Shown here: positions 1 to 64,000 of the stretch, one piece after another
Layout: every line of letters starts with the position of its first letter
Position numbering within the stretch: the stretch's first letter is position 1
Origin: Podarcis bocagei
Taxonomy: Eukaryota
Strand: one strand, 5' to 3'
NCBI GenBank assembly: GCA_964188305.1
Contig: OZ076889.1
Length of the DNA: 64,000 bases
The notes under the pieces: generated by a model
The model's database searches: none
What the model was told of the DNA's origin: nothing
The model's input: only the letters and a program-made list of their open reading frames with translations
Program-made: the position numbers and the translations under genes

Positions 1-1379
1 ACAAGCTAAAGTGCCGGCACTGCGAAGAAGCATTGGGTATGCGCCGGCATGAGCGGATGCCGACGCGAGAGGGATATGTGGCGTTGACCCTGCCTGCTGC
101 AAGCTGATGAATCTATTTTCTTGTAGGAAATAGTTTTGACAGTTCAATATCTGTGTTTTCAGTATGTGTGCTTTACCCTCCCCCTTGTCTCACCAAGCTA
201 GTGGGAGGAGGGAGGCCAATGCTGCGGGAAAGGAATGGAGAAGAAAGAGTGGAGGGCTCTGCCCCGTCACTGCTTCAAATTATAGGCATCTCAGTATATC
301 ACCAACCTAGCAAGTTGCCCTCTAAGTCAAGGACAAGTGCTGCCTAAAAGGATGTCTTGTGGGAAAGAACTGGAGCTGCTGCCTTGTGCAAGATGGTTCC
401 TGAGTGTCACACCTACAAAGAAATGGAACTAAAATAATAATAATAATAATAAGTGGCTCCTATCTCACGATGTTCTTTGCATGAACTTTATGCAGGGAAC
501 ACTGTGTTAGAACATTTAATGCTACAAGCATAAGGGTATATAGCCTTCCACAAGTTTATAAATATCCCCAGCTAAGGGAAAAATAGAAACTCTGATGGAA
601 CTGGGAGTCATTATATTGGGGACTGGCTGGTGCTGCCCTCTGAAACACCCGGTTCTATTGGTATTAGAGATGGAGTGCAAACCAGGAAGGAATAGGGATT
701 GTGTATACTCTGTAGTTGGAAAACTACAGAGCTGTAGGCTGTCACCCATTTGTGCCACATCCATTCTAGAAATGAGCATGTAGAATTGTAGCCACTACAC
801 AGGTTTTGGGTTTTTGTCTTGAGGTACCCTATGTTCCTCTCATCCTGTCTGGTGGTGGGATTGGGCTACAAAGCGATCTTGATTCTGTTTCCTCCATGCT
901 AGTCCATGTAGTCTTTATAATGCTTTCTCCTTTTCAGAGGATGTAGGCCATGTTGACCATTCATGAGCTTTTCATTCCTTACTTGTCAGATCTATATATT
1001 TTAGCTCAAAAGCCTGAAACGCACGCTTAGAACTAGCGGGAGCTAGTTAGTTCCTCCAGTTGCTCCACTATTGTTGTTCCCAGGGTATTCCTCTAAAACA
1101 GTTAGATATGGACTGTGTGTAGGATATTTTAGTTTCCACTTCTTTAAATAGTGTGAAAATTTCTGCCATCGTTGACTAGAAAAACATGAGTCAGTAACTT
1201 TGGCCAGTAGGTGTTTTTTTTTTAGCTAGACCCCTGACCATGGAGATACTTGGAGTTTTAGCATGCCTTGTGTATACAGAATACTCAAGGGCTATTAGAC
1301 TAGTAAGAGTGAGACAAAATATATTTGTAAACCCTACATTTGAACACAATTTAAAGAGGAGATGAGTTTGCCTTTTCCA

Positions 1380-1960
1380 GATCTATAGTGTGGCCCCATC
1401 TGGAATGCTGTGTACAGTTCTGATCATCCTATTTCAAAGAGGATGCTGTAGAGTTGGGAAAGATATAGAACAGGGCAACCATAGTGACCAAGGAATTGAA
1501 GAATCATCTCACCAGGAAAGGTGTAAGTGTGGGACTTCCTAGTTTGGGAAGAGGGGAGATGATGATGGGGAGACGATAGAGGTTTATAATACTAGGTATA
1601 CTGCAGATTTCAAGATTATCAAATGAAATTGATTGGCAGTAGACTCAAGATAGACAAAATAAAGAACTTCTTCATACAATGTATGTGATGGCCACTAGCT
1701 TAGATGCTTTTAAAAGGGGATTATACTAATTCATGGAGGATAAAGCTATATAAATGCCCACCAGTCGTAATGGTTGTCTTACCTCCAAAATCAGAGGTAG
1801 TATGCCTCAGAGTACCATTTGCTAGGGATCAGCAGCAGTTGTGGGCCATTGTTTTCCTGCCCTGGCTATTGGCTTCTTCTAAGCATCTAGTTGGCTACCA
1901 TGTAGAAACAGAATGTTTGGATAGAATGACCTTTGCTGGGATCCAGCAGGGCTCTCCTTA
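1380..1960 (+). mobile_element. Old, degraded CR1 LINE 3' fragment
   Basis: Decayed match to the CR1 ORF2 C-terminus (ccccatctggaatgctgtgtacagttctg, corresponding to [10 protein letters not shown]), followed by CR1-like 3' UTR. Confidence 0.75.
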
Positions 1961-2934
1961 GCCAAGAGAAAGTAATTTCTGGCATGGTGTTTGAGGACTC
2001 CTGTGCTACTATTGTACAACATACAACTAGCTCTCATAACACCTGTCTCTGCACCATAAGCCCTACCTAGTCAAACTATTCAAGTCAGGAGGGGTGGGTG
2101 GGGAGGTGCCCCTCACAAGCAGAAGGCTACATTTAAATCCATGGCTATTGCATAGTCATGCATTTTTGCCTTCCTTTAACATTTGAGTTAGTGGTACTTT
2201 TAAGCTTATTTACATAATCAGGAGGGCCAGAGATTTGCAACAAATGTTCTATGCAAGCTGAGGAAGTGTAAATGCTAAAATAAAAGCATATGCTCATGAA
2301 GATATTGGTCCCACACCAGCTGCTGCTGTTTCAGTGGCTTGATCCATCTGATTGTTGCCCACATCTGGGCTCCCCTCCTGTACTTGTCCCTGATCTCGGT
2401 TAGCTTCTGAGGACACAGGCAGAACTTACGTATTTAACTGTCCCTCTTGCCAATACTCACATAAATCTTCTGAATAAGATGCTAGAAAAATCTTAGCTGC
2501 ACCAGCGACCACACCCATGAACCTTCCAGCTTCAGCTCAACATCCAGCATCCACTGACAACAAAAGGTATGGATTGGCCTTACTACACATTTACCCTAAC
2601 CATGAGAGTACAGAATCTGTGATCGGATCTCCTTTTTCTTTTAATTTAAATATATGCCCTTTCCTACACCAAAAGATGTTCAAAGTTGTGTACAAGTAAA
2701 GGAAAATATTTGGAGGAGGGGAAATTAAATTAAAACAAGTATGAACAGTAAATATGAAGAAGAAAATAGCTTGTCCACATACATTTCTTTTAATGGGGCT
2801 AGGGGAATTTTAATCAGAAAAACTGTGCTGGGGGAAAGGGTTAAGCCCATGGGTCCAATCCAATATCCATCTCTTCCCACTGCAGCTTCTGTTTGCTGAA
2901 ATTTAAAGAGGTGGGAGGTCTGATCTACTTTGGC

Positions 2935-3175
2935 CAGGGGTAGGAAACTTTTTCCAGCCCAACGACCACATTCCCTTCTGGGCAACCTTCTGAGTACCAC
3001 ATGACAGTGGTGGGAGGGGCCAGGCAGCAAATGTAAATTTTGCCTTTATCAAAGTTCAAGGATCCCTCCTAGCCAGGCAAAAAACACTCCTGGTGCAAAG
3101 CAGGGCCAGTGAAGGATGTGTCCTGGGGAGAGTTTTGTGGGTTAGATAGAGAGGCCTGAGTTTCCCCTCCTCTGA
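2935..3175 (+). mobile_element. Non-autonomous hAT-like element; related partial copy at ~33495-33790
   Basis: Begins CAGGGGTAGGAAAC. The core ccacattcccttctgggca is shared with the copy near 33500. Confidence 0.55.
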
Positions 3176-3715
3176 CTGAGACCCATTGATAGTCTGTAGA
3201 GGCCACAATTCACTTAGGGATGGAAGACAGTTTCAAAAACAAGCATGCACAAACATACATACATACATACAGACTCTCACACACAAACACCCCCCATCCC
3301 AAAAAAATATGTATATTATGCACTCACAAACTCTAAATCATCAAGTGCATGGAGGAGGTCAAAGAATCGACTAACAGTTGAGCCTCGTGCTTCAAGAGCT
3401 CCTAAATCTCTGACATAAACACAAAGTGAATTATGTAAAATGGATTCTTTTAAGATTGCTCCATTCCATGTATACTGTTCTCTGATGCAGTTTGACACTG
3501 CTTACTCTAAGAGACAGGATCTTGAAGAAGATAGACAAGTCATTTGATCAAATCTGGCAGTTGCTCTTTTCTTATGATCACTCCTTTGCCTAGTAGCAGA
3601 AAACTTCTAACTTCATACAAAGGAACTGTAACAACTGTCTACTAAATCCTACAAGCTTAGTAATACACATAGCAGCCAAGCAGAGCAAGGCCAATTGATT
3701 ACTAGTGTTCTGGAG

Positions 3716-3852
3716 CAGCATTCCCCAACCCTGCATCCCCAGATGTTGTTGGACTACAACTCCCATCATCCTTAGCCAGCAGTGCCAGTGGTCAGGGGTG
3801 ATTAGAGTTGTAATTCAACAATATTTGGAGATTCACAGGTCCCCCATCCCCA
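3716..3852. mobile_element. Palindromic squamate MITE (copy 1 of 4)
   Basis: agatgttgttggactacaactcccatc...gagttgtaattcaacaatat fold-back structure. Related copies at ~21529, ~46562 and ~60362. Confidence 0.75.
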
Positions 3853-4934
3853 CTGTAGAGGAATCCTCACCCAGTTCTTGCTCCCATAACCTCACCTAGT
3901 TCTCATGGCAATTGATCATCATCATTACTCTGGATTCCCTTGTATTTGTATTGCTGCAGTTTCTGTGAATCATCTAGTAGCCAGCTGTACCAAAGACCGT
4001 GCTTATGTACCCACCCCTTTGTCAGGGCAGAATCTATCTTACAAAAGCAAAACTCCATGTTACACCATCAGAAACAGTTCAGGCTGGTTAGGAAGGAAGC
4101 TGGTGTTTCATTTCATCTGTGGATGTATTTATCATTGTTCTTATTTTTTAGTACCTCTTGCAAAGTGATCATTAGCTTGAATAAAAAATAAATGACTGGG
4201 GCATGCATATAAAAGTTATGTGTGGTGATCCATTATGACTCAGTCAGGTGTTTGTTAGAAACTGAGTGTGAGACCAAGGATCAAAGCAGCTTCTAATGAT
4301 TTAGAACTAAAGTCAAATTTTCTCATGAACAGGCTGCTCCCCAGCATGGAAGGAGTGGTCTGGTGGCTTCCTTTAAAGCTTCCCCCCACCCCCTTTAATT
4401 ATTGTTTTATTGAATAAGCTTATAACATCTTCCACAATACTAACATAAATGCACCAGTAACCTAGTAAAAGGAAAGTGAAGCCTGGAAAGGGGAGGGGAC
4501 AGTTAAAGGAAATACTAAGAAAGTTATACATAGGAGGTCATCATATCATCAAGTGAAGCACCTATACAAGCCAGTCAATATGTAAATTTAGCATTATTTA
4601 TATCCCTTGCCCCAGACACTAGGCAAAGGTCTCTGTATATGCTGACCATATCTGCCTTCCTTTGAAGCTTGGATTTCTTCAGATTGACCATAGGAAATGA
4701 CATAGAATGAGGTGACAAGTGTGGAAAGTTTAGTGTCAGTGAATCTAGGTATGTTACCAGTTTTCCATTCTTTCTCTGCTGGGATGAGGGCAACACTTTC
4801 CCTCCATTGCTCATGGAGCTGGCTGCCCAGGTGGGCTTAGGGAATGAAGAGCTCAGGAAAGACAGGCTGGTGTGTGTGGCTCTTTCTTTCAGATCTCTGC
4901 CACGGTGTCTTCTTTCTTTCTTCCTTCTCATCGA

Positions 4935-5430
4935 GAATTCATTGTCTTGTCAGCCTCTAGTTAGCTGGCGTGCGTGCGAATCATAAATTACACAGCCTGG
5001 GCCTCTACTAGGCTTCAGCACAGACAAAAAAATTGCACTCCATCACTGTGTCGCCCAGCTTTTAGCGGTATTGATCAACGCAGCCCCCTCCCCCCCTTTC
5101 ATTTTAACCGAGCTGGTTAAGTGCAGTATCTTATTTTGTGCTGGGACAAATGAAAAGAATATTAGCAGGGGTTGAAATATATCTCTTTTTTATCTCTCTG
5201 CTACTTTTTTATTGAATCTCTCTGAGTAGGTGGCTTTCCGCAGGATGACAGCCTCCTGACAGGCCCCTCATTAGAGACTAGACAGTAATTGTGATGCATT
5301 TCCCTGCACGGCCTTTTCACTTCTTTCCCCTTCCCCCCTTCCTCCTCTCTCCCTTTCTCCTGATTTGTAAAGTGATTGGATGTACAGACTCGCTCAGTTT
5401 CTTAAATTATTGCCCAGCTCAATCCATCTT
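4935..5430. promoter_or_regulatory. Candidate conserved non-coding element / enhancer
   Basis: No recognisable repeat, retained CpGs, TCATAAA, paired TGACAG (5246, 5257), TAATT and TGATTGG motifs. Confidence 0.5.
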
Positions 5431-6089
5431 CCTCTTGCTGAGGATGGGCAGCTGTGGGCTTAGAATCAGGAGCTGGAGACTCAGCTCCTTGTGGCAGAAA
5501 CAGAGAGCTGACCACTCCTGGACATGGAATATTGGGCTGGAGGGGCCATGGAGTTGGCACTGTTCAGCAGAAGCACAGACCTCTGCTGTCTGAACTCACT
5601 GGGTACCATACCTGTGACTGTAATCCTGGCAAACTTGTGCTCTTCCTTATCTCTACATAAGCCTCAGTGAGCGTGGAACTAAGCTTTAAACTAGGGTGGA
5701 ACTAAGCCTTCAGTTAAACTCCCCCTTCTCTCCAACCTTTAGTTCAACTCACCCTGTATCCTGACATCATTAAACGGTGTGATTCTCCTCCACACTTGTG
5801 GCAAGACACACAGTAAGTTGTACTAGGCATTGTCAAGGGGAACCTGCCACTTTCAGAAGTAGCGCTGTGTGTCTTGTAATGCTTAGATCCACCCTCCCTA
5901 ATGTCCTGACTATTTAAATGTTGTAGTAGATGTTTTCTCAGGACTTGAGGAAACAAAAGATGTGATTCCTAAAATACTCCAAAGTAGTAGGCAGTTTTTC
6001 ATACACGGTTCAAATAAGCAGTTAAACAAATGGCTAATCTTTCTGGAAATTTTTTTTGGGGGGTGAGGGGGTCGTTCTGTTTGAGAATT

Positions 6090-6517
6090 TAGAAGCAGGG
6101 AAGTATAGCATTTGAAGGGAACCTGAGGGTCATTTAGTCCAACCCCCTGCAATGCAAGAATCTTAGCTAAAGCATCCATGGCAGATGGCCATTGAACCTC
6201 TGCTTAAACACATCCAATAAAGAAGAGGACACCACCTTCCGATGGAGTTGGTTCCACTGTTGAACAGCTCTTACTGTCAGAGAATTCTTCCTGATGTTTA
6301 GTCTGAATTTCCTTTTTTGTAACTTGAAACCATTGCCTTGAGTCCTACCCCCAAGAGCAGGAGAAAACAAGCTTTCCCCATCTTCCATGTGACAGCCCTT
6401 TAGACATCTGAATATTGTTATCTCCTCTCCTCTTCACTCTCCTCTTATCCAGGCTAAACATACCCAACTCCCTCAATTGTTCCTCATAAAACTTGGTTTC
6501 CAGACGCTTTATCATCT
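6090..6517 (-). mobile_element. CR1 LINE 3' fragment
   Basis: Minus-strand ORF 6167-6388 (GNGFKLQKRKFRLNIRKNSLTVRAVQQWNQL) is the CR1 ORF2 C-terminus. The 3' UTR motif (reverse complement of gggggttggactaaatgacc) is present. Confidence 0.92.
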
Positions 6518-6960
6518 TGTCAGGGACTGGCAGGGCTCCGAAGTGTGTGTGGTGGAGGCAGCGGTCAAGGGGAGTGACCCAGGAAAGGGGACCAGTGACA
6601 TATGGGGTTTGACGCTGCCCACAAGGCAGGACCTGGGGCAGGGGGAAGAGGGAGAGTCAGGGCAGTCCAAGATGGAGGAAAAGACTGTTCAGGTGACAGA
6701 CGGGTCAGTAGACTCCTCACCTTCCTCTGCCCCACTGTCTCCTCGAACAGTGACAACTTCTGTGCAGGAGGCGTCTCAGGTTGTGGGTGCACAACCTGTC
6801 AGGGGAGGGTATATAAGCTGGCAGGGAGGAGGGGTCTCATTGTTGCCGCAACTGATCCACAGGGTATAGAATTGTGTGGGACAATTGCTTAGTGGCTAGA
6901 GGCGTGTGTGCATCTGCATCTGGAGCACAACGAGAGTTGTTGTAAATCACAGTCACAGGA
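6518..6960 (+). mobile_element. Possible solo LTR-like element abutting the CR1
   Basis: Starts TGTCAGG exactly where CR1 similarity ends. TATA-like TATATAAG near 6810 and a possible ...GTCACA end. No TSD found. Confidence 0.35.
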
Positions 6961-9269
6961 ATTGGGTGGGTACCAGAATCCCATTTTTAAGATGTCATAT
7001 TATGGGGAAAAGAGTAAGGGGGCTTTAGTGAAATCCACAAGCCCCACTCCCTGTTCCCACCAATTTTAGCCAAATCACAATGTGTTTCCCCTGCAGTCTT
7101 CTAAATCTGTGGCTAAGAAGGACATCACAAAAGTTAAGGGGGCTGGGCCCCGTCTCACCCACTGTAATCCAAGCAGTGGATTTTCTCATTGGTTTGTGCT
7201 GTCTAGGGTTAAGTTCTCTGCTGGTACTTTAATTATATGGCTGGGGTAGGCTGAAATCTGAGTGATACAGACTTAATGTATGGAAGATCCTGTTTTAGGG
7301 TTAGGGTTACTGAGGTTACTGTTCAAGGCTTTTGTGTCCATTTCTCTCTTTGGATTTTATGATGTACTCAAGGCCAGGCAAGGTCAGTCAAACACTGTTT
7401 TTGCGTATTCTGCATTTGCCCTTTTCCTGCTGACCCTTGTCTCCTGCCTTGCTTTGGATAGTATAAACTGCCATTGCCCATATGAGGAAAAGAAGGGAAA
7501 GGGATGGCACTTAAAAGGCAGAAAAAACTAAAGTAAGCCATTTGTTGAGGTGTGTACTTGTGTCCAGCGGGACGAACAAAAAAACCTCTCAGACCTGTGC
7601 CTAGAAAACATGAAACAGAATAAAACATGGACCAAACAGAAGTGTGGATGTGCCCGTAGTTGCATAAATCTATTCTGAACTTCTGTCAGAAAGCATGACC
7701 AGACTGTGATATAAGTTGTCTAGGGAAGTTACAGAAGCAACGTCACTTTTCTGTCTTAAGTTTCTACGGGTTTCTGCCTTAGAGAGCCTTTGTGGTTCCT
7801 TCCCACTTGATACATCAGTATGCAATGGTATTTAAGTGTACGATGCGATAACTAATTTGTTTTGACTAGCAATCTGTCTTGCACATCTTTACATCGGCTA
7901 AATTTGATCTCCCCCTGAGTCTGCATCCCTGTGCTCTTTTGGATGCATTATTTTGACACCTGAACAAATTCCTCTTAATTGTCATGTAATTATCATCCTC
8001 GGGAGACAGTGACTGCTGTGCACAAGAAGTTCAGTGTCCTCTTTGGTGCCAAACAAGAAATTGCTAAAAGAAGAAGGTACAAGAGAACTCAGAAGAAACT
8101 TGAGCTGCTATCAGTAGCCTGAACAATTCAGCTTGCCTTATAGGGACTGGGTGTTTGGGCAAGTTTGTCAGATCCCTAGGGGAAAACGTCATTAAAGGGT
8201 TGGCTCTAAATGCTTAGAATAAAAACAAACAAGCAAACTGTACTGTATATGAGTGCCTCCTTACAGCCATGAGCTGGCAGTGTTTCTGGGTGCAGAAGCA
8301 TCATTTGGTTGCTCCAAAGCTAATGTGGACCCTCCTTAGAATGATTGTTTTCTGAGCTGGAGGGAGAGGCAGCTTGTCACGGCAGATACCTGCTATCAGC
8401 CCAGGAATAACAGCAGGCCCATCACCAAGGGAAGAATAATCCCCGCAGAACCTTCAGGAGCTTGATTACAGACCCTGAGGCTGTGTCAGCATTTCTATTA
8501 TGTTTCTGCCACTAGGCTTCTTCGCAGCCTGTCAGGCAACAGGTCTCTGGTATGGGGAGAGGGCTGCTCATTTATTCTGGGGCGTTTCAGAGTAAATGAT
8601 TTGGGTAGATTTGTTAGGTCAGACACATGTTTATGAAATGTGAGAGAGCGAGAGTGAAATTGCTTTGCTTTGCTTTGCTGTTTGGCTGGAAAGCAGCCTT
8701 TGTTGCTGAAAATTAAGGGTGTGTTGTCACAAAGCGTTGGCTATCAGATTGCTTCCATGCAAAGCACCTACGAATCTGTTTGCATCCTGGAGCATGTTGC
8801 CCTTATCCTGGGGCACTGTCTTTCAGGCTCTGTGTAAACATGGCAGACTACTGTGGTGTTGGGGAGCATCTCCACACCTACTATAACTAACAGATGCCCA
8901 CAGAGGGGCAAACACAGTAAGAGTGTCTGCAGCACTGCTTCTTTGAGTTTGTGTAGAAGTGGCAGGAAGTGGGGGGGGAGGAGCAAGCTGTAAAATATTT
9001 GCACCTTAAAATTAGAGAAGCCGGGACACTGTCAATGCAGTCATTCAGACCCAAGCAGTGTGATGAAATATTTGCCCCGATTTGCAATATAGATTCTCAG
9101 GTATTGCTTCAACAGGGAGACACAGTTCGATGTGCATTTGCTTGGCGTAGTTGTGCATGTTTGTGAAGCCCCATCATGCACAACCACACTGGATAAAAAA
9201 AAAGTAGTGCAGCCAACGCCTTAGTTTGCATATAGGAATCCTTTCTTCTTTTTTCCCTTTGCTAAAAAT

Positions 9270-9760
9270 ATATTTTATTGATTTTCTGAGCTGAGTACTG
9301 AACATAAAAAGGATAAACAGTTATCTAGACAGAATACAGAGCTTAGTTAATGAAGAAAATAAGTAGCTGAAATTTGTAGTCACTTATATTCTAATATAGG
9401 CAGTCAAATGAAGGTGTCGCTCCATAGTGTTCCATGTGATGATGGTGGAGGGAAACCATACTCAATTGATTTTACAAAGTCAATGCAAGCATACCATATT
9501 GTATAGAAGGTGTTCACTTTCACCCTGGTGTGACGTTCCTTTTGCCATAAGGGTGATGTCCCATACGTCTGAGAACGAAGCTTCAAAAAGGTTTGTATCT
9601 AGAGTCTTCCAGTATGTTGCTGTCACTAATTTAGCTGCTGCTAATAACAGCAGAGTTAAGATCGTTATTGGTTGTATCTTGGTTTTGTGAGGAATCCTCT
9701 TTATATAGATATTGGTTAGAAAACAACTACAACAAACCCCTTTCCACTTCATAGCTATGC
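9270..9760 (-). mobile_element. Degraded L1-clade LINE ORF2 C-terminal / 3' fragment
   Basis: Minus-strand peptides LLLLAAAKLVTATYWKT..VWDITLMAK and NTFYTIWYACIDF (split across frames) resemble reptile L1 ORF2 C-termini. Confidence 0.55.
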
Positions 9761-11945
9761 ACTGTCCCCCATACAGCCATATTTTGTATTATTATGCCTT
9801 ACCCGTTTAGCATGCATTATTATTTAAATGTCTAAAATTCCAAAAATACTCAGATGTATCCTATGTATATTCAGAAAGCAGTCTGTACTGTATACACACA
9901 GTAAATTTTCAAAATGCTTATTCTATAGTTGTCCCACAAAAGTGGTGGTGACATCTCTGGAATACTTCTGGAATAAACTCATTTTTTATTCCAGTTTGGG
10001 GCATTACTACAAGTATCCCCTCCAGCCTTTTGTGAAGAGATGTTTTATTGTTATGACATCTACACAATGTGCTTGTACCTTAATTTGGCAGCAATTTTGG
10101 CTACATCTAACAACAGAAAGGATGAAAAAGCCACTGGGGACAGGAAATTGTACCGCTGCAGACCCATTGGCCCTGCAAATGTCTTCATATAACCTGAGAC
10201 AATTCTAGGCACATTCATACATGCAGAGGTTCCTCCTGGGTAAGTGATAAAGTTGCTCAGTTCTCAGTGATGCAACCACCATGCCTCCTTCTTCACAGGC
10301 TGCCAGCAGGTGTGTTCTTGTTGTCCAGACAGACCCACCTAAGGCTGTGATGTGTGAAGGGATTTCACAGAGCTGCTCTTGTGGTTTCTGTGTTGAAGTA
10401 CCAACCCCCCTCTGCCCCGCTTTCAGGACAGGAAATATTCAGTTTCAAACACTTAGAACGAAGCATTTATTTGGAGCCCAGGGGAGTCTGCACACACAGG
10501 AGAGGGACGTGGCTGGCCCTTTTCATCTTTGCAGTGTTAGCAAGCCAAGGGCTGCAGGGGAGAGAACAGCCGTGCCAAGGAGGGTAAACACTGGAGATGA
10601 ACCCTGCTGAGTTACAAGGGGCCAAAGGGAAGGGAAGGACAGGCAGGGAGGCCAAGCAAACACAAACACAGCTGCCAAAAACAAAGCTTGAAAGGGGCCA
10701 TTTGAAGCCTGCAGCCTTGGCTGAAATATGGGGGCGTGGGAGCTCCTGGCACAATGGCATACTCAGACTTGGCACAGACCGAGTAGTGTGGTTGGTTGCT
10801 TGGCACCACACTCTCAGCTGCCTTCTTGTTTCCTTCAACAGGCGTAAGAAACAGAAAACTGTACCTGGTGGGTTCTGCGGGAGGTGCCTCTGTAAGGAGC
10901 AGATGTTATCTTGGGTGCTGGTTGACTCACAGTGCTAAAGTCACTCTGGCAACCCTCTGGATGAAATGATTTCAAGTGTACCCTTGAAATGGGTCCTTTT
11001 TCCTACAGTGAGTCTGCAATCTCTCCCTCCCAGTGTCACATAAATTAAGTGATCTGAAAAGTCCATTTCAATCTTAGGCCAGCAAACGATGGGCACCCAT
11101 AGGGGTTACTAATATAGTAACTAGTTTTGTTTCTATGCCGCCCTCTGCTGGCAATCAGATGATCAGCATGCGTGACTGTAGTTTTTGGCAAAACCTTGGT
11201 TTCGTATTTTAATTTTTTAAAACAGCTGAGAATGTGTGTGGGGTTTTCTTACAAGCGATTTAAAATCATTTTTCCCCCTGCCAAAACAAGGAAAATAATG
11301 AAGAAATTACCACCAGAAAAAGATGGGACAGAAACCCCATTAAAGTTGAAGAGCATTGAGTTGATTGTCCTTTCGTGGCTCTGGGTCACATCTAGTGGTG
11401 ATGGACAGAGAAGCAGCTCCAAGAGCATTTCATGCTCTTGCAGTGCTGTGGGAAGGGGACAGCGAGATCACCCTGCATGTTTACCCATCCAACCATGCAG
11501 ACTGCAGCAGGGATCCAGCAGGATTTCCCGTTTGCTCAGAGGCTGCCTGTTTGTTTTAGGAGGGAGGTCTCAGACACCAGCATTGTTACACTAATGGGAC
11601 TATAGTTATAAATAGCAGCCAGTGGGGGACCTTCTGGGGTTATTTTGGACTTTGACCACACAAAAGTGGAAAGGCTCCAAGAGGAAGCTGGGGTTGCTCA
11701 CCCTCCCAGTCAATGTGAGAGGATTGTTTAGGTCTGGCTATTATTGAAAAGCAGCAGCACTCTGGGTGTGATGGAGCAACAGTGAGCACTGCAAAACAGG
11801 CCAGTTGTTCTCCTTCTGATCCATAGCAGGGCTTACAGCAGGGGTGATGGTAGAAAGGACCAGCAATCTGTCTCTGTTCTGGAAGATGAGTTTAACAATG
11901 GCTGAATAAGAATAATCTGAATAATTTGCTGGCATGAACTGCAGC

Positions 11946-12160
11946 ATATTTATTACATTTATGCCCCCTCCAAGGAGCTCAAGGTGGCATACATGGTTCT
12001 TCTCCCTCCCTATTTTATCCTCACAGCAACCATGTGGGGTAGGCTAGACTAAGAGTGAGTGACTGGCCCAAGGTCATCCAGTGAGCTTCATGGCTGAGTG
12101 GCCATTTGAAGCCTGGTCTCCCAGGTCTTAGTCCATCCCTCTAACCACTACACCACCCTG
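11946..12160 (-). mobile_element. Old tRNA/CORE-type SINE (Squam3/MIR-like)
   Basis: Reverse complement begins cagggtggtgtagtggttagag (A box), then a gttcaaat-like B box and core gaccttgggccagtcact. Confidence 0.8.
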
Positions 12161-12819
12161 TTTGTTTGCTTATGTACATATTCAGTCTAAAGTGAGTGTC
12201 ACTGGACAAATCAAGATGGCATGTAGCCGGGGTGTCTTATGGGCAATGCACTTTTTAGCATGTCAGTATGCAAAATTAAAAACAACATATTGAGTTCCTT
12301 GAAAAGGAGAGGGGAAGAGGCAGAGGAACCAGGGGCCTACAAAAAAGACCTGGGACTCAGGTTCTTTGGGCTACCTCATAACAGCACCCCTTCACTCCAT
12401 CCTAATATAAGACTACTTCCCTCCACCCCCCTGAACTCTGATAATTCAAACACTGTTTCAGCTTTAGTTATAAAAGGGAATGATGGTGTGGTAGTTTACA
12501 GCCGGGGGAGAAGAAGCCTTGAGTAAGGTGCCCTCAGTTCAATGCCCTCAATATGCATAGAGAGAAATAAAACCCTAATTCCCATAAAGGGTTCTGTGGT
12601 GCACTTAGTGAGTGTATTATATAGTGAGGACATTGCTGGTGAAAGACATCTCCCCTGAAGCATGGCCTTGTGCATAATTTGAAGGCAAGGATGAGTCAAG
12701 GTTATTTCCAAACTTGTTTCAGTCCTGTTAAAGCGCCTCCCCCCTACACCTGTTTATGTAGCCCCGGCAAAGTGCTTGTGCCAACATTTTCTCCTTTGGG
12801 AGGTCTATTCCTTTCAAGG

Positions 12820-13110
12820 GGATTCATTTAACTGGGCTGTGCTTTTTGCTTGGGGCCATAAAATGGCACCTTTTGGCTTTTGATTGGAAGGCCATATTGC
12901 ACGCAGCCTGCTTTATGGCGCATTACTGCCTCTCGCGCGGATTTAACCAATTTGATCCATGTCTAATACATAAATAAATAATCCAGCAGGAACGCTTCAC
13001 ATTAGATGACAATAGGAAACTATAAAGCATGCTTCCCTTCACGGCAGCCATCAGATCTGGGTGTGCTACGCCCTCTGACGACCAGAGCAGCTATCACAGC
13101 TATGGAGCTC
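12820..13110. promoter_or_regulatory. Candidate conserved non-coding element / enhancer
   Basis: CCATAAA, TTTATGG, TGATTGG, AACCAATT and ACAAT motifs, with local CpG retention. Confidence 0.5.
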
Positions 13111-15147
13111 GTGCTTGCAGCCCTGCAACTGTCTAATAATGTCTTTGGTCACTTGGTTGTTTGCCTTTAAAAAATATTTATACGTTAGCAGGGTGCTGCA
13201 TTTTCTAATGCAGAGTGTAGTAACATCTCTGAGCAGGGAAAGAAACTAGCTGTAGAACATAGAAAACCAAACTGCTGCCGGCTTCTCAACAAAATCCAGT
13301 TGTGCTGCGAAAGGCCATGGAGGTCTTTCTGAGGCGATTCAAATGGTACAGAAATCATTGTCCCTGCTAGTTCAGAGCTCTCAGTATCTTTTGAGGTTGT
13401 GACTGGTTGAATTTGTACCAGAAGAAGAAGCCGAATAGGGTTGGTATAATTTCTAGTGCTAATAAATCACATTTCATCACAATCATTTATTTGTATGTCG
13501 CCTTTCTACAGTTAAACTCAAGGTGGCTTACAGCATCAAAAGATTTACATAATTACAAAAATATAACAAAACTTAAGTTCTAAGCAATAAATGAAAACAT
13601 CCTAATACATATATAATAAAATAAACAATCTCTACATAATTCATAATAAGGTCTAACAGTAAAGAGACAAAAGCATTATTCTGTACCAGTAACAGCATTT
13701 CCAAAATGAAATCTTAACTCCAGCAAAAACTCTCCATCCTGATAGCCTCTAGGCATCTTGAGCAGCAGCCCTGCAGGATTCACAGCTAAGATGGTCTCTG
13801 ACCATTTTAGTAGCAACAGCTGTTTCTGTGGCTGGAGTCAGTCAGCGACCCACCCTCCCAGGCCTGGTAGAAACAGGCCAGCAAAGCAGGGAGCAGGTCT
13901 TGCAGGACTCACAGCAAAGATGCTCTTCTGCTTGGGAGACCTTCAAAAATACCCGTATATTTCTTAGGTTTTCAGTATCCCTCCTGTTCATCAACACATA
14001 CACACACACACACGTGACAAACCATTCAAGGAAGTTGCTTGTCTTTTCTGAATCATCTCAAGCTTACAAGGAGCCATGTATATCCAGTTTCTCCCCTGAA
14101 AGTTTGTTTACATGGCTTGAGTGCTACCTTGAGTGGTAGAAGTGCTTTAGTTCTGCTCGTGAAAGGTTACTATGACTTAATCCTTACTTGCACTTTTGAT
14201 AGAAGTCTATTTTAAAACCACATTGTTTCTGCCTCTGCTTAGTGCCTTCTGAGGTTGTTCCAACCAGAGAAATCAATGGCATGGTTCCTAGCAGGGCGAT
14301 TGGGGACAAAGAGTTAGAATATTGATACTGAGTAAAATATACTGTTGTAAGACTCTCTCACTTTTAAGGCCGTTTCATGCAAAATGAATTTCCTTCATGG
14401 ATATAATTCCCATGTAAGAAAACTGGGTGTGGGCCCAAGGACCCCATTATAGAAATACATTGTGTACTCTCAACAGTTCTGTAAGGAAGTGATATTTATG
14501 TAAGCAAATAGGCTGGGGAGCCTGTGTATAGGTAACGTTAGAAAAGTGCAAATATGTTATTGCTGCCATTTCAAGCAGTGGTAAGCAGCAGTCATAGTCA
14601 GTCAGTCTGTATGTCTGTCTCTCTGTCTCATGGTAGTAGGAGGTGGGGCATCTTGCTTCTTGGCCGATGGTGCAGAAAGAGGCTGCCTTAGTAATTTCCC
14701 CTTGCTGCTAGAAGTGCTCCTTCTCTCCCTTTAATTGCCTCCTTCAGCCATGTTCATAGGATAAGAAGCTGAAGTTAATTTCTTCAAGCTAACTTCCCTC
14801 AGCACCTCCCCACAGTCACCCCTTTCCAAGCTTATAAGGGTCTAATCCTAAGCCAGGGCCAGCTGCTGCAGCCCATTACATAGGTCCAAAGTTCTGCTGA
14901 ACTTAGCCAATGGTGTGTGGCCTACAAGTGCATTCCTGAAACAAACAAGGAGCGGCATTCAGAAAAGCCAGTGGGTAGAAGAGACACAAATTGGCTACTG
15001 AGCTAGTAATTGAGGCTACATATATTTGTGGGATGTTGTTTTTCTAAAACACTTTCTATTTCCAAGCTATAAGAGTGGTGGGATGGTACTAATGAATGGA
15101 TTTGAGGGTACCTGAAACTCAATACTCTATCTTGTGTTCCATTGCAG

Positions 15148-15277
15148 GCAAAAAGAAGGCAACACTTTTTGACAGCCAGGCTCCCATCTGCCCCATTTGT
15201 CAGGTCTTGCTTCGCCCGGGTGAGCTGCAGGAACACATGGAGCAGGAAATGGAGAAGTTAACACAGCTCAACATCAG
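15148..15277 (+). CDS. RNF220: RNF220 coding exon (probably exon 3), 130 nt, phase 1 to 2
   Basis: Acceptor ttccattgcAG (15146-47), donor ag|GTAAGG (15278). Encodes GKKKATLFDSQAPICPICQVLLRPGELQEHMEQEMEKLTQLNI(S), recognised as the RNF220 LFDSQAPICPICQVLLRP segment with a CxxC..H motif. Confidence 0.95.
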
Positions 15278-16469
15278 GTAAGGACAGCCAGGGTCTTCAC
15301 CAACCCACGTACTACCACAAGCATCAGTGTGCATAACCCCAAGACACAGCTAACGTGGGTCCCATCCCTCTATAGTCAGTGTGGCATGTACCAGCTGAGC
15401 AATCTATAAATTTGTTCTTGTATACCTTGGTGAGGAGTGTTTAACTCTTACTGCAGATTTTTAGAACATTAAACTATCTGTGTACCCTTCTTTTGAACAT
15501 GTGTTTTCAGTCCCAATAATCAATCAATCTGAGATGCTTCTCCCACCACCAAAAAGGAGGAGGGAGGAAACTTTAGGTGTTGCAAAATATTCCCCACCAA
15601 GGCTCTCAGGCAATGTTATTTTCCTGATTGATCATACCACACAAGATTTATTGTGAGTGCAACACATTTTGGGGGATTCTTTCTCAAGGGCACTTTTTTA
15701 AAAAAACAACTTTGACACACCAGGGGCAGAATTAGGTAATCTTTGGTAATATGGTGCCCTGAGCGACCCCAAAATTTGGTGCCCCCAAATGGATCTTCTC
15801 AATTTTGTCCCCCCTCAGCTCGCTGCCCTTTTTGGGGGAACTGCCGGCACCACCCTAAATCCGTTGTGGGGGACACTGGGAATACTTCACTAGCTCTCAG
15901 GCTGCTTCTCTCTGTAGCCAGCCCTGCCTGCATTGATGTGTCTCTGGTGCTGCTTCACTGGTTTCAGAGAAAACTCTCAGCATGCATTTTTATCTCTTAA
16001 CCTGTAAATTCCATACTGGCCTACCTAGCCTGCCAATGAAAATGAAATTGAAAGGTTTGAAATCTCTGATCCCCTCCCCCCAGCTTTCATCGATTGCAAA
16101 ACAAATGTGTGATCTTACCAATATGGAAAACAACACTGCCAAAGAGTTTTGGTGGGGAATTACTGCCTCTCCAGGTTCCCCCTTTCGTGACTCCTATGAA
16201 CAGCAGCCTCTTTTTCTCAGGCATCCTTGCCTCCCCAGTGCAGCAGAGAAGAGGTTAAGCATGTGGACACAAAGGTGGGGTCCACCAGCCCACCTCCCAG
16301 AGGCTGCCACCTGCCCTGAGGCTGCCTCTCCCTTGCCTGCTGCTGCTGCTTTCACCAGCGCAGCAAAAGTCCTCTGTGTTTTTTAAAAAATAATAATTGC
16401 ATTTTAACTGCTAGCAGTTATTTAGGAAATCGCTGCAGCCAAGGGTTGGCAGATCCCTGGCCTTCCCTT

Positions 16470-17460
16470 AATAAAACTGCAGCCTGGGAGAGAGCGTGTT
16501 TATTTCAATTATTAATGAATTCCCCGGTCATTAAAAGGTGAAGAAAGAGATCAGGCTGCCGATGGCAGCAAGGTGATGTCATCAGGTGGCTGGGAACAGT
16601 AGGAAGCAGGGAACAACCAGGTTTTGGACCGCCCAGCACCTCAACAGACCACCCCTCAAGGTTCGAAAAGAGGGCCCAGCTTAGCCTGGAGTCTTTTCTC
16701 AGTGTAACAAGGGGGATTATTGGACACAGGTGCAAGGAACCAGTTTCCACAGGGTATAAAAAGAGGGGCCTACTGAATCCAGGCTGGACCAAGACCTCCC
16801 AGATCCATACCGATGTAGGATCCAGTACCGAGCCAGAATCTGCCACTTCTCAGACGGGAGGGAAGAGGAGGGGGGGGGGGAGGTAACAGCCAAGTCATTT
16901 ATCCCATGTGACACCCGGTTCCCTTGTGCGCATAATTTATGGTGTAATTTGGGCTGCATCCAACTTAATAAAGGGCCACAGCAAATTAACGAACAGGTTT
17001 AAATGAACAGAAGCAATTAGCGCTCAGAGGAGCCTGTGGAAAGAGCGAGGCTAGTCTTGGAGTGGAGCTGGCCGAGAGCAGCCTGTGGCTGGCGTGAGGC
17101 AGGGAGGTGGGGGGGAGGTGGCGTTTAATGGGAAAGGAAAGGAAACACTAAATCATAAAGGCTGACAAGGGCCATTGTGGGCCAGCTGACAAATGAAAAA
17201 GAATGGCATTATTCCTTTAAATAACCACGGCAGTTAAAGGGGGAGACAGCTTACTCCTAGCCCTTGCCCGCTAAGGCTGCATGCATGGGGAAGAGCAATA
17301 GCAGGGTCTTTATTAATTATTAACTAATGACTCCTACCATGCTGCAATAGATAACGCTCAGTCTCCTCTGCAGATCAGGCCCCAGGGGCTAATCACCAGC
17401 CCGCTGCCGCATCCTGCCCCAGCCTGGCAGTGGGAACAAGCCACCTTAAATGTCAGGCTA
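16470..17460. promoter_or_regulatory. Candidate enhancer cluster
   Basis: Dense TAAT/ATTA, TTTATGG, TCATAAA and TGACA motifs in several blocks. Confidence 0.5.
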
Positions 17461-17563
17461 CTTTTGTGTCTCATGGGAACTGGGGTTCAGGGCTTCCTTG
17501 CATAGAACATGGTATATAAACATGGCCTCTTACATGAACTTGCCCCTCTTCAACACAAATCTC

Positions 17564-17567
<4 letters not shown>

Positions 17568-17597
<30 letters not shown>
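17568..17597. repeat. (GT)n microsatellite
   Basis: Visible; a similar tract lies at ~28778-28806. Confidence 0.95.
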
Positions 17598-17598
<1 letters not shown>

Positions 17599-18494
17599 TG
17601 CTTTGTGTATTCAAGATGGTGGCACCATCCTTCCAGCTTGTGACCCTGGACACAGAAAGGACTTGGGAGACAGAAGCCATCCATAATGAGAAAGGGAAGC
17701 TAATAACCAATCTCAAATAAGCCAATAAACTTGAAAATAAAATGTAGGCTTATAAATGTGATGGGCTAGAGTACAGGAGCCCAACATACCTCTCTGCCAA
17801 ACTCCAGTCATTACCAAAATGGCCCAGCAGCTGTTACTAATCACTGTGGTATGGGAAAATCATCCTGGGAAGTGGGAGAACCTCGCTTGCCAAAGGGAAG
17901 GATCTTCTTCTTTTTTTAAAGGGAAGATGTGCCCAACCACAGATTGTTGTTTCAGCTATTAAATAAACATTAGGGTAAAGGAAACCTCCTGTGGTGTGGG
18001 ATGAAAAAAGCAGCCTTCCCTGGTCATGGCCACACAAAGAATGCCCTGGCCCATATTGTCTTCTCAGCAGGGCATCGGTGTGAACACTGCACAGTAAAGC
18101 GATTTGGACATTACTCAGAAGCATTTAACTCCAGTGTTTATGAAAAGCACCAGTGGCTTCATGGTTTGTGGCCTCTAAAGGCTTGTTTACACAGCCAAAA
18201 AGGTTTAGAGGTAATGATTCCAGGGTTATCATCTTGAGGTAACAACCTTTATCTGCATTAACAAGGCACTGGGGGATGTTACAGCTACATCTCCTTACTG
18301 GTGTTACTCAATAGATGGCATTTTTTCACCAGAGATTATGACTTCAATTTAAATGATATTTGTTTGTTTTCCCATTTATGACTTGCCTTTCTTCCATCAT
18401 GGAGCCCCCATCCTTTCACTAACCAGACTCAGATCTGCTTAGCTGCAGTAACATTACTGTACCATATGCCTTCAGACCAGGAATTGGATGGGGG

Positions 18495-18587
18495 AATTGG
18501 ATAGCGTGTTGAGTTTCCTGTATTGCAGGGGGTTGGACTAGATGACCCTGAGGGTCCCTTCCTACTCTACAATTCTATGATTCTATG
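18495..18587 (+). mobile_element. Short CR1 3' end
   Basis: gcagggggttggactagatgacc...attctatgattctatg octamer tail. Confidence 0.85.
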
Positions 18588-20969
18588 TCTTGGACTTGAG
18601 ATGTATAATCGTAGTATCTTAGAACAAAAGAGAGGAGTGTTGTTTCTATTTTTAATTGAGATTGCTGAGTCTATGTCACCTCACTTCAGTTTCTGATTCA
18701 ACCCTTGCTTGGGTGAACAAATCAGTTTTCATCCCCAAACAACAGACTTATCTGTTACAGCAGGATTTGTCCCCTCTACCAGAGAAAAATAAATTCAACT
18801 TTGGCTTATTTGGGACTTTGTCATGAACTTTGAATGACAAACCTTCCTCTTCACACATGCCTTACTACTTTTTGTTAGCTTTGCTTTAATTATCTCCAGA
18901 ATCAGCACTGCCTCATTTTGTAGATCCAGTGTAGGAACACTTTAGCAAGGCATTTTTTAAACCCTCAACAGGTGTGAAGCAAGTTGCAGCTGTCTCACTG
19001 GCCATGTAGTCCAGTTGCGTATTAGAATCTGAGCCAATTGGCCACTACAACAGCTTTGCCCTTGCTCTGCCTATGTACACCCTATGCCATTAAAGCACAT
19101 CTGAAACACATTCTTTCCCCTCAAAGAGTTAGAATCCCAGTGAACCTTAACAAACAACAGTGTTCAGAATTCTCTGAAGAATGTGCTTCGAATTTGTCTA
19201 AAGGTATAGTGTTTGTACACGGCTGTTTATCCAGTGAATGTGCAGTCTGTTGCATTTGTGCCTGATTGGACGTCCTGCATATTTTTGAATGGGAGGTGAA
19301 CTGGAGCACGGTTCCTCTGAGCAAGGCTATCCTCTGTGGTCTGAACAATGAGTGAAGCGCATGTGACATTGGTAGCCTGCTTTAGTATTGCCCAATAGAG
19401 GGGAAGTGGCTGAATAAGTCCTAAAAAGAAACTAGATAGGCAACTATCCAGAGCTGAAGGATAGTCTGAAGGAATCTTGCTGGGGCAGGGGATTGGACTA
19501 TATTGCCTCCAATGATATTTCTAATATTCTTTAATTTAAAAGCAGTGCCTAGCACCTACCTTGCCACAAAATGTTGCATCTATTTCCAAAACTGCCCTGT
19601 AAAAGTAAGATAGAAACTTGTTTGTTTTTCAGAAGGACATGCCAGCGTGGACGGAGTTAATCCCCTCCAAGCCGAAGCTTGTAGTTTTGTTTTCTTTCAA
19701 TTTATATCCTTCGCTTAAAAAGGGAGGGAGGAGGGGGAAGAAACGCCCGGCAGGTGACATATTCTAAGAGGGAGCAGCGAAATCGTGTTAACCACTTCAA
19801 AATCTCATATATTCAATCGGCCTCTGGCAAGACATCTGCCTAATGTTAGCGCTTAAATATCCTTTTCCATTTTACATGCATTCAAGTCTCATTTGAGTGA
19901 AATGAAACGGTATTATTAAAGGGAGATTTTGCACAAATGGCCTGAATTTGACATGTCAAGTTCAATGAGGCTGTTACATATGTAATGCTGAGAAGGGGCT
20001 CCGAGGCTCCTGGCACTTGAAACAGCGCCAGTGGCTCAGAAATGAAATTTGCATGCAGCCCTTTCTCTCCCCACCCTTCCACTGCCTCCCACGGAATGCC
20101 AAGTAGCTGCTCATGCAGTACACAGCCCTGGGTTAGGATCCGGGGACAAGGCACAGTGCCCTATGGTGAAGCACTGAAGGGATTGAGATGCTGGCCCCCC
20201 AAGCTCTATAGTTGACTTTAGAAAAAACATTAAAAGAATCGCTGTGTTGAAAGGTGCCCCAGCTGCCCTCTAATCTGCCTCCACCCAGCCACCCAGTCAT
20301 GGCAGAATCCTCTGGGTCCTTTATGCAACTCTTGCAAATGGCCTTTCAGTCTTCTAATGTAAAGATGATGAGATTCTACAGTGACCTTGCTTATTTCCAA
20401 TACATTTGCACATTTAAGCAGTATCCAGGCATGTCTAACGTCAGTACCCAGCTTTATCAGCACCTAGCGTTGGCAGGTTCTCATGAATTGCTAAGGGCCC
20501 ACTCAGCCAAGTTTCCAGTCCTGATGCAAATCCCAGTCTACCTTCCTTCCAGCTTTCCAGGTGATCAAGAGACTAGTGAGAGGCTGCACTCAAGGATAAT
20601 GGAATTGTTTGAGCACTCTCATTGGAGAGAGGCAACTTTCATGGTACTTTTCTCCTTAGAGACGGGGAGGCACAAAAACATGAAGCCCAAGCCCTGCTAA
20701 CTCCCTACCCGCCCATCTGTTCTATTGCTGCTGAATTAAAAGTGAATGGGAAGGTATCCTAACAAAGCTAGCTAGCACTGTGGTTTTCTAACACTCATTG
20801 ATTCAGGCTGTGCCACCTGCACTGATCCTACAGGTTCATTTGTAATTGTGGATTAGCGCAACCTGAACAGTTTATGAGTGCATTTGCACTGATTCAGCAT
20901 ATCTAGCTCTCAGAAAATCTTTTGTGTTAATAAGTGGCCCTACTATTTAACCAAAATATGTGGGTTGTA

Positions 20970-21174
20970 CAGTGGTACCTCGGGTTACATACACTTCAGG
21001 TTACAGACTCCACTAACCCAGAAATAGTACCTTGGCTTAAGAACTTTGCTTCAGGATGAGAACAGAAATCGTGATCTGGTGGGGCGGCAGCAGCGGGAGG
21101 CCCCATTAAAGTGGTGCTTCAGATTAAGAACGGACCTCCAGAACGAATTAAGTACTTAACCCGAGGTACCACTG
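20970..21174. mobile_element. Tc1/mariner-pogo-type MITE
   Basis: TIRs CAGTGGTACCTCGGGTTA / TAACCCGAGGTACCACTG flanked by TA on both sides. Confidence 0.92.
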
Positions 21175-21528
21175 TATTTAGTGTAGAATTAAGCAGATAG
21201 TTCTGTCAGCGCAAGGATTTCTCCTTGTTCAGTGAAACAATTCCCCCCGTTCCTCCCCCAGCATACTCCCTAAATCTGTTCTGGGATTTCCCCTGACACT
21301 CTGGAGCAGATTTTGGGATGGCATGGGGCACACAGAGAGAGGGAGAGAGGGATTTTTTTTTTGTTTTACTAGTGCAATTACTTCACTGAATATCACATTG
21401 TTCCTCTACATCACAACACATGCAGGAAGTTTCTTATTTAGATAAATGGGTCATGATGTAGGACAAAAGCTGAGAGCTTTGAGATTCTGTAGGACAACTA
21501 GAGCCATAGTATGGCTGCATCCTTACAT

Positions 21529-21662
21529 CAGAGATGGGAAACCTATGGCCTTCTAGGTGTTGCTGGACTCCAACTCTCATCAGTCCCAGCCTGCATGGCC
21601 AGTGGCCAGGAATAATGGGAACGGTAGCCCAACAATGTATGAAGAGCCACAGGTTCCTCACA
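21529..21662. mobile_element. Palindromic squamate MITE (copy 2)
   Basis: cagagatgggaaacctatggcc...gccacaggttcctca; same family as the copy at 3716. Confidence 0.72.
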
Positions 21663-21930
21663 TATGTCAGGAACCTTGGTGGTCTGAGATTAGTCTGCTC
21701 ATTTATTTTTGCTGAGCTATATGTATGGAATGCATACCCAGTGCTTAAAATCCCCCTTCCTCCTGTATCAGTATTTTGGTATAACATTGCCAGCATCCTC
21801 CTATTCCATTAGCACTATTATGCAGACATAACAGGAGATAGTAGAGAGAATGAGATAAAAAAACAGGGCTCTTCCAGATAACCAGTTTACTGAGCATTCA
21901 TCCTAATTTGTTTATGCACACACACAGACA

Positions 21931-22077
21931 CAGTGCTTTTTTTCTGGGGGGAAGCAGGGGTACACACACCCCTAAACATTTTGTGAATCTAAGTTTGGCC
22001 TCATTGAGGGGCAGTATTTCAATATAAGTAGGAAAATGAAAGTACCCCTAAACATTTTTTTAAGGAAAAAAGCACTG
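21931..22077 (+). mobile_element. hAT-like MITE inserted in a CA microsatellite
   Basis: TIRs CAGTGCTTTTTT / AAAAAAGCACTG. Near-identical inverted copy at 57019-57162. Confidence 0.85.
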
Positions 22078-22189
22078 CGCGCGCACACACACACACACAC
22101 GTTATACAACATCACTATTGAGCATTCAATTTGAGTGAAGGTTATATAGCATCACCTGACATTGCCATTATCTGACACTCTCGAGTGTA

Positions 22190-22362
22190 TTTTCCCATCA
22201 CTTTTCTTACCACAAAAAATTATGTGGCTGTTTTTGGAAGTGAATTTATTGTGCAAGAACTTAAGAGCACCAAATCCACTTTAATTGTGCAATCTAAATT
22301 TACTGGTATATGATAGAATCATACCTGCAAAATAGTGACACAAAATAGTGTGGAAGTGGCCA
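22190..22362. mobile_element. Old dispersed repeat; second copy at ~53800-53958
   Basis: Shared blocks ttgtgcaaga, actttaattgtgcaa, ctggtat, gcaaaata in the same order in both copies. Confidence 0.55.
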
Positions 22363-22639
22363 CACTGAGTATAATCACTGAGCTCAGTCTTGAATTCAGG
22401 TAAGACACTCCAGTTTGAAATATGGTGTTTTCTGCCCTCCTGTAATCATGAGTTGGGTTGATCCACTAGGAACTCACCTACAGGGAGCGTATGAGCAGGT
22501 ACCACAATGTTCCCTGGGTAATCCAGCAGTTGACTGTGCCAGCCCTCTTCAGAATCCTCCTGAGAAGCTAATCCCGAAGAGGTGTGCAAGATGTAATCCT
22601 TTCCCCCCAATAAGAATAAATGGAGTGCATAAAACATAA

Positions 22640-23580
22640 ATAAGTCCCATTGTCACATGCCATGCATCAGGGTCACTGCTCTCACCTCTTGGCTCTCCTA
22701 GATTTACGCCCAGTGACATAAACCGGCCAGGCAACGCACTGGTACCTCCAAAGCAACCAACACTCAGGTCTTACAGAGCTTCGAGCGAGGGAGATTAGAG
22801 ACATTTATGAGTGAGGGCCTTTTTTCTTTCACAAAGCTCCATTGAAATACCTAGTAAATCTCTCACCTTAAAAGCAACCTGACAACCAAGCAGAGATCTA
22901 AAGAGACAGTGACTAGCCAGCATTACTCTCAGTGAGAATTAGACCCCGGTGGCCCCCCATCTCCCTCCATTCGCTAACTTTTTTCTCATTAGTTTCCCTT
23001 TGATTCCCCCCACCCATCAGCTTTTTAACATTTCATCCTTTCTTTCTTTCTTCCCTCTTCTCCTCCCCCTCCTTCCCATGGTATCATGGCGACATCTCCA
23101 AGCCAAGTACTTTTAATTTCGCCTGTGGCCCTTGCTGACACCGTGGATATGCACAGCAAGTTAAATTCCCGCCTGATCAATAAAGCAGAAGCCGTGTGTC
23201 CGACCGGTCGATACTTTTTTATCTGTCTTCAGCCCAGTCCTGCTGATGACAGGCCTCTTGCGCATTGCCAAAGACACTCAAGGGCAACCGGGCTTTCAAA
23301 AACACGAGCACTTTAAATATATATATATCATTATTATTATTATTATGTTATTATTATGTTTATAATCCCCTCCAAAAAACCCCCTCTAATATATCCCTAT
23401 AGGAAGACGGAAAGCAGTTCACAGTGTTTGGCCTTTGCTTGAAGCATTTTTATGATTTATCTTAATTTTTAATTGAAAAAAAAACTTGTGAATTAATTGA
23501 TTTCTGGGGCTTGCCAATTAACATTGTAATTGGGTGCATGATAAATTCTGAGGCAGTGTAATTTTTTATTCTTGTCACCA
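22640..23580. promoter_or_regulatory. Candidate long conserved non-coding element
   Basis: About 0.9 kb with no recognisable TE, retained CpGs, and TTTATGA, TGATTTAT, TAATTG, TGACAG motifs. Confidence 0.5.
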
Positions 23581-25204
23581 AGAGGGGCTTGGTGAGGGCA
23601 GCTTTTTTCTGCATGTCTCCTTGCCTAGAATGTACTCTACCTCCAAGGTACCGCCTTGCTTACTGCTAGCAGCTTCTTCAGAAAGAGAGATAAGTAACCT
23701 ATTCAGCTTTGCAAAATGGGATCTCTCAAAGGCATAAATTCATGCCTGGTAGATCTGAAGGAGAGGGCAGTTCCCTCACAAGGTTCTTTTCCTTCTAGTT
23801 TTTCCTTCCCATTCCACAGCATATACCTAATCAATGCTTCCTCCATTCAGTTATGGCTTAGGAAAGTGAAAGTCTTGAGCTGTTGCTCCTGAAGTAGTGT
23901 TGCCCAGTTGCAACCCTGGGAATATGCATATACCTTTGGATCTCCCAGTGCAATAGCAAATGAGGCAGCCACAGCTTATTCCATCCATTCTTTCTCTTTC
24001 TTTGTGCACTTGGAGCCCTGCTTGCCACACAGCTGGTGGGTAGAAGAAGGGGGGCAGAAAGACTATGGCTACAATGTCTCCCACTTCTTGGAGGTGGTGG
24101 GGCTTCAAAATAAATGAATATTTTGCAGGACACAACCTGGCAATGCTATCTAAAAATGAGTTTGGCAATGGAGAGAAATAGAGGTGTTGTCAGGGCCTGG
24201 TCATTATGTTTTGGCAAGGGAATATGCATCACCCTGCTATGTAACATTTGAGTTGGCAGGTGGAGGAGATGCCCAACCTTAAAGTTTAGAGGATACTTCT
24301 GGACCATCACCCAATTGCTCAGGTTAAAGGCCCTTTTCCCAGTCTCATTCATTACCCATTACTCAAAGACCCTGTAGGCAGAACAGAAAGAAGAGGTGAA
24401 GAGGGTATACATAAAGAGGAATGGAGAGTCAGGCCTTTACAAGTTTCAACCAATAGAAGACTCATCAGCTTCTGCATAGTCCAGTGCTATTAGCTGAAAG
24501 GTAAAGGTTACCAGAACACCACTAGCGAGGAGATACGGCACCACAAACCTGTGTGTGGCACAACATCATTGGAGTCCAGCAGAGTCCACAAACTGTGCAT
24601 AGACCAATGCTATCACTAAACCTAATGTGGTTTAGTCTTTGCCTCATCCCTAGTTTATGTTCAGTGCCGATGAAGATGAAGATGATTAATTATTATTATT
24701 AATTTTGTTTAGGAATCATTTAATTTATTAATCATTCCCATATATAAAACAGTTATATACATAAAAATAGTTGACACAATTGCACACATAAAAACAATTT
24801 TATACAAAACAATAATAAATATAAAAAGGGGGTTAAAACAACTGTGTTCACATACATAAGATCAATTCAGGTCGCAACCTGGATAAAGATTTTGGAAGGT
24901 TTGTTGAAAGAGGAACATCTTTATCAGGCATTGAAAAGGCAAAGAGAAGGCTGGGCAACCCAGTCAAATGGGTGGAGTACAAATAATAAAAATATTATTA
25001 AAAATTATTATTACTTGTCTGGTATGCAGTGGGAGGGAGTTCCAAAGGATAGGTGTCACTACACTAAAGGCCTGATTCTGGCATTGTACAGAACAGACCT
25101 CCTGATAGGATTCCCTCTTCTTCATAAAACAGTAATTGGGTATGTAAGGAATGAGACAATATTTTAGGCATCTTGGTATTTGTACACCAATACTAGCACC
25201 TTGA

Positions 25205-25560
25205 GGGATGCGGGTGGCGCTGTGGGTTAAACCACAGATCCTAGGACTTGCTGATCAGAAGAGCAGCGGTTCGAATCCCTGTGACGGGGTGAGCTCCCGT
25301 TGCTCGCTCCCTGCTCCTGCCAACCTAGCAGTTCGAAAGCACGTCAAAGTGCAAGTAGATAAATAGGTACCGCTCCGACGGGAAGGTAAACGGCATTTCC
25401 GTGCGCTGCTCTGGTTTGCCAGAAGTGGCTTAGTCATGCTGGCCACATGACCCGGAAGCTGTACACAGGCTCCCTCGGACAATAAAGCGAGATGAGCGCC
25501 GCAACCCCAGAGTCGGTCACGACTGGACCTAATGGTCAGGGGTCCCTTTACTTTTTTACC
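25205..25560 (+). mobile_element. Full-length young Sauria SINE (Squam1-type)
   Basis: GGGATGCGGGTGGCGCTGTGGGTTAAACC head, GGTTCGAATCCC B box, ...GGGGTCCCTTTAC tail. Perfect 10-bp TSD AGCACCTTGA (25195-204 / 25561-70). Confidence 0.95.
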
Positions 25561-26140
25561 AGCACCTTGAACCTATCTCAGCAGCTAATTGGCAGCCAAT
25601 GTACATACAGGTGTACATGCAGTCAATAGGTTTTACATTGATTGCTTCAGCCTTTGAAGGCATCCTACTTTCAGTGGGGAAATTGACAGTTATGCTGTAG
25701 TTAGCTACTGTGCCTTTATTCAGGAATATGTCAGCCTCTCTCCAGACTTATGTTCATATCATCAACTTTCATGCTTCTCAATTTTCTTTGGTACAGGTAT
25801 TCTACCTTTAGAATGGTGTATGCCCAAAAGAGTGTAAGTGAATGTTTCTTTTTCAAAAGAAAAGGCCAAGTAATTTTTACTTCATGTTGAGTGTGGCCAT
25901 CTTTTCTACAAACTCTTCAGCTATGCCTCTGTCAACATCCTGTGGTTTTGACAGGATCCTGATACACAAAATTTGCAGAGGAAAAGCTTTTTCTGGCATA
26001 GATATAAGTTGTTGGAAGAGCTTCACCTCCTTAATTGCTGTGTCACAGGTTTCTATTATAAGCACAGGAGCAAGAGGAGTTTGTTTTTTAAGGGTGGCAA
26101 GTTGTTTTGTGTTGTGATTTCAAACTTCTGTTCTTGACAA

Positions 26141-26492
26141 GGGAGCAGGTGATGCTGTGGTCTAAACCTCTTGGGCTTGCTGATCAGAAGGTCGGCAGTT
26201 CAAGTCAGCGTGACAGGGTGAGCTCCTGATGCTCTATTGCAGCTCCTGCCAACCTATTTGTTTCGAAAGCATACCAGTGTGAGTACATAAATAGACGAGA
26301 AGGTAAACGGCGTTTCTGTGTGCTCTGGCATTTGTCACAGTGTCCCATTGCACCATGCTGGCCACATGACCCAGAAAGCTGTCTGCGGACAAACTCCGGC
26401 TCCCTTGGCCTGAAGCGAGATGAGCGCTGCACCTAATAGTCAAGTTTGACTGGACTTAACCATCCAGGGGTCCTTTACCTGTACCTTTACTT
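26141..26492 (+). mobile_element. Older Sauria SINE copy
   Basis: Colinear with the 25205 copy, more CpG decay, (ACCTTT)-like tail. Confidence 0.9.
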
Positions 26493-27406
26493 TGGCAAAC
26501 TGAATTTGTGCCCTGCCATATTTGCTATTGAGATGGGTCAGAGACCTGATTGTGACATTAGTGAAAATGGAGACATGGTGTGGTATTCAACTAAGTTTTA
26601 TTCACAGAAGACCCATTTAAATTAATGAACATGATTAAGTTTGGTCCATTAATTTCAGTGTGTCTCCTCTGAATAAAATTGAGTTGAATGCTACCCATGT
26701 CCTCTGTTGTTGCACCTCTTCAGTACTGGGACATTGAAGCTTGGCCTAACTTTGTGGCTGAGATTCTGAATGTGACTGAGCTTGAACTAGGCCTCAGAAC
26801 ACAAAAGTTCAAGCTCCACCACATTCTCCCTGTATGACATTAAGTGAATCTGGCAACTCATCTGGGCCTCTGTTCCCCATGTGTATAGAAAGGTTAATAG
26901 AGGTTGTAATTTTAAATTTGTCAGTGATTGTGAGGCCACTTGGACATTTAGTTGTTGAAGGGTGCACCATATGATGAGCAGGTAAGCTAACAAAGTGAAC
27001 CCAGGTGCCCTGGTGAAGGGCAGGGTAGGGAGAAACATGGGCAGCAGAATAGATTGGGCAACTAAGCTCATGGAAAATGTCTCTAAGTCTTTTCCCCTGC
27101 AAGCAAAATTCAACTGTAGGCCAGTCCTTTTGGTGGATTAAAGCTACCAGCTGGAGGATAATTATTCCCCCATTACAGCTACAGTAACAAAGATCAGTCT
27201 CCACATCCTCCCCCCCCCCCTGGCTTGTATCTTGTCTTTTTTCGTCAGACTGGCTTTATGTTTCCCCCCCTCCTGTCGTTTTCTTTTCTGGGAAGAGTTA
27301 AGGAGCTGAATTTGTTGGATTCAACCCATAAAGAAAGGCAAAACAAAGCGGAAACCAAAATATAGCCATTTGGTTAAAAGAAAACACACACCCATGTTTC
27401 CCTTTA

Positions 27407-27630
27407 CAGTGGTACCTCGGGTTCAGGTTACAGACTCTGCTTCAGGTTACAGACTCTGCTAACCCAGAAATAGTACCTCGGGTTAAGAAATTTACCTCAG
27501 GATGAGAACAGAAATCGTGTGGCGGCAGCAGGAAGCCCCATTAGCTAAAGCGGTACCTCAGGTTAAGAACAGTTTCAGGTTAAGAATGGACCTCCAGAAC
27601 AAATTAAGTTCTTAACCCGAGGTACCACTG
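27407..27630. mobile_element. Second copy of the CAGTGGTACCTC MITE
   Basis: Same TIRs and TA flanks as 20970-21174. Internal 19-bp tandem duplication at ~27422-27460. Confidence 0.92.
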
Positions 27631-28013
27631 TACTTTATCACTGAGTTGATCTTATGGTGCAAGTGATTGCTTCATGGATTCTTATCCTGAAGCTGCTGTG
27701 TACAAATTGGAGATTACTGGCTATCGTGAGCTTGTGCAAGTGTTATTTTGTGTGGGGATGAGAACAGAAATCGTGTGGCGGCAGCAGGAAGCCCCATTAG
27801 CTAAAGCGGTACCTCAGGTTAAGAACAGTTTCAGGTTAAGAACGGACCTCCAGAACAAATTAAGTTCTTAACCCGAGGTACCACTGTACTTTATCACTGA
27901 GTTGATCTTATGGTGCAAGTGATTGCTTCATGGATTCTTATCCTGAAGCTGCTGTGTACAAATTGGAGATTACTGGCTATCGTGAGCTTGTGCAAGTGTT
28001 ATTTTGTGTGGGG
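27502..28013. repeat. 256-bp tandem duplication (2 copies)
   Basis: 27502-27757 is repeated at 27758-28013. One mismatch seen (aagaaTgg vs aagaaCgg). GG microhomology at the junction. Confidence 0.95.
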
Positions 28014-28772
28014 TTCCCCCACTGATAAATATAGTGCAGGCTAATGGTCACTGATCATCCTGATTTACAGGTTCTTGGTTAGGGTTGTAACAAGAGGGCA
28101 AGAGATCACTATGGCCTGATTTGAGTGTGGGCAAGTCAATTGCTTGTATTGGAGTTTGGCTGCTTCAGCAGATGTACCATTTCTACCCTGCTGCTGATTT
28201 GGGGAAGTGCCAAGATGAGTCTCTTGGGGCTAGCATTTGCTTAGCATTGAGTGCCAAGCTTTTTAAAGTCTTCCCCATTCCCTGCAGCACTACCCTCCCA
28301 TTTTGTGAGGGTAGATTTGTTTTCTGCTTAGTTCTTTGATGGTCAGGTGGTTGCTCTCTCCAACACAACTGTACTATTACTATAGTAATTCTACTATTAC
28401 TATTATTATTTATCAAAATTTCTATACTACCCTTCATCTGAAGATCACAGGGTGGTTTACAGTATAAAAGCACAAAAATGCATAACATTATACAGTAACA
28501 AACAAAAGCAATAACCCCTCCCCATAGACTTTCTCACTGTAACAGAATTGCCTGTGCTCCAATGTGTGGACTGACTATTCTGCTATTGTCTCTGAATGGT
28601 AGAATTAGTGCAACGATAGAAGTGTGGTTGGGACATCCATTTACTTACTGTTATAACAAGCCCTCAGAAACCTTTACTCTACACTTTCTAGGCAGAAATC
28701 CCAAATAGCTGTTTGCTGTGATTCAGTTTTAAAGAGCAGATTTTTGTGGGGAAAGCTCCAGAGCAAAAAATG

Positions 28773-28808
<36 letters not shown>

Positions 28809-29032
28809 CGGACACAGAGCTTTAACGTGTGGACCTGTTCCTGGAAAGAGCGGAGCAAATGGTAAGTGAGGATAAGCCCTAAGTCAAAATGAGTAGATGC
28901 TCCCTCTACAATGTGGAGGTCAGGTGGAACTGAATTTAATTGAGAAAAAGCTCCAATCCTAGCTCAGACAGCAAAGTACAGAGGCTACACCTGCCTTAGT
29001 ACCACTTTCCAGGCAACTCTTACTTAAAGCTT

Positions 29033-29250
29033 TGGGTTGTTTCCAAATAACTCATCAGCCCAAGGATTTCTGCTCGTGCAACAGAATTGCCCCTTTTTTG
29101 TGTGCCCCCCCCCCGTTCCCTTCTCAGATCTTCTGTGGGTGGTTGGGCAGAAACCCAGAACAGATTTAGGAGGGCCTGGGAGAGGGGGAGTTCCATTGTG
29201 CAAGCAGAAATCTTTGTGCTGATGGAATGAGCTAGTTGGATACCTATCGC
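29033..29250. mobile_element. Degenerate palindromic MITE; related copy at ~21190-21400
   Basis: caaggatttctgctcgtgcaac ... ttgtgcaagcagaaatctttg inverted arms. Confidence 0.55.
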
Positions 29251-29299
29251 TGTACACCATGAAAATATAACAGGGAAGGATAGCGGGCGGGAAAGAGAA

Positions 29300-29510
29300 G
29301 GGTTGTTGCTCAGTAGAGGAACACATGCCTTGTGTACAGTAGGTTACAGGTTCAATTCCCAGTATCTCCAGTAAGAGCTGAGAAAATATTCCTGTCAGAA
29401 ATCCTAGAAAGCTGCTGCCAGTCAAAATAGAGTCTGTATTGTCTGTATCAGTACTGAGCTAGATGGGCCAATGATTTGACTCAGCATGACAGCTTCCCAT
29501 GGTCCTATGC
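29300..29510 (+). mobile_element. Old tRNA-headed SINE with CR1-like tail; related partial copy at ~41128-41260
   Basis: gctcagtag A box, ggttcaattccc B box, tail gagctagatgggccaatg...cctatg. Confidence 0.7.
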
Positions 29511-29924
29511 ATCTATATTTTTTTAATACAGATTGCTGTCAGATTTTTAAATACTGCCTGCATTCATGAAGGCTATAAATGAACTTATTTTATATGGAAG
29601 TTTGTGTCAAAGCAATGGAACCAACCAACAAAACTCCACGTTCTCTGCTAGTGTCCCTCATTTCAGTTAGGTTTGAAGCACATCCATTATCAAACTATAA
29701 GCCAGGATGATTAACAATTTTACATTCATGCTCATGTCATCCTCAGATTTTATTTGGGCTTCTGGGAGGCTGGAGTGAAGAAAAGTAAAAACAGACTTTT
29801 AGACCACTTTGTTTTATCTAAAAGTGGCAGTGTGCAGGCTCACTGTGCTTATCCCCATTTGGCAAGCAATATTTTTCTCTCATGTTGGAGCATTTTCCCA
29901 GTGACTACTAGCTGATATAGGCCA

Positions 29925-29955
<31 letters not shown>

Positions 29956-32655
29956 CAAAAACAAACCAACAACGAATCCCTGCTTCCTTCATGTTGAGCC
30001 TTCCCATGGAACAGTCACTGATTAAAAGTGACATTTAAAATTTCCGGTTTACTTTTTCACTGCCTCTGTTTATTGCCTCTCCCCCTCCTTCCCGCGCGCG
30101 CGCACACACACACACACACACTTCATATGGTTGAAGCCAGCTCACTGCCCCTATTCTATTGTAGCACCTTTTGCTATTGGATGTCATTGTGTAAGCAGTG
30201 CATTCCAAGGTAAAATGTTGTTATTCCAAAAAGGAATTCTTATCAAGAGGCTTAATTTTAAACGCTTCTAAAACCAATAAGGCAGCCTGCTATTAAGATG
30301 CTGAATGAGGTGTCAAGAGTTTCACTCACTCACTTGGTGTCAGCTGGAGTTAGGAAAGCTCATGACCTCTTTAAAGCAGATGCCTCAGGATAACCCTCAG
30401 ACTGCCCGGTTTTATACTGAATTAGACTAGTGGTCCATTTGGCCCAGTAGTGTCAACTGCTCTTCAGGAAGATCAAGTGGGGCCTCTACAAGTAGAGCCA
30501 TCAGATGTCAGGCAAGACTTGGGAAGGGAGTTCATAGTCATGCATCTCTAGATAGCTGGGACTCTTGTGCCATTGACAATTTAGAACACACTTTTAACTA
30601 GTTTGTAGAAAAGCAATCAAATTAATGTATTTTTTAAACAGCAGAAAATGAGGTCCACTCTAGATTGGAGTACTAAAAACTATATTTATTGCATGAAGGA
30701 GAGCAAGTAAGACGATGACTTATGTGGACCAAGTGGTGATAATAGAAGCAGAAGTTGCAAAGCCCCCCCCCCCGATTAAATATTCAAGAGGATAATATAT
30801 TTTTGAATTATTGTATAACTCCCATTCATTTCCATGTGGTTTCTGTTGGAGAACTTCCCAGCTGACTTGCTCTTTGCCAAATATTAAATTACTCTTTGCA
30901 GTCTGAGTGTTCAGGATCAGTTGTGTTACAAACTCAGTAAAAGTGTGATCCTATGGCTTTGGAATGGCATCCTGGGGGTCATAGGATACAGCAGATCTTC
31001 TCCACCATTGGTGGAGAGGGAGGTCTGCCATCACAGAGGGACCCCAGGATGCTTCCTTATAGTGGTGGCAGAGAGCTGTGTTGTTGGTACTCCAATAACA
31101 GAAAGAACAAGTGTGTGGGTTTCCTGGGCACATTGGGGGAAGCTTTGGATTCAGTGGATCTAAAGCTCCCTACTGGGCATTCCCTTGGAACAGGAAATAA
31201 TGATTTCCCTCCCATTAGAGTCTATGGAGCTTTCCCCACCCTCTGCTGATGTGAGCCCAGCAGGGCTGGGAATCTGGTGTTTCTTCCCCTCCCCAATAGG
31301 ATTGCTTTGTAAATATGTGCTTCTGCTTCATAACAGATGTGTTTGCAACATAGCCAAATACTAACACATATATTTGTGTGTAGAAAGTGGATCAACATGG
31401 AAACAATAATTTTTCTTAGAAATATGCAAAGCCCCAAGAACGAAAATCTTACCCACAAACTCCCCCTTAGCCTCATTAGGGGATGATAGCTATTCCCCAT
31501 CTGTTAATTCCTGCCTCTTTGTGATCTGCTACTACCTAAAAGGGGCAAGTAAGTTGTGCTATCATAATGAACTGGATAAACAATTCCCCAAACAGATTAA
31601 AACTAACTGTAACTTGTAAAGGGTGGGAGGATGGGGGGTATGTAGTAATTATATTTTATTAGCTAGCAAAGCACCATTTTTTGCTTTCAAAGGATAATTC
31701 TATGTAAATCATCTTAATTAGAAGTGTCAGACAAACCTGTGAAGATCATAGTTAGCAAGTAATTTCCTATGTATGGGTTATAATTTAAACCACATGGATC
31801 GCTCGCTGTGTGGCAATATGCTGGCCATGAAATAATGTGGGGAGTGTCGGTTGAGGTTATTACTATGTAAATGTGTGATCATTTCAGACCGCTCCTGACT
31901 TGCTTAGTGATTAAAGAGAATTCTGAGGTCTCCAAAGATTGTGCTCTTTGCAAGGGCCTGGAGCAGAAAACTTTAAAAGGTGCTGGAAAGTGTTTGAACT
32001 TTAAAGGTCGTTATTTCCCTTTTACCATTTTTAATTTGCCACCACTGTTTATGGGAAGGAAGGTTTCTCTTTGCTTATGGCCTCTCACTTTCCCAACCAT
32101 CAGGCTAGCGATTAATGATTTGCTCTCTGGAAGGACTGGACAAGAGAGAGTGTTGCTGCTTTACACAATACATTTACCTATGCACATAACTTACCTGTGT
32201 GTTTAAAAACACGATCTCTGACTTGGTTCTTTAATCCCAGAAGAAAAGGCTGAAATGGAGGCGTCAGCCTGTTCTGGGTTATGTGTTCTTATAATGAAGC
32301 AACAGATATGCAATACTTGTAGGAGGAATGGTCCCTTGGCCTGACCTGGTAAGACTGAAGTGTGACCCACAAAAATCACATTCTAATTCTCTAGATGAAT
32401 TAATCTGGACTAGTTACCGCTAGTTAAATGATCTTCAGCATGTGCTGTTACTACTGAGAGTAGAATCAGAAGCACTTATACTCCTCAAATATTGTCAACT
32501 TTCTTTAACTGTGCTCATCATCTTGAGGCCCTTCTTTGTGTGCTCCCTACACAAGAGGCCTGGAGGGTGGCAACACAGGAACAGGCCTTTTTTTGCGGTG
32601 GCTCCATTTGTGGAGTGCTCCCCACAGGGAGACTCACCTGACACCAGGCAAAAGC

Positions 32656-33203
32656 CACTGTATTCTGCTCTGGTCAGACCACACCTGGAGTACTGTGTCC
32701 AGTTCTGGGCACCACAATTCAAGAAGGACACTGACAAACTGGAACGTGTCCAGAGGAGGGCAACCAAAATGGTCAAAGGCCTGGAAACGATGCCTTATGA
32801 GGAACGGCTAAGGGAGCTGGGCATGTTTAGCCTGGAGAAGAGGAGGTTAAGGGGTGATATGATAGCCATGTTCAAATATATAAAAGGATGTCACATAGAG
32901 GAGGGAGAAAGGTTGTTTTCTGCTGCTCCAGAGAAGCGGACACGGAGCAATGGATCCAAACTACAAGAAAGAAGATTCCACCTAAACATTAGGAAGAACT
33001 TCCTGACAGTAAGAGCTGTTCGACAGTGGAATTTGCTGCCAAGGAGTGTGGTGGAGTCTCCTACTTTGGAGGTCTTTAAGCAGAGGCTTGACAACCATAT
33101 GTCAGGAGTGCTCTGATGGTGTTTCCTGCTTGGCAGGGGGTTGGACTCGATGGCCCTTGTGGTCTCTTCCAACTCTATGATTCTATGATTCTATGATTCT
33201 ATG
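32656..33203 (+). mobile_element. Young 5'-truncated CR1 LINE inserted into an older L2-like remnant
   Basis: Uninterrupted ORF2 C-terminus ([25 protein letters not shown]...[13 protein letters not shown], stop at 33116), (ATTCTATG)n tail, candidate TSD AAAAGC (32650-55 / 33204-09). Confidence 0.96.
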
Positions 33204-36200
33204 AAAAGCTTTGGCCTTTTAACTATCTGTGGTCTTTCAGAAGTGTGTGGGATGTTTTTAATGTATTTCTCTTTCCTTTTGGTTTTCATGTATCCATGTG
33301 GGGTGTAATGTTTGTTTGTTTGTTTGTTTGTTTGTTTGTCCATTCATTTGTAAGTTGCTTTGGGTTGCCCTGGGCACTGAAGCAACTAATAAATTCAATA
33401 AATAAAAATAAGAATCATTCATTTCCTCGTTGCATCATGGAAAGGAAGAATTGGTTAAATACCATAAAGCATATTTAACTGCCAACTTCATAGGAACCAC
33501 ATTCCCTTCTGGGCAGTCCTCCGAGAGCCACATGTCACTGTTGGTTAGGGCCAGAGGCAAAAGTGGGCAGAGCAATAAATGTGAAGGTAACTTCTGTATG
33601 GTAGACTAGTTTCTTCAGACTCATGCATCTCTCTCTATCCTCCAGCCAGCCAAGCAAAAGCCCTCAAGGAAGGTGCAAAGCAAGGCTGGTGAGGGGTGTG
33701 TCTCAGGAGGATGTATAACCTGGGGAGAGTCCTGAGGGCTATAGAGAGAGGAATGGTGGGCCACCATTGTTCCCCGCCCTGAGGAGAAGAGTATGGTATC
33801 TCCACGATGACAAATCTTAAAAACCACTTTTGACAATCATTTGGTAAGGATTGGTTAGAAAGAAAGAAAATAGTACAAAGAGAGCAAAACTAACTGGAGG
33901 GGAATGACATTAAGTAATGGGCAATCCAACACTGGCTTATGCTGGCCAGGGTTTTTTCCCTTTTTTTGTTCGGGTGGCTCCTACTTTTTTTAATTTCCGC
34001 TTTGGCATCCCAGCAGACATAGTTGAGGGACCCAATCCTGGTGCCTCCCAGGGGAATGAAAAAGCTGTGAACCTGGCACACCCCTGGCCGCCTCTGACTC
34101 AGCCCCAGAACACCCAGTTTGGGGGGCTCCCCACAGTGAAAACATCTCCAGTGAATCTAGGGGTTGGGATTGCTCTCTAAATAGGTAAATATCTCACACA
34201 TGCCAACACACACAACACACTTCCCTTTGGTAAGGAATTGGATAACTTGGCCTCCTACCTCCCTGAAGTGTGTACAAAAGACCAGCTTTTTGTCAGTGAC
34301 CCCAAAAAGCGCATTGGTTGCTATTGAGAAGGGAGGTAGAATTGAGGTTGAGATGACTTTTGGTCTTCAATTTTTGAGGAGGCTGTGATTGCAACAAAGA
34401 AGCAGTGGTGGCATGGGAAGCTTTGCAGTCCCCAGAAGCCAACACCTTCAAAATACCCTCCTCACTTCGTTTTTCTACACCCAGCCATCTGCCAACAAAA
34501 GGCAGATTAAAGCTAGCCAAATTCAATTTCTACTCACTGCTGCCACAGCTCGACATCTGGGGCTAAAGTGTCCCCGACAAAGCGAACATGACAGCCACAT
34601 TGCTTTTTTGTCACATCCAGTAGCATGTTGATCTTCTAAAAGTCTCATAAAAATTTATTGATGTCTCCCATATTGCTGTGATTGGGAAGAAAAGTGTGTG
34701 TGGTGTGTGTGTGTGTGTGTTAATGCTTCTAGAATAGATCTGATTTGATATGTCTTGTTCTATTGTCAGCATCTGTTTAGCAAGGCTTTTTAATACTTTC
34801 TGGCTGCCGATCAGTCATCCCTAGCTTGGGATGCCGACTTGCATACAAATTTTATTATTAAGTACAATTCCTTCTCTCCCCACTATCCTCCCCCCCCCCA
34901 CACCACCCTCCCCTCTACCTATCCACCCATCCATCCATCAACCCCCCCAAGGCTAAGAAGAGGGACCTCCAGCTGTGGGAGCCCTGCAAGCGCAAGACAT
35001 CAGCTTGGGTAACATATTTCAGAGCCCCATTTTTGCCTGTTGCAGGTGCTTTGTATCAGTAAATCGAATCATGGGGAAATCATTTATTTCCTAATGCTGT
35101 TTGTGGCATGTTAGCTGGAGAATTTACATGAGAGAGATTACTTTAATAACCAAAAAAATTACAGTGCGGGGTCTCCCCGCCCCGTCGCCTTTGATATGTA
35201 ATTGTTTCAAATTTAACCTGTCTGGAGTGAGGGTGAAAGGCATTATTAAATCTGAAGCATCTTGCTCCAGGGAGGGCGGGGAGGGGGAGGATCACCCTAG
35301 TGTGAACCTCCTTCCAGCCGTTAAATAGAAATGGAGTGAAATTAACAAATCAACCAAGCAGAGAGAAAGAAGGAATTCCTACAGCCTGGAGAAAGGCCCT
35401 TCTAATTTTAGTAATTTGTCTCTCTTTTCTCTGCTCCACATTCTCCTCCTGTGACCCAGTCCTGTGTGATACCTAATGCTCTTCATTCCTGCTAGCGTCT
35501 CTGTACATTAATTTTGTTCAAGGGCTGAGATCCATACTGGACCAAGGGTCTCAGGGAAAATGTGAACTGCAGAGAAATGTAACCATTTATATTTAGAAAT
35601 GTAATTCCTTATCAGGTATCCTCCGACTAATAGGGACTGTAATCCGTCACAGAGCAACAAGGCAGTGTATATGAATGACTGCACCCAGACAGGGTTATAC
35701 CAGGAAGGTGCCTGTCACATCAGCGTCCCACAGGACGCTAACTTTGCAGCAGGATTTCTGGTCAAACAAAGTGGCAAGTGCTTGTAGAGTTTTCAACCAG
35801 TTTCTGTGTCCCATAAGCAGTAAGAGCAGGTGGTAATGCGTTGTGAGACAAGCTATCCACAGCACAGCTAACTACTTTTCTGCATGGCAGGTAGGTCTCT
35901 TAATGGTTTCCCAAATCACCTGTTTTTTCAGCACACTTTGGTTTCAGTTTCACCCCTTTACCTGCCTCTCCTGGACTGGGCTGTGGTTTCATCCAAGATC
36001 TTGTCTTACCCAACATGGCCAGTTCAAGAAGTCATCAGGGTTGGGAATTTGCCAGGGCCCAGAACCAGTAAGGGGACAACTAACTGAAAGTGAATGCCAC
36101 CACTTTGACTGTCATTTGCTACTAGGATTGACTAGGTTTGGAAGGGACACTAGAGCAAACCCTTAACTAAGTTGAGGTGTTTTTGTGTTTTTTTAAGAAT

Positions 36201-37389
36201 CTGCCTGAGATTTGCCAAGTGTGTATGCCATTAGTTCTGACTAGTTTGCATGCCTTGCTTCCTTCTGCCCTTCAGGGCTGTGCTTTAGTTCTCCCCACCC
36301 CCTCAACAGCTTAATCAGGGTACCATAGAGCTCCCTTTGTGCATCCACTCTGCAATGTGGTAAAGTTCTACCCTTCGCTCCAATCACTAGGTAATACCAC
36401 TGCTACCCTGCCTATGAGTCTTCTTTAAGCTAGTGGGTGAGCAGCCTTTGATCTTGGGAATGGGGGAATTGCCAGCGAACTCACTCCACTTGCCGCTGGA
36501 TGCCAGAGCCAGCCTAACCTCTTCTTATTCCCCGTTGGCACAAATCTTTGGAGTAAGTTACCTATTAGCCTGGCTCATGGGTCACAGGCCATAGAGTGCT
36601 TTCCAGTTGTTTTGCAAAGCAGTGAAGCCACTGCTGCAATTACAGCTGGACTGCTCACAATGGCAGGTCATGAGGGGAGGATAATTGGCTTTGGAACACC
36701 CTGTGGAAGAGGGGACAGCATGAGACAGGCCACATATACAGGAGCCTTGAGAGATGTGGTATTTGAGGGCAATTGTTGCTTTGCCTAGATGAGAGAAATT
36801 GGCAGGATCTACTCTTGGGTTCCTATCAGACAAATTTAAGTTAAGAGAAAGCACTGCTGTGGGGGAATGCTTGAGGTATGTCTATCCAATCTTTGAGCAA
36901 TGGAGTCTTTGGTGTAAAAAGAGTTGTGAATGGATGTGTAGTGGTTTGGGAAGGCCACTGTAACACGGGCATGAGAAACCTCCAGACCATCATGCCTCAG
37001 AACCAGATCATGGAGGTCTTTGCAGCCCATGCCCCAACCTAATGGTGTGCCAGCTGCCTCACTCCATGCTCTGCTTCCAGTTTGGTTGCCTTCCTCCCTC
37101 CGATCTTGCTGTCCCTCATTCTCCTTCTTCATAAATGAATGAGGAGAGCCAAAGAGAACAAGGAGAGTTATTAAAGGGTCCTTGTCCAAGTTGCCCAAGA
37201 CGTCTCCAGAAGCTGGAGCCAGTCCAGTTAAATGGCCATGGATTCAAATTGCAACACTATGCATTACTTCTGTTTATGATACTTAATGGTGTATTTTCCC
37301 ATAGGGCCAGGCCTGCCTCCCTAGTGGACATGGAAAGCTTTATTATGCTACAAGAATAATGTAGGTGTAAAAGGCAGATGCACTTCAGA

Positions 37390-37585
37390 GCTTCTGTGAT
37401 ACCTAGAGTATGATTTTGGATACAGGAGGTCAACGTTATATCCTTGCTCAGCTTCAGAGTTGACAGGGTAGCACTGAGTGTCACTGTCTCTCAGTCTAAT
37501 CTGCCTCACAGGGTTTTTGTGAGAACACCAATCCTGCTCTGAAGAAAGGGCAGGATTCAAATGTAATATATAAATAATAGGGATA
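37390..37585 (+). mobile_element. Highly decayed CORE-type SINE just upstream of the 37772 exon
   Basis: gtcactgtctctcagtctaatctgcctcacagggtttttgtgag resembles the Squam3/MIR body. Confidence 0.55.
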
Positions 37586-37771
37586 GAAAGTTGGGTACAG
37601 TGTGGTGGTGATGGTCTTCTGTGTGGAAAGTGAGTTCCTAGTTGTCTGGATCTCATCATAGAGGGCTTTACAGCACCAAACCCCCCAAAAAGGTCTGAAA
37701 AGTCTTACCTTGTAGAATTTATCTGCCCACTTTCAGTATGGTACTGATACTCTTCTTTTCTCTCTTGACAG

Positions 37772-37817
37772 TAAGAACTCTATATTGAAGGATGTCATGG
37801 CTCCAGGTACTCCCAAG
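37772..37817 (+). CDS. RNF220: RNF220 coding exon (probably exon 4), 46 nt, phase 2 to 0
   Basis: Pyrimidine tract tcttcttttctctcttgacAG, donor aag|GTAAGT. Encodes (S)KNSILKDVMAPGTPK, and the phase matches the previous exon (AG+T = Ser). Not in the ORF track. Confidence 0.92.
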
Positions 37818-39603
37818 GTAAGTGAGTCAAATTTGGTCACATATTGTTTTCCAATATCCTCCATGCCCCTACAAACACTGTTTCTTGGTCCAATTTGATC
37901 TTCCTTTCATAATCTTCATAACAGTATGTGGTATCAAACAGTTGTCTCATCCTGTACACAGACCCTGAAGTTCCCTGGGGAGGGGACAGTCACTTAAGTC
38001 TTTATTCCTGCATCCCTCTTTATATTAGTGCCTCAATACGTAGTGGGCATGCTTAGAACCCATTGTAAAACCATTTCAGCGTTCTAAAATACTTCCAGAT
38101 TTTACTAGAATTGGCCTTTGGGTCCCTGCAATTGGAGATTAAATCATCTTAACTTGTGACCTTCACACTGGGTGCTCTGGAACCAGAGACACTAGTTTGG
38201 TGAAGTGGGTGTCTGCAGCAATTCTATCTTCTCTGTCTCCAACCTCCATCTGTAATGTGTTAGGGGTAGGGTGTGCTTAGCTGTGGCTAAACAAATGTGT
38301 ATGTGGTGGCAAATGCAGGGTCATTGCCGAATAATGTCGGAAGTGGCCCTTAGGACCAAGCAGAAAAACTTTGTAGGTTGTTGTGCCACCTGCTGTCATA
38401 GGCTACTAGTAATGTGTGCGCCACACCCTATACAGTGTGGTCTTAGTGCTACTCTGGCAGATCATGAGTTGCTGTTCCTGATTCAGAAACAAACATACAC
38501 AGCAGAAGCAGGCATGCAAGTAAAAGGGAACACATCAATTAAAAATCAAGAATCTTCTTATTCGCCTTTGTGCCTCACAAGGGAGTAGGAAAGAGCAGCA
38601 TGAAAAGCAGCTCTTGTACTGTGCATTTTGGTTGTGCTCATTGCTGGATGGTGATAACTCATCTGTCCCAAACACCAAGCCTGAGGAGGCGTTCAATAGG
38701 CAGATTAGTTGTTTGGAAGTAAATATAGAGAGTTAGAGACAGTCACCAGATAAGGAAGAAAAAGGCCTTTTCTCCCAGCAGGGATTGAGCCTTTGAAGCT
38801 TCAAGCAACAAAGAATCCCATTTGCTTTGAGTGAAGGGATTAAGGCAGGATAGTTGAGGGGTCCTGTGTAACCAAGATCACTTGTCTGCTGTCGCCACAT
38901 GGCGTCCCCCTCCCTTCACTCTCCCACCATCACCTAAGAACGTTAAGAAGAGGGGGCTTTTGAATTCTTCTTAAAGCCTCTTGGCCTCAGAATTGTTATT
39001 CTCAAGTGGCACTTGCTTGAAGAACAGGCCTGCGTGATGCAAAAGGTGCTGCGCTTCTCACTTAATAGCTAGACTAAGTGTAAGTCTGCCTTGGTCTTCA
39101 GCTGGTGGGTCAAGATTCCCTATCAAGTCATGGGCTGATCTAAGGTGGGTTGCAACAGCAGTGCTACCACCATTTAAGTATATGGTGAAAAAGAAAGAAA
39201 GAAATGGCCCTTAAATATATGTTTAGGTTAAAAGTGGGTACTGGGTCTGAAAAGGATGAAGAGTAGTGGTCTAGAAACACCATTCTCTGACATAGAAGTC
39301 CTTCCTCCTCAATCCCTGGTTTGCTGGGATTCTCTATAGTTATTTAGTGGCAAGATAAATGGGTCCCACTCACACGTTTCTGGAAACAATCTTGGCATTG
39401 AAAAAGACCTGCAAATTGGCCCTGGAACGATCCAAGATGCCAAAAATTGTGCAAAGAAAATGGGCAAATTTACTTAAATTTCACATTTTATGTAGGCTTG
39501 CACATTTTGGATTTTAATTTTCAAAATGGGATCCCCCCCCCCCGCCACTAACAGTTGACTAAAATAAATGTTTGGGTGCAAGTTTTGAGACACAAGGATT
39601 ATT

Positions 39604-40299
39604 TGTTGAAGATGCAGTACGTAATGTTTGGTGGGTGCTAAATGCTTGGGTTTAAGAAATGTTAGGATTTAATTAGAACTGGTATGTTAGGACTGGTAAT
39701 AGCCAGACTTGTGTGTATTTAAATTGTGGGTTAGCCACTGTTAATCCCCTGGAATTAGCATAAGGAATTAGCATATGTGAAGGGTTAATTTACCTAGGCA
39801 CACTTCCTGGGTTGTGTAATATTCACGAAAGCAACAAGTGTTAATGAAGTCAGTCAGGCTTCTTTGTGAGGTGATGGGCGGTGGGATAAGCAATTAGAGA
39901 GATCAGAGGATTAGGTATTAACACAACACAGGATCAAAGGAAATAGGTGTGAGATTACAAATGTGTGGTCTCTTTCTGAGGAGAGTAAAAAAGGAAAGCT
40001 GATAAGCTATGGTGTTATTTCCTGTGTTGTGCCCTGCAGTGCAAGAGAGGCTGCAGAGAAAAGGATGGGGCTCTGCTTACCAATGTTGTTACTATGGAAT
40101 GAGCTGGCAGCTATTGGGATGCTACTGCTGTGAGCCCTACCATTGACAGCTCCAGGTTGTATATATGTGTAAATAAACCATCTATCATAAAGACACTACA
40201 GCCGTTGTTGAACCTCATTCCCAAAGGAAACACTAACCCTTGATAAGCATGCCTGAAACCCCGGGAATCTTGCGCAGCCGATTGGAGTGGCATGTAACA
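39604..40299 (+). mobile_element. Possible solo LTR
   Basis: TGTTG start, ...TGTAACA end, AATAAA at ~40171. The left boundary is uncertain and no TSD was found. Confidence 0.4.
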
Positions 40300-41350
40300 G
40301 TGCATTGAAGTTTAAAAAGAAGAGAGGGAAGGGGTGGCAGGGAATTCTGATGCGGCATTATTGTTTCTGGTGGTCTGCCCAACCACTAACGTTCCTCTGA
40401 GGAGGAAGAGTTTGATGAAGTCTCACAGTGGATAGATTCTTTACTAAATTTTCTCTGTACTTTAAGACAGAAAAGGCACTATATACCTAGATTCCTCCAT
40501 CAGTGTTCCTGAATCCCTAGTAACAGCTTTGCCATGTACTTCTGTGATGACCTTGGGGAAATCACATAATACCTCAGGGCTTCATCTCTAAAAGTGATAG
40601 ACGATAAAAGATTAATAATTAAATCTGCTCATTGTGGCTGTAGGGGAGAGGGAGAGACCAGAGAACTGTCCATGTATATTTGAAATATGTCAGCACTTAG
40701 GGCTGGTATTCATGTGGGAGAAAGACTGGGAAAAAGATTGGGTAGTTGTAATTAAGTTTGGAAACATATCCACTAAGGCTGTGATCCTAAGTATACTTTA
40801 TTGGAAGTGAGCATTATTGAAATCAATTAGTCTTACTTCCAAGCACATAGATTTAAGAACAGAATTCCTTCCTTCCTGTCAACCAACAAACCAAATGGAT
40901 TTCCACATATTCCACATATTTCCACAATATATTCCACATATTGAAAACTCACAGGAGACGTGGAAGACACTCTGGTGCTGGTTTTTAAAAACTAGTTCGA
41001 ACATAACCATATAGCGTGCATGACAGATTATCTGTGTGCTCTAGGCTGAAATGAGGTTTAGTTCTGACTTCTGTGACCAAAGTTGAGTGGAAAATAGTAT
41101 CAAGAAACACCTTTCTTGAGATTCAAGGAGGATGTCATAGCTCAGTAGTAGAACACATGTTTTGCATGTAAAATGTCCCAGGTTCAGTCTCTGGCAGGGA
41201 TGGCAATGAACCACTGGCAGTCAGACTGTAGACAATGGGCTTACCCTAACTTCCTCTTCTATCACTGTCTTTCCCCCAGGGGAGGGGGCACTTATTAGTG
41301 TTCTAACAGAGCAAACAGCAAGGGGTGGGCAAACAAAAATGCTCAGGCAC

Positions 41351-41660
41351 CAGTGGCGGAGTGTAAGCCAGTGCTACCTGGGATGGGTGCGTGGGGCGTG
41401 CCCCCCAGGGGGCGGTGCACAGAGGACAGCCTCCCATGTGCCAGTGTCCAGGGGATAAGAAGAACATGGAAGCTGCCACCTACTCTCCTCCTACTCTTCG
41501 CCGCTGGATCAGGCCTGACCCAGGGGCAGAGCTGTGGCCAGGCACGAGCGCAGCAGCCAAGGCGCAGCTCCTTCTCACATGGAGCCAGGCTCTAATGAAG
41601 GAGCCTGCAGTGGGGGTGCCCGTTTGCACCGAGGGCCACCCCCCCAATGCTATGCCTATG
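41351..41660. mobile_element. GC-rich hAT-like MITE
   Basis: Starts CAGTGGCGGAG, degenerate right end gctatgcctatg. 8-bp TSD TCAGGCAC / CCAGGCAC (7/8). Confidence 0.7.
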
Positions 41661-43869
41661 CCAGGCACAGAACTTTAAAGTGCAGACCTGTGCCTGGGAA
41701 AATTGGGGCAAATAAGTGTGCAAAAGCCCAGAGAGCAAAGTTATTGGGATTCCTTGCATGGCACCATGCTAGCATGGTCAAGTCTTTGCCTTTCCCAGCT
41801 TTCATTGAGGCATAGAGAACCATGCAGTGTTCTCTGGTGTAACTCAAACAGTGGTTCAAATTGCCAGAAGCTGAAGTTGGCTTTCCTCCTTAAGTGCTGC
41901 TGTGGCTTCCTGAAGACAAACAGACAAAGGAGCCAGTGGGAGTATGTGAGTTTACTGGGCATTGGGAAAGTGTCAGAGAATAAAAGATGCTGGTGGTGTC
42001 CGCGTCTTGAGATGCTGAGACCACTGGTGCTGTTACAAAGCCCCGCAAAAGCTGGTATCACTCATTGCATTCGGGTTACAGTTCCCAAGTGATAACAGCT
42101 ATTAGCAACACTTTGACTGCTTCCCCACCATGCAGGGGAGGGCAGGAGACAGAAAACATGTCAAGCCATCACCTCCATGTTAAGTGATAAGTACCTATTT
42201 AGATGGCAGAGTTAAAGTCCAACGCATCAGGCAGGAAACACTTTGCGCAGGAGAGAAGGGAAAGGCCAGAGCGAGATGTAAAAAGCAGGGTTAGGGTATT
42301 TGTTGTGCTGACAGCAGCTGTGATTGATTGTTTAAGAGAAATAAACTGCCTGTGTTTTCGGGGCTATCAAAAAGCAGGAGCCCAGCACTTAATAGTCTCA
42401 AATGGGTGGCCTTGAAAGGAAACAAAGTGTCACTGCTGCCGGCTCACCGCTTCCCAGTGCTGACATCTGACCTGTCTCTGAGACAGGGAGGGGATAGTTT
42501 TAGGAGAGGCAGCAATGAGCGTATGCTACAATCTTGATGTGTTTTCTTGGCCGTGGGCTGCTCCCAAATCATAGGTGTCCCTCGCCTTGTGCTTGCTTCC
42601 ACCCATGTCCCTGGGGTCAGCATGGCACACTCACATGTTTATGTGAGCACATACATGTATACATCTGACATGCATGGGCACTTCTTATACACATACACAC
42701 AGAGTGAGCAGTCATTCACCTAGCCCAGGCATGGCCAGGCTTGCACAGACTGGTTCGTTTTTTTTACCAGCACTTTGAGCTCCTGCAACCAGTACCAGAG
42801 GCAAAAGGATGGCTCCAGGGAAGAAACCAGTTACCTATCTCTACTGCCCCACACCTACCCTGGCCACTTTAGTCTTGCATATCCAAGTACAAATATCTGA
42901 ACTCTGCAGTAACTCTTTGACCCTAGCACCTCAGTTTAAGGTTTCTGCTATTGCTGATGTTAAATAACTGAGAGGCAGAACCTCCTGCTGATCTACTATG
43001 TGATCTGGCTATCTACCAGTAGATTCTGATATACCTTCTAACATGCAGATGATAAAACAATTTCAAAACACTCATGAGTTTTTCTTGCCTGTGCGCATGA
43101 ACACATAGGTGCTCTCACAATCATTTGGAGATATATTCAAGAGCACCAAGATATATCGTGTATGTGGACCTATACCTCATTTACACTACCCAAGTTTTTG
43201 GGATGGGTGAGTAGAGGTAAGGAGGGATTTTCTTGCTCTCTTGTCTCCCACAACAGATACGAGTGGCAGAGTAGATAAAGGGAAGGGGAACTGGTAAGCA
43301 GCCATTGTCATTGTCCTCCTCTTCCTTCATTTGAAAGAGTCTCAACCCCACCTCTCCCTTCCTATTTTACCTGTGGCTCCCAAAGTGGCCCATTCCTATA
43401 TCTTTTTCCTTGCTGAAGAGGTGCTGTAACCTCTTGAAAGAGAGCACAGATATCCCTGTTTGCAATGAGGATGTCTCATGCTGTCCCCTTCCGTTCAAGC
43501 TTAGTGACCTCTTGACTCCCTCCCCATTTCCAGCTCCCCTGCAAGAGGGGCCTCCCCACCCCCATCAACAAGCATTTTGAAGCAAGTTGTGTTCGCTCGA
43601 AAGTGACATTTTAACAATCACAGTTGCAACATCCTATATGAGCTTATTGGTTTCAGTAACCTGATAGCAGTTTATCCAGTGTTATTGTCAAACAAATTAT
43701 TACAAAACATCTAGTCAAACTAACTATTTATGGCTTGCAGAGAAAGAAACCTTGGAGGTAACTGTTGCTCTGCCTTTCTAACTGGTTGAGGTGGTTACTT
43801 TGTTAACAGGAGTATTTAGGCTGACTTTTCTGGGTAGGAGCACCATATACCACAAAACCAAAAGACTCA

Positions 43870-44244
43870 GGGCTCATCCCCACTTCCTCTTGTCCTGCTA
43901 CTTTCTTTCGGGGGAAACCAATCTTTAGTACTCAATTGGAGCAAGTGGCAATTTGGGTTTGCTCCTATAGAACTTTAAAGAGAGGGGTCTTGCAGGGAAA
44001 GCTCTGGAGCAAAAAAAACAGCGCTCAGATATAAGCTATGAGTTCTGTGTAATAACTTTGGACTGTGTGTGCACATTGCTGCTTTCTTCAGCTCCAGTGT
44101 GCTCCCACCCCTGGTGTTTGAAGGGAAAGGATTGTGGCAAGGGGAAAACTGCTCAAACCCATGCCTAGAAAGTATGGCTCAAGCAGAAAACTGTTCAGAT
44201 CTGTGCTTTCCAGGCACAGGACAAGCAGAAGTGTGGATGAGCCC
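43870..44244. mobile_element. PIF/Harbinger-like MITE
   Basis: TIRs GGGCTCATCCCCACTTC / GAAGTGTGGATGAGCCC flanked by TCA / TGA. Related partial copy at ~28700-28880. Confidence 0.7.
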
Positions 44245-45169
44245 TGAAACGGCAAATAGTACAGTATCAGAAAAAAGCAGCATTAATGTCTGAAAGCCTG
44301 CATAAACACAAACAGCCAAGTTTTAACCTGATGTCTAAATAGCTTCTTAAACTTTACAATGTCAATTTATAGCACTTTTTCTGACTTTGTCAAGAGTTCA
44401 CTTTGGTTGCCATTGATAATAATTTTCCCTCTTCCAATCTCAGTACACAGAATTGTATGGGGGCAGTCATTTTTACATAGGGGCAGTCATTTTTCTCTCT
44501 GTACAATTCACTCTGAGTGCAGCATCAAGCTATGTTGCTCTCAGGGGGACTTGCTGTATTGTATTCAAAGTGTGCAGTGGTGAAAAGGAAGGTGCCCCAT
44601 GCACTACTAGCTGCTCCAGAGTGTGAGCAGCTACGTTACCCAGGGCTTTTTAAAGGGCAGGGGGAAAAAATACCATACAGAAATGTTGCTGTAGTCATTG
44701 GACGCCTCTTAAAGGGATCTACAGAATCGAGTGGATTCATGATCCGATCCTGGTTATGATCCATACAGATAAAACTTCTGCAGATTCCTTCCCTTTCATA
44801 TATGACAAAAAGAGTACACTAGTTTCGGATTGACTAAAGCTGCTGTTTAAGGATACGTTAGCCTTGTGCAAAGGGATACTCTTTATTGAGAATCCACAAC
44901 TTTCCTTGACAACCCAGTCCCAGTTTTTAATCACTTTACCCTGCTGAACAAACTGCACCTTAATTTCTACTTTCAATCTGTCCAGTAGTGCTCTCTCCTT
45001 GTGCTTTCTGTTGCATATTATAACTGATATTTCTCTCTTAGCTTGTTCTTCAAAGGGGGATTTGTCAAGTTCGAAAGCATTAGAGCAGAAGCAGAGAAGA
45101 AAGACCCCGTTATTCCTATGAGCTAAGTAGGTTGTTGCTTGGAAGCTGGCAGGGGAGGGAAGCGAGGGT

Positions 45170-45378
45170 NNNNNNNNNNNNNNNNNNNNNNNNNNNNNNN
45201 NNNNNNNNNNNNNNNNNNNNNNNNNNNNNNNNNNNNNNNNNNNNNNNNNNNNNNNNNNNNNNNNNNNNNNNNNNNNNNNNNNNNNNNNNNNNNNNNNNNN
45301 NNNNNNNNNNNNNNNNNNNNNNNNNNNNNNNNNNNNNNNNNNNNNNNNNNNNNNNNNNNNNNNNNNNNNNNNNNNNNN
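45170..45378. other. Assembly gap (209 N)
   Basis: Run of n characters. Confidence 1.
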
Positions 45379-46561
45379 AAACACATTTTACTGCTTTTTT
45401 GTCCATGTTTAAAAAGCACCGGTGACCTTTTTTTATTTAGCGTGCCCCAGGTGTAATGCTGAGGCTGATCCTCTTAGGGTTTATAACCTCAACAGAGAGT
45501 GCCTTTACCCAACGGAGGGATGATTTAAAGGAAGGCTAGAAATATGAGGCCTCACTGGTACTCGCACAAGTCTCTTGCTCTGCCTTTCCAGAGTGAAATG
45601 GTGGCTTGCCTTGGAAATGGTATAGGGAAAGGAGCTCTCGCTGAGAAGGGTTTGGTCAGGTTGTTGGTTGCTATTACAGATTAGTGCTTGGGAAGGAGGG
45701 GAGGGCTGGACTTCAGGGTGCTGGTCTTGCACAATTAGCACAATTACCAATACATCTGCATCCTCCATACTAGATTGCAGAGTAGGTTAATATAACTAAA
45801 AAGCTCCATTGCTATGTAGAAGACAAAGCCAAGAGAAATCTAGGGTGAAATTCAACATCTTGCTATTGCAAACATTCTGTCTCCACAAGTATATCAGCTG
45901 GCCAGAGAGAACAATTCCCCCTCCCCATATGCTATTCTGGGTTCTTCTTACCCTCCCCCCCAGCCAATTTCACAGTGGGAATAGTGGGAGGAAAGCCCTA
46001 TTGCAGAGGCCTTCAACTGATGGGGTTTGTTAGGTAAATCCTGCCCCCCCCCATATTTGGGCAATCTTCAGTGGTTCCAATATTTTTGGTGACTTGGAAG
46101 CATTTATTCTCCATGACATTTTGGTGCCATTCCACTGGTTCGATTCAAGAGACAAAGGAGAAATACAATATTATATTCAATTAACAGCGTTCTCTGCTTT
46201 TTGATTTCAACCATTTTGCTAGGAATGTCAAGTTTCTTTGAGACGACAGGAAAGATGACCCAGTATTGAGAGTGTCCAGGGGGCATGAGGAGACATAATT
46301 TTTCCTTGTAGAGAGTAACTCCCTAGGGAACAAAGGCTGCTGGTGTATCACAGGGTCCAATGACAAGAGTTCAGGTTGCCTTTTGTGGGTTTTTTGTGGG
46401 GTGGGTTGAATTGACTGGCTTATTTCTTTTTTTAAAAAAACCTTCATGATTATAGTGTCAATAGTTGTATAGTGTATAGTTGTCCTGTACCATTGGGTTA
46501 ATTGATTTGGAGGGTTGAGGATTTGATGAAATTCTCCAACACTTTTGTTTATTTAGAAACT

Positions 46562-46978
46562 CAGGGATGGGGAACCTGTAGCCCTCTAGATGTTTTTGGA
46601 CTCCAGCTCCCAATAGCCCCAGCCAGCATGGCTAATGGTCAAGAGAGCCAGTGTGGTGTAGTGGTTAAGAGCGGTAGTCTCGTTATCTGGGGAACCGGGT
46701 TCGCGTCTCCGCTCCTCCACCTGCAGCTGCTGGGTGACCTTGGGCCAGTCACACTTCTCTGAAGTCTCTCAGCCCCACTCACCTCACAGAGTGTTTGTTG
46801 TGGGGGAGGAAGGGAAAGGAGAATGTTAGCCGCTTTGAGACTCCTGAAGGGGAGTGAAAGGCGGGATATCAAATCCAAACTCTTCTTCTTCTTCTTCTTC
46901 TTCTTCTTCTTCTTCTTCTTCAAGGATAATAGCTGTTTTAGTCTAGGAAAACCAGAAAGGCCTCAGGTTCATACTCTG
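46562..46978. mobile_element. Palindromic MITE (copy 3) split by a SINE
   Basis: Left half 46562-46642, right half ~46922-46978. Confidence 0.75.
46643..46921 (+). mobile_element. Young full-length Squam3-type SINE with (CTT)n tail
   Basis: GAGAGCCAGTGTGGTGTAGTGGTTAAGAGC head, GGGTTCG B box, core gtgaccttgggccagtcac, (CTT)n tail at ~46880-46921. Confidence 0.92.
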
Positions 46979-49242
46979 CCCTCAGTTAGGTAGACTAAGT
47001 ACAGATTATCTCCTGTTTTGGCCCATTGTCTGCATGAAGAAAGAGGTTTTCTGGGGAGAGCATGAGCTGGCACCTAATTTTTAAAAGTAGATGTGCATCC
47101 ATACCTTCTCCTTCAGGATTTTCTTTTCAAACAAAAATGCAGGAAAACAGACTCCATGCAGGAATAAGAACTTGCCCTTAAGGGAACCCAGGGTCCATTG
47201 GCCACATTAGAATGGGCCCAGTTAACATTTCGATCACAATCCACAGGTTGAAGAACACTGCTCATTAGTCAAGAGGTTATGTGACCTCAAATTGTTATTC
47301 TTTTGATTCAGAAAAGTGCAAATTGTAAGCACTAAAACAATGGACATTTTGTATTTTCTGGTGGCAGACAATGTGCCACAAATAAAGACTTAATCTTCCT
47401 CTCCCTCAATCTATCACCCACCCATCCATTCCTTCTTCTTGTTTCTTCTTCACCCTCGAATCCATTTTTTACCCGCTATCAAAAAGATGGTTGTGGTGTC
47501 ATTGGGGTGACCCACCTTTGATCAAATCTGAGTCCAGCTTTGAGCACAATCTACCAGCCAACAACCAAACACTAATGCTGGTAGGGAGGAGGGAGATGGG
47601 CATTTAAAGCTGACAAGATTTCTAATTCTAAACCTTCTGCTCCCATTCCTCCCCCTTCATCCCATCTATGTGCCTGATAATCCTCCTGACGCAGCCTAAA
47701 TGGAGAAGCAGTTGCCATTCCACCTTGGTGAAATGAGAAACACAAATGAAGTGCAGTTTGGTGCTAGAGCAGGGGCTTGACTCACTGATACAGTGTTTAA
47801 CATGCTGCCGAGGTATTTAGAATAGAACCGCTTGCTACCATTTTAAGAAGACAGTTTATTCATCTAAACGGCAAGCGTATGTAGAAGAGGGTCTGAGATT
47901 GACGTCTTTGGGATTAGTTTAGCCCTGCATTTTTTCTGGAGGTCGTTGTCATGGTGCTCAGGAGGTTTGCCGAATAAATGGGGCCAGTGTTCTTCTTGGG
48001 ACCACATGCTAAAAACTAATACATAACGTTTAATTTACTGTCTCCGTAGCTAGCCCAGCCATTTTTCAGATAATAATATTGGATTAGAGCGACTTGCAAG
48101 GGTGGATGGGAGTGGGCAGGCAGGCATGTGGGGGCTGATGAGGAGCAATGAGAGTCGTTGTTGAGGTTCCTTGAAGCAGAGTCGATGGCTTGTGCACTTT
48201 TATTTCTTCACAGAAGCAAATTGAAAAGGGAAGTATCTTTAACTCCTGCGATCAGGGTGTTACATGCAATCTGAGAAAGAAGGCAAGGGTTTACATTGCA
48301 ACCAGAGCCCTCCCTGATGTCAAAATATTGTATCTATCCTATTATGATATGGGGAGAAGGATCCCATCCTTTAGCTTCAAATTTTATTTTGCTATCTTGG
48401 CCCTTTTTGATACAAAGATGGTCACATTTTTGCAAGGTGGGTACTTCTCTGAAAATTGTTTCTTGCTGCAGTTAGAAGACCAGGGTATTTGTTCCTCAAA
48501 TGATTGGTTCGTGTAGGATTTTATAAACATTGTTCTATTTGCCTATTTATTTAATAAACTTACACCCCTCTTTTTCAAATAAATTATAATAAACTACATG
48601 ATCACAAAACACAAGGAAACATTAGTTAAAACAGCAAAAAAGTAACAGTTTTCACCCCCTGCCAAAGTGACCACTGCATTATCTCAAAAGACAGGGGCTT
48701 TCAGCTGTCACAAACTTTTTTGGTTTTAAAGTGTCTGTGTATATGACTAATCTGAGCTGAAGTTGAATCAGTCCAGATTATAAATCCAAACCCAATCATA
48801 AGGCTGTGGTAAGTTTAGTGAGGAGCTGTTGGTCAGTTTTTGTACATTACACACCAGCCCAGAGAAGTTAATGTAATTGGGTTGGCAAATTTCCTAGAAA
48901 ATAGGCTAATAGCCATTGACATGCAAATATGTGCACATTTTAAGTGGTTCACTACTTAGCTGAGCTTATTTTACAGAGCTCAGATGGTTTGGAGTGGGTG
49001 GGCACCTTGCCTGGGGTCACCACTGGGGATGGGGGATAATCCAGTGGCAACAGAGAAGTGGGTGATATGAGGCTAGGCTGGTTCAGAAAGGCTTTGGGTT
49101 GGTTTTTTTTTTTAGAAAAGTGGTCTGAATAGAGTTACTTAGAGAGTTATCAGCTGGATTAATGGGAATGAGAAGAAGACTATTTCAAGTATAACAAGCA
49201 GCCTTGTAAATTACACAAAAATGGAAGTCAAATGAGACAACC

Positions 49243-49284
49243 TGTTTGTTTGTTTGTTTGTTTGTTTGTTTGTTTGTTTGTTTG
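49243..49284. repeat. (TTTG)n microsatellite
   Basis: Visible; a similar tract lies at ~33311-33338. Confidence 0.95.
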
Positions 49285-51131
49285 CTCCCCTAAAGGGCAG
49301 CTGAGAAACTATAGGATTGGCAGAAGGGCCACAATGCTAACAGAGAGGGAGTCCAGCTGCCCAACTGACCACCAGTGAGTCAGAAAGCTCCACCAATAAC
49401 ACTGTCCCACTGACAGTGTTTTGTGAATGATAAAGACCAAAGCAGGACATGATCAAAGGTAGCAGGGGAGGGTGTAGATCCACAGGATACTAAGCTCCAT
49501 CATTATCGTGACATATTCCCCTCCCAAGAAAGAAAGAGTTCCTGAAACGTCCTGGAACTAAAATTGTGGTTAATGAGGGGGGAAGAAGAGTGAAAAAAGA
49601 AAAAGCTATCTCCTGTTGCTGAGCATGTGAGCTACACCTGCTCACCTGCTGTTTGTCAGTGACCACTGATTTTTTTTTGGGGGGGGGGCTGCACTCCACC
49701 TGAAAATGAGAATATTTGCACAAATGACAAAGCATATGCAAATATATGTAAATGGGTGGAGAGTCAAATCAACATATAGTGAGCCCAGAAAATCCTGTTA
49801 GCATCCCTGTTCTCAGTAAATGAACCTCCTTAAAATATTGTCAAAGCGCTCTATCATTTCCCATAAATCTTTTTTGTGAATGGAATTTATACCTCTGCCA
49901 TTGCTCTGAAGTTTGCACAGTACTGATAACCTTCACAATTTCAAGTAAACTGCTGACCATTTTGCCTGCATAGCTTGTGGTAAAAGAAAGGAAATGTCTG
50001 TGTTATTTGGGATATTTCTGAGATTAACAGGAAATCCTATAATTAGAAAAAGGTTTAATAATATACTAATATTTGTAATTACTGAATGGATCTATGCAGT
50101 TGAATAGTGTTTGACACCAAATGCTTCTTCTGATTGTGCATTACTGCTTTTATGTCTTTTTGAGTACATTTTCTGAGAGGTTTTCATGCACGTTAAAAGT
50201 TAGCAGTGCAACTGAAGTGCCTTCGCTTGTATCCCTGTTTAAACCCTCAGATAGTATTTCAGTGGCTAAGATAATGCAAATAAAAAAGTTTTCTTTAACA
50301 AAAGCAATATTTAGCACGGGCTTATTAGGGAGCCTCATATGTGGTCATTTGACCAAGGCACTGCTCACCTTTATCTTATGAATTTTTGGTGGCATCTTTC
50401 TTGTCCAGGTGCAGAAGATAGTATTGCACATTCTTTTATAATCCCAGGTGATGTATACTTTACCTGTATGTATAATTATGTAGTTTCCCAATGTGTATGC
50501 CAGTGATACTGGAATGGAGATGATGGGGGAACATTATTTCATACAGTGCCTTTCACTTAACCCAACAATTCCAAGTTGCTGTCTTTACTTTTTCCAAATC
50601 ATCTCTCTTTGCCTAATGGGCAGTAGTTACTGCAAGATGTAGTTGTGTACTGGTGTTTCTATGTCATGACTGCCAGTGTTGTTCTTCAGTGATGTATTTC
50701 CATGTGAGAGATACAAAGCTAAATAATACAGCTACCTCTGCCACTAACACAAACTTAGGAGCACAATGGAGGACAGAGGAGGGGCAATGCTCATGCATCC
50801 ATTCCTAACCATAGGCACTGTATGCAAGCCACCACACATGAGGCCCAGAAATGATATTCTTGTTTGTCCCATACTGGGTGACAGGTTTGGCATGAACAGG
50901 TGAATATTTAGCTCTCTTAATGACTTCCTGCTTCATTCTCAAAAACCTTCTCAAGAGTTATGTCCATCTAACTTAGAAGATGTCCCTCTTTATAGCTGGT
51001 TGTTGGTGATCATGTTTTCTTAATTAGCATTTTTTGCTATTACATATCACACATCCTTCTACGCTTCCTCTTGAGAACAAGGAACACTTTGCATTGTTAA
51101 CTGCTTCTCCCTTTCCCCGCTTCTTCCACAG

Positions 51132-51227
51132 TCAATTTTGTTGTCAGCCTCAATCAAGCGAGAAGGAGACTCTCCAACGGCATCACCTCACTCCTCAGAT
51201 GATATCCATCACTCAGACAGATACCAG
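51132..51227 (+). CDS. RNF220: RNF220 coding exon (probably exon 5), 96 nt, phase 0 to 0
   Basis: Acceptor ctttccccgcttcttccacAG, donor cag|GTGAGA. Encodes SILLSASIKREGDSPTASPHSSDDIHHSDRYQ, matching RNF220 IKREGxSPTASPHSS..HHSDRYQ. Confidence 0.95.
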
Positions 51228-51524
51228 GTGAGAGAGCAACCAGGAGGACTCAGCTGATGACTGGAAACCAGGAGTTACTAAGTGCCATTACTAGTTCTTT
51301 CAGTGCTGCCATTCAAGTCCTTAACATTTTAGCCTTTTATGTTTTTCAGGGATTATAATATCCCACTTGTTTAATGCATATGTCCTTGCATCTGGGAAAT
51401 CTTGCCAAAAAAAGTACTATGGTATACAAATGTTAAATAATACCCTTAACAGGTTTGCACCCAGTATAGCTTTCTGGTTCCTAATACTTCTTGGTGCATC
51501 TTGGCATAAAATACAGTTGTTAAG

Positions 51525-51528
<4 letters not shown>

Positions 51529-51557
<29 letters not shown>

Positions 51558-51828
51558 TTTATACCCCACCCATCTCTATTTATACCCCACCCATCTCTAT
51601 TTATAGCCCACCCATCTCTATTTATACCCCACCCATCTCTATTTATACCCCACCCACTCTGGGCGGCTTACAGCATATCTAAAAACATAAAATCTCCCAG
51701 TACAGGGCTGCCTTCAGATGTCTTCTAAAAGTTGTCTTCTAAAAGTTATCTCCTTGACATCTGAAGGGAGGGCATTCCGCAGGGAGAGTGCCACTACTGA
51801 GAAGGCCCTCTGCCTGGTACCCTGTAAC
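51529..51828 (-). mobile_element. L2-like LINE 3' end with (AAT)n tail and an internally repeated terminal motif
   Basis: (AAT)n, then tttataccccacccatct...cactctgggcggcttacagc...ccactactgagaaggccct, typical of a reversed L2 3' end. Confidence 0.7.
51557..51657. repeat. 21-bp minisatellite ATTTATACCCCACCCATCTCT, ~4.8 copies
   Basis: Directly visible; one substitution in copy 3. Confidence 0.95.
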
Positions 51829-53199
51829 TATTATTGAATAAAGTTAGTTTTAATTTTGATATTATTGTATTTTATAAATGGATGGAAAATAGGACTAAGC
51901 ATAATGCTCCAATTAGCCAGAAACAAGTCACCACCAGTGGGACTCCATTCTGAAAATCATGTAAATGGAATTTGCAGGTGTAAAAAGTGTTGTAGCCTTG
52001 TCAATTTTATTGGTCAGTAAGTTTTGTATAGTTTATTAAGGTGTGAACACAAAGGTTATCTGCTGTACTGTGTCCAAAGCCAATAGAAGGTCACTGTACA
52101 ACTACAGTTCCTATTAGAGTCTGAAATATGCGCACGCACACATTATGGGGTGCTGCCCATCATCTCCATGGGTATATGGGCTGTACTACTAGTTGGAATG
52201 CGGCCAGTGCATAACTGTGCTAATGAATCAGTAGTGGTCTGAGGCTGGGGTGAATGTTTGTGTCTATTGTATGACTAATATATCTAGCATTATATGTCTT
52301 TTCTTAATTGTTAGTAGCTCCTGCCATAGTCATAGTTTATATAGTTCAGACTATGCCAGAGATATGAAGTGCTCACACTCTGTACTTTCTGCTAGTTCAT
52401 GCTCTCAAAAATGAATCAACACTGTTCTGAATATTGTCAAATACAGATAAACATTGCTAATAGTATTCTTCTGTATGCAGTAAGTGATCCCAGTTTGCAT
52501 TTGATGGCTTTACTTTTCACAACAGGCACTTCATGGAGACTCATAAATTCTTGATGGAGAGGCAAATGGGAATTATAGTTTGCTTTTATAGGGTAGAAGA
52601 CTGGAGGATGATCCTTTTTTGTATATTTTACTGCTCTAGAATTTGCAGGCCAGAGTAGTACAAAGCAACTCCAGTGTATAACTAGAATATGACTAGGGAA
52701 ATACACAGGCATCAGAGATAAATCTCCTCTGGGAGCTAATCCAATGGGCTTTATGCAAATAAAATAAAATAAAATTCTCCCCCTGATTCCAAGAGCTGCA
52801 AGCTGAGCTTTTCACGTGCTGGATGTGTGCCCTGATTATATATTTCTTTAAAACTGCAGTGCTGGTAATTTTGCATTGCAAGTTCTTTATGGCATTTATG
52901 ATCTGCTAGGAAATATACTGTATATATTAGTGAGAGATTGGGAAGCAAACTTTTGCTTATGAGGTTGTTCTGAAGGAAATTTCACAAAGTTTGCACTGAT
53001 AAGCTCTGTTGGTGGCTTAGCAAGGACAGAAACAGTTCACCATTTAGCCCATAGTCACATGAAAACTTAACCTGATGCACCTGCAATTACATGGGGGAGC
53101 AATCTGTGATAAAGCAAATATTTCCACATCCCTGCTACCAGAGATATGTAGAGAACATATATTTTATGTGGATAAATGGTGCAATCAGCTGCCATGAGG

Positions 53200-53327
53200 T
53201 TACAAAAGGTAGGTGCAGATTACCATTTACTATGTAATTGCCACTTGCAAACACTACGGCATGCATGTGTTTGCAAGTGGCAATTACATAGTAAATGGTA
53301 ATCTGCATCTGCACCTACCTTTTGTAA
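53200..53327. repeat. Long inverted repeat (55-bp arms, 12-nt loop)
   Basis: 53200-53254 is the exact reverse complement of 53267-53327 apart from a 6-bp ATCTGC duplication in the right arm. Confidence 0.95.
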
Positions 53328-56300
53328 AGCAACAACAGAGCTGTCCTGTCCAAGCTTTCTAAAATTCCTTACAAAATAACCACATGAACCACAGCCATAC
53401 ATCTAGAGCTGTCAGAACTGGGCCATGGGTTGTGGTCTGGAGTTGGGAACATGGACCCAAGGGAAGTGAGGAGGCAGGGTCAGAGAATAAAGACTTAATA
53501 GCAATTAGTACCAGAGGTGAAATCAGAAGACAGGACTCAGGAACATAGAGTAATAAGGATCAGAGGACAAAAAAACCAACGCACAGCCAGTAGGAGTCAG
53601 GACCATAGTAAAATCAGGATTAGAGGGTAAACCAGAAGGCAGAACTGGGGTATCTCCACATGACCTGTTTATTGAACATTCATCCTTGTTTTACTCTAAG
53701 GTGCTACTGGGAGGATTTTTTTTATTTTATTTCATCCTGGTTTGTTTGCATTGATATATGGCTTCCTGTCAATCATTTCCAACACTTTCTAGTGTATTGC
53801 CTCATCACTTTTCGCACCACCAAAAGTCCTTTTTCTAAAGTGGGGTTGTTGTGCAAGAGCACCAGAATGCTTTGATCTACTTTAATTGTGCAAACCTAAA
53901 TTAGCTGGTATGCATTTGAATCTCTCCCGCAAAATACTAACAGTCTGGAATGGATCTTAGTAGAACAAGCAAAGTTCTACTGAGACAAGAAGCCCTCTTG
54001 TTTTCCTTCCTGCCCAGGCTTGAATAGTCATTCCGGAAGGTACCTGCCCAAGAAGTTGTAGTGATTTTGCTTGCCACATGGGGTAATTAATGGTCAACAG
54101 TTCCTGAAATATGTATTTTGATCTAATTGGATACAAATGTAATATGGTAAAGCAAGGGAAAATTCAGTAGGAACAGAATTAGGAAGTGAAGCATTATTAT
54201 AAGAGCTGAAAGGTTGATCAGAAAACTAGGATCTAGTCCAAGTTATAATTTGGCAGCCAAAATTAGTTGCTAGCTCTCTCCTACTTGGCTGTTTGGCACC
54301 TATACTGCATTTTTCTGTGTTCTTATAGAAAAGGGGAGAAATGTTTTAAGTTAACCGTGTTGTCCCACATGCGTTTGATTTAAACTAGAGTTACAGAAAG
54401 GCTACTACAAATATTGTTGTGGAATTATGGTATAAAGAAAAAGAACAGATTATGTTGCAATTGAAACTGTCCCCTCTCCATTTGCAGCTCAGGCCCAGAA
54501 GCCTTGAATTGTTTTCAGAGAGAGCAAGTGAAACTGACAGGAAGTTGTTGGGTTTTTTGAGTGATCATGTTGAGTGAAATAGCAATGGCAGGATGGTTAA
54601 GGAAAAGAGGTGAAAGGAAGCAGAAATGTAGGTAGGTAGGTAAATGAGAGGTTTGAAGTTGCTCTGGCTGCATTAATCTGACATCTCCTGAGTAACACAA
54701 GGAGAACAGTATTGCTTTTTGAAAATGGAATTTTTATGCTGTGTCCTTTCTTCCCAGCTTTCTGCATAAGAATAGGATTAATGACATGACTGTTTCTTGA
54801 CAAAAAGAAAGAACTGTCCCAGTTAAAGAGTATGTTAGCATTCTAACACAGAGAATCAATTTAGGTCAGGTCCTAGAAAATATTGGAGCATTCCTATCTC
54901 TCCTTGTAATAAATGTGAAATGAGGATGCTAAGCACTAGACAGAGTCAGGTTCCAATATTCCAGACCAGGGTTTGGATAGTAAGTAGAGTGGAGCTGCTT
55001 GGTAAAAGTGCAATTTGCCTGAAGAAAAATCCATTAAAAATAGGATTTCACCCTCTCTCTAGGCAGTCAAACTGAGAGGAGGAGCCAATCTCATTCAGTC
55101 CAGGTACATTCTGCCTTTGGCAGAATCAGTAGGCTATAGCTCCTTCTGTAAATGTGCCGGCCCATGTTCCCTCCACCTTCCATAGATATTGCCAGCATGT
55201 ACAGTACTAATCAGGCCATTAAAATATGCTTACATTATCCAGTTTATTACAGAGATTTGTTTTTGCTTTGCACAAGTACACACAATGCCTTTGCTGGTTG
55301 CTGGCTGGTCTTTATATGGGCTGATCTTGTCTTCCAAAGATTCATAATACACACATCCTTTGAAGATGTGCTTAAACAGTAGAGTGAAGGAATTCCCTAT
55401 GGTACTCCCTAAACTCCAAGATACGTTACAGTATTTTGCACCCAGAAATATAAAGACTAGTATATTGTGATGTGCTGCATTCTTGCACTAGTCACTGAGG
55501 GATAGTCCATTGGCAACTCAAGTGCATCAGATAATGTGGATAAAGCTTCTAAAGAAGAGGCTCAGTGTACTAGAACGAAGCTGCCAGCCGAGACTTCACT
55601 TGAAACAATTGCCCTCCTCCTCTCTCCTCAAAACCTCAATAATATGTATTTTACTACTTGTTTTAGCTTACAAACTAATGTCTTAACATCTGTGAAATAT
55701 AAAGCATTTCATTCATATATCAGTTTGTGACAGATGCAAGGCATTCACTGTTTCTTAAAATCAGTGCAGACTTAGCATACAGAGGTGCTAATTAGGAATA
55801 TAAATAGACAGACAGTTGAGATTGCCCAAAATACTTGATTTTTCTTTTCCCCCCTTCAAAATCATGCTGTCTACTTCTGTGCATATTGACCTAAGATATC
55901 TTATCTGCAATTGACCCCAGTGAATTATAATGAATGGAAATGGGAACAGACTACAATAAATAATTAGTAATCTCTCATTTAAGACTGTACAGCTAGTGTC
56001 CCCACCTTGTAGGGGAGCTGTGCAAGAGAGATCAAAATGAGTTAAAAAGTATAAAATAGCAGAGAGATCAGAAGGGTGCAGACCTGTCCCAAATTTCATC
56101 CCTTAAGTTATGTATTTACTGAAAAGAAACATGGAAAAGCCCGGTATATTGAAATAATTCAAAAGCTTAGGAAAAAAGCATTTCGAGAGGCTTACGGTTT
56201 TTAAAGGTTGGGTTTTTTTAAAGCAATTTAGGCCTCAGGATTGCAACACTGTCACACATGTTTGCCTTTAAACACTTGGATAGTCTTTGATGGCTTCAGC

Positions 56301-57018
56301 AGGATTGCTAATAGGATCAAAGTGAATCACTTCCCTTAAGTGTTTGCAGGATGTGGACCCTGGTTGGCAGGATAAAGGCCATTTTATAGATTTATCATTC
56401 TTGCAATCACTGACTGTGACTTTAGAGTCATAAAAGAATAAAATAATGACTGCTTTGTCCAATAACATGTTGTATTTGGTAAGGTTTTATCTTCATTTCA
56501 TCCCTATAGAGAACTTCAGCTCATCACTGCCTTTTGACAGGAAAAGGGAGGAATGCTTATGTTTCTAGGAGTCTACAAGACCTGCACACACCACTTTTTG
56601 TTAGCCCTTTTTATTATACATGCACACAACAGATAAAATACTAAGTATTTCACATAGCTTAATAAAACGCCAGACTTTCCACACATGCCAAGAACAATTT
56701 ACTGGATGTGATTCTTGCAACGTACAGTCATGCCTATAGCATTTCTTAGAAAAGTGGTGCCTCTCAGAATGGAGACAACATCAATTTGTCAAGAGGGGTA
56801 CCTTTATACAGTTGCAGCTTGTGTGCAAGTGTGCACTGCTGGGTTGTTTTTCCTCTGCTTAGCCTCACAACTATTACTGCTGAGGGTTCTTAAGGTTCAA
56901 AGTTACGGAGCTGCTTATACCTGGGAAGTTACTTTATTGGTGCAGGGCACCCAAAAAGGCAGCTTGTCTTCTACAGAAAGTTGGTGTGGGTTCCTGCACT
57001 TTTTGTGATAGAAATAAG

Positions 57019-57162
57019 CCGTGCTTTTTTTTCTTCTAAAAAAATGTTTAGGGGTACCCTCATTTTCCTACTCATATTGAAATACTGCCCCTCAATGAGG
57101 CCAAACTTAGATTCACAAAATGTTTAGGGGTATGCGAACCCCTGCAACCCCCAGAAGAACTG
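57019..57162 (-). mobile_element. hAT-like MITE, inverted relative to the 21931 copy
   Basis: Body is the reverse complement of 21931-22077. Degenerate 8-bp TSD GAAATAAG / GGTATAAG. Confidence 0.85.
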
Positions 57163-57399
57163 GGTATAAGCTTGAACTTTCTGTTTACAAGGGAGACAAT
57201 ATCGGGGTACTTCTGTCCCTGCTAATTGCAGAGTTACCTTTCCAAATTTTGTTAGCTTGAGCGGCTAGCTTGCCATTTTTCTGCTCATTTCTCAAAGTCT
57301 CTGCAAGTTAAATTTCTGCTTGGGGAGCAGAATGCATCTTGTCTGTAGTTGTACAGGAATGTATGTACACGTATGAACACTTAAGACACAGGGAGGCAG

Positions 57400-58200
57400 C
57401 CTTGATGTGACGACAGGGGTGTTGCACGCATTTAGCAGTGTCCCTGTTTCCTTCGCCGACTTGCCGGAGGATTTGCTTGCTTAAAAGAATGTACCTTCCG
57501 TGCTTCTCTTCAAAACACAGACGTCCGCTAAGGGGGCAGATTTTGGGGGAGACGCCGAGCGACGGGAGAGGAAGTGCTGCTTTGTGCCGGGGACGTTTAT
57601 AGCCCAGCGTGGGGATATGGGGAGTGAGCAGTTGCGTCTCGGGCATCCGACTCCTGGTGGTGTTAGAGGAGGGGCTGAGGGAGATCGCATCAAGCTGGGT
57701 GGTATTTGCGGCGCGAAGAAGGAAGCGTGGTAGCAAAAGAAAAAGTCCCGAGTCCCAGACCGCTCTTTGCCGCCCCGTTGCCATGAGAACAGCTTCCTCC
57801 CCCTGAACTCTCACCCCGCGCAGGCGCCTGGTCACATGATCGGAGCTAACATGGCGGCGGCCGCTGTTATGGGGAGCTGATTGCAGGTGCCGGGGCCGTT
57901 GCCTGCATCCGCCCTCATCCCCGGCCATGCAGAGCGAGAGAAGGGAACCCGGTGGTCGAGAAGAGGTGCGAGCGGGGCGCGTCTGAGAGGCCGGAGCGTC
58001 TCTGGGGCCGGAGGCGCTAGGGCAGGAGATGGGGCTTGTTTACATCCGAACGGGGGTTGGGCCATCATCCCTGAGGTGGGAGGGGTCTGCTTATATCCAT
58101 ATCCATAAACTTGGAGGGTGCATTTTTTTTCATTTAAGGACGAGGCATACCCTCCTCCCCTCTTCGGGGCCGTGCAGAACGGCTTTGTTTATCTAAGGAT
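57400..58200 (+). promoter_or_regulatory. Intragenic CpG island / candidate alternative promoter of RNF220
   Basis: Sharp local CpG and GC enrichment in non-repetitive DNA. Motifs: ETS GGAAGTG (57570), X-box-like GTTGCCATGAGAAC (57777-90), NRF1-like GCGCAGGCGC (57818-27), E-box GTCACATGAT (57831-40), YY1 AACATGGCGGC (57848-58). Confidence 0.8.
57851..57886 (+). other. 3' part of a putative alternative first exon with a 9-codon uORF (MAAAAVMGS*) and candidate donor CAG|GTGCCG
   Basis: ATG GCG GCG GCC GCT GTT ATG GGG AGC TGA TTG CAG|GT. Strong Kozak context (aacATGG). 36 nt from ATG to donor gives phase 0. The donor is only moderate in strength. Confidence 0.5.
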
Positions 58201-58724
58201 GACACCGGGTCCCTGGAGGGGAAAGGCCAGGAGGAGGTTGTTTATCTTTGGTATCTAGGAAATAAGGGCAATACAGGTATACTTGTTCATTTGTAGGGAG
58301 ATTAATTTATAGCTAAGCCAAAGCCAGACAGCATGCTGCAGGCTGCTTTTCCCCGTATAGTGGTCTTGTAGGCTGAGGAATTAGAGAGTGGGGAAGTGGT
58401 ATGGAACCTTGCAAGCAGCCTACATTTGGGGTGCTGTGGATATCTATATTTGGACAACAGCCAAGTCAGAGGACATGTGGGTGTATTTGTGTTTGAAGAA
58501 GTTATCTGAGGAAGATTAAATTGTGGTATTGGTTTGAATTGGTAAATATAGGCAACACCCAAAAGGGAAGTTTGTCAGGTAGATGAGAGTGCTGTGGTGG
58601 ATTTTTCTAATCTAATTACCCCATACACTCCCTAAGACTGCTTCTCAGAATGGGGTAAATAACTCTGTGGTTTTCTCACCAGCAAGTTTCTAATGCTTTT
58701 CTGCTCCTGATCTTCTCTTAACAG

Positions 58725-58767
58725 ACCTTCTTGCGAGTGAGGGCAAACAGACAGACCCGGCTGAATG
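58725..58767 (+). CDS. RNF220: RNF220 coding exon (probably exon 6), 43 nt, phase 0 to 1
   Basis: Acceptor tcttctcttaacAG, donor atg|GTGAGT. Encodes TFLRVRANRQTRLN(A), the RNF220 sequence that follows DRYQ. Confidence 0.93.
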
Positions 58768-60361
58768 GTGAGTGCAGCAGAAATCCTGTACCATTTTCCC
58801 CCTTGTTCCAAGATGAAGCCTTTCATTATCTGGGCCTAACAAGTATAATGCTTCCTTTCTTTACAAGATTCCTGAACTAAATATGCCCCAAAGGGTTAAA
58901 GCTTCAAATCAATCATTTGTATTCCTAACACATTTTGTTCCTCTCTGAACCCTGTCTTAAGTTGCTGCCCCTGGGTTACATTTATGTAGGCCTCCCAATG
59001 ACATTGCTTTTCAGGCAGCTTGCAAACATAAAATATAATGTGGTAAAACAACAATTGCAGGAAAATATTGTCAGCAAAGGTAAGAGAGAGAATCATTTAC
59101 TCAGCATTATTAAAAACACACTATCTGGAAGCAGTAGATTACAGTTCAAAACTTTAAATAATCACAGATCTGAAAATACTTGGGATATTTTTTTTAAAAA
59201 GTATTTTACTTGGCATTGAAATGGCCATAAAGAGGTGGCAAGCAGGCCTCTCTGAGGAGGGCATGCCACAATTGGGGTACCACCACTTCTTGTTAAATGG
59301 CCTGATTGATATTGCAAAGGAGAAAATATCAATGCCAAATAGAAGAATTATTTTACTGCTTGCCGTTTTAGAAATAATGATTTTCTTATGGGTGTAATGA
59401 GATTAGTCTTTTTCCCCAATGGCATTGTTTTCACTTGCTTACCTGGTATAATCTCCAGCTGTCAACAATACCTGCTTACAGCTAAAAAATACATACAACT
59501 ATAATTCCTGTTTGTTTCATTTATTACAACTTTTTTTTAATTCCACCTTTCTTTCAACACCCTCCCCCAATGCTGTTTTGAAACAATGTGCAGGATAAAG
59601 GCCTTTAATATCTCACCTGGTTATATGGACCTGATACCTCAGTAATTTGCAACTTGGAGCTGAACCTAACTATTACTACTGTGTATGTAATAGCAGATTC
59701 CATAATTTTTGGTCTTAGGATAGACCTGCCTTCAGAGAAGTAATTAATTCAAGATGTATTTTGTAATTTTTATCCAATAGTACGTAAAACACAGTGTATT
59801 GTCACTAAGCAGGAATAATTTTTCAAATATTTTATATAGTGACCCTTTATTTTAATTGATTCTACTTCCACTGCCAGTGAACAGAAAAACGGTGTACTTT
59901 TATCATCTTTAATTTGGTCAAGAGTAAAGATTATGAAAATTCATCCCTGAAAAATTAAGAGCAACTTTAAATTATCCTGACAGTGCAAGAGGAAATTTTC
60001 CTTGAATTCTTCAATGCCAACAAGATTCAGAGTTGTAACATACTATGTTGGATAAAAGGAGAGAGCTCTTGAATTAATGAGGACTGTGCACTATGTAGTG
60101 AATACACGTGATCTGACTTTCACATACACAACTACAATATATTTCTGCTACTGAATAATTCTGGGATATGATTAATGAATACAATTGCAGTATTCTATTG
60201 ATCATCTTGCAAACATTTCCTTAGGGCACTTGGAGCTATTACTGGAAATGATTATAGCAGAAATGCTAATATTTTTCAAAAGAACATGATCATTTTTGAA
60301 AGCAGACCTAGGTTTTGCCAAATATATTGTATGTTGGCTGTATTTGGACATAATGCTAAAC

Positions 60362-60495
60362 CAGCATTCCCCAACTGGTTGCCTCCAAATGCTTTCAGCT
60401 TCATTTCCCATCTTCCCCAACCACTGAGTACGCTGGCTGGGGTTAATGGGAGTTGGCATTCAAAGAATCTGGTGAGCATCAGATTGGAGAAGGCT
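60362..60495. mobile_element. Palindromic MITE (copy 4, decayed)
   Basis: cagcattccccaac...tgggagttg...ttggagaaggctg. Confidence 0.6.
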
Positions 60496-62024
60496 GTGCT
60501 AAACCATGAACTTGCATTATAAGAAGAAACCTCAGTAAACCTTGGGCCAGTATACCCAACCCTCCCCTCTGACTTGGCTATAACAGGAAGATCATCACCA
60601 GTTTAACATGTTGTGTAAACCATAAGCTGTCATTAGTTTTAACTGTGGTTGGCTTAAATAAATTATCATCACAGACGTATGATATGAAGTTGTCTTGTTT
60701 CCACTAACTATAGTTTGACCTAGTTCAGAGGATACAGCAATCTACAATGCATCTAAAACCAGCATTGAAAGTTTCCAAACTCTTTTGCATGGCTGTGGTA
60801 GTGATAGGGGCATGAGTCCTGGGCAACCTGTTGTTCGTTCTCACAATGCTAAAGTGTGGTTTAATATTGCATCTATACCATTTCATTGTCTCTGTGTTAG
60901 ATCATTGTGAGTGTTTGGTGTCCCAGCATAAACGCATCACTTGCTCTTCTTCCTCATAATCTTTACTAACTGCTGTGTTGTGTTAGTTGTATATCTTATG
61001 GTATTTGAAGAACAGCTAAAGTTATAGGATAGTTGGGAGTCTAAAAGCAGCAAGGAAAAGACTGGAGCTTGGGTCTTAAGTTCTACAGTGCTTTGATTTT
61101 GCTTTGATTTGTTAAGTCACATAACATACAAGATTCACATTCCTCTTTCAGTCCCCCACCCCACCTTTTCTATGTACATGAACACCATTACAGTTTCATT
61201 CTTTGGAATACTGTTATTAGTCAAGCAGAACTAGCCCAGCCATAAGCTTAAGTAACAAGAATGATTATCTGCCTAGGATTAGCAATATATGAGTAGTTCA
61301 GAATCCTTCAGTTGGAGATTGCTTTACACTTGCTAAACAACTTAATCAACTCTTGCATTTTTGTTCATCCTTCCTTCAGGTTATTTTTAGTCTAGATTGG
61401 CACTTTCTGTAGACATAGGCAGTTCATTTATCTTTTTACTTTGGGGTTCCACTGAACTCTTGGGATAGAAATCTGTCATTGAGACTGTATTTTGCCACAC
61501 CACTGTTTCCAAAGTCTCTCTCTCTTTGTAGTCTTTTACAAGGGCTTGGTCAAGATGTCTTTGAAGATCCAGGTGTGGTAAAATTCTCTTTGCAGATCCT
61601 CCCCTTCAACTAACTCATTTTTTTGGAAAATCAGTAACACTTCCAGCAACACAGAGGTTATTGTAAAGAGAATAGAAATCAACTGATCTCTGCTGAGTGG
61701 AGGAAGTGAGTAGATTAGCTTGCTGTTCCTCTCTCTATACTTTATGTGAATTGGCTAATGTCTGTACCTTGGAGAGTGCTGTTGCAAACTCATTCCCATG
61801 GAGACACTATAAAACAGAGTATTGGATTAGATGGGCTTTTGGCCTGATTCAGGAGGACTGTTATTATGGTTTCAGCTGATGGTCTAAAGCTGATGGAAGG
61901 CACTCTGTGCCACTGAAGTCACCTGAGCCTCAAGGGACAGCAAAGGATCCAGAAGCACCACCAAGCTATGTATCCGCTCCTTGAGGGGGAGTATAACCCC
62001 ATCAAGAGCAGGCAGCCTCCCATT

Positions 62025-62620
62025 CATCTAGTCTAAGGAACTACCCACTAACAATGCCTCTGCCTTATCTGGACTGAGGTTCAGTTTATTGGCTCTCACC
62101 CAGTCCATTACCGAGGCAAGACAACAGTCCAGCACATCCACTGCCACACCTGCAGATATAAAGGAGCAGCAGAGCTGTAAGTCATCATCAGATTGCTGAT
62201 AACGTACTTCAAAACTCTGGATAACCCCAGTCAGCAGTTTCATGCAGATGTTAAAAAGCATAGGGAATAAAATTGAACCCTGAGGAACCCCACACTGAAG
62301 GGTTGAAAGGACATTGTTAAAAGGACATTGTGTGAGGACATTGCTAAAGAGCACTTCCCAAACATCACCCTCTGGAAACAACAATCCAAGTAGGACCAGA
62401 ATCACTGCAAATTGGTGCCACCCACCCCTATCTCGGACAGCTGCTCTAAAAGGATACTATGTGTGATGGTATCGAAAGAAGCTGAGAGATCAAGGAGAAT
62501 TAACAGGAACACATTTCCCCTGCTTTTCTCCTGACAGAGATCATTCAGTGTGACCATAGCAGTTTCTGTGCCAAAACTGGACCTAACCATCATTTGAAAT
62601 GGATCTAGAAAATCAGGTGA
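62025..62620 (-). mobile_element. L2-clade LINE reverse-transcriptase remnant (frameshifted)
   Basis: Peptides TETAMV..LLILLDLSASFDTITHSILL and CGVPQGSILFPMLFNICMK..DDLQL..WVRANKLNLSPDKAE are RT motifs with a decayed YADD. Confidence 0.9.
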
Positions 62621-63124
62621 ATAGGAGGCTTTGCCTGTACTGGATATTGCATAAGATAAAACTTACTTTTATGTTTCTTTTGTTTGTTTCTACTCTCTAT
62701 TCCATGACTTGGTCAAAGGCCGTAGAAGGTCCTTTATGAGAAGCCATGTTAGAAGAGTGCTAGTTTTTTTGGTGGGTTTTTTAAAAAAGTGGGATACAAT
62801 TCTACGCAGATCACAATAGCTGACTCTCTTCATTTTCCTGTGCCTCAAATAATTTAGCAAATAGTGATAGCTGCAAAAGGTGCACCACCTCTTTATTAGC
62901 AGAATCAGAGGTGTTGGAAAGATATGTCTTTGAAAAATCTTTGACCTTGATATTGCTTTCCACTTAGAGTAGTTGTATGCAAAGATGGGTGTTTTAAATT
63001 ACACATATCAAGGGGTGCAACAGCAGATCTTTAAGGATGGGAAGCTTCACATGAGACAGTCCTTCATGTAGCTTGGTTTCAAGCCGTTTAGAGTTTTATA
63101 GGTAACAACCAGCACTTTGAATTA

Positions 63125-64000
63125 CCGTATTTTTCGCCCTATAGGACGTACTTTTTCCCCTCCAAAAATGAAGGGGAAATGTATGTGCATCCTATGGGGC
63201 GAATGCAGGCTTTCGCTGAAGCCTGGAGAGCAAGAGGGGTCGGTGCGCACCGATCCCTCTCGCTCTCCAGGCTTCAGGAAGCTATCCGCAAGCCGTGGGA
63301 GCCCGTGGGAGTTCCTCCCGGGCTCCCACCCTTGCGCAGCGCTGCCTGCACCCCGAAGCCCTGGTACGCTGAGCAGTCGCCCCGGGGCTTCGGGTAGCTC
63401 TGCGCAAGCCACGGGAGGGCTCCCCCGGCTTGCGCAGCGCTGCCTCTTACTTGGAAGCTACCCGAAGCGACTGCTCATCGCGCCGGGGCTTCGAGATAAG
63501 AGGCAGCGTTGCGCAAGCCGCTAAAGGTGCCCGCCGAGTCCCACGGTCACAGGCTTCATCCGCCTGTGATTTTCAGAAGGGTCCCCGCTACGCCGCAGGG
63601 GGAAAGACCCGTTTCTTGCGGAGCTTGTCCAGTTCAGAGGGAGTCCGCCATCACCGGAGGCGCCACCCCGGAAGTCTGCTCAGTGCTGCCTCTTATCCCG
63701 AAGCCCCGGCGAGCTGAGCAGTCGCGCCGGGGCTTCGGGTAGCTCTGCGCAAGCCGCGGGAGGGCTCCCCCGGCTTGCGCAGCGCTGCCTCTTATCCCGA
63801 AGCCCCCACGTGCTCAGCAGTCACGCCGGGGCTTCGGGTAGCTCTGTGGAAGCCGCGGGGGGGCTCCCCCGGCTTGCGCAGTGCTGCCTCTTATCCCGAA
63901 GTCCCGGCGCGCTCAGCAGTCGCGCCGGGGCTTCGGGTAGCTCTGCGCAAGCCGCGGGAGGGCTCCCCCGGCTTGCGCAGCGCTGCCTGTTATCCCGAAG
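63125..64000. mobile_element. Young non-autonomous pogo/mariner-like element with GC-rich internal repeats (runs off the window)
   Basis: TA|CCGTATTTTTCG terminus, subterminal inverted repeat ttcgccctatagga / tcctatggggcgaa, abundant intact CpG. Confidence 0.75.
63685..64000. repeat. 99-bp GC-rich tandem repeat, more than 3 copies
   Basis: Anchor t(c/g)ttatcccg at 63691, 63790, 63889 and 63988. Confidence 0.95.

Follow-up and report, generated by a model that had tools for sequence, protein, structure and literature searches.

A probable internal CpG-island promoter and alternative first exon for a short form of RNF220 in Podarcis bocagei

The CpG island at 57400-58100 of the DNA studied here is best explained as an active, TATA-less alternative promoter inside RNF220, a reading to which we give a probability of roughly 0.88. 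Transcription of the plus strand begins at about 57825-57840, in some samples perhaps further upstream; a YY1 site follows closely on the start, which is itself preceded at short range by an X-box, an NRF1-like site and an E-box. The first exon ends at 57965 and is joined to the 43-nt exon 58725-58767, a splice that bypasses every upstream coding exon, including the one at 15148-15277 that contains CPIC. A 9-codon upstream open reading frame (uORF) precedes the main AUG at 57927, which adds 13 residues in frame with TFLRVRANRQ..., and the mRNA would so encode a short form of RNF220 with a replaced N-terminus. By "the window" we mean the whole stretch that was analysed, 64,000 nucleotides of Podarcis bocagei DNA (GenBank assembly GCA_964188305.1, contig OZ076889.1). 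A preliminary description, made from the letters of this window, had predicted an internal promoter that drives an N-terminally truncated RNF220.

Results

The RNF220 locus and its surroundings

The CpG background of the window, a piece of vertebrate DNA, is low; CR1-type LINE fragments and tRNA-derived SINEs are present, as is a block of 209 N at 45170-45378 (an assembly gap or masked sequence). RNF220 coding exons lie on the plus strand at 15148-15277 (..FDSQAPICPICQVLLRPGELQEHMEQEMEKLTQLNI, the exon that contains CPIC), at ~37770-37817 (SKNSILKDVMAPGTPK) and at 51132-51227. The last of these, the third small coding exon, is a canonical exon of the long form, upstream of the island (SILLSASIKREGDSPTASPHSSDDIHHSDRYQ, followed by gt). 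The 43-nt coding exon at 58725-58767 is as earlier described, with AG and GT flanks around TFLRVRANRQTRLN, and is common to the long and short forms; the RNF220 exons in the window, the new first exon described below aside, encode 14-43 amino acids. No KRRK-type exon is present on the plus strand up to 64000, and the next RNF220 exon therefore lies outside the window. The RING exons are likewise beyond it, and a short form that continues from 58725 would be expected to retain the C-terminal RING.

Two open reading frames, at 32442-33116 (+) and 62028-62405 (-), resemble C-terminal fragments of CR1/LINE reverse transcriptase, and a related piece lies at 6167-6388 (-). Judged by eye, these are intronic retroelement remnants.

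A non-repeat CpG island in the intron before exon 58725-58767

The intron between 51132-51227 and 58725-58767 is 7.5 kb long and hosts the island, which we defined by base composition, self-comparison and motif search. Throughout 57401-58100, in six consecutive 200-nt windows, GC content is 54-68% and the CpG observed/expected ratio is 0.74-0.99. The ratio for the window as a whole is 0.22, and the island retains CpG at four times background, an indirect hint that it may be unmethylated. The usual thresholds for a CpG island (GC above 50% and CpG observed/expected above 0.6 over more than 500 nt) are exceeded here by non-repeat sequence. Motif search of the island yielded no TATA or CCAAT match, self-BLAST of 54000-59999 revealed no second copy of the island in the 64-kb window, and no Rfam match at gathering score was found anywhere in the window, island included.

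The centre of the island is ~0.95 kb and its 3' edge ~0.63 kb upstream of the 58725 exon, in keeping with the distance of ~0.9 kb given in the preliminary description. That description had also called it the only sizeable non-repeat CpG island in the window, and our survey agrees: the remaining CpG-rich patches are 25201-25500, where a tRNA-derived SINE lies (another copy is at 26170), a 99-bp tandem array (63100-64000) and one single 200-nt window (23101-23300). The first of these small patches is explained by a pair of direct copies at 25241-25327 and 26170-26256, which are 78% identical and belong to a tRNA-derived SINE with a B-box-like GGTTCGAATCC. The tandem array occupies 63270-64000 and runs past the window end; its GC content reaches 72%, its CpG observed/expected ratio is 0.8-0.98, and its 99-bp units are preceded by older, diverged copies from ~63270. 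We class it as a CpG-island-like minisatellite; it belongs to the RNF220 intron that follows exon 58725-58767.

Several other identities for the island were considered and rejected. An origin from a transposable element or other repeat was set aside on the self-BLAST result, in which the only element found was a SINE-like one at 57027-57159, outside the island. A structured RNA gene was rejected for want of an Rfam match. A protein gene was rejected as well: the open reading frames at 57308-57928 (-), 57832-58068 (-) and 57881-58108 (+) are of the low-complexity type common in CpG islands, and the minus-strand ones were dismissed because no reads of minus-strand orientation support them. GC skew is positive on both sides of the transcription start and hence uninformative about direction.

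The SINE-like element beside the island is ~134 nt long and has an inverted copy, 91% identical, at 21939-22071. In the RNA runs its summed depths reach the thousands, and nearly all of its reads run on into sequence from elsewhere. The element is thus a dispersed repeat, abundant and carried in many transcripts, and its depth does not reflect local expression.

The island is spliced to RNF220

RNA runs bearing the same species label were placed on 54500-59500. Two were contig runs (X1 and X5) and two were raw stranded RNA-seq (X23 and X24). Reads resembling human sequence in conserved genes were left out of the placement, and the depths reported here do not give a ratio of long to short form. 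A single joint was found, from 57965 to 58725; it is carried by 8 reads with 7 different starts in X23, by 12 reads with 11 starts in X24, and by one X1 contig at a depth of 73.8, that is, by three runs from two studies. It was listed as 57963 to 58723 with a cut of +2, which places it at GAG/GT..AG/ACC. The donor at 57965/57966 reads GAG/GTGCGA, and the intron removed (57966-58724, plus strand) is 759 nt long with GT..AG ends. The upstream exons are skipped in this transcript, as the preliminary description had foreseen. Signal from the first exon is present in three of the four runs and two of the three studies and is absent from X5.

In the raw reads on the joint and the island, the first mate always maps to the minus strand. 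In the usual stranded libraries this arrangement denotes RNA of the plus strand, and the transcript therefore runs in the direction of RNF220. An alternative is that the island serves mainly as the promoter of a separate gene or an antisense RNA, and that its connection to RNF220 is a minor side effect. An X5 contig at 57395-57581 (depth 6) could be read as an upstream divergent transcript in support of this alternative. However, X23 and X24 contain no reads of opposite orientation on the island and none at all in 57172-57672, the sole joint from the island among those listed goes to the RNF220 exon, and the island has neither a convincing open reading frame on either strand nor an Rfam family. 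We consider a separate gene exceedingly improbable. The X5 contig itself, 188 nt long and of a molecule type that is not on record, covers the upstream part of the island and may stem from carried-over DNA or from a promoter-associated transcript further upstream.

The start of the promoter-driven RNF220 transcript can be placed from read depth. In X23 and X24, depth is 0.06-0.19 in the bin 57673-57839 versus ~10 in the bin 57840-58006, and the 5' ends of the transcripts in these runs therefore lie within some tens of bases of 57830. Coverage sets in at about 57825-57840, an estimate drawn from depth in 167-nt bins. The alternative first exon of RNF220 is thus best given as 57830-57965 (+), its 5' end being approximate. 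The preliminary description had proposed, as a test, a search for starts at ~57800-57850 spliced to 58725, and public RNA-seq shows just this pattern in the runs that carry the joint. In X1, a 296-nt contig (depth 31.8) follows the genome without a break from 57679 and stops exactly at 57965, which suggests that this sample has further-upstream starts, as is usual in the dispersed initiation of CpG islands. An unspliced continuation is also seen in X1 (contig 57936-58365), at a depth of 4, whereas the spliced form reaches 74.

An alternative is that the long transcript includes the segment up to 57965 as an internal exon, of cassette or poison type, and that the CpG island is incidental. The long form is indeed present, since an X1 contig joins 58725 to ...TCAGATGATATCCATCACTCAGACAGATAC (encoding ..SDDIHHSDRY), the 3' end of exon 51132-51227, with a loose end before 58722. 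Short-read depth cannot prove a cap, and a junction on the acceptor side could lie among 49 loose ends beyond those listed. Against an internal exon, no joint among those listed enters the segment from anywhere in 54500-57965, and no loose end among those listed falls at its 5' side. Coverage tapers rather than stopping at an AG, and the X1 contig runs colinear with the genome from its first base. An in-frame stop just upstream of AUG 57927 would also truncate any long mRNA that included the segment. Together with the island itself, the position of the YY1 site and the mammalian precedent discussed below, these observations favour initiation, and make an internal exon very unlikely.

Promoter motifs around the start

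Motif expectations were taken from 1000 dinucleotide shuffles of the island, and because the patterns were picked after inspection of the sequence, every expected count given here is optimistic. A candidate X-box of the RFX type, GTTGCCATGAGAAC, lies at 57777-57790 (+); its pattern, GTTGCYNNGRNAAC, has one match in 64 kb and none in the 1000 shuffles (expected <0.001). It is followed at 57818-57827 (+) by a weak and polymorphic NRF1-like site, GCGCAGGCGC, which matches GCGCANGCGC (one match in 64 kb, expected 0.011). Further on, an E-box of USF/TFE-like type, CACATG at 57833, sits within GTCACATGA (57831-57839, +), a longer string expected 0.002 times in the shuffled island. A perfect YY1 motif, AACATGGCGGC, occupies 57848-57858 (+), with one match in 64 kb and an expectation of 0.001. 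The four elements are clustered in that order within 57777-57858. ETS-like AGGAAG occurs at 57569 (+), 57720 (+) and 57793 (-).

The preliminary description had listed ETS, X-box, NRF1, E-box and YY1 motifs in order. The order stands, but the NRF1 site is only degenerate: it is one mismatch off the strict palindrome and fails the strict consensus, YGCGCAYGCGCR. The same description had the YY1 motif oriented as expected just downstream of a plus-strand start, which matches the reads. The motif is on the plus strand, coverage begins ~10-25 nt upstream of it, and it falls at about +10 to +30 from the inferred start.

The allele seen in X1 differs from the reference within this cluster. It has a 9-nt insertion, CCGCTCAGG, after 57815, which resembles the adjacent CCGCGCAGG, and inside the NRF1-like motif it carries two substitutions, C>G and A>C, at positions 57821 and 57822; no difference is listed within the X-box. 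Since this allele, disrupted at the NRF1-like site, is still well transcribed and spliced, the site is probably dispensable.

Coding potential of the new first exon

Local translation across the read-supported junction was used to check the reading frame. The AUG at 57927 (context ccggccATGc) opens 13 isoform-specific codons, MQSERREPGGREE (57927-57965, +), in frame with exon 58725, and the frame stays open across the junction. A stop lies in frame upstream of this AUG. The prediction of an N-terminally truncated RNF220 therefore needs amending: the upstream exons are skipped as proposed, but the product would not be merely truncated. The first exon supplies a start codon and 13 new residues, and the short mRNA would encode an N-terminally replaced RNF220.

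The first exon also holds a uORF, MAAAAVMGS* (57851-57880, +), whose 9 codons begin at an AUG in AACATGG context that overlaps the YY1 site. With donor 57965, the uORF is read in frame -1 with respect to RNF220; AUGs at 57836, 57851 and 57869 share this frame, which ends at TGA 57878-57880. An alternative donor at 57886 (CAG/GTGCCG), with which the frame of AUG 57851 would continue through the UGA into that of RNF220, was considered and is absent among the joints listed.

With the stronger AUG context of the two, the uORF could limit translation of the main frame. Taken further, the promoter and splice may be real and the transcript mainly regulatory or non-productive, the uORF capturing ribosomes so that little or no short protein is made in this species. 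The uORF does come before the main AUG, and an upstream start of the kind suggested by the X1 contig would include further upstream AUGs at 57783 and 57836. On the other hand, the uORF is short and 46 nt separate its end from the main AUG, a layout that favours reinitiation or leaky scanning. The main frame is open into RNF220, and the corresponding 35-kDa protein is found in most mammalian tissues (Choi et al., Mol Cells 2025, PMC12296455). We regard a largely non-productive transcript as unlikely, and translation of the short form as the better expectation.

Discussion

Our data identify an internal promoter of RNF220 that closely parallels one described in mammals. Human RNF220 has alternative transcription starts in "exons 2a or 5a", and a form termed deltaN-RNF220, of 308 amino acids, starts at exon 5a in both human and mouse (PMC12296455). 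This form corresponds to human RNF220 isoform 4 and mouse isoform 3; it is ubiquitous, whereas the long form is brain-restricted in mammals, and in almost every human tissue surveyed the strongest H3K4me3 peak lies at the start of deltaN-RNF220 (PMC12296455). A second start codon, M38 in human, which is conserved and lies with an NLS in the next exon, gives a differently localised product, and chicken and zebrafish forms were included in the published comparison (PMC12296455). The short mammalian isoforms mentioned in the preliminary description are in print, with an alternative start at exon 5a (PMC12296455), and the pairing of a ubiquitous with a restricted form agrees with its proposal of a ubiquitous short ligase beside a developmentally regulated long one. 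As that description also proposed, the two forms may differ in substrate binding.

The likeness to the transcript described here is one of exon position and promoter type. In the window, the exons run 15148-15277, ~37770-37817, 51132-51227, the new first exon, and 58725-58767, so that the new exon falls after "exon 5" and before "exon 6", the position of "exon 5a", if human numbering as inferred from PMC12296455 takes exon 1 as non-coding and exon 2 as the large N-terminal exon. Like deltaN-RNF220, the squamate transcript starts in the intron directly before the TFLRVRANRQ exon, has a first exon that brings an AUG and a short N-terminus not shared with the long form, and skips all of the N-terminal exons. 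Its promoter is likewise of the CpG-island type. The differences are the squamate host and the length of the unique N-terminus, which is 13 residues in Podarcis. We take the human counterpart to be ~18 residues, on the assumption that M38 is the Met of ..RIGKM... The short RNF220 transcript is the squamate counterpart of a published, RefSeq-annotated mammalian isoform, and its biology is already known. By analogy, the squamate form may also be broadly expressed.

The promoter resembles generic housekeeping promoters in part. YY1 sites prefer, and activate from, a position just downstream of the transcription start, and NRF1 sites one upstream of it (Duttke et al., Nature 2024, PMC11269187). 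Like such promoters, the island is TATA-less, has a sense YY1 motif ~10-30 nt past the start, and carries activator-type motifs upstream of the start. Unlike them, its predicted NRF1-like site is off consensus and varies between individuals, and its X-box is not a typical housekeeping element. RNF220 acts on Gli in the ciliogenic/Hedgehog programme. One could envision that the perfect RFX-type X-box, ~45 nt upstream of the start, links deltaN-RNF220 to this programme, and that the ATG of the YY1 motif, which is also the start of the uORF, couples promoter use to translational dampening. This logic is not known to have been described, and we offer it as a doubtful conjecture. If conserved from squamates to mammals, it would be a control module of the "original" RNF220 form that goes back to the ancestral amniotes.

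The promoter was called from sequence and then borne out by reads, and it can serve as a positive control for predictions of this kind. In practical terms, the short form escapes any knock-out or annotation that targets the N-terminal exons of RNF220 alone. Our results reveal no new kind of biology. Rather, an internal promoter and first exon whose function was described in 2025, and only for human and mouse, are also used in a squamate. The shared exon position and the CpG-island/YY1 promoter type lend support to the idea that this short form is an old, conserved product of the RNF220 locus.
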